This document shows positions 1 through 64,000 of a DNA stretch of 64,000 nucleotides, in pieces. The stretch lies in the NCBI GenBank assembly GCA_005884925.1, contig VAYU01000031.1, forward strand, positions 3,548 to 67,547, read 5' to 3'. This stretch comes from Actinomycetota bacterium (GTDB lineage: Bacteria > Actinomycetota > UBA4738 > HRBIN12). The first letter of the stretch is position 1. Every line of letters starts with the position of its first letter. The position numbers were made by a program, and so were the translations under genes. Below the pieces are notes generated by a model that made no database searches, was not told where the DNA came from, and was given only the letters and a program-made list of their open reading frames with translations.

Positions 1-120
1 CTCAGCGAGGCTGAGATGGCCGACGCGCTCGAGGTGCCGGCGGGGACGGTGAAATCGCGCTTGTCGCGAGCGATGACGAAGCTCCGGACGGCGATCGTGG
101 CCGAGGAGGTACAGGCGTGA
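1..120 (+). CDS. ECF sigma factor, C-terminal region 4 (5'-truncated by window edge)
   Basis: Frame 1 reads LSEAEMADALEVPAGTVKSRLSRAMTKLR..., a typical sigma region 4.2 HTH (GTVKSRLSRA); stop overlaps next start (GTGA). Confidence 0.9.
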   Translation, partial: LSEAEMADALEVPAGTVKSRLSRAMTKLRTAIVAEEVQA

Positions 121-887
121 GCGCTGAGCGACTGAGCCGTATGACCGACGAGGGGCTGGGCGAGGCCCTGCGCGCCCTCGAACCCCTGCTCCTGCAGCCG
201 CAGCCACCCGACGTCACAGGCGAGGTCCTGGCGACGATACGCGCCGGGCGGCGGCCTCGGCGGCGGCTCTCGTCCCGCGCCCGGATCGCGATCCTGGTCG
301 CCGCCGCTTTGCTCGCGCTCGCCACCGCCGCTGCCGCGGCGAAGCTCGTGATCGATCTCGGCGGGATCAGGATCGAGCGCGAACCGACGGTCACGGCGAC
401 GCCGACCGGCTCCCCGATCGCCGGCGTGGCGCTCGGACGGCCCATCACCCTCCCTGAGGCGAGCACCGCGGCCGGGTTCACCCCGCTCGTCCCCCGCGGG
501 CTCGGTGCGCCCGATCGAGTCTGGCTCACCTCGGGCACGAACGCCTTCGGCCAGTCGGACACGGTGCTTGTCGCCATGGCGTGGCTCCCCCGTCCGGGCC
601 TTCCGAGGATCCCCGGGACCCCGTTCGGCGCGTCGTTGATCGAGGTGAGTGGCGACGTCGACGTGCTCGTCAAGCATGTCCAGGCGCCGTTCGACTACCT
701 GCAGGAGGCAGACGCGTATTGGATCGATGCGCCGCATGAGGTGGAGCTGCTCACCCCCGATGGCACGCGCGTGTTCCCCGTCACCGACAACGTGCTCCTC
801 TGGCAGCGAGGCACCCTCGCGCTCAGGCTCGAGACGGGCCTCTCACAGCGGCAGGCACTCCGGCTCGCCCAGCTCGCCGGACACTGA
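117..887 (+). CDS. Putative membrane-anchored anti-sigma factor
   Basis: Translationally coupled to ECF sigma; short N-terminal cytoplasmic part, Arg-rich stretch, single TM helix (IAILVAAALLALATAAAAA), extracytoplasmic domain. Confidence 0.65.
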   Translation: MSAERLSRMTDEGLGEALRALEPLLLQPQPPDVTGEVLATIRAGRRPRRRLSSRARIAILVAAALLALATAAAAAKLVIDLGGIRIEREPTVTATPTGSPIAGVALGRPITLPEASTAAGFTPLVPRGLGAPDRVWLTSGTNAFGQSDTVLVAMAWLPRPGLPRIPGTPFGASLIEVSGDVDVLVKHVQAPFDYLQEADAYWIDAPHEVELLTPDGTRVFPVTDNVLLWQRGTLALRLETGLSQRQALRLAQLAGH

Positions 888-912
888 GGAACCAACCCGT
901 CCTCACCGGTGT
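888..912 (+). promoter_or_regulatory. Candidate ECF-sigma promoter for the cupredoxin gene
   Basis: GGAACC at 888-893 followed by GGTGTAA about 14-16 nt later, upstream of SD GAAGGAG; ECF -35 elements are commonly GGAAC. Confidence 0.4.
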
Positions 913-943
913 AACCACACGGGTGGAACGGAAGGAGCCAATC

Positions 944-1495
944 ATGCGATCGGCATCGAGGGCACTCGTAGTGCTCGCGTTCAGTGTGGTACCGCTGTTG
1001 GGCGCCGCACCGGCGCGGGCTGGCGGTGGCTGCCACGATGGAGTGACGCGAGGAACGGGCACCACGATCCAGATCGTGGATGCCTGCTTCACGCCAACGA
1101 TCCTGCAGGTGAAGCCGGGGCAGAACGTGACGTGGGTCAACACCGACCCGTTCGTGCACAACATCACCGCCAACGGCTGGGGTCACTACGACGACCTCAA
1201 GCCCACCGAGCGGTTCACCGCGGCGTTCGACGACCCCGGCCTCTATCCGTTCGCCTGCACCTATCACCCCGGCATGTCGGGCGTGATCGTGGTCGGCGAT
1301 GGCCGCGGGCCCGGGAACGGCTCCACGGTTGCGCTCGTCGGCACGGCGGCACAGGACGCGACCGCTCCGCTGGCCTCGACCGAGGCCCCGGCCGACCCGC
1401 GTGGCTGGGTCGCATCCGGGACGGTCGGGATCGTGATCGGCATCCTCGGCGGGCTCGGTATCGCCGCGGCGAGGCGACGCAGGATGGTGGCCTGA
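944..1495 (+). CDS. Cupredoxin (plastocyanin/azurin-like) with signal peptide and C-terminal TM anchor
   Basis: Type-1 copper ligands H(NI)...CTYHPGM; SD GAAGGAG before ATG 944; C-terminal TM followed by RRRR. Confidence 0.85.
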   Translation: MRSASRALVVLAFSVVPLLGAAPARAGGGCHDGVTRGTGTTIQIVDACFTPTILQVKPGQNVTWVNTDPFVHNITANGWGHYDDLKPTERFTAAFDDPGLYPFACTYHPGMSGVIVVGDGRGPGNGSTVALVGTAAQDATAPLASTEAPADPRGWVASGTVGIVIGILGGLGIAAARRRRMVA

Positions 1496-1496
1496 G

Positions 1497-2597
1497 CTAT
1501 ACGGGTACGGCGATGCCGGCCTGTTGCATCGCGAGCTCGAAATCGTGCCGGCTGCTCACGGCTTGCATCGCGTCCGCGATCGACACCGTCCCCTCCTGGA
1601 CCAACCGGAGGAGCCATTGGTCGAACGTCACCATCCCGTAGAACGCGCCGTCCTTGATCACCTCTTTGATCTCGGACGTCTTGTCGGGATCCTCGATGCG
1701 CTCCGCGACGCGACCCGTGTTCACCAGGATCTCGATCGCGGGTACACGCCCGCCGTCGCAGGTCGGCACGAGCCGTTGACAGACGATGCCCCGGAGGCTC
1801 GCCGCCAAGGCCAGCCGGACCTGCTTCTGCTGGTACGGCGGGAAGAAGTCGATCACGCGGTTCACGGTCTCGGTCGCGTCGGTGGTGTGCAGCGTCGAGA
1901 GCACGAGGTGGCCGGTCTCGGCCGCTTGGAGCGCCGCCCTCACGGTCTCCGTGTCGCGCATCTCGCCGATCAGGATCACGTCGGGGTCCTGGCGGAGAGC
2001 CGACCGGAGCGCGGACAGGAAGTCTTCGGTGTCGTTGCCGACCTCGCGCTGGTTGATCGACGCGACGTCGTCGCGATGCAGCACCTCGATCGGATCTTCG
2101 ATCGTGACGATGTGCACCGGCTTCGTCTGGTTGATGTAGGCGATCATGGCGGCGAGGGTGGTGGTCTTGCCGGAGCCGGTCGGTCCGGTCACGAGGATCA
2201 ACCCGCGCTGCTCGTCAGCGAGCGTGCGGACCGCGTCCGGAAGCCCGACCTCTTGGAATGAGGGGCCCCCGAACCGGAGCTTCCGCAGGACCATCGAGAT
2301 GGAGCCGCGCTGCCGGAACACGTTCGCCCGGAATCGGCCGACGTTCGCCACCGAGTACGCGAAGTCAACGTCTCCTCGCTCGGCGAACGTGGCCTTGCGG
2401 TCCTCGGGGACGATGCCGTCGGCGATCGCCTGGGTCTCGATCGGGGTCAGTTGATCGCGTTCCAGGCGGATGAGTCCGTGAGGCAGCCGGATCATCGGCG
2501 GCGAGCCGACCTTCACATGGAGATCGGACCCCTCGCCCTTGACCAGCTCTTCGAGCCACGAGTTGAACTCGGGCACGATCGGTGAGCTTGTTCCCAT
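1497..2597 (-). CDS. pilT: Type IV pilus retraction ATPase PilT/PilU
   Basis: GSDLHVKVGSPP, GPTGSGKTTTLAAM, TIEDPIE, SALRQDPDVILIGEMRD, AAETGHLVLSTLHT, GMVTFDQ; start could be 2597 or 2621. Confidence 0.93.
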   Translation of the reverse strand: MGTSSPIVPEFNSWLEELVKGEGSDLHVKVGSPPMIRLPHGLIRLERDQLTPIETQAIADGIVPEDRKATFAERGDVDFAYSVANVGRFRANVFRQRGSISMVLRKLRFGGPSFQEVGLPDAVRTLADEQRGLILVTGPTGSGKTTTLAAMIAYINQTKPVHIVTIEDPIEVLHRDDVASINQREVGNDTEDFLSALRSALRQDPDVILIGEMRDTETVRAALQAAETGHLVLSTLHTTDATETVNRVIDFFPPYQQKQVRLALAASLRGIVCQRLVPTCDGGRVPAIEILVNTGRVAERIEDPDKTSEIKEVIKDGAFYGMVTFDQWLLRLVQEGTVSIADAMQAVSSRHDFELAMQQAGIAVPV

Positions 2598-2660
2598 ATC
2601 TCGAGGCCTCCCTGGCGTCATCGATCCGTGGACGCGGAGCCGCCCCCCGCGTCGCTCGTT

Positions 2661-2689
2661 CCATCGGCGCGTTCGCGAGCCGACTTCAG
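2661..2689 (-). promoter_or_regulatory. Sigma-28 (FliA/WhiG)-type promoter of pilT
   Basis: Minus strand CTGAAG-N15-GCCGATGG, matching the sigma-28 -10 GCCGAT and spacing. Confidence 0.65.
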
Positions 2690-2732
2690 TCCACCCCATG
2701 CCGGCCCATGCCGGCGCCTGTGCCGAGCGGTC

Positions 2733-3413
2733 TCAACCTCCGCGAGCCGTCAGCCGGCAGACGGTCGTGCGCTCGGCCAGGGGCTCGAAGGACGTCATCC
2801 GGAGCGCGGGTCGGGAGGCGGCGAGCATCCCCTCGAGCAGCCCGCGGTGCACCGCACACACGAGGGCTCGATGCTCGTCCAACAGATCCCGGAACGGGCA
2901 ATCCCGCAGCGTGATCTCCACCGTCTGCTTGCCCGTGCGGCGGAACCGCGGCGTGAACCCGGCCCGCGCGAGCCCGTCCTGCAACGTGGCCAGGTTCGGG
3001 CCCGACGGTCGCTTCGCGCCCGGCCTCGGCGCGGTCCGGCCGACCAGGTACGCGCCCCACTCGCGCGCGAGCTCTTCGGCATGGTCCCGCTGCTTCGAGC
3101 TCGTGAGCAGCCCGGACAGGATGTCGGCGAGCAGCTTGTGATCTCTGCCCTCGCGCGGCTCGACGTCGACCGCCACGTACAGGGTCTGGGGGCGGCCGAC
3201 GGCCGCCGGCGTCCGGCGGGTCTCCCGTGCGACGAGCCCGACCTCTTCCAGACGGCGCAGGTGCGGCCGGAGCGTGTTCGGATGCAGGGACAGGCGGGTC
3301 GCCAGCTCGCGGACGGCGACCGGGCGCCCCGATAGCCGCAGGTACCGGTAGAGGCGGTACCGCGTGTCCTCCGCGAGGGCCTTGTGCACCTCGATCGCGA
3401 GCGGTTCCGGCAT
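2733..3413 (-). CDS. ArsR-like winged-HTH regulator with C-terminal Cys motifs (SufR-like)
   Basis: HKALAEDTRYRLY...LSLHPNTLRPHLRRLEEVGLV, GRP wing, C-terminal DCPF...VCAVH...C. Confidence 0.8.
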   Translation of the reverse strand: MPEPLAIEVHKALAEDTRYRLYRYLRLSGRPVAVRELATRLSLHPNTLRPHLRRLEEVGLVARETRRTPAAVGRPQTLYVAVDVEPREGRDHKLLADILSGLLTSSKQRDHAEELAREWGAYLVGRTAPRPGAKRPSGPNLATLQDGLARAGFTPRFRRTGKQTVEITLRDCPFRDLLDEHRALVCAVHRGLLEGMLAASRPALRMTSFEPLAERTTVCRLTARGG

Positions 3414-3444
3414 GGGGGCTCCCCCGTCGTAGACTGACTGCGTT

Positions 3445-3464
3445 TGCACGGTACGCACCGTGCA
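3445..3464. promoter_or_regulatory. Palindromic operator candidate between the divergent regulator and mrp
   Basis: TGCACGGT-acgc-ACCGTGCA, perfect 8-bp inverted repeat in the 85-nt divergent gap. Confidence 0.5.
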
Positions 3465-3498
3465 TATGCGTCGAATCGTACCCGGGAGACGAACGCCG

Positions 3499-4608
3499 AT
3501 GGCCACCGAAGAGCAGATCCGCGAAGCGCTCAGGGGCGTTCGCGATCCCGAGATCGGCAAACCGATCGAAGACATCGGGATGCTGCAACGGATCGAGGTC
3601 GACGGCGGACTCGTTCGGGTCCACGTCCTGCTGACGATCGAAGGGTGCCCGCTGCGCGACCGGATCACGACCGACGTCACGGCGGCCGTCCAGCCGATCG
3701 CCGGCGTCGAGCGCGTCGAGGTCTCCCTGACCCCGATGAGCGACGAGCAGCGACAGGCACTCGTCGGGCAGCTCCGCGGCGCCCCGGCGGGGCAACCCCC
3801 TCCCCCATCGAAGATCTCGTTCCCGCCGCAGACCGCGCTGATCGCGATCGCGTCGGGAAAGGGCGGGGTCGGGAAGTCGAGCGTCGCCGTGAACCTCGCG
3901 TGCGTGCTCGCGGAGGAGGGCGCGAACGTCGGGATCCTCGATGCCGACGTGTGGGGCTTCAGCGTGCCTCGGATGATCGGCGCCGAGGGCAAGCCCGTCG
4001 GGTTCGACAACATGATCATGCCGCTCGAGTCCCACGGCGTGAAGGTGATCTCGATGGGCCACTTCGTGCCGGAGGAGACGCCGGTGATCTGGCGCGGGCC
4101 CATGCTGCACAAGGCGATCGAGCAGTTCCTCGGCGACGTCTACTGGGGCGACCTCGACTTCCTGCTCTGCGATCTCCCGCCGGGCACGGGCGACGTGAGC
4201 ATCTCGCTCGCCTCGTTCATCCCGGGAGCCTCGATGGTCGTCGTGACCACGCCGCAGGAGGCCGCGCGGAAGGTCGCGGAGCGGGCGGGCAAGATGGCCG
4301 AGCGGACCAACCTCCGGCCGATCGGCGTGATCGAGAACATGTCGTACTACGTGTGCCCGCATTGCGGCGAGCGCGAGTCCCTGTTCGGAGAGGGCGGCGG
4401 GCGGCTCGCGGCCGAGACGCTCGCGGTCCCGTTGCTGGCGCAGGTCCCCCTTGTTCCTGCGCTCCGCGAGGGAGCCGACGCGGGTGCGCCGATCGTGGTG
4501 CGCGACCCCTCGTCCCCGGCGTCGGAGGCGCTCCGCGAGGCGGCCGATGCGATCCGCAAGGCGACGAAGTCCAAGATCGGCAAGCCGCTGTCGTTGATGG
4601 CTCGATGA
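3499..4608 (+). CDS. mrp: Mrp/NBP35 (ApbC) Fe-S cluster carrier ATPase with N-terminal DUF59-like domain
   Basis: VRDPEIGKPI...GCP; SGKGGVGKS; DADVWG; PVIWRGPM; DLPPGTGD; ENMSYYVCPHCG. Confidence 0.93.
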   Translation: MATEEQIREALRGVRDPEIGKPIEDIGMLQRIEVDGGLVRVHVLLTIEGCPLRDRITTDVTAAVQPIAGVERVEVSLTPMSDEQRQALVGQLRGAPAGQPPPPSKISFPPQTALIAIASGKGGVGKSSVAVNLACVLAEEGANVGILDADVWGFSVPRMIGAEGKPVGFDNMIMPLESHGVKVISMGHFVPEETPVIWRGPMLHKAIEQFLGDVYWGDLDFLLCDLPPGTGDVSISLASFIPGASMVVVTTPQEAARKVAERAGKMAERTNLRPIGVIENMSYYVCPHCGERESLFGEGGGRLAAETLAVPLLAQVPLVPALREGADAGAPIVVRDPSSPASEALREAADAIRKATKSKIGKPLSLMAR

Positions 4609-5102
4609 CCACCCCGTCCGACGTGCTCCGCGCCATGTTCGGGCACCACGTCTGGGCGACGACGCGGTTGATCGATGCGCTGGAACGGCTGGATCCCGTG
4701 CACCTCGATGCGAGGATCGAGGGCACGTACGGATCGACGATGCAGACGCTCACGCATCTGGTTGACGCCGACGAGCGCTACCTGCAGCGCCTGACCACGC
4801 CGGTGTTGGCGTCGGGTGCGGGCGGGGGGACCCGGCCCCTCGCCGACGTCCGCAAGGAGATACAGGAGCACGGCGATCGCTGGGCCGAGATGCTGGACGC
4901 CGTGGACCGCGGTGACCTGCACGCGGCCGTGATCGGGAAGTCGGACTATCCGGACACCGACCCCGCCGAAGGGATGCTGCTCGTCCAGGCGATCCAGCAC
5001 GGCAACGACCACCGGACGCAGATCTGCTCGACGTTGGGTGCGTTGGGGTTGGAGGTCCCGGAGCTGGACGGATGGGACTACTGGGCGTCCGAGAGACGCT
5101 GA
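4605..5102 (+). CDS. DinB family protein
   Basis: HHVWAT, GSTMQTLTHLVDAD, HGNDHRTQI metal-binding His pattern; ATGA overlap with mrp. Confidence 0.85.
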   Translation: MTTPSDVLRAMFGHHVWATTRLIDALERLDPVHLDARIEGTYGSTMQTLTHLVDADERYLQRLTTPVLASGAGGGTRPLADVRKEIQEHGDRWAEMLDAVDRGDLHAAVIGKSDYPDTDPAEGMLLVQAIQHGNDHRTQICSTLGALGLEVPELDGWDYWASERR

Positions 5103-5127
5103 AGCCCACGCGAACGCTCGGACGCGC

Positions 5128-6078
5128 TCAGGCGGCCTCGGTGGGAGCCGGCTGCGTCGCACCCGCGGGCTCGTCGCGTCCCTGAGCCCTCCCCGGCGTC
5201 GTGGGCCCCGGACGCTTGGTCACCGCTCGCACGATCAGCAGCACGATGCTCACCACCACCACGATGAGCGCCGTCCATTGCGAGCCCGTCAGCGGGCCGA
5301 AGCGCTTGTCGATCCGCAGGAAGTCCTCGATCAGACGCGCGCAGCCGTAGCAGATCGCGAACGCGAGCGTCGCCGTCCCTTCGCGCCGGGCCTCGCGGGT
5401 GAACCACCAGAGGAACCCGAACAAGGCCCACGCGATCAACATGTCGTACATCGCGGTCTGATGCACGCCGACGCCCGTGGCGATCGTCTCGAGCCCGGCA
5501 CGCAGCTCGGCGCTCCCACGCCGGATGATCTCGATGTGGTTCCCCTGCAGCGCCGCCTGACACTCGTTGGCGCCACAGTTGAACGGGGGCGCGAGCTTGC
5601 CACCGTGATAGGTCCACGCGAGGATCCAGGACGTGGGCTTGCCCAGGTGATCGCCGATGATGAGATCGCCGATCCGTCCGATCGCGATCCCGAGAGCCAG
5701 CGGCGCCGTCAGCGTGTCGGCGACCTGGAAGAACCGGAGGCCGAATCGTCGGATGTTGACGGCGTTCGCGATCGTGGCTCCCGCGATGCCTCCGAGGAGG
5801 GAGATCCCACCCTTCCAGACGTAGAGCCACTCGAGCGGTGAGGCGAAATCCGACACGTGCGCGATCACGTACGCCACGCGAGCTCCCACGATCGCCCCGA
5901 TCAAGGACCAGAACACGATCGAGTTCACGGCGTCGACGGAGATCCCGCGACGCGCCGCCAGTCGCCCGAACAACCAGGCTCCGGTGGCGAAACCGATGGC
6001 GATGAACACGCCGTGGGGCGAGAAGCCGAGCACGCGGTCGACGACCGGCCAGCCGACCGAGGCGAGCGAAGGACTCAT
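5128..6078 (-). CDS. lgt: Prolipoprotein diacylglyceryl transferase (divergent)
   Basis: GAIVGARVAYV, WKGGISLLGG, IAIGRIGD, HQTAMYD, YGCARLIEDFLR, LTGSQW. Confidence 0.85.
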   Translation of the reverse strand: MSPSLASVGWPVVDRVLGFSPHGVFIAIGFATGAWLFGRLAARRGISVDAVNSIVFWSLIGAIVGARVAYVIAHVSDFASPLEWLYVWKGGISLLGGIAGATIANAVNIRRFGLRFFQVADTLTAPLALGIAIGRIGDLIIGDHLGKPTSWILAWTYHGGKLAPPFNCGANECQAALQGNHIEIIRRGSAELRAGLETIATGVGVHQTAMYDMLIAWALFGFLWWFTREARREGTATLAFAICYGCARLIEDFLRIDKRFGPLTGSQWTALIVVVVSIVLLIVRAVTKRPGPTTPGRAQGRDEPAGATQPAPTEAA

Positions 6079-6100
6079 CGTGCCGAGCGTAACAGCGTGG

Positions 6101-6691
6101 TCATGAACGACCGCGGGGCCAGAGCCGTGCGATCGCACGTCCGAAGAGCAACCCGCTCGCCACGTCGCTCGGGTAGTGCACGCCCACGTAGACCCTCGAC
6201 GTGGCGACGGCGAGGTCCAGTCCCGTGAACGCCGTGCGGGCCGGGATCCCGAGCTCCAGCTCGCGCGCAGCCACCCGTGTGAAGGTCGTCAGCACGGCCG
6301 GATGGGACGACGGCCACGAGGCCCCCTTCGGTCGCGCGATCAGGAGCCGGGTCCCCGGCGGGTCGGCGTCGGACGGCCGTGGCCGGACGACGACGCGCTT
6401 GATGCCTTGCAGCGCGAGCCAGGTCGCGCCGGCGGCGCCGAGCGCGCGAAGCGCCGCTCGGCGCCGCCCGGCCGTGAGCAGCACGCCGGCGGCCGCGCCC
6501 GCCGCGTAGAAGGACCCGAGCTCCGTGATCCCTGCGAACGCGCGGTCGGCCTCCGTACCGTGGCCGCGGTTCACCACCGCGAAGAGCTCCCGGTCGACGT
6601 CGGGACCATCCTCGCCCTTCATCGCCCCAAGGCCGATCGCGCACGCGCCCGCAACCAGCGCGCCCGCCCACACCAACCTCGTCACGCCCAT
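6101..6691 (-). CDS. PAP2 family phosphatase
   Basis: KRVVVRPRP, SWPSSH, SRVYVGVHYPSDV motifs. Confidence 0.9.
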   Translation of the reverse strand: MGVTRLVWAGALVAGACAIGLGAMKGEDGPDVDRELFAVVNRGHGTEADRAFAGITELGSFYAAGAAAGVLLTAGRRRAALRALGAAGATWLALQGIKRVVVRPRPSDADPPGTRLLIARPKGASWPSSHPAVLTTFTRVAARELELGIPARTAFTGLDLAVATSRVYVGVHYPSDVASGLLFGRAIARLWPRGRS

Positions 6692-6764
6692 GGCGGTCGA
6701 TGATGCATGATGGCGAACGGGAGCGTCAGACCGACGGAGGACACGGGTGCACCCGCGCGAGGAC

Positions 6765-7052
6765 ATGGACGACGAGGACGGCCGCGGGAGCGGCGGTTCG
6801 GGCGGATGGGTCGAGCGACGTGAAGGCCCAAGCGTGAAGCTGATCGTCGCCGGCGTCATCGTGCTCCTCCTCGTCGTGTTCCTGCTCCAGAACGCCGAGA
6901 CGACGAAGATCCGGTTCCTCTTCCTGGACGGGACCTATCCGCTCTGGTCGCTGCTCATCGTGGGCGCCGCGCTGGGCTTCGCCGCGGGATGGTTGGTGGC
7001 GGCGGCCCGCGGACGCCGTCGGCTCGAGCGTCGCGCGAAGGACGAGGGCTAG
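6765..7052 (+). CDS. LapA/DUF1049-type small membrane protein
   Basis: Two TM segments with VFLLQN...IRFLF pattern and Arg-rich tail. Confidence 0.75.
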   Translation: MDDEDGRGSGGSGGWVERREGPSVKLIVAGVIVLLLVVFLLQNAETTKIRFLFLDGTYPLWSLLIVGAALGFAAGWLVAAARGRRRLERRAKDEG

Positions 7053-7501
7053 CGGGCCGCCGCCCGGTCCTCGATCTCCCGTTTCTGCGCGAGCGTTCCT
7101 CGTTTCAGCGCGTACTGCGCGCCACCGACCGCGTTGACGCTCGCGGCCGCGAACGCGCCGAGCGGCCCCCGGAACACGTAGTCGATCTGATGCCGGAGCA
7201 CGCTCCGGTCGAACGGGAGCGATGCGATCGAGGTCGTCACGGTGGCGTTCAGCACGCCGCCGAGACGGATCTTCGCTCGCCACGGTGGTTCCCACTCGAG
7301 CACCGTGCACGGGATCGATGCCCGCACGCGCATGAATGCCATCACGACCGAGTAGTGCGAGCCCTGACGGAGCCCATCCTCGGGAACCTTCACGTCGACG
7401 ATGTGCCGGTCCCAGTGGGGCAGGTTACGGGGGTCGCTCGTGACCTCCCACACGACCTCGGGAGGCGCATCGATCTCGACCGAGTACTCGGCCGTCGTCA
7501 T
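7049..7501 (-). CDS. SRPBCC (polyketide cyclase/dehydrase-like) protein
   Basis: SVEIDAPPEVVWEVTSDPRNLPHW, EWEPP. Confidence 0.85.
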   Translation of the reverse strand: MTTAEYSVEIDAPPEVVWEVTSDPRNLPHWDRHIVDVKVPEDGLRQGSHYSVVMAFMRVRASIPCTVLEWEPPWRAKIRLGGVLNATVTTSIASLPFDRSVLRHQIDYVFRGPLGAFAAASVNAVGGAQYALKRGTLAQKREIEDRAAAR

Positions 7502-8445
7502 CCCGGGATCGTGCTCCCGCTCGTCCAGCCCCTCCACCACACGACGCGGCGCGGGGTGACGCGGACGAGCGCGTCGGCAGACGGCGCGAGACCCTGGAGG
7601 ATCGCGCGCATCGTCTTGGCGCCCGAGCCGACGTTCCCCTCCACGAAGAACTCGGCGACGCCTTGGAACATCGCGCCGACCATGTCACGGGCACGCCAGG
7701 CCGATGGGCTGTCCACGGTGAGCGCGACCGTCGCATCACGATCGGCCGCGGCGATCGCGAGGGTCTCGGCCGGGAGCGCGGCGTAGAGCGTGGTGGCGTC
7801 GGCGCGCCAGTGGATCGGGAGGATGGTGAGGCCGCGCTCGCCGGCCACGGCCAGCGCACCACGGCCTTCCCGGCCGATCGGTGAGACCACGTCGTGCGGG
7901 AGGACGGACAGCGGATCGGCGCCGGTCGAGGAGCGACGGAAGCTCGCATGCGAGACCGGCTGCCCGCCCCAGCGGCCACGGCCCTCCTGCACGCCCTCAT
8001 CATCGAGCAGCGCCGTTCGTTCCAGGTCGACGCCCACGAAGACCCGCCCGGGCGGGGTCCAGGCGAACGGCACCTGGCGCGCGTCGAAGGCATACCCGGC
8101 GAAGAAGCGAGCGTTCTTCCGGCTGAACCCGGCCGTCGCGCGCGCGATCGAGGTCGCGCCCGCGACGGCCGCCCCCCAGGTCCGCGTGTCGAGAGCGTCG
8201 TAGGTCTTCACGGTTCCCGTGAAGGCCACGGAGAGATCCCCGTCTCGGATCAGCCCGGCGGTCGATGGGTCGGTCCGCCAGGCCCGCGCCTTCACCGACC
8301 CGCGCGAAGTGGTCAACCAGACCCTCGCGCCGCTGTAGGCGAACACGAGCGGGGTGCAGTGCGGGCCGTTCGGGGTGGTGGCGGCGACCGTGCAGAACTG
8401 GCCCTCCTCCAGGATCCGCTGCACGGCCGTCGAAACGAAACTCAC
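7498..8445 (-). CDS. Pyridoxamine 5'-phosphate oxidase-like (split-barrel flavin/F420-binding) two-domain protein
   Basis: CTVAATTPNGPHCTPLVF...TTSRGSVKAR; second repeat ending VRVTPRRVVWW. Confidence 0.75.
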   Translation of the reverse strand: MSFVSTAVQRILEEGQFCTVAATTPNGPHCTPLVFAYSGARVWLTTSRGSVKARAWRTDPSTAGLIRDGDLSVAFTGTVKTYDALDTRTWGAAVAGATSIARATAGFSRKNARFFAGYAFDARQVPFAWTPPGRVFVGVDLERTALLDDEGVQEGRGRWGGQPVSHASFRRSSTGADPLSVLPHDVVSPIGREGRGALAVAGERGLTILPIHWRADATTLYAALPAETLAIAAADRDATVALTVDSPSAWRARDMVGAMFQGVAEFFVEGNVGSGAKTMRAILQGLAPSADALVRVTPRRVVWWRGWTSGSTIPG

Positions 8446-9065
8446 ACGCGTCCCCTCCGCCCGGCCCCCGGCGGGAGCACGAGCATCAGTCCGGTCCAAA
8501 GGATATGGCTCGCGAGCGGTGCCGCGAGTCCCCCCGACCACCACGCGAGGGCCCCCCAGACCGCTCCGCCGACGACCGCCCCGGCCACGATCGGTAGCGA
8601 TCGCGAGGGGAGGTTGGCCACCGAGTAGGCGAACAACGCGGCGACCGCCGCGCCGCCGGCCCCGAGGGCCGTCTCCCCGAGCGTGCGCTGCACCAACCCG
8701 CGGTAGAAGATCTCCTCGGCAGGGACCGAGACCAGCAGCGAGAGCACGAGCGCCGCCCTGATCGGCTCATCCGCGGCCTCGCGATACGCAGCCTCCACGT
8801 GGCGGGCGAAGGGCCCCCAATGCGACGCGATCGCGACGAACACCCGCGTGGCGACGAACAGCGCGAGACCGCTGGCAAGCCCGACGACGACGGCCTCGCT
8901 CAGCCCCGTGGTTCCTTCGGGAGCGGGCATCACCACGAGCGCGACCAGCCCCATCGCGCCGAGCACGAACGGCATCAGCCGCCACACCGTGGCGCGACCG
9001 GAGGAGATCGCCCACCAGGCGACCGTCTGCGCGACGATCCCGACGACGATGACGGCTGCTCGCAC
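8442..9065 (-). CDS. CPBP (Abi/CAAX) intramembrane metalloprotease
   Basis: AEEIFYRG motif, multiple TMs, PLASHILW. Confidence 0.85.
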   Translation of the reverse strand: MRAAVIVVGIVAQTVAWWAISSGRATVWRLMPFVLGAMGLVALVVMPAPEGTTGLSEAVVVGLASGLALFVATRVFVAIASHWGPFARHVEAAYREAADEPIRAALVLSLLVSVPAEEIFYRGLVQRTLGETALGAGGAAVAALFAYSVANLPSRSLPIVAGAVVGGAVWGALAWWSGGLAAPLASHILWTGLMLVLPPGAGRRGRV

Positions 9066-9067
9066 GG

Positions 9068-9847
9068 CTACCCGGGGAGGAACCTCGTCCGGACGGCGAT
9101 CTCCGCGGTGAACGCGGTCACGACCGCGAGGTAGTAGAAGCCCGTCGCGGACTGCACCGCCGCGGCCCGCTCGCCGCGCAACGCCGCCCGCACAACGACC
9201 GCGATCAGCAGCGTCGCCGCCGCCATGCCGATCGCGATCCACGGCGCGAGGGCACCGGCCGTGAGCAAGGGGTTGAGCTGTGCGGAGGACGGCGTCCCAC
9301 CGAAGCCGCTCGTCGCGATCGCGGCGATCTCGACACCGGTCGTGACGATCAGGACGAGGGTTGCGCGGCCGATCGGCCGTCTCGTGAGCTTCCGGTCGGT
9401 CAGGTACCAGTGTCCGAGGAACAACCCGTCATTGGCGGCGCCGAGGAACGCGGCACCGGCCGCCAGCTGGAACAGCGACACGAGGGAGCCCTGCCGCCCA
9501 GTCGCGGCCATGACGGCGAGGACCGCGAGGGAGACCGGGACCGAGACGATCCCGACGACCCGTCCGAACAGCGGCTGCCGAAGGAGGAACGCGCCGGCGG
9601 TGGCGGTGCCCAGCACCGCGACCGCGAGCGCGAGCGAGGTCACCCGCCTGCCCGTGTCACCCGCCACGGCGCCCGAGGACGCCGCGAACCACGCGGGCCA
9701 CGCGAACAGCAGCGTCGTGAGGACGCTCCAGAGGGTGAAGTACGAGCGCTTCGTCTCGTTCCAGAGCGGAGAGAGCCAGGTGAACGTCGCGGCGCCCGCG
9801 AACGTCTCGGCGAGCACGAGAGCCAGGACCCCGGCGACACCGGTCAC
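9068..9847 (-). CDS. Polytopic membrane protein with GHWYL motif
   Basis: About 7 TM helices; DGLFLGHWYL and VQSATGFYY motifs; start uncertain. Confidence 0.65.
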   Translation of the reverse strand: MTGVAGVLALVLAETFAGAATFTWLSPLWNETKRSYFTLWSVLTTLLFAWPAWFAASSGAVAGDTGRRVTSLALAVAVLGTATAGAFLLRQPLFGRVVGIVSVPVSLAVLAVMAATGRQGSLVSLFQLAAGAAFLGAANDGLFLGHWYLTDRKLTRRPIGRATLVLIVTTGVEIAAIATSGFGGTPSSAQLNPLLTAGALAPWIAIGMAAATLLIAVVVRAALRGERAAAVQSATGFYYLAVVTAFTAEIAVRTRFLPG

Positions 9848-9954
9848 GCGTACGATCCCGCGAACGACCTCGACATCGCGGCACAGGGTAGTGGCCGCAG
9901 CCCGGCGGAGGATCCTTCCGTCGTTCACAGCCTCCCCCGGTACCCTTGCCCGTC

Positions 9955-10746
9955 ATGGACGACTGGCGGTCCTACGACGACGTGGCGGTCACGTACGAAC
10001 GCGTCCATGCTCCTCGGTTCGCCGAACCGGCCCGTGACCTGCTCGCGCTGGCCGGCGTCCACGCCGGCCATCGCGTGCTCGACGTCGGCACGGGCACCGG
10101 CGTGGCCGCGGAGGTCGCCCGAGGGCTCGGCGCCGACGCCGTCGGCGTCGACGCCTCGCTCGGCATGCTGCGCGTGGCACACGCCGCCCACCCCGGGCTT
10201 CGCCTCGCAGCCGCCGGAGCGATCGATCTGCCCTTCCGCGACGGCTCGTTCGACGCCGTCGTCGGCACGTTCGTGCTGGCCCATTTCGCCAAGGTGGACA
10301 CCGCCCTCTACGACATCGTTCGCGTCGCCGCGCCCGGTGGCGCCGTCGCGTTCACGTCGTGGGCCGACGGCCGCGACGCGTTCAGCGACACCTGGCTCGA
10401 GCTCGTGAGCGAGGTGGTCCCGAAGGAGCTGCTCGAGCCCTCGATCGCGAAGGCGATCCCGAACCACGAGCGGTTCACGAAGCGTCAGGCGGTCGAGGTG
10501 GCGTTGCTCGACGCTGGGCTCCGTCGCGTCCGCACCGAGCCGGCGCAGTACGAGTGGAGCTACACGCTCGACGATTACCTCGACGGGCTCGAGGTCTGGG
10601 CCGTCGGCCGCTTCGCCAAGGAGATGCTCGGCGGCGCCGCCTGGGCCGGCTTCCGCGAGCGCGCGCGGACGGTGTTCGCCGACCGGTTCCCGGATCCCCT
10701 GCACGACCGGCGCGACGTGCTCCTTGCCATCGGCATCAAGGAGTAG
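9955..10746 (+). CDS. Class I SAM-dependent methyltransferase
   Basis: RVLDVGTGTG, GVDASLGML, LPFRDGSFDAV, APGG. Confidence 0.9.
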   Translation: MDDWRSYDDVAVTYERVHAPRFAEPARDLLALAGVHAGHRVLDVGTGTGVAAEVARGLGADAVGVDASLGMLRVAHAAHPGLRLAAAGAIDLPFRDGSFDAVVGTFVLAHFAKVDTALYDIVRVAAPGGAVAFTSWADGRDAFSDTWLELVSEVVPKELLEPSIAKAIPNHERFTKRQAVEVALLDAGLRRVRTEPAQYEWSYTLDDYLDGLEVWAVGRFAKEMLGGAAWAGFRERARTVFADRFPDPLHDRRDVLLAIGIKE

Positions 10747-10808
10747 CAGCCAGCGAGCGCCGTTCCGATCATCGCGCCGGCCGATCTGCCGCGCCGAGCG
10801 GTCGCGCC

Positions 10809-10835
10809 GGTTTGTCGCGCGCGGCGAACGGGAAC
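10809..10835 (+). promoter_or_regulatory. SigB/SigF-type general stress promoter of the ligD operon
   Basis: GGTTT-N16-GGGAAC 26 nt upstream of ATG 10862, resembling the actinobacterial SigF/SigB consensus GGWWT-N16/17-GGGTAY. Confidence 0.6.
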
Positions 10836-10861
10836 CTGTTCCTCGGAGAGCCGAGGGAGCG

Positions 10862-11455
10862 ATGGCCAGGAACGACCGACTCCGGCGGTACCGCGAGAAG
10901 CGGGACCTCGCGCGTTCGGGTGAACCATCGGGCGGACGACGGCGATCCCGCCCACGGTTCGTGATCCAGCAGCCCGACGCGACCACGATGCACTACGACT
11001 TCCGCCTGGAAGCGGACGGCGTGCTCAAGTCGTGGGCCGTGCCCAAAGGCCCATCGACCGATCCTCGCGAGAAACGGCTCGCCATGCCGACCGAGGACCA
11101 TCCCCTCGACTACGCGAGGTTCGAAGGGGTGATCCCCGAGGGCGAGTACGGGGCGGGACCCGTGATCGTGTGGGATACCGGCACGTATCGGAATCAGACC
11201 CACCGTGACGGGGAGGCCGTCTCGGTCGAACGAGCGGTCGACGACGGCCATGTCTCGGTGTGGCTGGATGGATGCAAGCTCTCCGGCGGATATGCCCTGA
11301 CCAGGATCGGGAAGGGCGAGCGCCCCCGCTGGCTGCTGGTGAAGGAAGCCGACGAACGCGCGGACGCACGCCGGAAGCCGGTGCGGACCCGACCTGAGTC
11401 CGTGATCTCCGGTCGGACGATCGAACAGGTGGCCGACGAGCAGGGGACCCGATGA
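10862..11455 (+). CDS. ligD: LigD 3'-phosphoesterase (PE) module, stand-alone
   Basis: YREKRD, FVIQQPDATTMHYDFRLE, KSWAVPKGPS, KRLAMPTEDHPLDY, YGAGPVIVWD. Confidence 0.92.
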   Translation: MARNDRLRRYREKRDLARSGEPSGGRRRSRPRFVIQQPDATTMHYDFRLEADGVLKSWAVPKGPSTDPREKRLAMPTEDHPLDYARFEGVIPEGEYGAGPVIVWDTGTYRNQTHRDGEAVSVERAVDDGHVSVWLDGCKLSGGYALTRIGKGERPRWLLVKEADERADARRKPVRTRPESVISGRTIEQVADEQGTR

Positions 11456-12456
11456 GCGACGTGTTCCGGTCGATCCCCACGAGGGATCGAACCGCTCTTC
11501 GGCCGTCGAAGCAGCCGTCGTGGACGGAACCGATGCTCGCCACGCTGACCGAGGAACGCTTCTCCGATCCCGCGTGGATCTTCGAGCCGAAGTACGACGG
11601 TGTCCGGTGCTTGGTGTTCCGCACGCCCGCGGACGTCCGGCTGCTGTCGCGGAACCAGAAGGCTCTGAACGACCATTACCCGGAACTCGAGGAGGCGCTC
11701 GAGCTCCAGTCATCGGACCGGTTCGTGGTCGACGGCGAGATCGTGGCCTTCGAGGGCAAGCGGACAAGCTTCGCGCGCCTGCAGCGACGGATGCAGATCG
11801 CGGACCGGGAACGTGCGCGGGCGAGCGGCGTGAAGGTCTTCCTGTACCTCTTCGACATCGTGCACGCGGACGGCTACGACCTCACCGGTCTGCCGTTGCG
11901 GACCCGGAAGAAAGCGCTCCGATCCGCGGTCGCGTTCCGCGATCCGCTCCGGTACAGTCCGCACCGCAACGAGGGCGGCGAATCGTATCTCCGCCAGGCG
12001 TGCGCTCGCGGTTGGGAGGGCGTGATCGCGAAACGCGCCGACGCACCGTACCGGCACGCGCGATCCACGGACTGGCTGAAGTTCAAGTGCGTCAACGAGC
12101 AGGAGTTCGTGATCGGCGGCTATACGGACCCGAAGGGTTCGCGGCACGGCTTCGGCGCACTGTTGATCGGCTACCACCGCGACGGAGAGCTCCGGTTCGC
12201 CGGGAAGGTCGGCACCGGGTTCGATGACGCGACGCTCGAGCGGCTCGGGCGACGTCTCGCGAGGATCGAGCGGGAGCGTCCGCCCTTCGCCACCGGACGG
12301 CTGCCTCGTCACGCGGTCCACTGGGTCGAACCTGCGCTGGTCGCGCAGGTGGCGTTCACGGAATGGACCCGCGACGGCCAGCTCCGTCACCCGCGGTTCC
12401 GCGGTCTTCGGGACGACAAGCCAGCACGTGACGTGGTTCGGGAGCAGGCGAGATGA
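11452..12456 (+). CDS. ligD: LigD-type ATP-dependent DNA ligase module
   Basis: EPMLATL, FEPKYDG, VDGEIV, EGVIAKR, WLKFK, GKVGTGF, LRHPRFRGLRDDK. Confidence 0.95.
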   Translation: MSDVFRSIPTRDRTALRPSKQPSWTEPMLATLTEERFSDPAWIFEPKYDGVRCLVFRTPADVRLLSRNQKALNDHYPELEEALELQSSDRFVVDGEIVAFEGKRTSFARLQRRMQIADRERARASGVKVFLYLFDIVHADGYDLTGLPLRTRKKALRSAVAFRDPLRYSPHRNEGGESYLRQACARGWEGVIAKRADAPYRHARSTDWLKFKCVNEQEFVIGGYTDPKGSRHGFGALLIGYHRDGELRFAGKVGTGFDDATLERLGRRLARIERERPPFATGRLPRHAVHWVEPALVAQVAFTEWTRDGQLRHPRFRGLRDDKPARDVVREQAR

Positions 12457-13400
12457 GCGAACGCCAGCCGATCCGGGTCGGGCGACGCACCTTCGAGGTC
12501 TCCAACCTGCACAAGGTCCTGTTCCCCGACGATGGGATCACGAAGGGCGATCTGATCGAGCACTACGAGCGCGTCGCCGAGCTGATGCTCCCGCACGTCA
12601 AGCAACGTCCGGCCGCGATGGAGCGCTACCCGGACGGCATCCGCGGGCCCCGCATCTTCCACAAGGACGTTCCGGACTACTTCCCGGACTGGATCGAGCG
12701 CGTCCGCGTCCGCAAAGCCGGAGGGTCGCTCCAGCAGGTCGTCTGCTCCGAAGCGGCCACCCTCGCGTACCTCGCGAACCAAGCGTGCATCACCCCCCAC
12801 GTGTTCCTGTCGCGGGTCGACCGGATCGACGAACCGGATCAGATGATCTTCGACCTCGACCCTCCCGGCGAGGGGTTCGACGACGCTCGGAAGGTCGCGC
12901 TCTCGTTGCGCGGCCTGCTCGACGAGCTCGCCCTCCCGTCGTTCGTCAAAACCACCGGGGGCAAGGGGCTCCACGTCGTGGTTCCGCTCGATCGGAGCGC
13001 CGGGTTCGACGAGGTGCGGACCTTCGCGCGCGACGTGGCCGACGTGCTGATCGAGCGCGACCCGGACAACCTGACGCGAGCACCGCGGAAGGAACGTCGT
13101 GGCGGGCGCCTGTTCCTCGACGTGATGCGGAACGCGTACGCGCAGACGGCGGCGCCGCCGTACGCCGTGCGCGCCCGACCCGGCGCACCGATCGCGACCC
13201 CGCTCGACTGGACCGAGGTGGAAGATCGCTCGCTGCGCCCGTCGCGGTTCACGATGTCGACGATCGGCGGGAAGCTGGAGCGCGACGACGATCCGTGGCG
13301 AGGGTTCCGGCGCAGGGGCAGATCCCTCCGCTCGGCACGCGCTCGGCTCGACAGGATGCACCGCGAGGGATCGGCCGAGCGCAAGCGGGTCGCCCGATGA
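12453..13400 (+). CDS. ligD: LigD polymerase (AEP primase-polymerase) module
   Basis: SNLHKVLFP, ITKGDL, RYPDG, FDLDP, KTTGGKGLHV, FLDVMRNAYAQT. Confidence 0.95.
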   Translation: MSERQPIRVGRRTFEVSNLHKVLFPDDGITKGDLIEHYERVAELMLPHVKQRPAAMERYPDGIRGPRIFHKDVPDYFPDWIERVRVRKAGGSLQQVVCSEAATLAYLANQACITPHVFLSRVDRIDEPDQMIFDLDPPGEGFDDARKVALSLRGLLDELALPSFVKTTGGKGLHVVVPLDRSAGFDEVRTFARDVADVLIERDPDNLTRAPRKERRGGRLFLDVMRNAYAQTAAPPYAVRARPGAPIATPLDWTEVEDRSLRPSRFTMSTIGGKLERDDDPWRGFRRRGRSLRSARARLDRMHREGSAERKRVAR

Positions 13401-13783
13401 CGGGACCGACGCGTCTGTGGGAGCTCCGGACGGTGGAGGGAGGCGCGAACGGGCTCGAGTTCGCGAGGTCGCGCCTGGACGCCGTCCACGATCAGGTCCT
13501 GGTGCACGCCGCGCCGACGAGGATGCGGGTCGAGGTCACGGACGATGGAGCCGCCCTGCTGGCGATCGGAGAGGATCTCCGCGCCGACACCGACACGCCG
13601 ATGACGCTGCTGCGGTTGGACGGCGTTCGCGTCCTCCGCGAGCAGATCTGGCCGACGGACGCCCACCTCGGGATGGCGGTGATCCTGCCGGGCGGGGAGG
13701 CTGGGCTGCTCCGTTCGTGGTGGAACGCCGACGACGAGCGCAGCTGGCGTTGGCAGATCGAGCTCACCGGCGGGCGCGGGTGA
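13397..13783 (+). CDS. Hypothetical protein translationally coupled to LigD polymerase
   Basis: ATGA overlap; 128 aa with typical GC3-rich codons; ILPGGEAG..SWWNADD..WRW motif. Confidence 0.7.
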   Translation: MTGPTRLWELRTVEGGANGLEFARSRLDAVHDQVLVHAAPTRMRVEVTDDGAALLAIGEDLRADTDTPMTLLRLDGVRVLREQIWPTDAHLGMAVILPGGEAGLLRSWWNADDERSWRWQIELTGGRG

Positions 13784-13804
13784 GGCCCCGGGGCTCGTCG
13801 GGTC

Positions 13805-14008
13805 CTATCGACCCAGGTGCGGTTCGAGGGTGGCGTAGATCGCCATCGCGTGGCCGTGCCCGAGCCCGTACTCCTCTTTGAGCCACGCGACGATCTGGCC
13901 GGCCTCACATCCGCTTCAACAGCCCTTTCGTGCGGGCGAGCCGCTCGAAGTCCTCCGGGTCTTGCCGGTCGTCTTCTGGATGTTGTCGATGTCGGCCTGG
14001 AAGTTCAT
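13805..14008 (-). pseudogene. DUF4287-like protein, frameshifted
   Basis: MNFQADIDNIQKTTGKT / EDFERLARTKGLLK / AGQIVAWLKEEYGLGHGHAMAIY recovered only by changing frame; SD AAGGAGG present. Confidence 0.75.
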
Positions 14009-14040
14009 CGCTCTCCCTCCTTCCCCGTTCCCGGAGAACG

Positions 14041-14766
14041 TCAGCTGAGGTCGAGGACGCGGTACTCCTCGGCGTGCTCCACCCCGATCGTCTCCCCCGC
14101 CCGGACCGCGTCCTTGCGCAGGAACTCGTCGAAGAAGCGGACCCCTTCGGTGAGCTGGCTCGCATGTCGCGCGAGCGCCTGGATCTTCATGTCGAAGAAC
14201 CCGGTCACGTCCTCGGTGCGGTTGGGCTCGTTCGACCAGCCCAGCCACACGTCGAACACGTCCTGGGTCTCGAGGCCGTCGCCGAGCTGCTCGCTGAAGA
14301 AATGCGGATTCCCGCTGCCGGGGAAGCAGCTGTCGAGCGCGATCCACCCGGCCGTGCGGTGATCGGAGTGGTTGTAGTAGCGGTGCTCGAAGAAGACCGC
14401 GGTGGGATCGCAGCTCACGACGGTCTCGGCGCGGACCTCGCGGATCCGCCGGATGACCGCCTCGCGGAGGATGCTCGTGTTCTCTAGCTCACCGTCGTGC
14501 GTCGAGAGCACGCGGGCGCTCGCGAGCCCCAGCACCTCGGCGCCTGCCTCCGTCTCCCGCTTCCGCGTCGCCGCGAGCTCGTCGCGGCTCGCCGTCGGAT
14601 CGGCGGAACCCCGATCCCCGTTCGTGAGGATCAGCAGGTGAACCTCGCGTCCCGTCGCGGCCCACCTCGCCATCACCCCACCGGCGCAGATCTCCGCATC
14701 GTCGGGGTGCGCGAACACGGCAAGGACCGGGCCGGTCCTCGGGGTGGGCTCGGCGTCCTCCGGCAT
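14041..14766 (-). CDS. PIG-L/LmbE family deacetylase
   Basis: AHPDDAE, TNGDRGS, NHSDH, ALARHASQ. Confidence 0.92.
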   Translation of the reverse strand: MPEDAEPTPRTGPVLAVFAHPDDAEICAGGVMARWAATGREVHLLILTNGDRGSADPTASRDELAATRKRETEAGAEVLGLASARVLSTHDGELENTSILREAVIRRIREVRAETVVSCDPTAVFFEHRYYNHSDHRTAGWIALDSCFPGSGNPHFFSEQLGDGLETQDVFDVWLGWSNEPNRTEDVTGFFDMKIQALARHASQLTEGVRFFDEFLRKDAVRAGETIGVEHAEEYRVLDLS

Positions 14767-14772
14767 CGGTGC

Positions 14773-16302
14773 CTACCGCTTCCGGGCACCCGCGCGGTCC
14801 TGGAGGAACCGGACCAGCGTGCGGACGGGCATCCCGGTGCCGCCCGCCGGCCCGAGGTCGTTCCCGTGCTCGGAATACGCGGGCCCCGCGATGTCCAGAT
14901 GGACCCAGGGCGTGTCGCCGACGAACTCGGCGAGGAACCACGACGCGGTGATCGCGCCACCGTAGCGCTTCCCGATGTTCTTGATGTCCGCCACCTTCGA
15001 GTCGATCAGGGTGCGGTAATCGGGGAAGAGCGGCAGCTGCCAGATCGGCTCACCGGTAGCCTCGCTCGCGCGGATCAGCTCGCCAGCAACCTCGTCGCTC
15101 GTGCCGATCGCGCCCCCCACGTCGGTGCCGAGCGCGACCATGCATGCGCCGGTCAGGGTGGCCGTGTCCACGATGCACACCGGGTCGTGCTCCGCGAGGT
15201 ATGCCAGCGCGTCCGCGAGCACCAGCCGGCCCTCGGCATCGGTGTTGAGCACCTCCGAGGTCTTCCCCCCGCGATGCGTGATCACGTCACCGGGCTTCTG
15301 CGCCGACCCGCTCGGCATGTTCTCCGAACACGGGATCGCCGCGATCACGTTGATCTTCACCTTCAGACGTGCGATCGCTTTCATCGTGCCGAGGATCGAC
15401 GCGGCGCCGCCCATGTCCATCTTCATCGTCTCCATGCCGGATGCGTCTTTGAGCGAGAGTCCCCCGGAGTCGAACGCGATGCCCTTGCCCGTGAGCGCGA
15501 TCGGGGCGGTCCGCGCGCCGGCCCCCCGGTACGTCAGCTCGATCATCCGGGGCGGATTGATCGAGCCCTTCCCCACGCCGAGGATCCCGCCGAAGCCGCC
15601 CTGGGCGAGCTGCATCTCGTTCCAGATCGTGCAGGCGATGCCCTCCTGCTTCGCCATCGCCTTCGCCACCTTGGCGATCTCCGCCGGCGGCAGGTCGCCG
15701 GCGGGTGTGTTGACGAGGTCGCGCGCCAACGTCACGGCGTCGACGAGGACGTCGGCCCGCGCGACCGCGTCTCGCGCCGCGCGCGCGTCCCACTTCGCGG
15801 AGCCGAGGATCGTGACCGTCTCGAGGGAGCCGTCGTCGTCCTGGGGGGTCGTCTTGTACCGGCGGAACCGGTACGCGCCGAGCCCGAGGCCCTCGGCCGC
15901 CGCCTGGACGGCGTCGGTCGCGTGCCGGGCGCCGAGGGCGAGTGGGAACGTCGTCGCGGCCGAGCCGAAACGCCTCGCGGTCCCGGCCGCGCGACCGAGC
16001 GCTCGACGCAACGCGGTGACATCGAACTCGGCCTTCGGACCCACGCCCACCAAGAGCGCTGCGCCGGCCGCGAAACCGGCTCCATCACGACCCCCGGCTC
16101 CATCACGATCCCCGACCCTGTCGCGACCCGTGACCAGCAGGGTCTCGCCCTTCTTGCCGGTCAGCTTTGCCGCACCGAACGCATCCCGCAGCCCGGTCTC
16201 GCGGACGCCCGGGCCCGGATCTCCGCCTTCGAACACCGGCAGGATCAGCAGGCCGGCGTCGACATCGGCCGGGGACTCGGTCGAGAACGCATACGTGGTC
16301 AC
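14773..16302 (-). CDS. pepA: Leucyl aminopeptidase (M17)
   Basis: GKGIAFDSGGLSLK, MKMDMGG, NTDAEGRLVLAD, ATLTGA, HLDIAG. Confidence 0.95.
   Translation of the reverse strand: MTTYAFSTESPADVDAGLLILPVFEGGDPGPGVRETGLRDAFGAAKLTGKKGETLLVTGRDRVGDRDGAGGRDGAGFAAGAALLVGVGPKAEFDVTALRRALGRAAGTARRFGSAATTFPLALGARHATDAVQAAAEGLGLGAYRFRRYKTTPQDDDGSLETVTILGSAKWDARAARDAVARADVLVDAVTLARDLVNTPAGDLPPAEIAKVAKAMAKQEGIACTIWNEMQLAQGGFGGILGVGKGSINPPRMIELTYRGAGARTAPIALTGKGIAFDSGGLSLKDASGMETMKMDMGGAASILGTMKAIARLKVKINVIAAIPCSENMPSGSAQKPGDVITHRGGKTSEVLNTDAEGRLVLADALAYLAEHDPVCIVDTATLTGACMVALGTDVGGAIGTSDEVAGELIRASEATGEPIWQLPLFPDYRTLIDSKVADIKNIGKRYGGAITASWFLAEFVGDTPWVHLDIAGPAYSEHGNDLGPAGGTGMPVRTLVRFLQDRAGARKR
16076..16129. 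repeat. In-frame 3 x 18-bp tandem repeat within pepA
   Basis: ccggctccatcacgaccc / ccggctccatcacgatcc / ccgaccctgtcgcgaccc encoding GRDRVG-DRDGAG-GRDGAG. Confidence 0.8.
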
Positions 16303-16425
16303 GGATCGATCCTCCTCATCGTGGACGTGGACGCGCGCGAGCGGTGGGCCAGTCTAGTGGGAGGCCGCGCGCCGGTGATCGGCGGGTCGCGCCGGTAGGC
16401 TGATGCCTCCCATGGGACGAGCGCC

Positions 16426-16746
16426 GTGAAGACGCGACGGGTCACCGACCTGGTCCACTTCGAGGACGACGCCGCTCGCACCGAGATCCTCTACGAGACC
16501 CCACGGCTGTTCTCCCAGGTCGTGTGTGTCCAGGGGTCGCAGGGGATCGGGCCGATGTCTGACGCGAGCTCGGACGGGTTGCTCGTGGTCCTCACCGGGG
16601 AGATCGCGACGCAGATCGGCAAGGCGCGGGCGCGGATGCAGCAGTGGGAGTCGGCGCTCGTCCCTGCGGGCGAGGAGCTCACGCTCCGCAACGCCTCCGA
16701 GGAGCCGTCGGTGGTGCTCCTGGTGCTTGCGCCGCCGCCCGCCTAG
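16426..16746 (+). CDS. Cupin-fold small protein
   Basis: Beta-rich pattern LLVVLTGE...LVPAGEELTLRN...VLLVLAP; metal-binding His residues absent. Confidence 0.7.
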   Translation: MKTRRVTDLVHFEDDAARTEILYETPRLFSQVVCVQGSQGIGPMSDASSDGLLVVLTGEIATQIGKARARMQQWESALVPAGEELTLRNASEEPSVVLLVLAPPPA

Positions 16747-18185
16747 GGCGTCTCGTCCGAGGCTGGGCGGCGGGGCAGGACCGCGAGGGCCACGACGAAC
16801 GCCGCGGAGAAGCCGGGGATGCTCCCCCCGAGCGCCGAATCACCGACGAGCGGGAACGGAAGCCCGAGCCAACCGTGCACGATGTGCTCGAGGCCGGAGG
16901 TCCACCATCCGACGAGGGTCGTCGGCGCGCACCACTGGAAGACGACGAAGCCGACCACCCACGGAAGGACGGCGCGCCACCGGATCCCCGATGGCGCGCC
17001 GTCGAAGAGCGCCTCCTCACCGAACCGGCCGTGCTCGCGGAGGCCCCAGTCGGCCAGGAACACGGCGAACAGCGGGACGAACACCGATCCGATCAGCAAG
17101 AGGAACCCCTCCAACGTCGCGGCCGCGTCGCTCCCGATCGCTGCCGCGATCGCGAGCCCCGCGGCCCCGACCGCTACGATCAGCGCGCGCTGGGACCACG
17201 CCGGGCGCGCGTTCTGCACGGTGATCGCGGAGGAATAGACGTTGGCCATCGCCTGGTCGGACTCGCCGACCAGGAGCGCCAACAGCACGACCCCGCCGCC
17301 GGCCACGGCGGCGATCGTCGTCCCGAGGTCCAGCACGTCCGTCCCGGATCCCGCCGCCAACACGAGCAGCGCTCCCAGCAGGTAGAACCAGACGTTCCCC
17401 AGCGCGTAGCCGGCCGCGGTGCCCACGAACGCCGCCCGCGGCTCACGTCCGAACCGGGAGTAATCCGCGACGAGGGGGAGCCACGAGATCGGCATCGCGA
17501 TCACGAGGTCCACGCCCAACCAGAATGGCAGCCCGCCCAGCCCGGGACGGGACCAGATGGCGCCGAGATCAGCCCCGGCGAGGACCTTCACGGTGATCCA
17601 GACCGCGACCGCCGCAACGATCCACACGCCGAAGCGCTCCAACCACCTCCGGACGGTGAAGATCGGGCCCGCGAGCGCGAGCGCCGTGCACACGACGGCC
17701 ACGACGAGCATCCAGAGGAACGTCGCATCGAGACCGAACAGATCGACCGAGACGGCGTTCGCGACCCGTCCCATCGCCCAGAACTCGAAGGCCGTCCACC
17801 CGATCAGCTGGACGAGGTTCGCAGCCGACGGAAGATAGGACCCGCGGAGCCCGAGTACCGGGCGGAAGAGCACCATCGATGGGACGCCGTCGCGGGCGCC
17901 GGCGGCCGCGACGAGCCCAAGCGGGACGCACCCGATCACGGTCCCGATCACGATCGCGAGCACCGCCATCGGCAGGCCGAGTCCCGGAACGAGCAACGCC
18001 CCGCTCACCAGGACGAGGAGCCCGATCGACAGGTCGCCCCAGAGGACCGCCAGGTCCAGCCCGGAGAATCGTCGGAGTGCGTCCGGGACGGGGCGGATCC
18101 CCCAGGTGGGCGTCTCGCGTTCGATGGCGTGCTCGAGCCGTTCGGTGACCGATGTCCCAGGTGCGATCGGTGTGATCGGTGTCAT
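16743..18185 (-). CDS. cytX: Purine-cytosine permease family transporter, CytX-like (thiamine precursor HMP)
   Basis: About 12 TMs, GVPSMVLFRPVLG, IGWTAFE, MPISWLPLVADYSR, ANVYS; TPP riboswitch directly upstream. Confidence 0.82.
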   Translation of the reverse strand: MTPITPIAPGTSVTERLEHAIERETPTWGIRPVPDALRRFSGLDLAVLWGDLSIGLLVLVSGALLVPGLGLPMAVLAIVIGTVIGCVPLGLVAAAGARDGVPSMVLFRPVLGLRGSYLPSAANLVQLIGWTAFEFWAMGRVANAVSVDLFGLDATFLWMLVVAVVCTALALAGPIFTVRRWLERFGVWIVAAVAVWITVKVLAGADLGAIWSRPGLGGLPFWLGVDLVIAMPISWLPLVADYSRFGREPRAAFVGTAAGYALGNVWFYLLGALLVLAAGSGTDVLDLGTTIAAVAGGGVVLLALLVGESDQAMANVYSSAITVQNARPAWSQRALIVAVGAAGLAIAAAIGSDAAATLEGFLLLIGSVFVPLFAVFLADWGLREHGRFGEEALFDGAPSGIRWRAVLPWVVGFVVFQWCAPTTLVGWWTSGLEHIVHGWLGLPFPLVGDSALGGSIPGFSAAFVVALAVLPRRPASDETP

Positions 18186-18186
18186 G

Positions 18187-18280
18187 AGCTCCCTCCGCCG
18201 GTCCTGACCGGATCAGGTTCGAAGGGTCGCCGGTTCCGCAACCGGCCTCTCAGCCCGGTTCCACCGGGCTCCCCTGCATC
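18187..18280 (-). ncRNA. TPP (thi-box) riboswitch
   Basis: Minus strand GGGGAGCCC...GGGCTGAGA...GACCCTTCGAACCTGATCCGGTCAGGACCGGCGGAGGGAG, ending 3 nt before the ATG so that the aptamer 3' strand is the SD. Confidence 0.93.
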
Positions 18281-18308
18281 GGTTCCACGCTAGCACGAGG
18301 TCGAGCGA

Positions 18309-18758
18309 TCATCGCCGCCGCGGCCCGGATGCGATCACCGCTCCCCGGAGCCCCCGGGCGGCTCGCCGCATCAGCCAGCGGAGCACCGGCGCGTACAGCC
18401 GAGCAGCCAGCTCGCCGATCGCCGGCACCCGCAGGCGGACGTCCTCGATCCAGTCGAACCGCGTGCCGCCCGCCTCGGGCGTCAGGGTCCACGTGCCCTC
18501 ACCCGCGACGACCCCCCCGTGACGCAGGACGAGCCGCCGGGGTGGATCCCAGCCGGTCACCTCCATCGCCTCCGTGAAGGGGAGCCCGAGGATCCTCGTC
18601 CGCACGGCGAGCCGGACGCCGACGCCCTCCCGGCGCGCAGACACGACCTCGACGCGATCCGCGTCGAGCATCCAATCCGCCTGGCGCTCCCACGCGAGCA
18701 GGATCGCCCACGCCTCTTCGGGCGGACACGGGAGCGACGTTCCGACCCGGACGATCAC
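18309..18758 (-). CDS. SRPBCC family protein
   Basis: PPEEAWAILLAWERQADWM, VTGWDPPRR, GTRFDWIE. Confidence 0.85.
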   Translation of the reverse strand: MIVRVGTSLPCPPEEAWAILLAWERQADWMLDADRVEVVSARREGVGVRLAVRTRILGLPFTEAMEVTGWDPPRRLVLRHGGVVAGEGTWTLTPEAGGTRFDWIEDVRLRVPAIGELAARLYAPVLRWLMRRAARGLRGAVIASGPRRR

Positions 18759-18761
18759 GGG

Positions 18762-20291
18762 TCAACGGAGCGGACCGGTCACGCCTTCGACGGCCGCGAC
18801 GAGGCTCCCGTCGTGCACGAGCTCGACCGCCGCCTCGATGTCCGGTCCGAACTCGCGGTCGTGTTCGACGAACGGGATGCGACCCCGGATCGCCTGCACC
18901 GCGGCGCGGGTCGCCGGGCCGGGCTCGAGAGGGGCGCGGAGGTCCAATGCCTGCGCGGCGGCAAGCGCCTCGAGCGCGAGCACGGTCTCGGCGTTCGCAG
19001 CGATCTCGCGCGCGTGCCGTGCGCTCGTCATCCCCATGCTGACGTGGTCCTCCTGGCCGGCGCTCGAGGGGATCGAATCGACGGATGCCGGATGGGCGAG
19101 CGACTTGCATTCGGAGACGATCGAGGCGGCCGTGTACTGGATCAGCATGAAGCCGCTGTTGAGCCCGCTCTCGGGGACCAGGAACGGCGGCAGGCCGTTG
19201 GAGGTCTTCGGGTCGAGGAGCCGGTAGAGACGCCGGTCGCTGATCGACGCGAGCGATACCAGCGACAGCGCAAGGGCATCCATCGCGACGGCGACCGGCA
19301 TCCCGTGGAAGTTGCCGCCACTGCGGACGTCGTCGTCCTCGACGAGGACGATCGGGTTGTCGCTCACGCTGTTCGCCTCGATCGCCAGCACCTCGCGGAC
19401 GTGCCGACAGGTGTCCCGGGTGGCGCCGTGCACCTGCGGGGCGCACCGCAGCGAATACGCATCCTGCACCAGGTGGGGAGACGCCCGGTGCGACTCGCGG
19501 ATCGGGGACGCGTCCAACAGGAGACGGAGGTTCGTCGCGCTCGCGGCCTGCCCCGGGTGCGGTCGGAGGCGCTGGAGGCGCTCGTCGAAGGGCGCGTCGG
19601 TCCCGAGCGACGCCTCGATCGTCATCGCGGCGATCACGTCCGCGGCTCGGGCGAGCTGCTCGGAGCGAACCAGCGCGAGGGCGCCGATCGCGAGCATCCC
19701 CTGCGTGCCGTTGACGAGCGCGAGCCCTTCCTTCGCTTGCAGCTCGAGCGGACGCAGCCCCGCTCGGCCGAGGCTCTCGGCTGCCGGCTCGGTGGCGCCG
19801 TCGCTCGTGAGCACCCGTCCGAGCCCGATCAACGGCAGGGCCAGACCGGCGAGTGGCGCGAGGTCGCCCGAGGCACCGAGGGAGCCCTGCTCCGGGACCG
19901 CCGGGACGATGTCGCGGTTCAGCATCTCGACCATCAGCTCGATCACCTCGGCGCGCACGCCCGAATGACCGAGCGCCAGGACGTGCGCGCGGAGCAGGAG
20001 CATCGCGCGCGCTTCCTCGCGCGACAGCGGTCGCCCGACCGCGGTCGCGTGGGAGGTGACGATGCCGCGCTGCAACGCCGAGCTCTGCTCGGGTGCGATC
20101 CGCGTATCGGCGAGCGCGCCGAAGCCGGTCGTGACGCCGTACATCGTGCGGCCGGCGGCGACGGCGCGCTCGACCACCTCGCGCGCGGCGCGCACGCGTT
20201 CGCGGGCGGGGCCCACGAACGCCACGTGGGCGCCGCGTGCCACCGCGACGACGTCCTCGAGCGTCAGCGGTTCCCCCACCGATACCGGCAC
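18762..20291 (-). CDS. hutH: Histidine ammonia-lyase
   Basis: YGVTTGFG, SH, GSLGASGDLAPLA (MIO), KEGLALVNGTQ, QDAYSLRC, GGNFHG, QEDHVSM. Confidence 0.95.
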   Translation of the reverse strand: MPVSVGEPLTLEDVVAVARGAHVAFVGPARERVRAAREVVERAVAAGRTMYGVTTGFGALADTRIAPEQSSALQRGIVTSHATAVGRPLSREEARAMLLLRAHVLALGHSGVRAEVIELMVEMLNRDIVPAVPEQGSLGASGDLAPLAGLALPLIGLGRVLTSDGATEPAAESLGRAGLRPLELQAKEGLALVNGTQGMLAIGALALVRSEQLARAADVIAAMTIEASLGTDAPFDERLQRLRPHPGQAASATNLRLLLDASPIRESHRASPHLVQDAYSLRCAPQVHGATRDTCRHVREVLAIEANSVSDNPIVLVEDDDVRSGGNFHGMPVAVAMDALALSLVSLASISDRRLYRLLDPKTSNGLPPFLVPESGLNSGFMLIQYTAASIVSECKSLAHPASVDSIPSSAGQEDHVSMGMTSARHAREIAANAETVLALEALAAAQALDLRAPLEPGPATRAAVQAIRGRIPFVEHDREFGPDIEAAVELVHDGSLVAAVEGVTGPLR

Positions 20292-20378
20292 GGCGGCAAG
20301 GCTACGGGCGGGGCGGCCCGCGGGCAAACCTCGCCGCTACACTCGGCCGAAGGACGACGAGGGGAAGGGGTGCCGGCG

Positions 20379-20921
20379 ATGCTCCACGGCGACCACGTCA
20401 CGCTCCGCGCGATCGAGCGCGATGACCTGCCGGTCCTGCACGAGCTGCTGGACGACGACCTCGAGCTCATCGCCCGCGCCTCCGACACGCCGGCGCGTCC
20501 CGCCTCCCTCGCCGAGCTGGAACATCGGTTCGAGGAGCGGCTCGAGGAGGCCGATCCGCGGACGATGCGCTTCGTGATCGAGGTGGACGAGGAGCTGATC
20601 GGTGAATGCGAGCTGCATTTCATCGATCACTTCCAGCGGACGTGTCACCTGGGGATCACGCTCGGACGGGCGTACTGGTCGAAGGGGTTCGGTCAGGATG
20701 CCGTGCGGGCCCTCGTCGACTTCGCGTTCCGCGACCTGGCGATGCGCAAGGTCGGCATGGAGGTCCTCGCGGACGACGAACGGGCGGTCGGTGCGTACAC
20801 GAAGGCCGGTTTCGTCGAGGAGGGGCGCCTCCGCGCCCACGCCTGGTTCGACGGCGAGATCCACGACACGCTCGTGATGGGGATCCTCCGCGAGGAATGG
20901 GCGTCCGGCCCCCACCACTAG
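20379..20921 (+). CDS. GNAT acetyltransferase (RimJ/RimL-like)
   Basis: VTLRAIERDDL, YWSKGFG, YTKAGFVEEGRLR, MGILREEW. Confidence 0.9.
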   Translation: MLHGDHVTLRAIERDDLPVLHELLDDDLELIARASDTPARPASLAELEHRFEERLEEADPRTMRFVIEVDEELIGECELHFIDHFQRTCHLGITLGRAYWSKGFGQDAVRALVDFAFRDLAMRKVGMEVLADDERAVGAYTKAGFVEEGRLRAHAWFDGEIHDTLVMGILREEWASGPHH

Positions 20922-21062
20922 GTGCTTGAGCGAGCCACCGGCGCGAAGCCCGGTGGGACAGACGGGGGATATCGAGTCCATGCCGCCCGGGCGATTGCAT
21001 GGGCCAACTCCGGTGGGTACGGTTCGCAGGTCGTGCGTAGCTTTCCCCTAGCCGAAACGGCG

Positions 21063-22235
21063 ATGTCCCGGTCATCCCAACGCATCCGCGTCCTGGTGGC
21101 CGACGACGAGCCTGCCCTGCGGGGCGCCCTCGCCGAGCTCCTCGCGCAGGAGGACCGGATCTTCTTCGTGGGAGCGGCGGCCGATGCGGACGAGGCGATC
21201 GCCCTCGCGCAGCGGGAGCAGCCAGACGTCGCGCTGCTCGACGTCAAGATGCCGGCGGGCGGCGGTCCCCGAGCCGCGAGAGAGATCCAGCGGCTATCTC
21301 CCGGGACCCGCGTGATCGCGCTCTCCGCGTTCGAGGACCGTCCGACCGTGCTCGAGATGCTCCGTGCAGGCTGTGTCGGCTACCTCGTCAAGGGGACCGC
21401 GGCCGAGGACATCTTGGGATCCATCCGACGGGTCGCGCAGGGCGGCACGAGCCTATCGGACGAGGTCGTCGGGGGCATCGTGCACGAACTCTCGTCCCAG
21501 CTCCGTCGCGAGGAGATCGAGCAGGAGCAGATCGAGGCTCGCCGCGACGAGATCCTGCGGTTCGTCGCGGGCGAGGGGATGTCCATGGCGTTCCAACCGA
21601 TCGTCAACCTCGAGGACCACGACGTGATCGGGGTCGAGGCACTGGCGCGGTTCCGGTCGTTCCCCATGCGCCGGCCCGACGAATGGTTCGCCGAAGCGAG
21701 GGCGCTCGACCTCGGTGTTCCGCTCGAGCTCTCGACGATCCGGCAGGCCGCGCTCGGGCTCCCCAAGCTGCCGCCCCGCTCCTACCTCTCGGTCAACTGC
21801 TCGCACCGCGCCGCCCGCTCCCCCGAGCTCGAGCCGATCCTCGAGCCGGTCGCCCGGCGGATGGTCGTCGAGATCACGGAGCACGAGGCGGTCGACGACT
21901 ACGATGAGCTCGCACGGTGGCTCGCACCACTCCGCGCGATGGGCGTGCGGATCGCGATCGATGATGCCGGCGCGGGGTACGCGAGCTTGCGCCACACCCT
22001 GCAGATCGCGCCCGACATCGTCAAGGTCGACATCTCGCTCACCCGCTCGATCGATGGGGACCGCGGCAAGCGCGCGCTCGCGCGGGCGCTGATCTCCTTC
22101 GCGCAGGAGATGGACATGACGATCGTCGCCGAGGGGATCGAGACCGACGCCGAGCTGCAGACGCTCCTCGAGCTGGGCGTGCGGTACGGGCAGGGCTATT
22201 TCCTGGCGCAGCCGGGCACGCTCCCCGGCAGCTGA
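21063..22235 (+). CDS. REC-EAL c-di-GMP phosphodiesterase
   Basis: Receiver VLVADD...LLDVKMP...GYLVK; EAL domain FQPIV, EALAR, SVN, VEITE, DDAGAG, KVD, AEGIE, QGY. Confidence 0.92.
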   Translation: MSRSSQRIRVLVADDEPALRGALAELLAQEDRIFFVGAAADADEAIALAQREQPDVALLDVKMPAGGGPRAAREIQRLSPGTRVIALSAFEDRPTVLEMLRAGCVGYLVKGTAAEDILGSIRRVAQGGTSLSDEVVGGIVHELSSQLRREEIEQEQIEARRDEILRFVAGEGMSMAFQPIVNLEDHDVIGVEALARFRSFPMRRPDEWFAEARALDLGVPLELSTIRQAALGLPKLPPRSYLSVNCSHRAARSPELEPILEPVARRMVVEITEHEAVDDYDELARWLAPLRAMGVRIAIDDAGAGYASLRHTLQIAPDIVKVDISLTRSIDGDRGKRALARALISFAQEMDMTIVAEGIETDAELQTLLELGVRYGQGYFLAQPGTLPGS

Positions 22236-22244
22236 CCGTCGGGG

Positions 22245-23210
<966 letters not shown>

Positions 23211-23261
23211 TCGCACATCCTCGGCAGCTCCTTGGGATCTCGGCGCGCTCGGTCCACCGAC

Positions 23262-23291
23262 GCATCGGCAGCTTACCGTCCCCACCTGGAG
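23262..23291 (-). promoter_or_regulatory. Sigma-28 (FliA/WhiG)-type promoter of the diguanylate cyclase
   Basis: Minus strand CTCCAG-N16-GCCGATGC about 50 nt upstream of the start. Confidence 0.55.
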
Positions 23292-23377
23292 GGGTCGCGC
23301 AAGCGCCGAGAGGGACGGCAGGACCGATGCCGTGGGACGATGGGTGCCTCGCAGCACGTGAAGGGATCCTCGACGAT

Positions 23378-24769
23378 ATGCAGGTGCTCGATTCGTTCCT
23401 CGATGCGATGGGCGATACCCCCCTCGTCCGCCTCCAGGCCGTGACGCGGGGACTTCGCCCCACGGTGCTCGCCAAGCTGGAGATGCTCAACCCGGGCGGG
23501 TCCGTGAAGGACCGGATCGGGATCCGGATGATCGAGGCGGCCGAGCGGGAAGGGAAGCTGCGTCCGGGCGGCACGATCGTCGAACCAACATCCGGGAACA
23601 CGGGTCACGGGTTGGCGATCGCGGCCGCGGTCAAGGGATACGACTGCATCTTCGTGATGCCGGACAAGATGAGCCAGGAGAAGATCGCGCTGCTGCGCGC
23701 GTACGGGGCGGAGGTCGTGATCTGTCCGACCGCGGTGGCGCGCGAGTCGCCCGAGTCCTATTACTCGGTGGCCGACCGGCTGGCCTCGGAGATCCCCGGC
23801 GCGTTCCAGCCGAACCAGTACTTCAACCCCGTCAACCCGCAGACGCACGAGGAGACGACCGGTCCGGAGATCTGGCGACAGACCGACGGGACGATCGACG
23901 TGTTCGTGGCCGGCGTTGGGACCGGCGGCACGATCACCGGCGTCGCGCGCTACCTCAAGCGGATGAAGCCGTCGATCACGATCGTGGGCGCCGACACGGA
24001 GGGTTCCGTCTACACGGGCGACACCCCCCGTCCGTACCTCACGGAGGGGATCGGAGAGGATTTCTGGCCCGATACCTTCGATCCCGCGCTCGTCGACCGA
24101 TGGGTGCGCGTCCCCGACCGCGAGGCGTTCCTCACCGCGCGCGCGGTGACACGCCAGGAGGGGATCCTGATCGGGGGGTCGGGCGGCTCCGCCGTCTCCG
24201 CCGCGCTCACGGTGGCACGCGATCACGACGAGGACACGACGATCGTCGTCCTGCTCCCCGACACCGGGCGGCAGTACCTCTCGAAGCTCTTCTCCGACTC
24301 ATGGATGCGCCAGTACGGCTTCCTCGAGGGACCGGAGGTGATCCGGGTCGAGCAGGTTCTCAGCGCCAAGGGCGACGACCTTCCCGCCGTGATCACCGTC
24401 CTCGCGCACGACAAGGTGCGCCAGGCGGTCGACGTGTTGCAGGCGCACAGCATCTCGCAGGCACCGGTCGTCCGAGAGGCGTCGTCCGACGTCGCACAGT
24501 TCGTCGGGTCGATCCGCGACCGCGAGCTGCTCGAGCGCGTCTTCCGTGATCCGGACGCCCTGCAGGCCGACGTCGCCTCGGTGATGGCGCCGCCGATCCC
24601 CATCGTCGAATGGGACGCGGCGGTCGACGACGCGTTCGAGGAACTCGAGCGGGCCCCGGCGGCGCTGGTGGCGAAGGCAGGGCAGGTCATGGGGATCCTG
24701 ACCAGGAGCGACCTCCTGGACTTCCTCGCGCACCGGCGGCAGGCACCCTCGCGCCAAGGCTCGATCTAG
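23378..24769 (+). CDS. cbs: Cystathionine beta-synthase with C-terminal CBS domains
   Basis: NPGGSVKDR, EPTSGNTG, GVGTGGT, EGIGEDF, PDTGRQYLSK; C-terminal CBS pair (ISQAPV, GILTRSDLL). Confidence 0.93.
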   Translation: MQVLDSFLDAMGDTPLVRLQAVTRGLRPTVLAKLEMLNPGGSVKDRIGIRMIEAAEREGKLRPGGTIVEPTSGNTGHGLAIAAAVKGYDCIFVMPDKMSQEKIALLRAYGAEVVICPTAVARESPESYYSVADRLASEIPGAFQPNQYFNPVNPQTHEETTGPEIWRQTDGTIDVFVAGVGTGGTITGVARYLKRMKPSITIVGADTEGSVYTGDTPRPYLTEGIGEDFWPDTFDPALVDRWVRVPDREAFLTARAVTRQEGILIGGSGGSAVSAALTVARDHDEDTTIVVLLPDTGRQYLSKLFSDSWMRQYGFLEGPEVIRVEQVLSAKGDDLPAVITVLAHDKVRQAVDVLQAHSISQAPVVREASSDVAQFVGSIRDRELLERVFRDPDALQADVASVMAPPIPIVEWDAAVDDAFEELERAPAALVAKAGQVMGILTRSDLLDFLAHRRQAPSRQGSI

Positions 24770-24772
24770 GTC

Positions 24773-25621
24773 GTGCTCGCGCTCGGGATCGACGTCGGCG
24801 CGCCGCGCAAGGGGATGGACGTGGTCCTGCTGGACGACGACCGGGACCCGGTGCGGATCGTCTCGAAGGTGGGGATCGACCGGCTCGGGCTCCTGGTCGG
24901 CGAGCTCGGGCCGGACGTGATCGCGATCGACGCGCCGCCCGCCTGGGCCCCGAACGGGTCGTCGCGCCTGACCGAGCGGCTGCTCGCGCAGTGCAACATC
25001 CACGCGTTCAACACCCCCTCGGCGCGGGGGGGATCCGGCCACCCGTTCTACGCGTGGATGGAGTTCGGCTTCGAGGTCTTCGCGGTGGTGGCCGCGCGGG
25101 GCTACCCGCGCTATCGCGCGGGAGCCCCGCGCGGCACCGCGATGGAGGTCTTCCCGCACGGCAGCGCGGCGGTCCTCGCCGGCTGTCTGCCGCCGAGGGG
25201 CGCGAAGAAGAAGCCGTGGCGCGAGCGGATACTGGCAGCCCAGGGCGTCCGGATCGCGGAGCTCACGACGGCCGACCGGGTCGACGCCGCCCTCTGCGCA
25301 CTGACCGGCTTGCTGGCGCTCGAAGGCAAGCGGTTCGCGCCCGGCGACCCGAAGGAGGGGGTGATCGTGCTTCCCGCCGCGTCGCTCCCCGCACGACCCT
25401 TCCGCCCGGCGCCCGCCGAGGCGCACGATGAGGCCACGCTGCCGCTGTTCCGCGAGTGCGCGTGCGGCGATCCCGCGTGCCACGAGCTCACGCGGACCGA
25501 GTTCGCGCCGGGACACGACGCCAAGCGCAAGTCGCGGCTATGGACGAGCGCCCGCACCGGCGTGCTCGCGGTCGAGGAGCTGAGGAGACGCGGATGGGTG
25601 ATCCCACCGGAGATGCGATGA
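24773..25621 (+). CDS. DUF429 family predicted RNase H-fold nuclease with C-terminal Cys/His motif
   Basis: LGIDVG, IAIDAP, EVFPH, DRVDAALCA, EGVIVLP; tail CACGDPAC...FAPGHDAK. Confidence 0.8.
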   Translation: MLALGIDVGAPRKGMDVVLLDDDRDPVRIVSKVGIDRLGLLVGELGPDVIAIDAPPAWAPNGSSRLTERLLAQCNIHAFNTPSARGGSGHPFYAWMEFGFEVFAVVAARGYPRYRAGAPRGTAMEVFPHGSAAVLAGCLPPRGAKKKPWRERILAAQGVRIAELTTADRVDAALCALTGLLALEGKRFAPGDPKEGVIVLPAASLPARPFRPAPAEAHDEATLPLFRECACGDPACHELTRTEFAPGHDAKRKSRLWTSARTGVLAVEELRRRGWVIPPEMR

Positions 25622-26742
25622 GGTTCGAGACGGCCGCGGTCCATGCGGGCCAGGACCCCGAGCCGGTGTACGGCGCGGTCAACGTCCCGATCTATCAGAC
25701 GGCGACGTACGCGCAGGACGAGGTCGGCACGCCGAAGGTGTGGGACTACGCGCGCGGCGGGAACCCGACGCGCGCGGCCTTCGAGGCGGCGCTCGCCGCC
25801 CTCGAGGGCGGCGAGCGCTGCTTCGCGTTCGCCAGCGGCATGGCCGCCGAGACGACGCTGCTCCTCACGCTCCGCCCGGGTGATCACGTGCTGCTCGCCG
25901 ACGACGTCTACGGCGGCACCTACCGGTTGCTCTCGAAGGTCCTCGGGCCGTGGGGACTCGCGTTCGACACCTGTGACATGACCGACCCCCGTTCGGTGCG
26001 AGAGGCGCTCCGCGCGGAGACCCGGGTCGTGTGGGTGGAGACGCCGTCGAACCCCTTGCTCAAGATCGTCGACCTCGCGGCGGTAGCCGAGGTCGCGTAC
26101 GCGGGCGGCGCGAAGGTCGTGGTCGACAACACCTTCGCGACCCCCGCCGCGCAACGTCCGCTCGCCCTCGGCGCCGACGTGGTCGTGCACAGCGTGACGA
26201 AGTACATCGGGGGGCACTCGGATCTGATCGGAGGCGCGCTCGTCACGAGCGACGCCGACCTGGTCGAGCCGCTCGGTTTCCTCGTGAACGCGGTCGGCGC
26301 CGTCCCGGGTCCGATGGACAGCTACCTCGCGCTCCGCGGACTGAAGACGCTCGCGATGCGGATGGAGCGGCACGCGGCGTCGGCGGGCGCGATCGCCGCG
26401 TTCCTCGACGACCACCCGAAAGTCAACCAGGTGTACTATCCCGGGCTCGCATCGCACCCCGGTCACGACGTCGCCGCGCGACAGATGTCGAATTTCGGCG
26501 GGATCGTGTCCTTCTCAGTGGGCTCGGCCGAGGAGGCCGTCGAGGTCGCGCAGCGCACCGAGCTGTTCTTCCTGGCGGAGTCGCTCGGCGGCGTCGAGTC
26601 GCTGATCGAGGTGCCGGGACCGATGACCCACGCGAGCGTCGCGGGATCGCCGATCGAGGTGCCGCCTGAACTGATCCGGCTGTCGGTCGGGGTCGAGCAC
26701 CCCGACGACCTGATCGAGGACCTGCGTCGCGCGCTCGGGTGA
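25618..26742 (+). CDS. metB: Cystathionine gamma-synthase/lyase
   Basis: VHAGQDP, YARGGNPTR, FASGMAA, ETPSNP, VDNTFATP, HSVTKYIGGHSD, AESLGGVESL. Confidence 0.92.
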   Translation: MRFETAAVHAGQDPEPVYGAVNVPIYQTATYAQDEVGTPKVWDYARGGNPTRAAFEAALAALEGGERCFAFASGMAAETTLLLTLRPGDHVLLADDVYGGTYRLLSKVLGPWGLAFDTCDMTDPRSVREALRAETRVVWVETPSNPLLKIVDLAAVAEVAYAGGAKVVVDNTFATPAAQRPLALGADVVVHSVTKYIGGHSDLIGGALVTSDADLVEPLGFLVNAVGAVPGPMDSYLALRGLKTLAMRMERHAASAGAIAAFLDDHPKVNQVYYPGLASHPGHDVAARQMSNFGGIVSFSVGSAEEAVEVAQRTELFFLAESLGGVESLIEVPGPMTHASVAGSPIEVPPELIRLSVGVEHPDDLIEDLRRALG

Positions 26743-26757
26743 AGCGGCGGAGCGCCG

Positions 26758-26922
26758 CTAGGCCTTCGCCCGTTTGAGATAGGCGATCAGCGAGGTCCCA
26801 CCGGCGGGCGTCTGCTGCTGGGTCACGGCCACGAGCTCCCAGCCATCCTCGCCGAACGAGTTCAGGATCTCGCCGGGGTTGTGCTCGAGCAGCGGCGCGA
26901 CGAAGTACTCCCACGCGGTCAT
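26758..26922 (-). CDS. DUF4177-like small protein (54 aa, below ORF-track cutoff)
   Basis: MTAWEYFVAPLLEHNPGEILNSFGEDGWELVAV...AYLKR; WEY/GWELV pattern; SD GGAG upstream. Confidence 0.85.
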   Translation of the reverse strand: MTAWEYFVAPLLEHNPGEILNSFGEDGWELVAVTQQQTPAGGTSLIAYLKRAKA

Positions 26923-27360
26923 CTACAGCTCCTCTCCCATGAGTCGAGCGCGGACGTGCCTGATGCAGATGCCCATGATGACCTCGAGGCCGCCATCCAT
27001 CGCGATGCGCGCGGCCTCCTCGCTGACGATGCCTTCCTGGAGCCACAGCACGCGGGCGCCGATCGCGACCGCCTGCCGCGCCACCTCCGGCGTCAGTTCC
27101 GCGCGGCGGAACACATCCACCACCTCGACCCCGACGTCGTTCGGGACGTCCGTGAGCGAGGCATACGCGTGTTCGCCGAGGACCTCCGTCTCGTTCGGGT
27201 TGACCGGGACGATCCGGTACGCGTGCTCCTGGAGGTACCGCGCCACCTGGTACGACGGCCGCGCGGGGTTCGAGGAGAGTCCGACGACCGCGACGTTGTG
27301 GACCGCTCCGAGCAACGCGCGGAGCTCACGGTCCTCCGGGCTCAAGACGTCGTCAGCCAT
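26923..27360 (-). CDS. CoA-binding protein (YccU-like)
   Basis: VAVVGLSSNPARPS, IVPVNP, VDVFRR, WLQEGI, GICI. Confidence 0.92.
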   Translation of the reverse strand: MADDVLSPEDRELRALLGAVHNVAVVGLSSNPARPSYQVARYLQEHAYRIVPVNPNETEVLGEHAYASLTDVPNDVGVEVVDVFRRAELTPEVARQAVAIGARVLWLQEGIVSEEAARIAMDGGLEVIMGICIRHVRARLMGEEL

Positions 27361-27929
27361 GGCGCGGTCTCCCGTGCGAGCTCGAGGAACGCGTGCAGCA
27401 TGAACCCGGTCGCGCCCCAGATCGTGGCATCCATGGTCTCGTACCACCATCCCTTCCACACGCGCCCGCCGTCGCGGTGGATCTCGCGTTCCTCTTCCAG
27501 GTCGGCGAGCGTCCCGGTCGGGACGGTGAGGACGCGCGCGATCTCGGCGCGACTCTCGTGGAGCGTCGGGAGCGAACGCACCACCGCCACGAACGGGGTC
27601 ACGAGGATGCCGGAAACGAACGTGTGGATCGGTGGGAGCGCGCCCAGCACCTCCGGGAGCGCGGGGTCGAGACCGATCTCCTCGTGCGTCTCGCGGAGCG
27701 CGGTCGCGACGAGGGCGTCGTCCCGCGGCTCCGCGAGCCCGCCCGGGAAGGACACCTCTCCCGGATGCCGGCTGAGGTGGGCCGCCCGCTCGGTGAACAG
27801 CAGCGACGGCGCGGGCTCCTCGATCAGCAACACCAGCACGGCGGCGAGCCGCTCGCCGGGGTCGGCCTCGGGCTGGGGATCCGGGTCGAGCCCTTCGCGC
27901 AGCGCCGAGCGATGATCCGTGAGCGCCAT
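27342..27929 (-). CDS. NUDIX CoA pyrophosphatase
   Basis: AAVLV, HPGEVSFPGG, TALRETHEEIGL, IWGATG. Confidence 0.92.
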   Translation of the reverse strand: MALTDHRSALREGLDPDPQPEADPGERLAAVLVLLIEEPAPSLLFTERAAHLSRHPGEVSFPGGLAEPRDDALVATALRETHEEIGLDPALPEVLGALPPIHTFVSGILVTPFVAVVRSLPTLHESRAEIARVLTVPTGTLADLEEEREIHRDGGRVWKGWWYETMDATIWGATGFMLHAFLELARETAPWLTTS

Positions 27930-28004
27930 GGGCTCATCGTAGGAGACCGCCCGGCGAACGCCGCCCCAGATGGCCGGGCCAGGACGGCTGGTAGCGTCCC
28001 CGGC

Positions 28005-29207
28005 GTGACGGAGGTCGACGATGTCCGTTCCCCCGCCGCCGATGCCGCGGCGGCCGCGGTCGATGTCGACGACCTGCTCGGCTACGCGCGTGCGCTGATC
28101 GCGGCGCCTTCGGAGAACCCCGGCGGCACCGAGGACGAAGCCGCCTCGGTGGCGGCCGACATCCTGGCGTCGCTCGGAGCGACGCCCGAGATCGTCCGGG
28201 GCGACGAGGGACGTCCGTCCGTCGTCGCCCGGTTCGGGGATCGACCGCGGCCGTCGCTCGCGTGGAACGGCCACCTCGACACCGTCCCAGCGGGATCGCC
28301 CGACGCGTGGACGACCCCGCCCTTCGACGGCGAGATCCGTGACGGGAAGCTGATCGGTCGCGGTGCGTGCGACATGAAGGGGGCGATCGCGGCCGCGCTC
28401 GCGAGCGCGGCCGCGATCGCCCGCGTCGGCGTTCCCCTGGGTGGCTCGCTCTGGTTCCACCTGGCGGCCGATGAGGAGCTCGCCGGGATCCACGGTACGA
28501 ACGTGCTCTGGGAACGCGGGATGCTCGACCAGGACGCCGCGATCGTCGGGGAGCCGACCGAGCTCCAGCTCGGCTTGGCCGAGCGGGGCGGGGCGTGGAT
28601 CACGGCGACCGCGCACGGGCGGGCCGCCCACGGCTCCCAACCCCACCGCGGCGTGAACGCGATCACGTCGATGGCGCGATTGCTGCTCCGGCTGGAGGAG
28701 GCGCTCCCGGACCTGACGCATCCCCTGATCGGCGGCCCGACCGTCAACGCCGCGCTGATCGAGGGCGGAAGCGCCCCGAACGTCGTCCCGGACCGCTGCG
28801 TGGTCGACATCGACCGGCGCCTGCTCCCCGGCGAGGACGATCCCGCAGCCGTGCTGGAGCCCTTCCGACGGCTCATCGACGAGATCCGAGCGGACCATCC
28901 AGAGGTGCGGCTCGACGTCACGATCCGGGAGTGGATCGATGCGGCCGAGGCGCCACCGGACGAACGCATCGTTCGGCTAGCGCGCGCCGCGGTCGCTGAA
29001 GCCGGCGGCGGCCCGCCGGCCGCCGTCGGCTTCAGCGGCATCACCGATGCCCGCTACTACCTCAACCAGGCCAGGATCCCCACGGTGATCCTGGGGCCTG
29101 GCTCGATCGCTGTGGCGCACACCGCTGACGAATGGGTGTCCGTGGACGAGCTCGTCGCCGCCGCCCGCGCCTACGCGCGGCTCTTCGTCGGCTTCCTCGG
29201 CGACTGA
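28005..29207 (+). CDS. M20 metallopeptidase (ArgE/DapE-like)
   Basis: NGHLDTVP, GRGACDMKG, ADEE, GEPT, AAHGS, NVVPDRC, GPGSIAVAHTADE. Confidence 0.9.
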   Translation: MTEVDDVRSPAADAAAAAVDVDDLLGYARALIAAPSENPGGTEDEAASVAADILASLGATPEIVRGDEGRPSVVARFGDRPRPSLAWNGHLDTVPAGSPDAWTTPPFDGEIRDGKLIGRGACDMKGAIAAALASAAAIARVGVPLGGSLWFHLAADEELAGIHGTNVLWERGMLDQDAAIVGEPTELQLGLAERGGAWITATAHGRAAHGSQPHRGVNAITSMARLLLRLEEALPDLTHPLIGGPTVNAALIEGGSAPNVVPDRCVVDIDRRLLPGEDDPAAVLEPFRRLIDEIRADHPEVRLDVTIREWIDAAEAPPDERIVRLARAAVAEAGGGPPAAVGFSGITDARYYLNQARIPTVILGPGSIAVAHTADEWVSVDELVAAARAYARLFVGFLGD

Positions 29208-29221
29208 GTGACCCCGGACGA

Positions 29222-29457
29222 CTACGGTCCGGACGAGGTCTCGCCGAGGATCTCCAGGAACGCGAGCGTGGAGTACCTCCCCCCGACTGCTGCGCGATCG
29301 TCGTGATCGCATCGGAGGTCCAGGTCTCGAAGTACGGCGCGTACACGTGCGCGGGGATCGGGACGGCCGCACTCGCAGCGCTCGTGCCCGAGAACGCGGG
29401 ACCGGCGAAGGCAGCGAACGCGACCAGCGCCGCCACGACGGTACGGGCTCGCTGCAT
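29222..29457 (-). pseudogene. N-terminal remnant of a secreted GH18 chitinase-like protein
   Basis: Signal peptide then PAHVYAPYFETW..IAQQSG, frameshift in a G-run, RYSTLAFL, then stop; rest of gene absent. Confidence 0.6.
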
Positions 29458-29619
29458 CGCAACGAGCTTCCCAAACTCCTCCCGGATCACGCCAACCAGA
29501 GCTCGTCACCGTCGGCCGAACGCGCTACCGCCGACGTAGCCCGGCCAACCTAGCCCGTCCAACCCTTTGACCGGCCCCTTCCGGCGGCGCAGGATGACCT
29601 GGAGCGGGCCGGTCCGGGG

Positions 29620-30660
29620 GTGCCCATCGTGAACGACGAGCCGATCAGAAGGAGCGAGCCACTGCACCTCGATGTCGCTGAACCATCGCTCCTGGTTCGC
29701 GTTGTGCTGGCCGAGATCCACTCGCCGGGCCCACTCCATTACCTGATCGAGGGCGAGGGGTTCCAGGTCGTCGGTTGCGCGTCGAACGACGTGGATCTGG
29801 CGCGCCTCCTCGCGTACGTGCAGCCGGACGTGATCGTCCTCGACGCCGACATCAGCGCGACCTCCGCGCTGGTCGCTCGCGAGAAGGCTCCCTCGTCGGA
29901 GCTGATCGTCCTGTGGCCCGACGGCGTTCAACTCCCGTCGGGGGCCGAACGGATCCACCCACGCCTGATGTATCAGGAACTCGGTCCGGCGATCCGTCGG
30001 GCCGCCGAGGATCGCCGGACCCGGCATCCTGCGATCGTCGAGCCGGAGGACGACGATGTCGACGCGCGGCCCGAGCCGCCCGAAGGCCTCGACGGCACGA
30101 GCTCTGCGACGCAGCGCACGAGCACCCGCATCCTCGCGGGAACGGCAGCGCTCATCGCGCTCATCGTCTTGACGATAGGTGCGTCGTTCGCACTCGAGGG
30201 GCGGAGCCCATCGCCCCGACCGACGGCTCCCGCGATCACCAGGACCCCGAGCGCGATCGCGGGAACCAGCTCCGCCATGAGCCCTCCGAACCGGACCCGG
30301 GACGCGCACCCGTCCGTCGACGGGTGTGTGCCCGGCGTGAAGACCGATCGGAAGACGCCGAACGAACACGCATCGAGCACTGCCCTCGGCGCACCTCCTG
30401 CCTGTCGGGCAGGCACGCGGGGAGGCGCTCACCGGCAGGCCCACCGGCACGGCAACCATCGGGCGAGCCGGCCGCCTACCGGGAGCGGCAACGCGAACGC
30501 GAACGGCAGCGGCAACGCCTATGCGAATGGCAGCGGAACCGCGAAACGCCGCAGCGGCGCCCAGGGTCGGTCGCAGGGGCACCCCTCCGAAGCGCCGGCA
30601 GAGGCGCCGGCGGGACCGCCGGCGACGCCAGGCGGCGCGCGCAGCGGTCCCCCGGGCTGA
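29620..30660 (+). CDS. Hypothetical membrane protein with degenerate receiver-like N-terminus
   Basis: GFQVVGCA...QPDVIVLD resembles a REC domain; one TM; low-complexity tail with GSGNANANG repeats; start uncertain. Confidence 0.55.
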   Translation: MPIVNDEPIRRSEPLHLDVAEPSLLVRVVLAEIHSPGPLHYLIEGEGFQVVGCASNDVDLARLLAYVQPDVIVLDADISATSALVAREKAPSSELIVLWPDGVQLPSGAERIHPRLMYQELGPAIRRAAEDRRTRHPAIVEPEDDDVDARPEPPEGLDGTSSATQRTSTRILAGTAALIALIVLTIGASFALEGRSPSPRPTAPAITRTPSAIAGTSSAMSPPNRTRDAHPSVDGCVPGVKTDRKTPNEHASSTALGAPPACRAGTRGGAHRQAHRHGNHRASRPPTGSGNANANGSGNAYANGSGTAKRRSGAQGRSQGHPSEAPAEAPAGPPATPGGARSGPPG

Positions 30661-30669
30661 GACCGAGCG

Positions 30670-31095
30670 TCAGTCGTCGTCCGCACGCCGGAGGCGTTTG
30701 GTCTCCGAGCGCCTCCGCTTCGCGGCGATCCGGCGCTCGACCGCCCGTCGGCTCGGTCGTGTCGGACGGCGCTTGGGCGGCGGCGGCGCAACCGCCGCGG
30801 CGAGGATCTCTGCCATCCGTTCCAGGGCCGCCTCCCGGTTGCGGAGCTGCGACCGCTGCTCCGATGCGGTCACCGTGAGCACCCCGTCGGCGAGCCGGCC
30901 GGCCAGCCGCTCCAGCGCTCGCCTGCGCTGCACCGGACCCAGCGCGCTCGTTTCCGCCACATCGAGGCTCAACTCCACCCGTGTGTCGGCGGTGTTGACC
31001 GACTGCCCGCCGGGGCCCGACGAGTGACTGAACCGCCAGCGCAACTCGCGCTCCGGCACGAGGATCGAGCGACTGACGCGAAGCGGACCGACCAT
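30670..31095 (-). CDS. arfB: Alternative ribosome rescue factor ArfB
   Basis: SSGPGGQSVN, RSQLRNR, basic C-terminal tail RRPTRPSR...KRRRSETKRLR. Confidence 0.93.
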   Translation of the reverse strand: MVGPLRVSRSILVPERELRWRFSHSSGPGGQSVNTADTRVELSLDVAETSALGPVQRRRALERLAGRLADGVLTVTASEQRSQLRNREAALERMAEILAAAVAPPPPKRRPTRPSRRAVERRIAAKRRRSETKRLRRADDD

Positions 31096-31151
31096 GCGTG
31101 AAGTATGGGGCCGCCCTCCCCGCGGTCGGCCTCCCTCCGTATCATCGCGGG

Positions 31152-31766
31152 ATGAGTGGGGATCCGGAGCGGCCGACGCCGGTCGACGTCGGCGCGGGCC
31201 GCCTCGAGGCCTTCAGCGACGCCGTGATGGCGGTCATCATCACGATCTTGGCGCTCGAGCTGCGGCCGCCGCAGGGCTCCTCGCCGAAAGACGTGTACGA
31301 CCAGCTGCCGAGCCTGTTCATCTACGTCCTCAGCTTCGTGTTCATCGCGATCTACTGGAACAACCACCATCATCTCTTGCGCGCGACGACCCGGATCAGC
31401 GGCGCGGTGATGTGGGCGAACATGCTCCTGCTGTTCTGGTTGTCCTTGATCCCCGTCGTCACCGAGTGGTTGCACACCTTCTACCGGCACCGGCTCCCTG
31501 CGGCGTCGTTCGGCATCGTCGCGTTGGCTGCGGCGTTCTCGTACAGCGCGCTCGTGCACGCCATCATCCGCGCGAACGGTCGCGACTCGTTGGTGGGGAC
31601 GGCGATCTCCTCGGATCGGAAAGGAGTCGCGTCGCTCGTGATGTACGCGGGCGGCGTTGGCTCGACCTTCGTGAGCGTCTGGATCGCGTACGCCCTGTAC
31701 GCGGCGGTCGCCGTGATGTGGCTGATCCCGGACCGGCGGTTCACACGCGACGTGGGTCGACGCTAG
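31152..31766 (+). CDS. TMEM175 family potassium channel
   Basis: RLEAFSDAVMAVIITILAL, YVLSFVFIAIYWNNHH, NMLLLFWLSLIP. Confidence 0.92.
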   Translation: MSGDPERPTPVDVGAGRLEAFSDAVMAVIITILALELRPPQGSSPKDVYDQLPSLFIYVLSFVFIAIYWNNHHHLLRATTRISGAVMWANMLLLFWLSLIPVVTEWLHTFYRHRLPAASFGIVALAAAFSYSALVHAIIRANGRDSLVGTAISSDRKGVASLVMYAGGVGSTFVSVWIAYALYAAVAVMWLIPDRRFTRDVGRR

Positions 31767-32283
31767 GGAGCGGCTCGAGGCCGTACAGACGTCGGGCCGC
31801 GGGCGACATCCGTGCCGCTTCGGCCTCGGAGATGACGGACGGGCGCGGCGGAGCGACGCGCTCACGCCGACGCCAGCGACGAGGCGGCTCGGGTTCCGGG
31901 GGTGCCGGCCGCGGCACGTGCGCGTGCCGGATCTTCGGCGTCTCGACCAGGTCCAGCTCGGTTGGGTCGGCTCGGATCACCTGCTCCTGAACGGCAGCAT
32001 CGACCAGCCCCGAGAGGACCGACGAAGGCGGCGGCGCGACCTCGTCCGGCTCCCACGGATAGCGGTGCGGCGGCGACCCCGCTCCGGTCAGCCGCCGTTC
32101 CTCCTCGTCACGACGCTCGAACTCGGCGGCGAAACGCTCGGCGCCCCACCGCGTGGCCTCCCGGTGCGCGTACGCGAGGAGCGCAGCGTCGATCTCCTCG
32201 TCCGCTCGATCGGCTTCGGGCTCAGGTCCTTCGACCCATCCCCTACGAAGCTCGTCGACCCGATCCGCCCCCTCGGTTCGCAC
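31741..32283 (-). CDS. Hypothetical protein, probably leaderless
   Basis: Acidic/Pro-rich 180-aa ORF ending RMSPAARRLYGL; GTG lies 7 nt after a sigma-28-like -10. Confidence 0.55.
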   Translation of the reverse strand: MRTEGADRVDELRRGWVEGPEPEADRADEEIDAALLAYAHREATRWGAERFAAEFERRDEEERRLTGAGSPPHRYPWEPDEVAPPPSSVLSGLVDAAVQEQVIRADPTELDLVETPKIRHAHVPRPAPPEPEPPRRWRRRERVAPPRPSVISEAEAARMSPAARRLYGLEPLPSVDPRRV

Positions 32284-32290
32284 CTCCCAG

Positions 32291-32320
32291 GTATCGGCCC
32301 CGGACCCCCGCCGACTTCAG
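32291..32320 (-). promoter_or_regulatory. Sigma-28 (FliA/WhiG)-type promoter
   Basis: Minus strand CTGAAG-N16-GCCGATAC; shares CTGAAGTCGGC with the pilT promoter. Confidence 0.65.
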
Positions 32321-32513
32321 CCTCCTCACGAGATCTGCCTGGAGAACATGTCGCAGGCGTTCGGGTCGCCTGCGCTCGCCGGTCTCGTACCGGTGCGTCC
32401 GTTCGGACGAAGACCCGTGCGTCCGCCGTGGGATACAACGACTCGCAGCACTCCCTGCTCGCACGAGCTCGTCTCGATCCAGGGCCGGCGATCCTGAAAC
32501 GGAACCCCTCGCG

Positions 32514-33251
32514 TCACGTGACCCGCACGTCGCGCTCGTGCAGCAACGATCGGAGGACCATCGCGTCGCGCGGGGCGGCGGCGTCCGTGTCGTTGTTGAA
32601 GTAGACGAAGACGTCCGTGGCCGCCAGCGCCGCGATCCGGTCGGCCCAACCCCGGAGCTTGGCCCGCCGGTATCCCGGCCCTGTCCGCGTGCCCTGATGG
32701 AAACGGAGGTAGGACCACCCACCGGTGACGATCGGATCGACCCGCTCGCCCGGGCGATCGGCGAGCACGAGCGCCGATCTCGCCCGGTCCAAGAGCGCGA
32801 ACACCTCATCGGTGAGCCACGATCGATGTCGGAACTCCACCGCGACGCGGCACCGCCTGCCGAACGCCGCGAGCGTCTCCTCCAGCCGGTCGGGCGCGGC
32901 CGGGAGGTTCGGAGGGAGCTGGAGCAGCACGGGACCGAGCCTCGGGCCCAAGCGCTTCGCCCGCGAGACGAACAGGTCGACCGGCTCACGGGGATCGCGG
33001 AGACGACGGACGTGCGTGAGGTACCGGCTCGCCTTCACCGCCATCACGAAGCCGGCGTTCGTCTCCCGCTTCCACCGATCGAAGGTCTCGGCCTCCGGGA
33101 GCCGGTAGAAGGTGTTGTTGACCTCCACCGTCGAGAACACGGACGCGTAGTGGCCGAGCCACCGCGTCGTGGGGAGGCCGGCAGGATAGAAGGCGTCTCG
33201 CCAGTCCGCGTACTGCCAGCCGCTCGTCCCGATGGAGACGGAGGGCGTCAT
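32514..33251 (-). CDS. DUF72 family protein
   Basis: IGTSGWQY, TVEVNNTFYRLP, VKASRYLTH, LLQLPP, EFRHRSW, YLRFH, VYFNND. Confidence 0.93.
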   Translation of the reverse strand: MTPSVSIGTSGWQYADWRDAFYPAGLPTTRWLGHYASVFSTVEVNNTFYRLPEAETFDRWKRETNAGFVMAVKASRYLTHVRRLRDPREPVDLFVSRAKRLGPRLGPVLLQLPPNLPAAPDRLEETLAAFGRRCRVAVEFRHRSWLTDEVFALLDRARSALVLADRPGERVDPIVTGGWSYLRFHQGTRTGPGYRRAKLRGWADRIAALAATDVFVYFNNDTDAAAPRDAMVLRSLLHERDVRVT

Positions 33252-33994
33252 GTGCGGGCGGCTCGCCGACGGAGCGTCTTCGCTTCGTCGGCGAGCCGCC
33301 GCGCTTCGGCCTCGGCGGCCTCCGCCGAGGCCGAAGCGTCCCGGGCCTTCGCGCGGAGCTGTTCGGCGCGGCGCGCGGCGCGCTCGGCCTCACGCTCCGC
33401 GACGACCGCGGTGCGTTCGGCCTCCTTCGCCTCGCGCTTGCGATCCTCCTCGGTGGCGTCGTCCTCGCCGGCTCGGTCGCCACCCTGGAGCAACTGGAAC
33501 CCTCCGGCCGGCCCGAGGCCCGAGTCCGGCGTCGCCTCGCGCTCGAGGGTGCCCTCGCGCAGGCGTCCCCCGAGCTCCGGATCGACGGAGGCCGCCTCGA
33601 GCGTGAGGACGATCGCGTCGCGATGGGCGCCGGCCCGGGCTCCGAGCGCCCCGAGGGCGACCTCCGCCAGCGCGGCGACCTTCGCGCGACGCGCCTGGGT
33701 CGCGTTCCTGAGGTCGCCGGCTCCCTTGCCCGAGATCGCGGCGACCTGAGCCTGCTGCAGGTCATCGCCGGCACGCAACAGGGCCGCGACGTCGGCGGGG
33801 CGCTTCCTGCTCGCCGCGTTCACCGCCCAGGCGACCACCGTGGGCTTCCGGAGCTTCTTGATCGCGGCCGCAAGGACGGGCTCTCTGTCCTCGGCGAGCT
33901 GCCGAGCGAGGGCGTCCCGAGCCTCGATGAACCCCTCCGGCGCGAGACCGAAGAGCCCCTTCGCGCGAACGCGAGCATCGTCCTCGATCGTCAC
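33248..33994 (-). CDS. Conserved hypothetical helical/coiled-coil protein
   Basis: LFGLAPEGFIEARD...LRKPTVVAWAVN; Ala/Glu/Arg-rich C-terminus; ATGA overlap with DUF72. Confidence 0.75.
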   Translation of the reverse strand: MTIEDDARVRAKGLFGLAPEGFIEARDALARQLAEDREPVLAAAIKKLRKPTVVAWAVNAASRKRPADVAALLRAGDDLQQAQVAAISGKGAGDLRNATQARRAKVAALAEVALGALGARAGAHRDAIVLTLEAASVDPELGGRLREGTLEREATPDSGLGPAGGFQLLQGGDRAGEDDATEEDRKREAKEAERTAVVAEREAERAARRAEQLRAKARDASASAEAAEAEARRLADEAKTLRRRAART

Positions 33995-34145
33995 GGCAGC
34001 GATCGCTCCATCGGGCTCCGATCGAACCGGCCAACCGTACCGCGTTCGGTCCGTCCGGGTACGAGCCGGAGCGGCCTCAAGCCGACGTCCCGGACCGCCG
34101 AGCTAGGCCCTCGTAGGCTCGAGAGGATCCTTTCCGGGAGGCGCG

Positions 34146-35546
34146 GTGACGGACGATCGGGAGACACGGGGCATGCGCTCGCTCGCGCGCCGGATCGGGC
34201 ATGCGCTCTTCGGCGTCGCGACGCTCGTCGTGATCACGGTCGCCTCGATCGCTTTCGGCCTTCGCATCACTCCCCTGCAATCGGTCTCGGCGTTGGGCCA
34301 GACGGTCGGGGTCGGCGCCACCTCGCCGACGGCGAGCCTGCGCGGGCCGGGAGAGGTGGACCTGTTCGGACAACCGCTCCCGACGCAGGCTCGGTTCGTC
34401 GGACCCGTCCGGCCGCGGCTGGTCTTGACGGACATCACCCTCAACCAGCAGGTCGCCGGCCTGTTCGCCCCCGAGACGCAGCCGGGGTCGGCCGCGGCGC
34501 TGGGCGAGCAGCTCGCGAGCGGTTGGAAGCGCTACTTCGCGTGGGAAACCACGTTCGTGGCCCTCGGCGCCCTGCTGCTGCTGGGGATGATCGCCGGTTG
34601 GCGCCGGCACCTCTGGAGTTGGAAGAAGACGCTCGTGACCGTGCTCGGCGGCCTGCTCGTCGTGGAGGCCGTGAACGTCGGTCTCATCATGCTCACCGCA
34701 TCGACCGCCGCCACCGTCTTGCACGACGTGCACTCCTTGGGGGAGCTCGTCGGCCGGAGCGACCAGCCGCCACTCGCTGCGGCGCCGGGTCCTCCGCTCC
34801 GCGGCGTGCAGGCTGTCGTGATGGGCGACTCGACCGCCGCGGGCCTCGGCGGTGCACCGTTGCCCAAACCGACCCCGGACGATCAAGCGTGCGGTCGGAG
34901 CGCCGACGCGTACGGCGTGCTCCTCGGCCGCGTGAACCGATGGAACGTCGGGAATCTCGCGTGCAGCGGCGCGACGATCCGCGGTGGCCTCCTCGGCTCG
35001 CAGTCGGCGGGCGGCATCTCGATCCCTCCCCAGCTCGCCGTGGCGAAGCGGGCCGTCGATGCCTCGGCGGTCGTGATCGGGGTCGGTGCCAACGACCTGA
35101 ACTGGGGTCCGATGATCCGGCTCTGCGCGGTGTCGGTCACGTGTGACGATCGAGCTTCGACCGTGTTCTTCCAGAAGCAGCTGTCGTCGTTCGCACGCGA
35201 CTACTACGAGCTGCTCCGCCAGCTCTCCGGCCTCCCCGACGACCCCAAGGTGGTCATCAACCTCTACTACGCGCCGTTCGCTCCGAACGCGGCTTGTCTC
35301 ACCGGGCTCACGCCGCCGAAGATCACGGTCCTGCTCGACCGGCTCGATGCGCTCAACGCGGTGCTCGCGGATGGAGCGAAGACCTTCGGCTACCTCTCCG
35401 TGAAGCCCGACTTCACCGATCACGGGCTCTGCACCGAGCTGCCCTACGTCCAGGGACTGCGGGACGCGGCGCCGTTCCACCCGAACGGGACCGGCCAGCT
35501 CGTGATCGCGCTCGCCGACGAGCGGGCGCTCCTCGGGGCGCCGTAG
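34146..35546 (+). CDS. Membrane-anchored SGNH/GDSL hydrolase
   Basis: Three TMs, then GDSTAAG, LACSGA, GVGAND, PFHPN. Confidence 0.85.
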   Translation: MTDDRETRGMRSLARRIGHALFGVATLVVITVASIAFGLRITPLQSVSALGQTVGVGATSPTASLRGPGEVDLFGQPLPTQARFVGPVRPRLVLTDITLNQQVAGLFAPETQPGSAAALGEQLASGWKRYFAWETTFVALGALLLLGMIAGWRRHLWSWKKTLVTVLGGLLVVEAVNVGLIMLTASTAATVLHDVHSLGELVGRSDQPPLAAAPGPPLRGVQAVVMGDSTAAGLGGAPLPKPTPDDQACGRSADAYGVLLGRVNRWNVGNLACSGATIRGGLLGSQSAGGISIPPQLAVAKRAVDASAVVIGVGANDLNWGPMIRLCAVSVTCDDRASTVFFQKQLSSFARDYYELLRQLSGLPDDPKVVINLYYAPFAPNAACLTGLTPPKITVLLDRLDALNAVLADGAKTFGYLSVKPDFTDHGLCTELPYVQGLRDAAPFHPNGTGQLVIALADERALLGAP

Positions 35547-35588
35547 GCTCGGCTGGACGCGTCAGATCGTTCGCACCATCATCGTGCG

Positions 35589-36485
35589 ATGAGCGCGCCG
35601 CAGGGCGGGATCTTCGCGCTCGGCACGTCCTCGCACGCGTACCTCGAGTTCGATCTGCGGGAGGGGGTCGCCGAGCTGGCGCTCGCGAGCACCCTCGCCG
35701 GGCTCCGCGAACCGCGAACGACGATGGGCGGCGTCAACCTCGTTATGGGGTTCCGACCCACGCTCTGGCGAGCGCTGTTGCCCCAGGCCACGCCGGAGAC
35801 CCTCGAGGATTTCGACCGCGACGTGGTCGGACCGGACGGCTTCACCATGCCCGCGACGCAGCACGACGCGGTGGTGTGGCTCTCCGGCAGCGCGTACGAC
35901 GTGATCTTCGACATGTCGCTCGGCGTGATCGGGGAGCTCGGAGCGGTTGCATCGGTCGCCGATGAGACCGCGAGCTGGCCCTATCACCAGGATCTCGACC
36001 TCACGGGGTTCATCGATGGGACCGAGAACCCGACGCTCGTCGATGCCGCCGATATCGTGCTCGTCCCCGAGGGGAGCCCCGGCGCGGGGGGCACGATCCT
36101 GCTCCTGCAGAAGTGGCGTCACGACGCCGTGACGTGGACCTCGCTCCCCGTCGAGCGGAGGGAGCACGTGATCGGCCGACGATTGCTCGACAGCATCGAG
36201 CTGGAGGACAAGCCCGACGACTCCCACGTCGCACGGACGGACCAAGACGTGTTCGGGAAGATCTTCCGGCGGAACACGCCGTACGGGACCGTCTTGGATC
36301 ACGGGACGATGTTCGTGGGGTTCGCTGCCGACCAACGACCCCTCAGCACGATGCTCCAGAGCATGGCCGGGCTGACGAACGGGACACGTGACGCCCTCAC
36401 GCGCTACACGACCCCACTCACGGGTGCGTACTACTTCGTGCCCTCCGCCCGAGATCTACGCCTCGACGGCGTCGACGAGGACTGA
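35589..36485 (+). CDS. DyP-type peroxidase
   Basis: DLTGFIDGTENP, LQKWRH, SHVAR, IFRRNTPYG, TGAYYFVPS. Confidence 0.93.
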   Translation: MSAPQGGIFALGTSSHAYLEFDLREGVAELALASTLAGLREPRTTMGGVNLVMGFRPTLWRALLPQATPETLEDFDRDVVGPDGFTMPATQHDAVVWLSGSAYDVIFDMSLGVIGELGAVASVADETASWPYHQDLDLTGFIDGTENPTLVDAADIVLVPEGSPGAGGTILLLQKWRHDAVTWTSLPVERREHVIGRRLLDSIELEDKPDDSHVARTDQDVFGKIFRRNTPYGTVLDHGTMFVGFAADQRPLSTMLQSMAGLTNGTRDALTRYTTPLTGAYYFVPSARDLRLDGVDED

Positions 36486-36632
36486 CTCGCGAGGCAGGAT
36501 CAGCTCGTCCGTGTCGTCGAACGTCGGCTCGTTGAGGCGGAGCGTTCGCGAGAACGCGACCGCCGTGCCACCGAGCAGCGTCGTCATGGTCAGCCCTTGC
36601 AGCCAATCGGCCGGTGATGCCGGTGCGATCAT
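36456..36632 (-). CDS. Small hypothetical membrane protein (58 aa)
   Basis: SD GAAGGAG then MIAPASPADWLQGLTMTTLLGGTAVAFSR...; overlaps the DyP 3' end by 30 nt. Confidence 0.45.
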   Translation of the reverse strand: MIAPASPADWLQGLTMTTLLGGTAVAFSRTLRLNEPTFDDTDELILPRESVLVDAVEA

Positions 36633-36776
36633 CCCGATGCTCCTTCGTGCGGTGTCGTGGGGGTCACGATCGGATGCATCATCGAAGCGCGCGCGGCTGA
36701 ACAGACGCTGGGAGGGGCCGCAGAAAAGGCTCAGGCTCGTAGGCTGGAGGCTCGTCGACCGACGGAGGTGCGAGCG

Positions 36777-37175
36777 ATGGCTGAGAGCGCGCCGGGGAAC
36801 CCGGCGGGGAACGCGAAGCAAGCCTGGAACGACGTCGGGGAGCGGTTCTCGTCGTTGGGTCGTCGTCTCTCGGGTCACTACCGGGAGGCCGGCGGAGCAG
36901 GCAGGGCGACCGTCGAGGGATCGCAGCGCAAGCTGGAGGAAGCCGCCCGTGAGATCGGCAACGAGATCGGGCGAGCGTTCACAGCGCTCGGCGAGACGAT
37001 CAACGACGACGACGCGAAGAAGGATCTGAAGCGCGCCGTGAGCGCGATCGGGGACGCGGTCACCGTCACGGTCAGCGAGGCCGGGAAGGCGGTGCGGGGT
37101 CGGGGCGCCGACGACGAGCAGCCGCAGCGGCCGGACGGGCGCGCCGACGAGGGACCACCGAGCGCGAGCGGCTAG
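36777..37175 (+). CDS. Hypothetical amphipathic helical protein
   Basis: SD GGAGGTG; AWNDVGERFSSLGRRL...AFTALGETIND. Confidence 0.7.
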   Translation: MAESAPGNPAGNAKQAWNDVGERFSSLGRRLSGHYREAGGAGRATVEGSQRKLEEAAREIGNEIGRAFTALGETINDDDAKKDLKRAVSAIGDAVTVTVSEAGKAVRGRGADDEQPQRPDGRADEGPPSASG

Positions 37176-37183
37176 GCCGTCCC

Positions 37184-38503
37184 GTGGCGCTGCTCGATCT
37201 GGCCCCGCGATCGTTCGATGAGTACGCGGCGGCTGGAGGCGGGCACGGACTGGCGATCGCGCTCGGTGCTTGGCCCGAAGCGGTGATCGAAGAGGTCGCG
37301 AAGAGCGGCCTCCGCGGTCGCGGCGGCGCCGGCTTCCCCACCGGTGACAAGTGGCGGGCGGTCCGGTCGGTGGGAGCGGGGCCGCGGTTCGCCGTCTGCA
37401 ACGCCGCGGAGGGTGAGCCCGCCACCTTCAAGGACCGCACGTTGCTCCGGACGAATGCGTATCAGGTGCTCGAGGGGCTCGCGATCGCCGCCCACGCGGT
37501 CGGGGCGGAACGCGCGTTCGTCGGTCTCAAGGAGGCGTTCGTACCGGAGACCGAAGCGCTCGGACGGGCGCTGAAAGAGATGCAGGCCGCGGACGCGCTC
37601 GGATCGATCCCCATCGAGATCGTCCTCGGCCCCGACCTCTACCTCTTCGGAGAGGAGACCGGGCTCGAGGAGGTCATCGAGGAGCGGCCCCCACTCCCGC
37701 GCACAGTGAGACCGTTCATCCAGGGGTTGTTCGCGACCCCGCCAAACGACAACCCGACCCTCGTCAACAACGTCGAGACGCTCGCCAACGTGCCGCACAT
37801 CCTTCGCGAGGGCCCCGCCTGGCTGCGTGCGAACGGCACCGAGGACTCGCCCGGCACGATGGTCTTCACCGTCTGCGGTGACGTGCAGCGGGAAGGCGTG
37901 TTCGAGCTCCCGCTCGGCTCGCCGATGCGCGCGCTCATCGAGGATGCCGGCGGCGGCGCGCCGGAGGGTCGAACGATCAAGGCGATCTTCCCCGGGGCGT
38001 CGAACACCGTCATCGCCCCGGACGAGCTCGATACGCCGATGGACTTCGATTCGCTCCGCGAGGTGGGCTCGGGCCTCGGCGCGGGCGGGTTCGCGGTGTT
38101 CGACGACTCGGCATGCATGGTCCAGGCGGCGTACCGGTACTCGCGGTTCCTGGCCGTCGAATCATGCGGGCAATGTCCCGCCTGCAAGTTCGGCACGGGG
38201 GAAGCCACCGATGCGCTGGAGGCGCTCGAAGCGGGACGGGGTTCGGACCGGGACGTCGAGCTGGTCCTCGTTCGGTCCCGGAGCTCCACGGACGGACAGA
38301 AGTGTGCGCTCCCGACCGGCGAGAGCCTGCTGATGCAGAGCCTGGTCCAGGTGTTCGACGAGGAGTTCCGACGGCACGTCGGGAGGCCCTGTCCCCTCCC
38401 GCGCGAGCTCCCGTTCCACAAGATCGTCGACCGGGACGACTCGGGTCGATTCGTGTATGACGGCGACTACGTCCGCAAGCAGCCGGACTGGACCTACGCA
38501 TGA
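37184..38503 (+). CDS. Stand-alone NuoF-like FMN/4Fe-4S NADH oxidoreductase
   Basis: SGLRGRGGAGFPTG.KW, NAAEGEPATFKDR, GEET, NNVETLAN, ESCGQCPAC...KCAL. Confidence 0.88.
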   Translation: MALLDLAPRSFDEYAAAGGGHGLAIALGAWPEAVIEEVAKSGLRGRGGAGFPTGDKWRAVRSVGAGPRFAVCNAAEGEPATFKDRTLLRTNAYQVLEGLAIAAHAVGAERAFVGLKEAFVPETEALGRALKEMQAADALGSIPIEIVLGPDLYLFGEETGLEEVIEERPPLPRTVRPFIQGLFATPPNDNPTLVNNVETLANVPHILREGPAWLRANGTEDSPGTMVFTVCGDVQREGVFELPLGSPMRALIEDAGGGAPEGRTIKAIFPGASNTVIAPDELDTPMDFDSLREVGSGLGAGGFAVFDDSACMVQAAYRYSRFLAVESCGQCPACKFGTGEATDALEALEAGRGSDRDVELVLVRSRSSTDGQKCALPTGESLLMQSLVQVFDEEFRRHVGRPCPLPRELPFHKIVDRDDSGRFVYDGDYVRKQPDWTYA

Positions 38504-38967
38504 AGCTCGACGACCTGCTCCGCGAGGAAGACTCCGGGTGGACGGAGTTCCACCGGCTGCTCGACCCGTTGTCGCCGACCGAGGCGGAGACCCCCGGCTA
38601 CTTCCCGGAGGGATGGTCGGTGAAGGACCTCATCGGGCACCTGGGCAGCTGGCTGGCCGAGGCGGGGATCGCGCTCGAACGGATCGCAGCGGGCACGTAC
38701 CGGGCCGGCGAGCTCGACATCGACGCGAAGAACGACGAGTTCCTGGAGGCGCTCCGGCCCCTCACGTTGCGGGAGACCCATGCGCAGGCGGAAGCGGCGA
38801 GGGCGCACACGCTGCGCACGCTCCGGTCGCTGCCGGAGGTATCGGAGGATGCAGCGTGGTGGATCGAGAAGGCGGGCCCCGCCCACTACGCCACCCATCT
38901 CCCCAGGCTACGGGAGTGGGTCGAGGAGCTCCGATCGGGAGCGTTCCCGGCCGGCGATCACGTGTGA
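38500..38967 (+). CDS. DinB/maleylpyruvate-isomerase N-domain four-helix protein
   Basis: GWSVKDLIGHLGSW, HYATH; ATGA overlap. Confidence 0.8.
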   Translation: MKLDDLLREEDSGWTEFHRLLDPLSPTEAETPGYFPEGWSVKDLIGHLGSWLAEAGIALERIAAGTYRAGELDIDAKNDEFLEALRPLTLRETHAQAEAARAHTLRTLRSLPEVSEDAAWWIEKAGPAHYATHLPRLREWVEELRSGAFPAGDHV

Positions 38968-38970
38968 TCG

Positions 38971-39951
38971 TTACGCGGACCGATCCTCGATAGGAGGGTC
39001 ATCGCCGCTCTCGGGCGGATGACCGCCTGCGGCGGCGATCGGCGCCTCCGTGAGCTGGTCGCCGGCCTCGGCGTCCCTCCCCCCTCCTGTGCGTCGCCGA
39101 GCGGCGCCCGCCGCGCTCGCGCAGAGCGGATGGCAGTACTTGGACGTGCTGTGCGTGGGACTCGTTGCGCCCGATCCGTACCGCCACAGGAAGAGATGCG
39201 GGCGGGCGGGAGGCCCCGGGCAGCCCTCGAAGGAACACACCTTCAGCGAGCGCCGCTCATTCAACACGTTCGCGAACTGCATCCACAACGTGGAGAGCAG
39301 ATCGGAAGGGGGCCGGTACGCGATGCGGAACGCCCCGCCTTCCGAGACGAGGTACGGGTGCAGTGGAGGGAGCCAGTCGTTCACGAGACCCGCGAGCGTG
39401 TCGGCGATCCCGTCGGGCGTGAGTCGAACGTGCAACATCGCGGTGAAGCCGATCTGGCCGTCCGGCTTCGCCAGATCGCGGCTGACGAGCGTCATGGAGT
39501 TGCTGTCCCGCTCGAACTCACAGGACATGTTCATACGTGCCGCTCCTCCGAGGATCCCACGCACCCACCGCTCGTCGCGATGGTCGGCGCGGATCTGCTC
39601 GGGGTCGCGCGGACGACCCGCCGGGGAGCGGAGGACGTCGACGAGCTCGCCGATCGCCGCGTGGTCCTGGAGGAGGCCCAACAGTCCCACCGCGTAGTCC
39701 ATGAGGCCACTCAGCCGGATCCAATCCGCGAAGAGCTCCGAGTACATCGCCCCGGGTCGGACCGGGTGGTCGACGAGCAGTTCGGTCCACCCCTGCTTGC
39801 CCCGAGCGTCGGAACGTGCGGCCGCCCGGTCGATCCCCAAGCAGCCCCACTCCTCGACGAGCGCGGGAACATCCTCGCGTCTCCACAGCCCGCGGAAGCG
39901 CAGGAACTCTTGCCCATCCAAGCGGAGACGCCGACCCTCCCACGCTTCCAA
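38971..39951 (-). CDS. Hypothetical protein with C-terminal CGNR-like zinc finger
   Basis: LLSTLWMQFAN..KVCSFEGC...SKYCHPLC..ARRR; reading frame stays open upstream to about 40077, so the start is uncertain. Confidence 0.6.
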   Translation of the reverse strand: MEAWEGRRLRLDGQEFLRFRGLWRREDVPALVEEWGCLGIDRAAARSDARGKQGWTELLVDHPVRPGAMYSELFADWIRLSGLMDYAVGLLGLLQDHAAIGELVDVLRSPAGRPRDPEQIRADHRDERWVRGILGGAARMNMSCEFERDSNSMTLVSRDLAKPDGQIGFTAMLHVRLTPDGIADTLAGLVNDWLPPLHPYLVSEGGAFRIAYRPPSDLLSTLWMQFANVLNERRSLKVCSFEGCPGPPARPHLFLWRYGSGATSPTHSTSKYCHPLCASAAGAARRRTGGGRDAEAGDQLTEAPIAAAGGHPPESGDDPPIEDRSA

Positions 39952-40206
39952 CGGACGCGGTCGCGCGCGGTTGCCTTTGACCTCAGCTTCGACGAGATGC
40001 TTCTCCTGAGGAACGGGAAGGTAGGGATGAACGGGGGTGGCCCTTCGATGTCTGATGACGTGAGTGATGGCAGAAGGCTACGGAGGTCTTAGGGCCGTCG
40101 GTGTCGGGCGGCCGGGTGAACTTGCCATCCCCGAGCCGACCGAGGAGCGACACGTTCGGGCCGGTTCGGGGTCTCGTGGTCGGGGCGAACAGCTGCGGGG
40201 AGGGAA

Positions 40207-40231
40207 GAGCCCCCGCCGAAGGCGGGGGCTC
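40207..40231 (-). terminator. GC-rich hairpin after the TIGR03118 gene
   Basis: GAGCCCCCGCC-gaa-GGCGGGGGCTC, 11-bp perfect stem. Confidence 0.65.
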
Positions 40232-40254
40232 ATCCCCGGGCGACGCGGCCGCGT

Positions 40255-41334
40255 TCACGCGGCCGCGTCGATCACCCCGAACAAGCCGTGGCTCTCGTCG
40301 TCCGGACCCGCCGTGAAGAACAGCGAGTTGGTGGGTCCGGAAACGCCGCCGGTTCCGAACTCGAGGGCCCAGAGCCCGTCGATCGTGATCGGGACGCCGC
40401 CAGCACCGCGCAGCACGCCGGCACGTTCGAAGCCGCCGTTCGCGTCCGGCGCGTACGCGTTGATCCTGCCGTCGCCGAAGTTGCCGACGAGCAGATCGCC
40501 GCTGAAGCGCCCGAAGTCGGCCGGCGCCCATGCGAGCCCCCACGGTGCGTTCAACGCGTGCCGGCTGGCGACACGACCGAGGAACCGCCCCTCGGGGTCG
40601 AACATGTCCACGAATCCCAGCCCCGGCCCGGCTACCTCATCGGTCGACGTGGGATCCTGCTTCGCGTACGTGACGAAGATGTCCCCGTTGATCGCCTGGA
40701 TGCCGAACGGCCCGTATCCGGATGGCAGGTTCGGATCGACGAAGTCCTTCTTGTGGACCCGGTTGAAGGCGGAGTCGAAGACGTCGACGCGGCCGTTGAC
40801 GAAGTCCGTCGCGTACAGCAGGTCGCCTTGGGTGCCCGTCGCGATCGCGAGACCCTTGTAGACGGCTCCCGCGCCGTGACGGTTGACCACGTTGAACGAC
40901 ATCGTCGAGGGCGCCGGCGGCGGCACGCCGGGGTTCCAGCCGCGGATCGTGCCGAACTCCGTCGCGAACAGGAACCGCGAGGGGCCCGACGCGCCCTCGT
41001 GGCTCACGACGAACCCGAGGCCGCCGTTGAACACCGCGCCGGTCGGGGCGCCCGGGACCTTCACGACCAGCGGGATCGCTGCCCCGGTGCCGTCGTACAA
41101 GGTGGAGCGATCGGTCCCGTTGTCCGAGACCCACCACGGCGTGGTCGGACCGGCGGTCAGACCCCACGCGTTGACGAGGTTCGGATCCAGGTTCGCGGCC
41201 GCGCCCGGAACATCGGAGACGAGGTTCGTTACCTGATACCTGTTGGCACCGAGCGTGTCTGCATGACCCGCAGACGCGGTCGTCACCAACAAGCCCACCA
41301 CCATCGCGCAGAACAGCGAGACGACGCGCTTCAT
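40255..41334 (-). CDS. TIGR03118 family secreted protein
   Basis: Signal peptide; NLVSD, DPNLVNAWG, WVSDNGT, PTG.VFN, AVYKGLA, LNAPWG, LLVGNFGDG, IDGLWAL, FTAGP. Confidence 0.9.
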   Translation of the reverse strand: MKRVVSLFCAMVVGLLVTTASAGHADTLGANRYQVTNLVSDVPGAAANLDPNLVNAWGLTAGPTTPWWVSDNGTDRSTLYDGTGAAIPLVVKVPGAPTGAVFNGGLGFVVSHEGASGPSRFLFATEFGTIRGWNPGVPPPAPSTMSFNVVNRHGAGAVYKGLAIATGTQGDLLYATDFVNGRVDVFDSAFNRVHKKDFVDPNLPSGYGPFGIQAINGDIFVTYAKQDPTSTDEVAGPGLGFVDMFDPEGRFLGRVASRHALNAPWGLAWAPADFGRFSGDLLVGNFGDGRINAYAPDANGGFERAGVLRGAGGVPITIDGLWALEFGTGGVSGPTNSLFFTAGPDDESHGLFGVIDAAA

Positions 41335-41404
41335 CGCGATCCCTCCCCTGGCCGGCGCCTGGAGCCGGCGTCGTTCGGTACTACGGACCGCGGCCCGGGG
41401 CGGT

Positions 41405-42277
41405 TCAGGCGACCGACTTCGGATCGGAACGGGCAGCATCGCCGTCCTCGATCCGGCGAAACATGGACACCCGCAGCGTCGCGATCGCCGCAAGCGTCGC
41501 GACCAACCCCAGGAAGTAGACATACGTGAGGACGTTCGCGTGGTGGAAGTCGTGCCAGGAGCGCGCGACGGCGACCAGGAGGAGCACGAGACCGATCGCG
41601 ACCGTATCGAGGACCGCCGTGGCCGCGGACGCACGCCCGTCGGCGGCGATCGCGAGCCAGGCCACGGCCGGGAGCGCGACGAACGCCGCGATCGCCCTCG
41701 CCGTCAGCGTGGTGAGTCCCCACGGCCACACGGCGACCGTGCCCTCGGGGTCGAGGTACATCCACACCGCGATCGCACCGAGGACGGCTCCGGTGGCGAC
41801 CATCGCCCGTCGGATCATCGGCGCGAACATCGCGTCTCGAACCTCCAACGATCCCGGATCGTGGCTCCGGTTCATGAGCCACACGAAGGGTACGACCACG
41901 GGCGTGGCGAGGTAGACCCAGAGCCAGAGGTCGAAGGGGAAGGAGCCGTGGCGGAACCGGTTCCAGTGGAGGAACGTCGTTCCGAGCATCATCCACGTGA
42001 ACACCGTGATCGGCAGGAACCCGAGGCCCACCCGATGCCATCGGCGCTCCGTGAGGACGCGAACGAAGAAGTACAACGCCGAGCCGTACCCGGCGCCCAT
42101 GAGCATGGCCGTCATCGACGGGTGGATCGTCCATGCGAACCGCCGATCGGTCTGCCCGGGGAGCACGAACAGGACGATGAACGCGAAGACCAAGACCACG
42201 ATCACGGCGGCCGCGACGACGCGCGTGAAGGGAAGGATCCGGTCGTCCCGCACCTCGGTCGAGCTCACGGGCGTCAC
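41405..42277 (-). CDS. Polytopic membrane protein (internal duplication)
   Basis: About 8 TMs with repeated FAWTI.P.MTA / WPWGLTTLTAR motifs. Confidence 0.75.
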   Translation of the reverse strand: MTPVSSTEVRDDRILPFTRVVAAAVIVVLVFAFIVLFVLPGQTDRRFAWTIHPSMTAMLMGAGYGSALYFFVRVLTERRWHRVGLGFLPITVFTWMMLGTTFLHWNRFRHGSFPFDLWLWVYLATPVVVPFVWLMNRSHDPGSLEVRDAMFAPMIRRAMVATGAVLGAIAVWMYLDPEGTVAVWPWGLTTLTARAIAAFVALPAVAWLAIAADGRASAATAVLDTVAIGLVLLLVAVARSWHDFHHANVLTYVYFLGLVATLAAIATLRVSMFRRIEDGDAARSDPKSVA

Positions 42278-42300
42278 CGTAGCGCGCTTATCCTGGGTCC

Positions 42301-43437
42301 GTGACCACCTCCGTGCTCGTCCTCGGTGCCGGCTTCGGTGGGCTGGAACTCTCCACCCGACTATCCGAGGAGCTCGGTGCCGACGTCGACGTCACGTTGA
42401 TCGATCAGGCGGACGCGTTCGTGTTCGGCTTCTCGAAGCTGGACGTGATGTTCGGCAAGCGCGAGCCGGACGCCGTGCGCCTCCGCTATGAGGACATCAC
42501 GACACCGCACGTGCGGTTCCGGCAGGAGTCGATCACGTCGATCGACCCCGAGGCCCGACGCGTCGCGACGGATCTCGAGACCTACGAGGCCGACGTCCTG
42601 GTCGTGGCGCTAGGCGCTGACTACGACCTCGCCGCGACGCCCGGGCTCGCCGAGGCCGGGAACGAGTTCTACACCGTCGCGGGCGCCGAGGTCCTCCGGG
42701 ACAGGATCCCCTCGTTCCAGATCGGAACGGCGATCGTGGGAGTGTGCGGGGCACCGTTCAAATGCCCGCCGGCCCCAAGCGAGGCCGCGCTGCTGCTGGA
42801 CGAACACCTCCGCGGCCGCGGCGTCCGCGACGACGTCCGGATCCAGGTCGTGATCCCGTTCGGGACCCCGATCCCGCCGTCGCCCGACACGTCGGCCGCG
42901 ATCCTCGAGACGTTCGCTGAGCGCGGCATCGAGTTCGTGCCCGATCACCTGGTCGCGTCGCTCGACGCAGCGACGAACGAAGCCGTGCTCGACGACGGCA
43001 CCCGCCTCCCGTACGACCTGTTCCTCGGTATCCCCGTACACCGGGCACCGGCGGTAGTCGAGGCGTCCGGCATGACGGACGGCGGCTGGATCCCCGTCGA
43101 TCCGGGAACGCTCGCCACCCGATCCCCCGGCGTCTACGCGGTGGGCGACGTCACGAGCGTGGGAACGCCCAAGGCGGGGATGTTCGCCGAGGGCGCGGCC
43201 CGCGTGGTCGCGGATCGGCTGATCGCGCGGATCCACGGAGCGAGCGAACCGCCCGGGTACGACGGCAAGGGAGCGTGCTACATCGAGTTCGGCGGCGACG
43301 AGGTCGCGCGTGTCGACGTGGACTTCTTCTCGACTCCCGGACGCCCCACCGGCACGTTCGTCGCGCCGTCGATGGCCACGGCAGCGGAGAAGGCGGCGTT
43401 CGCGTCCACCCGACGCGCCCGCTGGTTCGGTGGCTGA
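42301..43437 (+). CDS. Sulfide:quinone oxidoreductase-like FAD flavoprotein
   Basis: LGAGFGG, KCPPAP.E, YAVGD, PKAG.FA, YDGKGACYIEFG. Confidence 0.8.
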   Translation: MTTSVLVLGAGFGGLELSTRLSEELGADVDVTLIDQADAFVFGFSKLDVMFGKREPDAVRLRYEDITTPHVRFRQESITSIDPEARRVATDLETYEADVLVVALGADYDLAATPGLAEAGNEFYTVAGAEVLRDRIPSFQIGTAIVGVCGAPFKCPPAPSEAALLLDEHLRGRGVRDDVRIQVVIPFGTPIPPSPDTSAAILETFAERGIEFVPDHLVASLDAATNEAVLDDGTRLPYDLFLGIPVHRAPAVVEASGMTDGGWIPVDPGTLATRSPGVYAVGDVTSVGTPKAGMFAEGAARVVADRLIARIHGASEPPGYDGKGACYIEFGGDEVARVDVDFFSTPGRPTGTFVAPSMATAAEKAAFASTRRARWFGG

Positions 43438-43439
43438 GC

Positions 43440-43628
43440 GTGCGAAGGATCGCGGTCGTCCTCGGCATCGGGTTGATCGCGGCCGGAGCCGTTTGGACCT
43501 TCCAAGGGTACGGAACGCTGAAGGGAAGCTTCATGACCGGCTCGCGCATGTGGCTGTGGATCGGGATCGCGTGCATCGTGGCCGGCCTGGTGGTGCTCGT
43601 CAGCACGTTCGTCGCTAACCGTCCGTGA
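43440..43628 (+). CDS. Small two-TM membrane protein
   Basis: GAVWTFQGYG.LKGSFMTG..W pattern between two TMs. Confidence 0.75.
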   Translation: MRRIAVVLGIGLIAAGAVWTFQGYGTLKGSFMTGSRMWLWIGIACIVAGLVVLVSTFVANRP

Positions 43629-43696
43629 GCTCCGCGTAGGCGCGGCCGTCACGGGGAAGGAACCTTCGAAGCATCCGAGCACGGAGGGAGGACGTC

Positions 43697-44122
43697 ATGA
43701 TCGATCTGGGAACGACGGCCTCGGTCACGATCCGCGCCCCGATCGAGGAGGTGTGGAAGGCGCTGACGACGCCGGAGCTGATCGAGCGGTGGTTCTTCGG
43801 CGTCGACACGGAGACGGACTGGCAGGTCGGGAGCCCGCTCGTGCACCGAGGCGAATGGCAGGGCAAGCCCTACGAGGACACGGGGACGATCCTGCGGTTC
43901 GAGCCGCCCTCGCTCCTCGTGCACAGCCATCGGAGCCCCGCTTCGGGCGTGCCGGATCGTCCCGAGCACTACCAGGAGGTCACCTGGTCGCTCTCGGAGC
44001 GTGACGGTGAGACCACCCTCACGGTTGCCGAGACCAACCTCCCATCGCAGGAAGCGAAGGCGATCTCCGAGCAGGCTTGGAAGGCGGCGCTCAGCAACCT
44101 CAAGGGACTGCTCGAGACGTAG
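43697..44122 (+). CDS. SRPBCC/AHSA1 family protein
   Basis: IRAPIEEVWKALTTPE, TDWQVGS, LSNLKGLLE; SD GGAGG. Confidence 0.88.
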   Translation: MIDLGTTASVTIRAPIEEVWKALTTPELIERWFFGVDTETDWQVGSPLVHRGEWQGKPYEDTGTILRFEPPSLLVHSHRSPASGVPDRPEHYQEVTWSLSERDGETTLTVAETNLPSQEAKAISEQAWKAALSNLKGLLET

Positions 44123-44139
44123 ACCGCCTCAAGCCCGCA

Positions 44140-44793
44140 TCAGGTTCCGCGAGCGAAGAGCTTGCTCAGACCGAGCCAGCGGCCCTTCGCGTCCGGCGCC
44201 GGCGCCCAGTCCGGGTTCCTGGCCTTCCGCAGCCGCTCGGAAAGATCCGCCAGGCGAGCGCGGTCGACGCGGTCCGCCGGGGCCACCTGCTCGCCGGCCG
44301 ACGCCAGCCGCCTCGTGAGCTCGTCGTCGATCTGGCGGGCGATCGTCGGGTACGTGTCGAGGATGCGGGACAGCGTCGCGGGAGCAAGGTGCAGGACGAA
44401 GACCTGACCGGTCGCCGTGATCGTGGCCGTCCTGGGGCCGCCATCGAGCACGGCCATCTCGCCGAAGTACGAGCCCGGCCCGATCGTGTCGACCTGGGTT
44501 CCCCCGACGGATACCGCCGCCGTCCCTTTCGTCAGGACGAAGAAGCCCTTCCCGGTCTCGCCTTCCTTCACCAACTCGCCGCCACGTTCGTACCCGACGC
44601 CGGAGGTGGAACGGAGCACGCTCATCAGCTCACGCCGGGACAGACCCGAGAACAGCGGGACCGCGTGCAGGGTCTCGAGATGCTCCGACCGGATCCACAG
44701 GAGCCCGAGCGCGCACGCGACGATGACCACCAAGAAGATGACGCCCGGTACGACCCAGGCGCTCACGGAACCAGCGCCGATCCACGGATCCAT
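44140..44793 (-). CDS. Membrane-anchored cyclic nucleotide-binding protein
   Basis: N-terminal TM; VPLFSGL, EGETG, GSYFGEMAVLDGGPRTAT phosphate-binding cassette; no HTH. Confidence 0.85.
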   Translation of the reverse strand: MDPWIGAGSVSAWVVPGVIFLVVIVACALGLLWIRSEHLETLHAVPLFSGLSRRELMSVLRSTSGVGYERGGELVKEGETGKGFFVLTKGTAAVSVGGTQVDTIGPGSYFGEMAVLDGGPRTATITATGQVFVLHLAPATLSRILDTYPTIARQIDDELTRRLASAGEQVAPADRVDRARLADLSERLRKARNPDWAPAPDAKGRWLGLSKLFARGT

Positions 44794-44863
44794 CGCGGTG
44801 CCCCCCAACCACGAAGGACGCTAGCTCCGTGCGCACCGACGTGTAAATGCCGCGAGCTTCGGA

Positions 44864-44877
44864 TGACAGAACTGTCA
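44864..44877. promoter_or_regulatory. Palindromic operator candidate
   Basis: TGACAG-aa-CTGTCA 22 nt upstream of ATG 44900. Confidence 0.45.
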
Positions 44878-44899
44878 CCATGTTCGTGAGGAGACCGTC

Positions 44900-45562
44900 A
44901 TGCTCGACGAGAGGGAGCTCGCGATGCTCGTGTCGCGGTGCCGCTCCGTGCCGCTCACCCAGAACGAGTACGTCGCGACGGACTTCGTCGTCGCGTTGCT
45001 GGAGACCGTCATGGACTACCAGAACGCGACGACGACGGTCCGGCGAGCGAGCACCCACTTCGAGGACAACCGGTGGGACGAGATCCGGACGCTCGACGAT
45101 CTGGAAGGCGTGCTCGCGCGGTTCCCCGCCGACCGGGACGGGAACGACGCCCTGGCGCAGTACCTGTGGGGGTACCACCACTGGCGACGCGCGCAGGAGC
45201 TCCGCGGTCTGGTCGCCTACTTCCGCGAACGGAACGTCACCGATCTGGGCGCACTCCGAGCCTGGGCGATCGCCTCAACCACCGACGATTTCGTGGGTCA
45301 CATCAAGGGCCTCGGGACCGCCGTGTACCACGGGCTCGTCATGCGCCTTGGTGTGGAGACCGTCAAGCCGGACGTCCACATCCTGCGGTTCGTCGCGGAT
45401 GCGATCGGCCGACCGGTGAACGAGCTCGAAACCGTCGAGGCGCTCGAGGAGGTCGCCGAGCGGCTCGATCTCAGCCCGCGCACGTTGGACTGGTCGCTCT
45501 GGGAATACCAACGAGCGCTGCCTGCGGCCCCGGGTTCGTGGACGGCCGGAACGTCCTTGTGA
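44900..45562 (+). CDS. HhH-GPD-like DNA glycosylase-fold protein
   Basis: IKGLGTA (HhH hairpin), VKPDVHILRFV, LDWSLWEY. Confidence 0.6.
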   Translation: MLDERELAMLVSRCRSVPLTQNEYVATDFVVALLETVMDYQNATTTVRRASTHFEDNRWDEIRTLDDLEGVLARFPADRDGNDALAQYLWGYHHWRRAQELRGLVAYFRERNVTDLGALRAWAIASTTDDFVGHIKGLGTAVYHGLVMRLGVETVKPDVHILRFVADAIGRPVNELETVEALEEVAERLDLSPRTLDWSLWEYQRALPAAPGSWTAGTSL

Positions 45563-45662
45563 TGGGCTGGAGGGACATGAATATGGCGGGGCCATCCTGC
45601 AAGACCGCGTAGCTCGGCTCGCGGCCCACCTCGAGGGGCTCGAAGAGGCGTTCGTCGAACGC

Positions 45663-46772
45663 TTGGGCGAGCTCGTCGCGGTGGACAGCGGGACGGGTTC
45701 GGTCGAGGGCGTGAACGCCGTCGTCGAACGCTGCGCCGGGTGGCTGGGCACCGACGGCTGGACCGTCGATCGGCACGCGGTCGAGGGGCCGAGCGGGCCG
45801 TTCGGCGACCTCGTCGTCGCGGAGTTGGACGGCGGAGCGCCGGGGACGGCGTTGCTGATCGGCCACACCGACACCGTCTTCCCCGACGGGACGGCTGCCG
45901 CCCGGCCCATGAGGCTCGACGGGGACCGCATCCTCGGCCCGGGGGTCTGCGACATGAAGGGGGGCTTGGTGACCGGGATCCTCGCCGCCGAGGCCCTCCG
46001 GTCGACGGGGACCGCCTTCGGCCGGGTCATCTTCGTGCTCAACCCGGATGAGGAGGTCGGCTCGCCCGCGTCGCGGCCGTTCATCGTGGAGCGAGCGCCG
46101 CAGGCGGACGCGGTGTTCGTCCTCGAGGCCGCGCGAGAGAACGGCGCGGTTGTCACGGCCCGCAAGGGCATCACGAACGCGCGCATGGAGTTCATCGGGC
46201 GCGCGGCTCACTCGGGCGTCGAGCCGCAGAAGGGCAGGAGCGCGGTGCTCGAAGCGGCGCACGCGACGATCGCCGTCCACGCGCTCAACGGGAGGTGGGA
46301 CGGCACCACCTTCAACGTCGGCGTGAGCCACGGCGGCACGCGGGTGAACGTCGTACCCGAGCACGCCACCTTGACGATCGAGATCCGTTCGACGAACGAG
46401 GCATCGCTGAAGGCCGGCGAGGAGGAGCTCGTCCGGCTCGCGGAACGGAACGTGGTGCCCGACGTGACGACGACGCTCGAGATGAGCCGCGAGCACGGTC
46501 CGATGGAGCGCAGCGACGGGACCGCAGAGCTGTTCGAGCGTGCGCGTTCGATCGCCGCCCACCTGGGTCTGACGCTGGAGGAGGCCGCGACCGGCGGCGC
46601 GTCCGACGCGAACACCACGGCCGCGATGGGGGTGCCCACGCTCGACGGGCTGGGACCCGTCGGCGGCGACGACCACTCCCCCGCCGAGTGGATCCAACGC
46701 TCGAGCGTGGTGCCCCGGACCGCGCTCCTGGCCGCGCTGATCGCCTCCGTGGGGGCGACTCAGCCGGAGTAG
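45663..46772 (+). CDS. M20 glutamate carboxypeptidase-like peptidase
   Basis: GHTDTVF, GPGVCDMKGG, PDEEVGS, RAAHSG, NVVP, GGASDAN, DHSPAEW; frame is open further upstream so true start may be near 45580. Confidence 0.88.
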   Translation: MGELVAVDSGTGSVEGVNAVVERCAGWLGTDGWTVDRHAVEGPSGPFGDLVVAELDGGAPGTALLIGHTDTVFPDGTAAARPMRLDGDRILGPGVCDMKGGLVTGILAAEALRSTGTAFGRVIFVLNPDEEVGSPASRPFIVERAPQADAVFVLEAARENGAVVTARKGITNARMEFIGRAAHSGVEPQKGRSAVLEAAHATIAVHALNGRWDGTTFNVGVSHGGTRVNVVPEHATLTIEIRSTNEASLKAGEEELVRLAERNVVPDVTTTLEMSREHGPMERSDGTAELFERARSIAAHLGLTLEEAATGGASDANTTAAMGVPTLDGLGPVGGDDHSPAEWIQRSSVVPRTALLAALIASVGATQPE

Positions 46773-47503
46773 AGGCCGAACGTCCCTCCTTGCGGGTCGG
46801 TGAACATCGCGATCTGGGTCTCCTCGTCCACCTTCATCGCCGGCATCACGACCGTGCCGCCGAGGCCGGCCGCACGCTCCAGGTACTTCGCCAGATCGTC
46901 GACCGCCACGTAGATGTCGATGCGCGGCTGACCGTCGGGCGAGCTGCCGATGCCGCCGCGCGCCCCGACGGATGTCCCAGTGTCGAACGAGCCGTGGACG
47001 GGGGCTCCGTCCCCACCCGACATGTCCCCTTCGATCGTCCATCCGAACAGCTCCCGGTAGAAGTCCCAGGCCTTCTCCGGCTCGGCGCAGCCGATCTCGA
47101 CCCAATCGATGGGCGGGTTGTCGCCCGCGGAGACCGGTGACCCGCTTCCGTCCCCCTGGATCAGGCCGATGTGGTTGCCCCACGGGTCGGCGAAGAGTGC
47201 GAACGTGACGATGTCAGTCATCTCGGTGACCGGCATCAGGGTTCGCGCGCCCAGGGATCCTGCCTTGTCCAGCAGCGCCTGGATGTCCGGCGCCTCCGCG
47301 TAGAAGATGGAGCGCACGGTCCCTTGTGCCTGAGGCTGCGGCTCGGTGATGCCTCCGTTCATGCCGCGTCCGGCATGCGCATCGATCGTGATGTACCCGC
47401 CCTCCATCGATTCGGTGTGCCAGCCGAACAGCTCCGAGTAGAACGCCGCCTTCTTCTCCGGGTCCGGACCGATCATCTCGAACCACGTGATCGGGTTGCC
47501 CAT
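46760..47503 (-). CDS. Two-domain VOC (glyoxalase-like) protein
   Basis: ITWFE...FYSELFGW...FADPWGN and WVEI...FYRELFGW...FTDPQG. Confidence 0.9.
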   Translation of the reverse strand: MGNPITWFEMIGPDPEKKAAFYSELFGWHTESMEGGYITIDAHAGRGMNGGITEPQPQAQGTVRSIFYAEAPDIQALLDKAGSLGARTLMPVTEMTDIVTFALFADPWGNHIGLIQGDGSGSPVSAGDNPPIDWVEIGCAEPEKAWDFYRELFGWTIEGDMSGGDGAPVHGSFDTGTSVGARGGIGSSPDGQPRIDIYVAVDDLAKYLERAAGLGGTVVMPAMKVDEETQIAMFTDPQGGTFGLYSG

Positions 47504-47719
47504 CGGGTCCTCCTCCAGATCGGGCCGGCCATCGGAGCGACCGAGCGCTGGATCTCAGAGTACGCCAGCCCTCCGACACGCGAGACGCGGTCGTCGCCCG
47601 CGTCACGATCCCTGCGTGCGGAGGATCATCGTCGATCGGTGACGCACGGCACGGACACGCTCGAACCCCCGGCATACCGTTCTCCTATCGAACGACGAAC
47701 GATCGGAAGGAGGATCGAG

Positions 47720-47950
47720 ATGAGCACCCAGGCGATCCCGGTTCAGATGGGACGGAGCTTCGGGTCATGGCGCTACGCGGTGATCGCCGCGATGGTCGCG
47801 ATCGCCCTAGCGGTCGCGCTCATCGTCGCGAACGCGGGCGGATCGAGCCCCGCCGGCGGATCCGGCCCCACCACGAACACCGGCCCGGCCAAGACCACCA
47901 CGATCCAGGTTGGCGGCGGACCGGCCCGGTTCCACCCGCTGCCGAACTGA
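47720..47950 (+). CDS. Small single-TM protein (76 aa)
   Basis: SD GGAGG; TM YAVIAAMVAIALAVALIVA; G/P/T-rich tail; followed by hairpin. Confidence 0.65.
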   Translation: MSTQAIPVQMGRSFGSWRYAVIAAMVAIALAVALIVANAGGSSPAGGSGPTTNTGPAKTTTIQVGGGPARFHPLPN

Positions 47951-47972
47951 ACCTCTTCCAGGCGTCGGGTCC

Positions 47973-48005
47973 AGATCGCCCGCCCTCCCGAGGGGCGGGC
48001 GATCT
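47973..48005 (+). terminator. Hairpin terminator candidate
   Basis: AGATCGCCCGCCC ... GGGCGGGCGATCT, 13-bp stem. Confidence 0.65.
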
Positions 48006-48148
48006 CACGTCCGTGGGCGGCCAGCCGCCCGGCCCTGCGAAACCTTCACCCACCGTTCGGAGCCTCCTCGCCCTGAAGCCGGCCCTCGGTGGTAAACCGA
48101 AGGGGTCACGGCGGCCCACGAGGGCCGCAGGCCAGGGAGGAGGAGCCC

Positions 48149-49372
48149 ATGACGACGCTGAACCGTCGGACGTTCCTGAAGGGTGTTGGGGTGCTCGGCG
48201 CGGCGAGCCTTGCGGGCCCGGCCATCTCGAAGGACTGGGCGTTCGCGCGCGGGCCGCTCGGAACCCCCATCACCCCGATCGAGCACATCCTGATCGACTG
48301 TCAGGAGAACCGTTCGTTCGACCACTACTTCGGCTACGCGCCGTTCGCCGGAACGTTCGGGCCGCCGGCCGGGTACTCGCAACCCGACGCCACCGGCGTC
48401 GGCGTGGAGCCGTACCGTTTCACCGCCCTGTCCACACCCGATATCGGACACTCGTGGCGCGCCGTGCACGGCGAATGGGACGCCGGCGTGATGGACGGCT
48501 TCCTCACCACGGACGGCATCAACGCGATGGGGTACTACACCGCGCAAGAGTTGCCGTTCTACTACAGCCTCTTCGACGAGTTCACGCTGTGCGGGAACTA
48601 CTTCTGCTCACTGCTCGGGCCGACGTGGCCGAACCGCTTCTACACGGCCGCCGGCACGTCGGGCGGGATCACGACGAACGGCATCTGGGGCTTCGGCGTC
48701 TTCGACTACCCCATCATCCTCGACCTGCTCGACGCGGCCGGCATCACGTGGAAGGTCTACAACCTTGGATGGGACAGCGTGCCGTACGGCAACACGGACA
48801 ACGTCTTCGTCTTCTGGAAGCGGTGGGCGAAGGATCAACGGACGCGCGGCAGCAAGGGCGGCTTCCTGAACGACCTCCGGCGCGACCGGCTCCCCCAGGT
48901 GTCGTTCCTGGTGCCGAGCTATGCGCGCGGTTGGGACGAGCATCCGCCGGCGGACGTCTCGGTCGGCATGGGGATCCAGGAAGAGCTCGTGACGGCGCTT
49001 CGCGCGTCCTCCGCATGGGATACGTCCGCGTACGTCATCACCTACGACGAGCACGGCGGGTACTTCGATCACGTCCCACCGCTGCAGGTCGATGCCTTCG
49101 GGCTGGGGATACGCGTCCCGACGTGGGTGATCTCGCCGTTCGCGAAGCCGGGCCACATCGAGGCGACCCGGTACGACCACGTGTCGACGCTCAAATTCAT
49201 CGAGACCGTGTTCGAGCTGCCGACGCTGGCTTCGGCGAACCATCTCTTCGATTCGTCGACGCCTGGCGGCGCGAACTACGAGGCGGCCAACGGGGCGGCC
49301 ATCGGCCCGCCGGCCCCGCCCCGGGACGCCCTGGAGGAGATCGGCGACCTGACGGAGTGCTTCACGTTCTGA
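48149..49372 (+). CDS. Tat-exported phosphoesterase (phospholipase C/acid phosphatase family)
   Basis: NRRTFLKG Tat motif; QENRSFDHYFG, GPTWPNR, DEHP, TYDEHGGYFDHV, GIRVP. Confidence 0.9.
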   Translation: MTTLNRRTFLKGVGVLGAASLAGPAISKDWAFARGPLGTPITPIEHILIDCQENRSFDHYFGYAPFAGTFGPPAGYSQPDATGVGVEPYRFTALSTPDIGHSWRAVHGEWDAGVMDGFLTTDGINAMGYYTAQELPFYYSLFDEFTLCGNYFCSLLGPTWPNRFYTAAGTSGGITTNGIWGFGVFDYPIILDLLDAAGITWKVYNLGWDSVPYGNTDNVFVFWKRWAKDQRTRGSKGGFLNDLRRDRLPQVSFLVPSYARGWDEHPPADVSVGMGIQEELVTALRASSAWDTSAYVITYDEHGGYFDHVPPLQVDAFGLGIRVPTWVISPFAKPGHIEATRYDHVSTLKFIETVFELPTLASANHLFDSSTPGGANYEAANGAAIGPPAPPRDALEEIGDLTECFTF

Positions 49373-51455
49373 TCGTCGGCCACGACGGGGGGTCACTCGC
49401 CGGTACCGGCACGCGGCCGACGACCGTGGTTCCCCGTCCGGGCGCGCTCTGCAGCTCGAGCGAGCCGCGGACCGCGTCAAGACGGTCGGCCATGCCCTGC
49501 AGGCCGGTGCCGTAGCGCGTGTCGCTCGGCTCGAACCCCGACCCATCGTCCTCGACCTCGAACACGAGCCGGCCGCCCTCCTCCGATAGGCGGACGACGG
49601 CGCGGCTCGCGTTCGCGTACTTCGCCACGTTCTGGAGCGCCTCCAGGCAGCAGAAGTAGGCGACCGCCTCCAGCTCCTGTGGGTACCGGCCGACGCCGTC
49701 GGCCGCGATCTCCACGGGCACGGCCGCCTTGCGCGCCTGGGCCTCGAGCGCCGCGGCGAGCCCCCTGTCCGCGAGCAGCGGCGGGTAGATGCCGCGCGCG
49801 AGGTCCCGGAGCGTCTCGAGCGCCTCCTGCGTCTCCGTCTGGATGTCGGCGAGCATCGACTTCGCCTCCTCGGGGTCCCGGTCGACGAGCCCCTCGGCCA
49901 AGCGCTGCTTCACCGCGAGCGCGACGAGCTGCTGCTGCGCGCCGTCATGGAGGTTCCGCTCCAGCGCCTTCGCGCGCTCGTCCTGCGCCGTGACGATCCG
50001 GCGGCGCGACTCACGGAGTTCCTCGATCAACCGGACGTTGCGCAGCACGAGCGCGGCCTGTGCGGCGACATCGCTCAGCAACTGCTCGCGGTCGGCAGCG
50101 AGCGGTTCGGCCGGCGGCACGATCACGGAGATCGCGCCCAACAGCTCCCCCGCGTACCGCACGGGGAACGCGTGCTCACGCTCGGGGAAGACGAACCGCT
50201 CGGAGTCCCGGATCGGCACGGGCTCCACGGATCCGTTCGACGGCCACGACGCAGCCGGCCGGAGCTCCGATCCGACGCGGATCCATACCCGCGCCTGCGT
50301 CGCGCCCACCCCGTCGGCCAGGATCCTGGCCATCCGCGGTAGCACGTCCTCGGTCGAGTACGTCTCGGAAGCGCGCGCCGTGAAGTCGGTGAGGACCTCG
50401 TACGGCGTCGCGCGCTTGCCGTAGACGAGCCGGTTGGCCAGCCGCCGCCCGCGCTGACGGACCGGCTGGAACGCGACCGCCACGAGCGCCGCGGCGATCG
50501 CGGACAGCAGCGGGCTGCGCTCGTTCCCCACGAGCGCCCCGATCCCGACCACCAGGCCGATGTAGACGACCGTGATGAACGCGACGAGTGTCGCGAAGAC
50601 GACGGTCCTGCCGATCACGACATCGATCTCGTACAGGCGGTACTTGAGGATCGCGCGCGCGATCGCCACGTAGAGGAAGGCCAGGCCGACGTCCGTGAAG
50701 ATGCTGAACACGCCCGAGTCGCCGCCGAATGGGACGCTGATCGCGAACGCGATCGCCGTCAGCCCCGCCGCGGTCGCGAACCATTTCAGTTGGAGCCGTT
50801 CGTCCCCGGCCGAGCCCTTGAACCGGACCACCGTCGATGCGAACGCCGTCAGGATCGTGAGGGGCATCGCCACGATCACGGCGACGAAGAAGACGACCAG
50901 CAACGTGTTCACGGGCCCACTCGTGTTGCCGGTCGAGAACGGATCGTTCCACGACGCCGTGGAGGTGATCAGCGCGACGATCTCGAGCAGCCCGAACAGT
51001 CCGAACACGAAGAGCTCCACCGGCCTCCACCGCGGCGATGGGATCTCACCGGTGGGGAACCAGAGGAACAGGAGCACCAAGGCGGTCAACGGGAGCGGCC
51101 AGAGCACGTTGCCGATCCAGCCGGCGAGGTTCCCACCCGGGACCGATCCCGGGTCGACACGGACCGCGTGCGTGGCGTAGGCGCCGGCGAACTGGCTGAT
51201 CCCGAGGGCGAGGCCGACCGTGAGGAACAACCATCCGATGCGGTTCTCGGCCCGCCGGGTGACGAGCAGCACCCCGAGGGCAGGTGTTCCGAGGTTCACA
51301 GCTGCGTCGAGGACCGCCGAGAACTTCCACGATTGCACGCCCGCGGGGAGGCTGGCCTCGCGGTCGATGAACAGGAGGACGAGGGCACCGAGCATCAGCA
51401 CGGTGGAGAGCACGCCCACGATCACGGCCAGGCGACGGACCTTCGATGAGTTCAC
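49362..51455 (-). CDS. Multi-TM sensor histidine kinase (HisKA_3)
   Basis: Many TMs, ERLQLKWF, ILKYRLYEID; LERNLHDGAQQ, EALQNVAKYA, DDGSGF, GTGLQGMADR. Confidence 0.92.
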   Translation of the reverse strand: MNSSKVRRLAVIVGVLSTVLMLGALVLLFIDREASLPAGVQSWKFSAVLDAAVNLGTPALGVLLVTRRAENRIGWLFLTVGLALGISQFAGAYATHAVRVDPGSVPGGNLAGWIGNVLWPLPLTALVLLFLWFPTGEIPSPRWRPVELFVFGLFGLLEIVALITSTASWNDPFSTGNTSGPVNTLLVVFFVAVIVAMPLTILTAFASTVVRFKGSAGDERLQLKWFATAAGLTAIAFAISVPFGGDSGVFSIFTDVGLAFLYVAIARAILKYRLYEIDVVIGRTVVFATLVAFITVVYIGLVVGIGALVGNERSPLLSAIAAALVAVAFQPVRQRGRRLANRLVYGKRATPYEVLTDFTARASETYSTEDVLPRMARILADGVGATQARVWIRVGSELRPAASWPSNGSVEPVPIRDSERFVFPEREHAFPVRYAGELLGAISVIVPPAEPLAADREQLLSDVAAQAALVLRNVRLIEELRESRRRIVTAQDERAKALERNLHDGAQQQLVALAVKQRLAEGLVDRDPEEAKSMLADIQTETQEALETLRDLARGIYPPLLADRGLAAALEAQARKAAVPVEIAADGVGRYPQELEAVAYFCCLEALQNVAKYANASRAVVRLSEEGGRLVFEVEDDGSGFEPSDTRYGTGLQGMADRLDAVRGSLELQSAPGRGTTVVGRVPVPASDPPSWPTIRT

Positions 51456-51555
51456 CGTCGTGATTGTGCCCCCGTTCGAGCGGGGGAGGGAGCCCTGCTA
51501 GCGCGAGCTTCCTCTGTGGGGCGAGCACCCCCGGCGGCTCTCCAGCTGCGGCGCG

Positions 51556-51834
51556 GTGCAACCCGCGGGCTCGCGGTTCGCCACGGTGAGGATCGGCGGC
51601 GCTTCGTGGCAGGTATGGGCCACGCGGATGAGCGGGTGGAACTACGTCGCCTACCGGCGGACCCGCGGGACCGCGTCGGTCCGCGCGCTGAACATCCGCG
51701 CGTTCCTGAACGACAGCGTGGCTCGCGGTTCGACGAAGGCCGGTTGGTACCTGATCGGGGCCCAGGCCGGGTTCGAGATCTGGAAGGGCGGCAAGGGCCT
51801 CGGAACGAGATCGTTCTCGTTCTCAGCGTCCTGA
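51556..51834 (+). pseudogene. C-terminal remnant of a GH12 endoglucanase
   Basis: VQPAGS..TVRIGGASWQVW...WYLIGAQAGFEIW; N-terminal half and signal peptide missing. Confidence 0.7.
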
Positions 51835-51840
51835 GGCTCC

Positions 51841-52269
51841 TCACCACCTGGTGAGGGGTCCCGTCATCGCGAACCGCAGGCTCGTTCCGACCCATCCGAA
51901 CATCCCGAACAAGACGAGCGAAGCGCCCAAGATCTCGACGTTCCGGTAGAAGGCCAAAGCCTGCGCCCGTCGCTGCGCGGGATCCTCGATCGTCCAGAAG
52001 CGGTGGAAGTACGCGGCGGCAGGGATCACGAACGCGCCGAGCATCAGGGCGCCGATGTCGGGCCAGATCCCCAAGACGATCGAAGCCGAGCCGGTCCACA
52101 GCCACACGCCCGAAGGCCACCCCGCCAGGTACGGGAAGGGGAGGCCGACCTTCTCCGCGGTCGTGATCATCACGCCGCGCTTCGTGAGATGGCCCCAGCC
52201 CGACCGCACGAAGAAGATCGAGTACAGCACCCGTCCCACGAGGATGATCGCTCCGACGCCCGCGCTCAC
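51841..52269 (-). CDS. DoxX family membrane protein
   Basis: LVGRVL...SGWGH, FHRFW, AFYRNV. Confidence 0.85.
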   Translation of the reverse strand: MSAGVGAIILVGRVLYSIFFVRSGWGHLTKRGVMITTAEKVGLPFPYLAGWPSGVWLWTGSASIVLGIWPDIGALMLGAFVIPAAAYFHRFWTIEDPAQRRAQALAFYRNVEILGASLVLFGMFGWVGTSLRFAMTGPLTRW

Positions 52270-53619
52270 CTACGTCACCACTCGGTACAGGCGCCACCGG
52301 TCGGGCACGCCCTTCAGCTCGTGCTCGCCGGCATCCTCGAACGAAAGACCGCTGCCGGCGACGAGGTCTTTCACGGTGCTCGATACGAGGATCTCCGAGG
52401 GACCGGCCAGTGCGCTCACTCGCGCCCCGATGTGCACGGCGATCCCTCGCACGTCGCCCGCCGCGAGCTCGATCTCGCCGGTGTGACAACCGGTGCGGAT
52501 CTCCATCCCGAGCTCGCGAACCGAAGCACCGATCGCCTGCGCGCACCGCACCGCCCTCGCCGGGCCGTCGAACGTCGCGAAGAACCCGTCGCCGGTCGTG
52601 TCGATCTCGCGACCCCGGAACCGTTCGAGCTGCCGGCGGATCCGCGCGTTGTGCTGATCGAGAAGCTCTCGCCATCCTCGATCGCCCAGCCTCGAGGCCC
52701 TCTCGGTCGAGCCCACGATGTCCGTGAACAACACGGTGGCGAGGACCCGATCCGGTTCCGCCGAGTGCCGAGATCCCGTCAGGAACTCTTCCACCTCCTC
52801 GGCAACGTCCTCGGCCCCTTCGAACAAGTTGTGCTTGTCACCGGGAAGCTCAACGAAGCGCGCGCCTGGGATCCTCGCGGCGGCGGCTCTCGCGTGCTCG
52901 ATCGGCTCGAGGATGTCACCTGTTCGGTGCAGTACGAGGGTTGGGACTCGGATCGTCGCGAAGACGGGCCACGGGTCGATCTCATGCCATATCCGGAGCA
53001 TCTCCTTCGCTGAGGTGGGGCTCGCTGCGAGCTGGAGGAAGACCTCGTACCAGGCCAGGAAGATGTCGTCCTCGGCGAGTGAAGGATGCGACACCTTCAT
53101 GTCCCATCGCGCGTACGCACGGGTGCCCCAGTGTTCGTCCACGTGACGGTAGAGCTCTTCGAGGAAGGGGACCCGCTCTGGCGACGGTTGCGCGAGACCG
53201 ACATCGGGGGAACCCGGATCCATCCCGTAGAGCACGACCGCGTCGGCCCGATCCGGATGGGTGGCGGCGAACATGGAGCACACGAAGCACCCGTCCTCCG
53301 TGCCGAGGAGCACGATCCGTTCCGAGCCGACGGCATCCATCACGGTCACGAGGTCGTCCGCCAGATCCTCGAGCGGCGGAAGGTCCTGCGGCGAGAAGCG
53401 GTCGGACAGCCCCGTGCCGCGCCTGTCGACGAGGATCAGCCGCGAGAACGACGCGAGCTGCTCGAGGAAGCGGGCGTAGGAGGGCAGTTCCCATTGCCAG
53501 AACAGGTTCGACGTGTAGCCGGGAAGATAGAGCAGGTCGATCGGACCGTCGCCGAGGACCTGGTATGCGATGTAGACACCCTCAGAGGTCTTCGCGTACC
53601 TGGTCTCCGGTCTCTCCAC
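52270..53619 (-). CDS. Alpha/beta-hydrolase + class III nucleotide cyclase fusion (Rv1900c/LipJ-like), paralog 1
   Basis: ETRYA..IAYQV.GDGP, DRRGTGLSD; ATVLFTDIVGST, DTTGDGF, GCHTGE, GIAVHIGARV, HELKGVP. Confidence 0.93.
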   Translation of the reverse strand: MERPETRYAKTSEGVYIAYQVLGDGPIDLLYLPGYTSNLFWQWELPSYARFLEQLASFSRLILVDRRGTGLSDRFSPQDLPPLEDLADDLVTVMDAVGSERIVLLGTEDGCFVCSMFAATHPDRADAVVLYGMDPGSPDVGLAQPSPERVPFLEELYRHVDEHWGTRAYARWDMKVSHPSLAEDDIFLAWYEVFLQLAASPTSAKEMLRIWHEIDPWPVFATIRVPTLVLHRTGDILEPIEHARAAAARIPGARFVELPGDKHNLFEGAEDVAEEVEEFLTGSRHSAEPDRVLATVLFTDIVGSTERASRLGDRGWRELLDQHNARIRRQLERFRGREIDTTGDGFFATFDGPARAVRCAQAIGASVRELGMEIRTGCHTGEIELAAGDVRGIAVHIGARVSALAGPSEILVSSTVKDLVAGSGLSFEDAGEHELKGVPDRWRLYRVVT

Positions 53620-53650
53620 CGTTCGGATCCCTTCCCCGGACGGAACCGCG

Positions 53651-53710
53651 TTACGTCACCGCACGGTCGAGATGCCAGCGGTCGGCCACGCCCTTCAGCT
53701 CATGCTCGCT
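53651..53710 (-). pseudogene. Orphan 3' end of another cyclase paralog
   Basis: Encodes SEHELKGVADRWHLDRAVT*, an imperfect direct repeat of the last ~60 bp of paralog 1 (GEHELKGVPDRWRLYRVVT*). Confidence 0.8.
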
Positions 53711-53784
53711 CTTGGTTCGTCTTCGGAGGAGCCACGCGCATCCTGCCCCCGCCGGGACGGCGCGGCAACCGGCGCGCCAGAGCG

Positions 53785-54348
53785 CTACGGGTGCCCGACG
53801 CGATACGTCAGGAAGACGAAGCGTTCGTCATGTTCGACGGCCTGCAGCGTCAGTCGCTCGGCGCCGAGGCGCCGCGGAAGGAGCGGCGCCCCGGCGCCGA
53901 GCATCACCGGCGCGACCCCGAGCAGGATCTCGTCGAGGAGACCTCGGTCGCCGAACTGGCCCACCAGGTCGCCGCCGCCGACGAGCCAGATGTTCCGGCC
54001 GTCGGCGGCGGCGACCATCTGTTCGTGGATGGGCCCGACATCGCCCCGGACGAACGACAGCGCGGCCGCGGGGACCGGAGGCAGGTCTCGGTGCGTGAAC
54101 ACCCAGCACGGCGTGTCGCCGTAGAACTCGCGCCACTTCCCCGGATCGTCGAGCAGCCCCTCGTGCGCGAGGACCCACTCGTACGTCGTCGCGCCCATCG
54201 CCATCGCGCCGACATCGGCGAAGAAGCGGCCGAACCGATCGTCGGCGATACCGTTCGACGCGGCCTGGAAGAGCCACTCGAGTGAGTTATCCGCATCGGC
54301 GATGAAGCCATCGATGCTGGTCGCCGTGTAGTACTGGGTCTTCGTCAT
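53785..54348 (-). CDS. Dihydrofolate reductase/RibD C-terminal family protein
   Basis: ATSIDGFIAD, MGATTY, IWLVGGG, LLDEI, PVMLGAG. Confidence 0.92.
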   Translation of the reverse strand: MTKTQYYTATSIDGFIADADNSLEWLFQAASNGIADDRFGRFFADVGAMAMGATTYEWVLAHEGLLDDPGKWREFYGDTPCWVFTHRDLPPVPAAALSFVRGDVGPIHEQMVAAADGRNIWLVGGGDLVGQFGDRGLLDEILLGVAPVMLGAGAPLLPRRLGAERLTLQAVEHDERFVFLTYRVGHP

Positions 54349-54713
54349 CCTGAGGGTCGGCGCGCCGAGTGCTCCTGGAGCCGCACCTCGACGATCTTCT
54401 TCACCAACACGGCGGGGATCGGCGCGTCCGCCGGGAAGCGAAGCGTTCCCTTCCCGGAGAAGTACGGCGTGAGCTCGTCGCCGAGCGCCTGCATGACCGC
54501 AGTGCTGGCGGGATAGAGGCTGCAATGGTCCTTGAACGCGGCGTAGGACACCAGGAACCGACCATCCTGTTCGAACGCCGGCATCGCGTAGCTGATCTTC
54601 TCGGTCGCCTGGGGTGCGGCGGCTCCGATCGTCTGTCGGAGCTCCTCCAGCGCGGCGCGCTGCTCATCCGGAAGGGCGGCAAGGTAGTCCCCGATGCTGG
54701 TCGGTGCGGCCAT
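54345..54713 (-). CDS. DUF1801 (YdhG-like) protein
   Basis: IGDYLAALP, EKISYAMP, AAFKDHCSLYP, KGTLRF. Confidence 0.9.
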   Translation of the reverse strand: MAAPTSIGDYLAALPDEQRAALEELRQTIGAAAPQATEKISYAMPAFEQDGRFLVSYAAFKDHCSLYPASTAVMQALGDELTPYFSGKGTLRFPADAPIPAVLVKKIVEVRLQEHSARRPSG

Positions 54714-54894
54714 CCGGGCCTCCTTGTTCGTGGCGCGAACGAGGGCTTCACCCTTTCACGAGGATGCCGGTAGCGTAAGGCCTTGCGTGCCGCCACCCCC
54801 GAGGCGGCAGAGGAGGGGAAGCGGCGGCGATACCTGCCCGTACCTGGGCGGGCTCGATCAGAACATCTACGGCGCGGTCACGCCGTAGATCGCG

Positions 54895-55150
54895 GGATGC
54901 CGAAGGGCCGGGCCCAAACGGGCCCGGCCCTTCGGTTCGCATTCGCCTCTCGAGCACTTCCGCCTCTCTCGAGGCTCGTCCGGTAGACCAGCCGGAACCC
55001 GGAGGTCGGTGAACTGGTGTGGATTCTGCCGGGTCACCCGGCAAAACCGGGCGGGGCGGTGGCCCCGGCCCAAGAGTGACGGCTCAGCAGCCAGTCACCT
55101 CGAGGGTCTCACGCTGTTCATGCAAGCAGGACCACCTCCTTCCTCTCGTG
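54895..55150 (-). ncRNA. Putative structured small RNA carrying a 13-codon ORF
   Basis: Bounded by promoter and hairpin; several internal stems; SD AAGGAGGTG; TTG-started MHEQRETLEVTGC* at 55125-55084. Confidence 0.6.
54900..54935 (-). terminator. 16-bp perfect hairpin ending the putative sRNA
   Basis: CCGAAGGGCCGGGCCC-aaac-GGGCCCGGCCCTTCGG. Confidence 0.75.
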
Positions 55151-55155
55151 CGCAC

Positions 55156-55184
55156 ATGGTGCCGCGGACCCGCGCGTATGGCAA
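55156..55184 (-). promoter_or_regulatory. Housekeeping-sigma promoter of the putative sRNA
   Basis: Minus strand TTGCCA-N17-CACCAT. Confidence 0.55.
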
Positions 55185-55228
55185 CCACCGGCCGGGGCCG
55201 GCCCGGCCGACGCCGGTAGGATGCGCCG

Positions 55229-56659
55229 ATGGCCGCCCCCGATCCCGCCGAGCTCCCGAAGATCATCGATCTGGCGTCGCGTGAGGCTGCGCGGTACCTC
55301 GAGTCCATCGCCGATCGGAACGTGCGTGATCCCCGGGCCGAGGAGGTGGCCGCGTCCTTCCGCGGCGAGCTCCTGGAGGACGGCGTCGGCGCAGAGCGGG
55401 CACTCGAGGAGCTCGTCGCCGGCATCGACGGCGCCGTGCATTCGGCCGGGCCGAGGTTCTTCCACTTCGTGAACGGGGGCGCGACGCCTGCGGCGTTGGG
55501 CGCGGACTGGCTCGCGAGCGCGCTCGATCAGAACACCGGGGCCTGGGTCGCGTCGCCGCTCGGCGGCGAGCTCGAGTGGATCGCTCTGAGCTGGCTGCGT
55601 GATCTGTTCGGATTGCCGGCCGAGTGGGGCGGCGTGCTCACGACCGGCGCCACGATGGCGAACTTCGTCGCGCTCGCGTGCGCGCGCCGGTGGTGCGGGC
55701 TGCGGCACGGTGTCGACGTCGACGATGTCGGGCTGTCGGGGCTGCCACCCATCCACGTGTTCGGCAGCGGGTACGTCCATCCGAGCGACGTGAAGGCGCT
55801 CGGGATGCTCGGCATCGGGCGCGCCCAGGTGCACAAGCTCGCTCGCGACGGCATCGGTCGCCTCGACGTCGAGGCGCTCGATGCCGCGCTCGCGGAGCTG
55901 GACGGCGCTCCATCGATCGTGATCGGAAGCGCCGGCGAGGTGAACGCCGGCGATTTCGATCCGATCGCGACGATGGCCGACCTGGCGGAGCGGTACGGCG
56001 CGTGGTTCCACGTCGATGGTGCGTTCGGGCTGTTCGCGGCGCTGTCGGACCGAACCCGTCATCTCGTCGAGGGCATCGAGCGCGCCGACTCCGTGATCGC
56101 CGATGGCCACAAGTGGCTGAACGTCCCGTACGACTGCGGGTTCGCGTTCGTCCGCGATCCGTCGCTGCAGCCGAGCGTGTTCGGGGAGGGCGCCGCCTAC
56201 CTGCCGGCGTTGGACGACCCCAAACCGAACTGGGGTTACCTCGGTCCCGAGATGTCCCGGCGCTGCCGGGCGTTCGCCGTGTGGGCGACGCTCCGCGCGT
56301 ACGGGCGGAACGGGCATCGGGCGATCGTCGAGCGGAGCCTCGACCTCGCGCAGCGGCTCGCCGCCATGGTGGACGAGGCGGACGACCTCGAGCGCCTGGC
56401 CGACGTTCCGCTCAACATCGTGTGCTTCCGTGCCCATCCGAGGGGCGTCCCCGAGGATCGGCTCGATGAACTCAACCGCAGGATCGCTGCGGCCGTGATC
56501 GCGGACGGGCGGGTGTTCTTCGGGGCGACCGCGTACGACGGGAAGGCGGCCTTCCGCCCGGCGCCGGTGAACTGGCGCAACCGCCCGGAGGACATGGATC
56601 TGATCGCAACGGTGGTTCGGGAGCTGGCGGCAGAGCTGGCTCCGACCCGCTCGTCGTGA
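55229..56659 (+). CDS. Group II PLP-dependent amino acid decarboxylase
   Basis: PRFFHFV, TTGATMAN, AGEVNAGDFD, FHVDGAFG, DGHKWLNVPYDCG, NIVCFR. Confidence 0.92.
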   Translation: MAAPDPAELPKIIDLASREAARYLESIADRNVRDPRAEEVAASFRGELLEDGVGAERALEELVAGIDGAVHSAGPRFFHFVNGGATPAALGADWLASALDQNTGAWVASPLGGELEWIALSWLRDLFGLPAEWGGVLTTGATMANFVALACARRWCGLRHGVDVDDVGLSGLPPIHVFGSGYVHPSDVKALGMLGIGRAQVHKLARDGIGRLDVEALDAALAELDGAPSIVIGSAGEVNAGDFDPIATMADLAERYGAWFHVDGAFGLFAALSDRTRHLVEGIERADSVIADGHKWLNVPYDCGFAFVRDPSLQPSVFGEGAAYLPALDDPKPNWGYLGPEMSRRCRAFAVWATLRAYGRNGHRAIVERSLDLAQRLAAMVDEADDLERLADVPLNIVCFRAHPRGVPEDRLDELNRRIAAAVIADGRVFFGATAYDGKAAFRPAPVNWRNRPEDMDLIATVVRELAAELAPTRSS

Positions 56660-56743
56660 TGGCCTGAGCTCGCACCATCCTGGCGTTACATCCTCCCACG
56701 CCCCGGCGGAGACCTGGGTCGATCCGACCGAGGAGACATCTCT

Positions 56744-56842
56744 GTGGCCGACGTTCGACGCATCTCTCCAGCCGAGCGCTCGGAGGGAGAGCCGACGCCC
56801 GGGATGATCGGGGAAGAGGCGGTCACGACCGCGATGATGTGA
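56744..56842 (+). pseudogene. N-terminal remnant of a cupin-type protein
   Basis: SD GAGGAG then VADVRRISPAERSEGEPTPGMIGEEAVTTAMM* followed by AG; resembles the TPGM.RE.A...MWAG start of small cupins with TGG changed to TGA. Confidence 0.45.
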
Positions 56843-56878
56843 GCCGGCCGGTTCGGACGGTCGCAGGTGGCGGTCGAG

Positions 56879-57606
56879 CTACGCGATGGTTTGCGCGAGG
56901 ATGTGGCGGTACGCGTACTCGTCGTCGTGCCACGGGCCTTCCAGCTCGTCGAGGATCGCGAACCCTGCCCCACCGAGCCATGCCCTCACCTCGTCGAGGC
57001 TCGGGTAGTAGTGGTAGTAGGCGGGCGACCCGTCGGACGCCTCCCACATCACCTCGCCGTCGACGACCGGGAGCCCGGCTCCGCGGGCCGCGTCATTCAT
57101 CGAGCGGATCTCTTCCGGCGGCACCAGCTCGACCGTGAGGTACAGCCGCCCCGGCCGATGGAGAGCGTCTCGGAACCGCTCCAGGACGCGGGCCAGTCCT
57201 CCGGTGGCACGAACTCCATCGCGTCGACGCACATCACGCCATCGAACCGGTCCCGGTACGGCAGATCCTGGAGGTCGTGCTTCTCGATCGTGGCGTCCGA
57301 GAAACTCGCCTGGGTCTTCGCGAGGTGGACGGCGGACGCGTCGACCGCCATCACCGATCTGCCGCTCGCGAGGACCGCGCCGACATACCTGCCGATGCCA
57401 CACGCCGCATCGAGCACCGATCCGCCGGGCGGGAGCATCGAGAGCAACCGGTCGACGTAGACCCTGTGGGCGTCGTCGGTCTCGCGCCAGTACGGCTCGT
57501 TCGCGGTGTCGGTGGCGTCTTCCTGGCGCTCGTTCTCGCGCCGGAGCTCGTACAGCCATGCCGCCCTGCCGGCGGCCGACGACGACCCTCGATGGCGCTC
57601 GCCCAT
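56879..57606 (-). pseudogene. Class I SAM-dependent methyltransferase, frameshifted
   Basis: VLDAACGIG...MEFVPPEDWP in one frame continues as RVLERFRDAL..G.LYLTVE in another; one base missing near 57190. Confidence 0.8.
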
Positions 57607-57607
57607 C

Positions 57608-58618
57608 TCAGGCCAGCTCCCCGGCTGCCTTGGGACGTATCCGTCCGGCTTCGACCATCCAGCGGATCATGTCGGTGAGCGTCTCCTCGAGCGATGGCGG
57701 CTCCACGCCGAGCTCCGCCGCGGTGCGCGAGTCGTCGGTCCTCGGGTCCTGCGTCGCGATGTAGATCCCCTCGTGCGCCAGTGGCGCCTTCCCGGGCAGG
57801 AGCCGCTGCACCCCATCCATGAGCCGGCCGAACCCCATAGCCACCGGTCTCGGCGTGGGGATGGCGGGGAGCCGCCGACCGGTCAGACGCCGGAGCAGCG
57901 CGAAGAGCGCGTTCCATCCCGTGTCGTGGCCACCGACCATGAACCGCCTCGGCCCCTTGCCCGGTTCCACGGCCGCAGCCAGGACCGACGCGACGTACCG
58001 CACGTCCGCGATCGGTAGCCCACCGCTGATCGCGAACGGAAGCCGGTTCCTGAGGATCCCCGAGAGCAGCCGGCACGACTCACCGCAGTACGGATCGTGC
58101 GGCCCCCAGATGCTGCCGGGGGTCACGCTGACGACCGGATAGCCCTGCTCCTGCTGCCGCCGAGCCACGACCTCCGAGTCCGCCTTCGACCGCGCGTACG
58201 ATGGCGTCGGATGCCCAACGGGGCTCTCGGGCCCGAGCACGTCGGTCGAGGGAAGCAGACCGACGTAGCTCGAGACGTACACGATCGGATCGACCCCCGC
58301 CCGTCGCGCGGCGCCGAGCACCGTCTCGGTCCCACGCACGTTCGTCGCGGCGATCGTGGGCGCGTCACGTGGATCGAGCGAATACACCGATGCGGCGTGC
58401 ACCACGGCGTCGCATCCGACCAGCGCCGCATCGATCGAACCGGCGTCGGTGATGTCCCCGGCCGTGACGTCGGGAGCCGACACCCCGATGGGACCCAGCG
58501 ACGTCGCCACGCGGTCCGGCGAACGGACCAGCAACCGAACCTCGTGACCGGAGCGTACGAGCGCGGCCACCGCATGGGAGCCGACGTATCCCGTCCCACC
58601 CGTCACGAGCACGCGCAC
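57608..58618 (-). CDS. NAD-dependent epimerase/dehydratase (extended SDR)
   Basis: VTGGTGYVG, HAAS, NVRGT, YVSS, YARSK. Confidence 0.92.
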   Translation of the reverse strand: MRVLVTGGTGYVGSHAVAALVRSGHEVRLLVRSPDRVATSLGPIGVSAPDVTAGDITDAGSIDAALVGCDAVVHAASVYSLDPRDAPTIAATNVRGTETVLGAARRAGVDPIVYVSSYVGLLPSTDVLGPESPVGHPTPSYARSKADSEVVARRQQEQGYPVVSVTPGSIWGPHDPYCGESCRLLSGILRNRLPFAISGGLPIADVRYVASVLAAAVEPGKGPRRFMVGGHDTGWNALFALLRRLTGRRLPAIPTPRPVAMGFGRLMDGVQRLLPGKAPLAHEGIYIATQDPRTDDSRTAAELGVEPPSLEETLTDMIRWMVEAGRIRPKAAGELA

Positions 58619-58662
58619 CGACCGAGCCTAGCGGTCGGGATCGACCCCCGGGCTGCAAGCGG

Positions 58663-59682
58663 TCACTCGATGTCGATGAGGACCTTGCCCACGGCGTTTG
58701 CCTCCACGGCCGCATGCGCCTCCGCGGTCCGTTCCAGGGGGAACCGGTGCAACGGCAACCCGGCCTCGGCGCCGACCCGGAGCGCGCCCGCTCCCACAGC
58801 GTCCTGCACGTCTGCGATCGCCTGCTCCTTGGCCTTCGCCGGCATCGTGTAGACGAGGACGATCTGGAAACGCGTATTGGTCGTCATCGCCGGATCGATC
58901 GCGATCGTGAGATCGTCGCGCTCGCTCGCGTAGATCGCCACGGTTCCGTTCCGTGCGATGACCGCCTCGTTCAGCGCGGCGTTCGTTGCGGGAGCCACCT
59001 CGACGATGATCTCCACCCCCTCCGGGGCAGCGGCTCGAACCGCCTCCACCGCCCCCGGTTCCCGATAGTTGACGACGTGCTGCGCCCCCGCGGCCCAGGC
59101 GAGCGCAGCCTTCTCCGGTGTACTCACCGTCGTGATCACCGTGGCGCCGGACCAGACCGCGAGCTCGATCGCGGCGTGGCCGACCGCTCCGGCGCCACCC
59201 GCGACGAGCACCGTGTGTCCGTCGAGCGTGTGGGGGCCGAGCCCGGCCGGACCGTCGACGCCGACCGTGAGGCATCGATGCGCGGTGAGGGCGGGGATGC
59301 CGATGCTCGCACCGAGGTCGAACGACGCTCCCTCGGACAGGGGAACCGCGTGCGAGGCTGGGAGGGCCACCAACTCCTGGGCGCTGCCGTTCGCCCGGTG
59401 CCTGGCGGCTTCCCACAACCAGACCCGCTCCCCCACCCGACCGGCATCGACGTCGGCTCCCACCGCCTCGACCGTCCCGGCACCGTCCATGTTCGGGACG
59501 ACTTCGGGGAAGGCCAGCGGCCGTCCGGGACCGTCTCCCCTGCGCGCCTTCCAGTCCGTCGGGTTCACGCCCGACACGGCGACCCGGACGAGCACCTCAT
59601 CCCGGCCCGGCGTCGGATCGGGTCGGTCGACGAGCTTCAGTACGTCGTGACCGCCGGTCTCGGTGTACACGATCGCTCTCAT
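58663..59682 (-). CDS. NADPH:quinone reductase (MDR family)
   Basis: SGVNPTDWK, DGAG, GIPALTAH, AGGAGAVG, GKVLI. Confidence 0.93.
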   Translation of the reverse strand: MRAIVYTETGGHDVLKLVDRPDPTPGRDEVLVRVAVSGVNPTDWKARRGDGPGRPLAFPEVVPNMDGAGTVEAVGADVDAGRVGERVWLWEAARHRANGSAQELVALPASHAVPLSEGASFDLGASIGIPALTAHRCLTVGVDGPAGLGPHTLDGHTVLVAGGAGAVGHAAIELAVWSGATVITTVSTPEKAALAWAAGAQHVVNYREPGAVEAVRAAAPEGVEIIVEVAPATNAALNEAVIARNGTVAIYASERDDLTIAIDPAMTTNTRFQIVLVYTMPAKAKEQAIADVQDAVGAGALRVGAEAGLPLHRFPLERTAEAHAAVEANAVGKVLIDIE

Positions 59683-59729
59683 GGGGGCCGATGGTAGCGT
59701 GGGCTCAGTCGACCGAACGGGCGAGAGCG

Positions 59730-59987
59730 ATGGGCGACGACCAGCGCGCGGATGACGAACGACTCATGGCGCGGGCCGAGGAGGCCTTGACCGAGATCAA
59801 GGTGTCGCAGGGACTCTCGGAGCCTCACGCCGCGGTCCTTGCCGCGCTCCGGATCCGCCTGAAGGGCGATCAGGGGAAGAGCCTCGAGGACCTCCTGGCG
59901 GCCGCAGAAGACGAAGGGCCGAAGCTCGACGACTTCTTGTCGAAGGGCGAGAAGCCGAAGCGCTCGCTGGACGACCTCCTGGGGTAG
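59730..59987 (+). CDS. Small hypothetical acidic protein
   Basis: 85-aa ORF with typical codon usage; repeated SLEDLL/KLDDFL/SLDDLL motif. Confidence 0.65.
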   Translation: MGDDQRADDERLMARAEEALTEIKVSQGLSEPHAAVLAALRIRLKGDQGKSLEDLLAAAEDEGPKLDDFLSKGEKPKRSLDDLLG

Positions 59988-59999
59988 GAGCGCGTCGCG

Positions 60000-61160
60000 T
60001 CAGAGCTGCGCGTACAGGTCGTAGTTCGCCGCCACCTTGGCGATGTTGTCGACGACGTACGCCCCACCCACACATCCACGGCACCACATCGATGCGTTGA
60101 TGGCGCGCGCGGTGCTCATCGGATCTCGGCACGCGGCCAGCTCCGACAGGATCGCCCCGTAGCCGAGCCCCGCTCCGTTGACGAGGGTGTACCGCGTCCC
60201 CTGCAGACCCTGGTCCAACGAGGCGTAGTTCTGCACGCCGGCGGAGTTGAAGGTGGTCGACCCCGGCATGGCTAGCGTGTCAGCGAGCGGGTTCCACGCC
60301 GCCTGGGTGAACTCGGAGTATTGCCAGGCCACCAGCGTGATCTTGTTCGCCTGGCACCCGGGCGCGCCCACCGTTCGCAGGAACAGCCCGGCCCAGGCCC
60401 CGTACGCCACGTGGCCGGCCCCCTGGAACGCGGTGCCGACGGCCGCGAGCGCCTCGGCGCGGAGCTGCTTGTGGAGCTTGGCGATCAGCGTGACGATCTC
60501 CGTCTTCGTCCGATCGAGCTCCGCCAGCACCGCCTGCTGGTCGGCGATCGCTCCGGCCTGGGACGTGCGCTCCGCGGCGAGCTGCGCCATCAGCTCGACC
60601 TGCTGGGAGCGAAGCGTGTTCAGGTCGGCGGTCTTGAAGGTGAGCTCCGCCTTGACGTTCTCGACCCGGGTCGCCAGATCGACGTTCGACTGCGCCACGA
60701 TCTGCCCGGTCGCCAGGAGATCGCCGAGGTCCCCCATGGAGGACGAAGAGAGGAGCGACCCAAGCAAGGCCTCCTGCATGTTGCCCGCTCCCTGCATGAA
60801 GAGCGTCCGGGCCATCGCGTTGAGCTTCGTCTGCAGCAGATCGGCTCGGGCGGCCGCCGTGACGAGATCGTGCCGGATCGACGCCAGTTCGGCATCGATC
60901 TGCGCGACCCGGCTCGATGCGTCCGCGATCCGGGCTTCGAGCGCGTACAGCTCGTCTTGCAGGGTCCGTGCTTGCGCCTCTTCGGAACCGATCTGGCCGG
61001 TCAGTGCCGTCAAGCGGCTCTTGGCGGCGTCGAGCTTCGACCGGGTGGATGCGGGCGCGGAGCCCGTGGAGCTCGCCAGCAGCGCGATCGCTGACGCGGC
61101 AGCGACCAGAGTGCGGGCGATCCGCCCCGGGGATCCTGATGGATGCGTGAGTGGAGGCAT
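60000..61160 (-). CDS. Secreted coiled-coil (PcsB/RipA-like) protein with putative lysozyme-like C-terminal domain
   Basis: Signal peptide, long heptad coiled coil with ..LLSSSSMGDL.. hinge, C-terminal AWQYSE...WNPL..PGST.FNSAGVQNY. Confidence 0.7.
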   Translation of the reverse strand: MPPLTHPSGSPGRIARTLVAAASAIALLASSTGSAPASTRSKLDAAKSRLTALTGQIGSEEAQARTLQDELYALEARIADASSRVAQIDAELASIRHDLVTAAARADLLQTKLNAMARTLFMQGAGNMQEALLGSLLSSSSMGDLGDLLATGQIVAQSNVDLATRVENVKAELTFKTADLNTLRSQQVELMAQLAAERTSQAGAIADQQAVLAELDRTKTEIVTLIAKLHKQLRAEALAAVGTAFQGAGHVAYGAWAGLFLRTVGAPGCQANKITLVAWQYSEFTQAAWNPLADTLAMPGSTTFNSAGVQNYASLDQGLQGTRYTLVNGAGLGYGAILSELAACRDPMSTARAINASMWCRGCVGGAYVVDNIAKVAANYDLYAQL

Positions 61161-61257
61161 ACGGGTTCGCAGCAACCTACTGCCGTGGTCGTCGGAAGGC
61201 CACTCCATCGACCGCGCGTGGTTGCGGCCTGGATGCCCGAGAACCGAAGATGCACCC

Positions 61258-62598
61258 GTGGCGATCCCCGAGACCCGGTACGCGAAAGCGCCGGACGGAA
61301 CCTCCATCGCGTACCAAGTCATCGGCGACGGACCCGTCGACCTCGTCCATGCAAGCGGCATCTGGTCGAACGTCGAGATGATGTGGGAGGACCCACCGTG
61401 GGCCCACTTTCTCGAACGTCTGGCCAAGTTCTCGCGGCTGATCCTGTTCGATATGCGAGGCGTGGGACTCTCAGACCGCGGGCCGGGGCCGCCGGTGCTC
61501 GAGCTGCAGCGGGACGACGTCGGCGCCGTGATGGATAGCGCGGGAGCAGCGGACGCGATCGTGTTCGGCGGAGCTCGAGCGGCGACGATGGCGATGCTGT
61601 TCGCAGCGACCCATCCGGACCGCACGAAGGCACTCGTCCTGTACGCGCCGGTCGCGAAGACGGTCTCGACGCCCGACTTCCCGTACGGCAAGTCCCCGGA
61701 AGAACAGGGCGCGTTCTTCCAACGGTTCGTCCGGGAGGTGGGAACCGGGCAGAACCTAGAGCTGCAGGCGCCGTCGGTCGCTTCCGACGAGCGCTTCGTC
61801 AGGTGGTGGGCGAGGTTCGAGCGGCTCGTCGCGAGCCCGAGCGCCTACGAGGAGCTCGGGCGGATCTTCACGGACGTGGACGTTCGCGACGTCCTACCGG
61901 CGATCCACGTCCCCACCTTGGTTATCCATCGGAAGGACGACGCGATCGTCCTGGAGCGACAGGCGCGCTACGTGGCCGACCAGATCCAGGGTGCGAGGTA
62001 CGTGCAGTTCCCTGGTCAGGATCACCTGCCGTTCGTCGGAGACGCAGACGCGATCGTCGACGAGGTGGAGCAGTTCGTGACCGGAAGAGGGCCGATCCGG
62101 GAGATCGACAAGGTGCTCGCGACGATCCTGTTCACCGACATCGTCGATTCGACCAGGCGGCAGGCGGAGCTCGGCGATCGGGGATGGAAGAAGCTCCTCG
62201 AACAACATCACGCGATCGTTCGCGGTCTCCTCAGACAAAGCCGAGGCGAGGAGCAGGACACGGCGGGCGACGGCTTCTACGTCCGTTTCGATGGCCCGGC
62301 GCGAGCGATCCGCTGCGCCCAAGACATCGTCGAGTCGATCCGCCCGCTCGGGATCGAGGTCCGCGCAGGCCTCCACACCGGCGAATGCGAGATCGTCGAC
62401 GGGAAGTGCAGCGGTCTGTCCGTCTCGATCGGCGCTCGGGTGATGGCGAACGCCGGACCATCCGAGGTGCTCGTGTCACGGACCGTGAAGGACCTGACCG
62501 CCGGATCGGGCTTGACCTTCCTGGATGCCGGCGAGCACGAGCTCAAGGGCGTCCCCGACCGCTGGCACCTCTACCGCGTCGTCAGCGAAAGACCCTAG
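61258..62598 (+). CDS. Alpha/beta-hydrolase + class III nucleotide cyclase fusion, paralog 2
   Basis: ETRYA..IAYQV.GDGP, DMRGVGLSD; ATILFTDIVDST, DTAGDGF, GLHTGE, IGARV, HELKGVP. Confidence 0.93.
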   Translation: MAIPETRYAKAPDGTSIAYQVIGDGPVDLVHASGIWSNVEMMWEDPPWAHFLERLAKFSRLILFDMRGVGLSDRGPGPPVLELQRDDVGAVMDSAGAADAIVFGGARAATMAMLFAATHPDRTKALVLYAPVAKTVSTPDFPYGKSPEEQGAFFQRFVREVGTGQNLELQAPSVASDERFVRWWARFERLVASPSAYEELGRIFTDVDVRDVLPAIHVPTLVIHRKDDAIVLERQARYVADQIQGARYVQFPGQDHLPFVGDADAIVDEVEQFVTGRGPIREIDKVLATILFTDIVDSTRRQAELGDRGWKKLLEQHHAIVRGLLRQSRGEEQDTAGDGFYVRFDGPARAIRCAQDIVESIRPLGIEVRAGLHTGECEIVDGKCSGLSVSIGARVMANAGPSEVLVSRTVKDLTAGSGLTFLDAGEHELKGVPDRWHLYRVVSERP

Positions 62599-63575
62599 GC
62601 GACCTTCACGGAGCGGGCGATCAGCGACAGCGCCGCGACTCCCATGCCTGCAGCCAGAGCGAACGCGAGCGGACGCCGGATGCGGCGGGCGACGATGAAG
62701 GACGCGAAGCCGACGACGACGAGCGTGAGACCCGCAACGAGCGGGAGCCTCGCGAAGCTCGCGTCCGGAGCGACGATCTCGGCCTGGATCGGAGGGAGGA
62801 CCGAACCATCGCCGAGCGGGAGTGGATGGCGGAGCGCAGCCAACCCCTGATCCTGGGTGGCATATCCATCGCGCACCATCGAGGTGAGGACCTGGACCTG
62901 TCGCTCACGCGCGAGTGACGGATGGAGCAGTGGGTCGTAGCCGGACGGATCTTGGATGATCCCTGCCAGCACGCTCGCGCGTGCGAGATCGAGGCGCGAC
63001 GGGCTGATCCCGAAGTAGCGTACCGAGGCCGCTCCGACCCCGTACGCGCCGTCCCCGAAGTACACGCTGTTGAGGTAGAGCTCCAAGATCCGTTGCTTCG
63101 AGAGGTCGGACTCCAGGCGGATCGCGACCGCGGCGTCCTGCAGCTTCCGCCACGGCGAGTCGTCGTTGCCGCCCAGGTACAGGACCTTCGCGAGCTGTTC
63201 CGTCAGCGTGCTGCCGCCCTGCGACAGCGTGAGGTGGCTCGCGTCGTAGGCGAACGCTCGGGTGAGACCGATCACGTCGATCCCGTGGTGGCGGAAGAAG
63301 CGCTCGTCCTCGGTGGCGACGACCGCCTGCTGGAGGACGGGCGAGATCGCGCGAATTGGGACGAACCGACCGCCGACCGCGCGCAGCCGCGCCAGAACGA
63401 TCTCCTTCGGTCGCGCCGGGGCCGGGGCGGTGACCCACGCGCCGACCAGGACGGCCGACATGAGGATCGCGATGCCGGCGACGCCGACCAGCAAGCGTCT
63501 GCGCCACAGGGGTCGTCGCCCGACAGTCCCGCCCGGTCGTTCGGCCTCCACATCCGAACGGTAGGCCTGAGCCAC
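62595..63575 (-). CDS. Monofunctional peptidoglycan glycosyltransferase (GT51)
   Basis: ATEDERFFRHHGID, GGSTLTEQLAK, RKLQD, LYLNSVYFG; no transpeptidase domain; two C-terminal TMs. Confidence 0.9.
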   Translation of the reverse strand: MAQAYRSDVEAERPGGTVGRRPLWRRRLLVGVAGIAILMSAVLVGAWVTAPAPARPKEIVLARLRAVGGRFVPIRAISPVLQQAVVATEDERFFRHHGIDVIGLTRAFAYDASHLTLSQGGSTLTEQLAKVLYLGGNDDSPWRKLQDAAVAIRLESDLSKQRILELYLNSVYFGDGAYGVGAASVRYFGISPSRLDLARASVLAGIIQDPSGYDPLLHPSLARERQVQVLTSMVRDGYATQDQGLAALRHPLPLGDGSVLPPIQAEIVAPDASFARLPLVAGLTLVVVGFASFIVARRIRRPLAFALAAGMGVAALSLIARSVKVA

Positions 63576-63621
63576 CGTCGGGCGGAGGCTGTGGTGTGAC
63601 GTTTCGGTGGCGCCGAGCGCG

Positions 63622-64000
63622 TCAGGTCGGATCGGCGGAGCGCGCGACCGCCACCAACCGAGCGATCAGGGTCACCGTCGTCGTGACGACGATCGCGACC
63701 AGCCCCCATACCGGCCGCCCCGCCACGGCGGCGATAGCGACGAGCAGCAGCCGTGCGTCCCTGCCCCCGAGCAAGAGCCGCAGGCGATCCTCCGGCGCCT
63801 CGCGCATCCCGAGCGCGCGGATCCGATCCTTCGTGGCCATCGAGAGCAGGCTGCCCGTCAGCGCGCCGACCGCGAGGCCGATCGCCCAGACGTCTCCGAT
63901 CATCCCGTCGTGAACCACCCAGATCGCCAGACCGGCGACGACCATGGCGTCACCGATCCGGTCGAGCATGCCGTCCATGAGCGCCCCCCACGCGCTCGTC
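63622..64000 (-). CDS. CDP-alcohol phosphatidyltransferase family, C-terminal part (5' end outside window)
   Basis: TSAWGALMDGMLDRIGD motif, GGRDAR, TM helices. Confidence 0.8.
   Translation of the reverse strand, partial: TSAWGALMDGMLDRIGDAMVVAGLAIWVVHDGMIGDVWAIGLAVGALTGSLLSMATKDRIRALGMREAPEDRLRLLLGGRDARLLLVAIAAVAGRPVWGLVAIVVTTTVTLIARLVAVARSADPT

Follow-up and report, generated by a model that had tools for sequence, protein, structure and literature searches.

The 64,000-nt stretch of DNA analysed here (the window), from an Actinomycetota bacterium, carries a small RNA gene on its minus strand. The gene runs from about position 55149 to 54897, is about 250 nt long and is present as a single copy in its own genome. 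Comparison with relatives indicated that this RNA does not represent a new class: it belongs with the Ms_IGR-5 family (Rfam RF02471), as a divergent variant that extends across the order. Because it matches the whole 16S rRNA tail and carries a conserved tiny reading frame, the RNA probably engages ribosomes, and we are inclined to think that this engagement, rather than the encoded peptide, is the working principle of the RNA.

Homology to the Ms_IGR-5 family

The sequence-only reading of this locus could name no Rfam family, and pointed to similar elements in other actinobacterial intergenic regions. This was correct, and the family can be named: it is RF02471 (Ms_IGR-5), listed in Rfam as 'Actinobacteria sRNA', with a homology that lies below the Rfam cut-off. 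Scanning the 64-kb window at the curated Rfam cut-offs left the locus unmatched and returned only a TPP riboswitch elsewhere; at relaxed thresholds, however, RF02471 gave a full-length alignment to 54955-55149 on the minus strand, with a score of 17.8 bits (E 0.028-0.084) for a cut-off of 45. When the RF02471 model was searched against the whole genome at E ≤ 0.001, no match was returned. Because the score falls short of the cut-off and the whole-genome search was empty, the RNA is best filed as a homologue beyond the reach of the curated Rfam model, and not as a curated member. The homology to a known family reduces the novelty of the element, which the sequence-only reading had itself made dependent on the absence of such a family. 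Weak Rfam matches to ar35, several microRNA precursors and CC2171 did not extend beyond the GC-rich terminator hairpin and were dismissed. A tRNA or tmRNA was also rejected, with no gene found by ARAGORN in 54700-55300 and no Rfam tmRNA match.

The two most conserved boxes of the element were then used as a pattern to scan a collection of species-representative genomes, which yielded at least 120 stretches. Twenty of these pattern-scan loci were checked with Rfam; eight scored above the RF02471 cut-off, two of them labelled Acidobacteriota, and seven of the eight are among the 60 family members, taken from these stretches, from which a new covariance model, R1, was built with the lineage of the window left out. 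Searched against the 64-kb window, R1 returned one match, a full-length alignment to 54995-55155 on the minus strand (61.4 bits, E 7.2e-16), and it matched each of 100 loci exactly once.

Ms_IGR-5 was founded on the Mycolicibacterium smegmatis sRNA IGR-5. The window RNA shares with this family the purine-rich 5′ box, the mini-ORF, the GAGGUG box, helices P0 and P2, the GAAUCC motif and the CAG-UCACC segment, all in the same order, as well as the organisation as a single-copy independent gene; the family's pseudoknot to the P3 loop is also present in the window RNA. The two differ in the middle of the fold, where the inner helix P2a, which is typical of Ms_IGR-5 and whose 5′ strand contains the stop codon, is replaced in the order by three local hairpins. 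This replacement accounts for the low Rfam score, and the R1 alignment forces P2a onto the window RNA with two non-standard pairs. Further differences are a bulged base in P2, a start codon that is UUG or CUG and a stop codon that is UGA or UAG within the order, and a separate 16-bp terminator after P3 in the window RNA.

Distribution

A search for relatives by BLASTN, proposed on the basis of the sequence alone, was successful. A 301-nt stretch found the element in 31 of 41 related genomes (a tally that includes three unpublished genomes) and once in its own genome, where the only other match was that of the palindromic hairpin on the other strand. R1 detected the RNA in 109 of the 151 genomes of the order (69 of the 91 of high quality), almost always as one copy. 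Of 151 genomes in a phylum sample, 74 had the RNA, with presence being all or none by family. These order and phylum-sample tallies include ten and six unpublished genomes, respectively. R1 had no match in 42 of the 151 order genomes, including 22 of the 91 of high quality, or in 77 of the 151 genomes of the phylum sample, and the RNA is therefore dispensable in many lineages.

Among the matches listed, the stretches recovered by the pattern scan came mostly from Actinomycetota. Other labels among the matches listed were Acidobacteriota, Planctomycetota, Latescibacterota, Zixibacteria, Sumerlaeota and Eisenbacteria, together with Deltaproteobacteria/Syntrophobacter, Binatia, Leptospira and Heliobacteriaceae. 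R1 matched all the tested pattern-scan loci from records labelled with other phyla. The Ms_IGR-5 family thus appears as a widespread, usually single-copy gene across Actinomycetota and in records labelled with other phyla, and whole orders are missed in annotation by the current RF02471 model.

A 16-nt box complementary to the 16S rRNA tail

The RNA contains a purine-rich box of 16 nt, AGGAAGGAGGUGGUCC (DNA AGGAAGGAGGTGGTCC; 55129-55144, minus strand), which is an extended Shine-Dalgarno sequence complementary to the whole 16S 3′ tail. The genome's own 16S rRNA ends GGATCACCTCCTTTCT, and the box is predicted to form 16 contiguous pairs with this tail, two of them G-U, at −27.3 kcal/mol. The 11 bases of the box that can be claimed by no helix give −16.4 kcal/mol with the same tail. 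The Shine-Dalgarno sequence singled out in the sequence-only reading, AAGGAGGTG, was found with its GGAGG at 55139-55135, 9 nt before the TTG at 55125.

Besides the box, only two sites in the 5.4 million positions of the genome can form 16 contiguous pairs with the 16S tail, of which one is the antisense strand of the 16S gene itself and the other is rich in GU; 12-15 contiguous pairs are possible at 37 sites. Long Shine-Dalgarno sequences are common in this genome, and the 16-nt match is therefore to be regarded as the end of a continuum and not as a unique kind. Variation within the box was counted in the 25 model hits from the phylum sample, which were chosen without the pattern. Box positions opposite a U of the 16S tail were occupied only by A or G, except for two cases at position 1, and those opposite a C were always G in these 25 hits. 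Pairing over all 16 positions was possible in 23 of the 25 phylum-sample hits and in 31 of 31 sequences from the order, on the assumption that the 16S tails of the other genomes are the same.

Fold and covariation

The predicted folding energy of a 271-nt stretch was −145.2 kcal/mol, compared with −118.7 ± 5.1 kcal/mol for 200 shuffled sequences (z −5.2, none as good). Four helices are maintained throughout the family. Evaluation of the family fold on the 60 seed sequences showed that 85.7% of cells pair, versus 31-44% when the partners were slid. The covariation score of this seed was 0.231 against at most 0.069 in the controls, and none of 500 shuffles reached 0.231. For 100 model-aligned sequences, 87.2% of cells paired with a score of 0.362, figures that lean towards the model to which this alignment was fitted. 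Among the 31 aligned sequences of the order, pairing reached 91.0% of cells, and 23 pairs changed on both sides.

Collectively, these comparisons support P0, P2 and a pseudoknot by covariation. The 5′ strand of P0, CGAG (55145-55148, minus strand), is predicted to pair with CUCG (55101-55104, minus strand), which forms codons 8-9 of the ORF, so that 55148-55145 face 55104-55101. Covariation of this helix is family-wide, with AU, GC, CG and UA found at the same pairs; within the order, the variable pair is AU in 16 sequences, GC in 9 and GU in 6. The 5′ strand of P2, GGUGACUGG (55091-55099, minus strand), lies within the SD-like box GAGGUGA and within the ORF. Its predicted partner at 55017-55008 is the anti-SD-like strand CCAG-U-UCACC (55008-55017, minus strand), which contains one bulged base. 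The terminal pair of P2 occurs in all four Watson-Crick combinations across the family, and one pair is AU in 19 and GC in 12 of the order sequences. In the pseudoknot, AGACC (55105-55109, minus strand), just before the 3′ strand of P0, would pair with the loop GGUCU at 54989-54985. In the order, 98.7% of the pseudoknot cells were paired and one pair covaried (CG 20, AU 9). Across the family, 84 of 143 sequences carry, within the 3′ domain, the exact complement of their own 5-mer, compared with 26.9 ± 4.1 (maximum 39) in 500 permutations that swapped the 5-mers between sequences. The sequence sets used for the pseudoknot and for the ORF include one locus (L003) from an unpublished genome. In the resulting predicted fold, the 16-nt box and the start codon sit in a loop that is closed by P0 and held by the pseudoknot. 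A possible alternative helix, P1, would pair GGUC of the box with GACC, the last four bases of AGACC; since its bases never vary, P1 is uninformative and is neither supported nor rejected.

The remaining elements are local. A small hairpin, GGCU-GCUG-AGCC, holds the stop codon (55081-55092, minus strand), and hairpin C has the sequence UGCCGGG-UGA-CCCGGCA (55027-55043, minus strand), both being predicted from alignments of relatives. Hairpin B (55049-55071, minus strand) is lineage-specific and shows covariation in 7 of its 9 pairs. The P3 domain (54946-55005, minus strand) is made of an outer stem, 55005-54998 with 54955-54946, and an inner hairpin, 54996-54979, that carries the pseudoknot loop; 8 of the 9 outer-stem pairs change on both sides in the order alignment. 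The stems described in the sequence-only reading could all be located: GTGAC (55097-55093) and GTCAC (55080-55076) on either side of the stop codon, GGGCCGGGGC/GCCCCGCCC at 55071-55049, TGCCGGG-tga-CCCGGCA at 55043-55027 and the perfect 16-bp terminal hairpin at 54935-54900. The CTCGAG repeat that it had read as a stem is also present, but in three copies and not two (55104-55099, 54973-54968 and 54954-54949).

For the window RNA, the best thermodynamic fold reached −142.3 kcal/mol versus −131.4 kcal/mol for the family fold when constrained, a difference of about 11 kcal/mol, and it partly pairs the 16-nt box. This single-sequence fold is species-specific, uses the CTCGAG repeats and was not taken as native. 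An RNAalifold fold of 18 close relatives, in which the box is paired with invariant partners, was set aside because these pairs never vary and because support across the wider family goes instead to P0, P2 and the pseudoknot.

The unpaired motif GAAUCC (55021-55026, minus strand) is nearly invariant in the family alignments, and no intramolecular partner was found for it. An ordinary trans-acting base-pairing sRNA, possibly with a dual function, could use an unpaired part such as GAAUCC to pair with target mRNAs, while its ribosome-binding site and ORF would mainly stabilise or gate the RNA. The organisation as an independent single-copy gene with a promoter and a terminator would fit such an sRNA, as would the history of the founding Ms_IGR-5 member, which was reportedly isolated by Li and colleagues in 2013 by pull-down with a foreign Hfq. 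The strongest constraints on the family, however, fall on the 16S-complementary box and the open frame, features that a simple base-pairing sRNA could do without, and the gene neighbours hint at no regulon. We therefore consider a base-pairing sRNA an unlikely explanation of the RNA.

The mini-ORF

The ORF reported in the sequence-only reading, encoding MHEQRETLEVTGC, is present at 55125-55084. This mini-ORF (55084-55125, minus strand) begins with a UUG located 9 nt after GGAGG, has 13 codons and ends with a UGA stop (55086-55084). It crosses the pseudoknot strand, the 3′ strand of P0 and the 5′ strand of P2, the last of which also shows complementarity to the 16S tail. Among 139 distinct relatives, 138 have a NUG 7-14 nt past GGAGG that is in frame with a stop codon. 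The length of the mini-ORF varies from 11 to 18 codons across relatives, and its stop lies 12-18 nt past the point where the GAGGUG box begins, at +15 nt in 132 of the 139 sequences and in the window. ATG (51), TTG (50), CTG (21) and GTG (16) serve as start codons in the 138 sequences, with TAG (97), TGA (31) and TAA (10) as stop codons. The ORF frame is interrupted by internal stops in 5 of 139 sequences, and the two alternative frames in 90 and 127. Within the order, the stop alternates between UGA and UAG at one fixed place, and one member has an in-frame insertion of 3 nt in the mini-ORF. CUG occupies the start position in about half of the order and in Acidimicrobiia; since CUG is a poor start, productive translation is uncertain in these carriers.

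The peptides encoded across the family are unlike one another (MHEQRETLEVTGC, MYSNRTREVAVS, MQSSDGSCSKRPGEVAET and MSSGNQRWLLQ are examples). The N-terminal residues vary freely, and the residue before E (Glu) tracks the covariation of P0. In records labelled Planctomycetota, Latescibacterota and Eisenbacteria, the conserved bases are read in other frames. The open frame is thus conserved and the peptide is not. Conservation of the short ORF, which the sequence-only reading had proposed as a check, was therefore borne out for the frame, start and stop and not for the residues.

These data bear on the possibility that the element is a micropeptide gene, with the 13-residue peptide as the functional product and an RNA structure that only tunes its synthesis. 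The very strong ribosome-binding site ahead of the ORF is in agreement with this explanation, and so is the maintenance of the frame with a stop codon that changes its identity and keeps its position. Nevertheless, a functional peptide is difficult to reconcile with the dissimilarity of the products and with the use of other frames in the three groups of records named above. The constant C-terminal residues are encoded by P0- and P2-paired bases and change with the pairing partners, and 21 of the 139 sequences have CUG as the only start. A functional micropeptide thus seems quite unlikely to us.

Proposed mechanism and comparison with known systems

The strongest constraints, namely full complementarity to the 16S tail and an open frame that is not conserved as a peptide, suggest an RNA directed at ribosomes, of a type that has yet to be described. 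Three options had been left by the sequence-only reading, a dual-function sRNA, a ribosome-binding RNA and a micropeptide gene; ribosome binding is now the best supported of them, and the micropeptide is disfavoured because its residues are not conserved. We infer that the RNA of this organism binds ribosomes, is translated and is unzipped in the process. In the proposed mechanism, P0 and the pseudoknot would close the loop and leave the 16-nt box and the UUG single-stranded, and a 30S subunit would be captured very tightly at the box. With the subunit at the start codon, its leading edge would abut the pseudoknot, which starts 13 nt past the start codon. Translation of the mini-ORF would unzip the pseudoknot, P0 and P2, and termination would allow the RNA to refold, reset and release the ribosome.

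By analogy, the RNA might play towards the ribosome the part that 6S RNA plays towards RNA polymerase, acting as a start-site mimic that captures the 30S subunit, although we give this extension of the model a low probability. The subunit would be held via its whole anti-Shine-Dalgarno tail, parked against the pseudoknot and freed only by translating the mini-ORF. The likeness to 6S RNA and Ms1 RNA is one of analogy only, and lies in an abundant-type small RNA that mimics what a core machine naturally acts on, in this case a perfect translation start site; 6S RNA is released by pRNA synthesis, and in our case the release could come from translation of the mini-ORF. Unlike these RNAs, the partner would be the ribosome and not RNA polymerase, and there is no likeness in sequence or structure. 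Neither Rfam family matches the locus even at E ≤ 10, and the fold of the window RNA is predicted to be branched and pseudoknotted, not a 6S-type long rod with a central bubble. If the analogy were true, the RNA could adjust the supply of free or SD-competent ribosomes, for instance through an advantage given to leaderless mRNAs or through protection of the 16S tail during dormancy, and a 6S-like role would apply across Actinomycetota and several other phyla.

The combination of a short ORF with conserved RNA structure in a small RNA is also found in SgrS/SgrT, RNAIII/hld and SR1/SR1P. In those systems, the peptide has a conserved sequence and is active; the peptide encoded here is not conserved and its frame shifts between phyla, which sets the RNA apart from dual-function sRNAs that code for peptides. 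Handles for study are offered by the box, the start and stop codons and the pseudoknot, and cultured carriers of the family are at hand, for example M. smegmatis and Streptomyces.

Promoter, terminator and genomic context

A −35 box, TTGCCA (55179-55184, minus strand), and a −10 box of the nAnnnT type, CACCAT (55156-55161, minus strand), precede the RNA and are separated by 17 nt (55184-55179 and 55161-55156), exactly the promoter that had been proposed from the sequence. Its geometry is conserved at order level: the pattern TTGnnn, 17 nt, nAnnnT, 6-7 nt and then A was found in 29 of 31 sequences, and the remaining 2 of the 31 have a promoter in a shifted register, with a −35 to −10 spacing of 18 or 19 nt. 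In all 31 sequences, the second base of the −10 box is A and the sixth is T, and the box is located 5-8 nt before the predicted +1 A in 31 of 31 and 6-7 nt before it in 28. The promoter bases between the conserved positions vary freely in the same 31 sequences. A scan of 54300-55700 for consensus sigma-70 promoters and for terminators with a T run called neither, and the promoter assignment accordingly rests on conservation.

The conserved promoter geometry places the predicted transcription start near 55149. The whole predicted RNA, of about 253 nt (54897-55149, minus strand), would extend from the +1 A to just beyond the terminator hairpin; its 5′ end is predicted from the promoter geometry and from the base that aligns with the first position of the Rfam model, and its 3′ end from the hairpin. 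The presumed terminator is the terminal 16-bp hairpin (54900-54935, minus strand), a perfect stem with no U tract after it, whose pairing is preserved in 18 relatives through many two-sided compensatory changes.

The RNA gene is flanked by a DUF1801 gene (54345-54713, minus strand), which starts about 185 nt from the terminal hairpin, and by a divergent gene for a PLP-dependent decarboxylase (55229-56659, plus strand). Clustering of flank ORFs was swamped by spurious long frames in the GC-rich DNA and was discarded; Pfam was used instead on 146 flank ORFs from 25 loci, and revealed no recurring family, even within the genus, with neighbours often lying on the other strand. At each of the eight order-level loci examined, the downstream gene was a different one, often on the opposite strand. 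With its own conserved promoter, a covarying terminator hairpin and neighbours that are not conserved, the RNA appears to be a real, independently transcribed gene and not a leader, which agrees with the independent transcript of about 250 nt expected from the sequence alone.

A cis-acting leader or attenuator of DUF1801 that works in leader-peptide style is thus very improbable: on the strand of DUF1801 and upstream of it, the element does present a short ORF, then alternative stems and a hairpin resembling a terminator, but the neighbours differ in every lineage, the hairpin lies about 185 nt away from the point where DUF1801 begins, and the ORF lacks any series of codons for a single amino acid. 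The RNA resembles the trpL, pheL and erm/cat leaders in its strong ribosome-binding site, in an ORF of 11-18 codons over alternative stems and in its terminator-like hairpin. It differs from them in having neither a conserved downstream gene nor a regulatory codon run and in ending at its own terminator, and in the absence of a conserved downstream gene it is expected to work unlike leader attenuators.

Possible expression of the RNA and reports on its homologues

Small shares of the stretch were contained in 20 sequencing runs, 17 of which are recorded as RNA. Contigs of four runs were compared; the figures of X2 and X3 were identical, and these may be one data set. Over most of the flanking genes (54351-54860 and 55218-55800) no contig was placed, a gap in cover that does not count as evidence. 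Two contigs from soil RNA libraries lie wholly inside the RNA, one of 161 nt at 54978-55138 with 2 differences and one of 102 nt at 55006-55107 with 1 difference. One contig of 1135 nt continues upstream into unlike sequence, and contigs of this type are therefore attributed to relatives. The contigs provide a weak hint of expression, because they show neither ends nor strand and the libraries may contain DNA. Those inside the RNA may also come from relatives.

No function for Ms_IGR-5 was found in the literature that could be searched. Several homologues are described as expressed in published reports. Ribosome footprints are mentioned for the homologues of M. abscessus and M. smegmatis in one study (PMC4974804). 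The S. lividans homologue was validated by RNA-seq, according to a second (PMC8079986), and a third lists the S. avermitilis homologue as an sRNA transcription unit with mapped ends (PMC8780764). The M. smegmatis gene is named ncMSMEG15794c in a further report (PMC10454040), and a preprint describes Ms_IGR-5 of this species as NAD-capped and as 'validated but yet uncharacterized' (bioRxiv 10.1101/2021.12.14.472595).

Start codons of the mini-ORF and Shine-Dalgarno usage

Inspection of the mini-ORF in relatives of the RNA indicated that CUG is the only in-frame start codon at nine loci (L031, L039, L052, L091, L114, L118, L121, L140 and L141). The same was true of approximately half of the loci from the order to which the window's species belongs (L010, L013, L015, L016, L018, L020, L143-L146, L159, L160 and L162). 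Because no other start is available at these CUG-only loci and CUG follows GGAGG at a fixed spacing of 8 nt, the data suggest that initiation there is near-cognate or, alternatively, that binding is not followed by efficient translation. Across the whole genome that contains the window, 37 sites pair with the 16S tail over 12-15 contiguous positions, most of them in the form GGAGGTGATC; this genome uses Shine-Dalgarno sequences of unusual length. In seven loci labelled Planctomycetota (L064, L074, L117 and L133), Latescibacterota (L054 and L083) or Eisenbacteria (L082), the conserved GAGGUGGCUG bases fall in another frame. Despite this difference, a short ORF made of a start and a nearby stop was kept in all of them.

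Conserved and alternative structural elements

An unpaired GAAUCC motif (55026-55021, minus strand) is near-invariant at the same place across relatives in the Ms_IGR-5 family; a search for its pairing partner found none. Three CTCGAG repeats are present on the minus strand (55104-55099, 54973-54968 and 54954-54949), and the alternative fold that they allow in the RNA of the window's species exceeds the family fold (P0, P2 and the pseudoknot) in stability by 11 kcal/mol. Most relatives carry CTCG[TC]GAG in place of the third repeat.

Distribution and sequencing data

Among the 151 genomes of the phylum sample, presence of the RNA was all-or-none by family. In the 14 control genomes, Corynebacterium glutamicum among them, the RF02471 model gave no match. 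The sole curated Rfam match within the window was a TPP riboswitch (RF00059; 18173-18285, minus strand), which scored 61.4 bits, over the cut-off. Sequencing runs X2 and X3 gave identical contigs and depths, and are therefore probably one data set filed twice.
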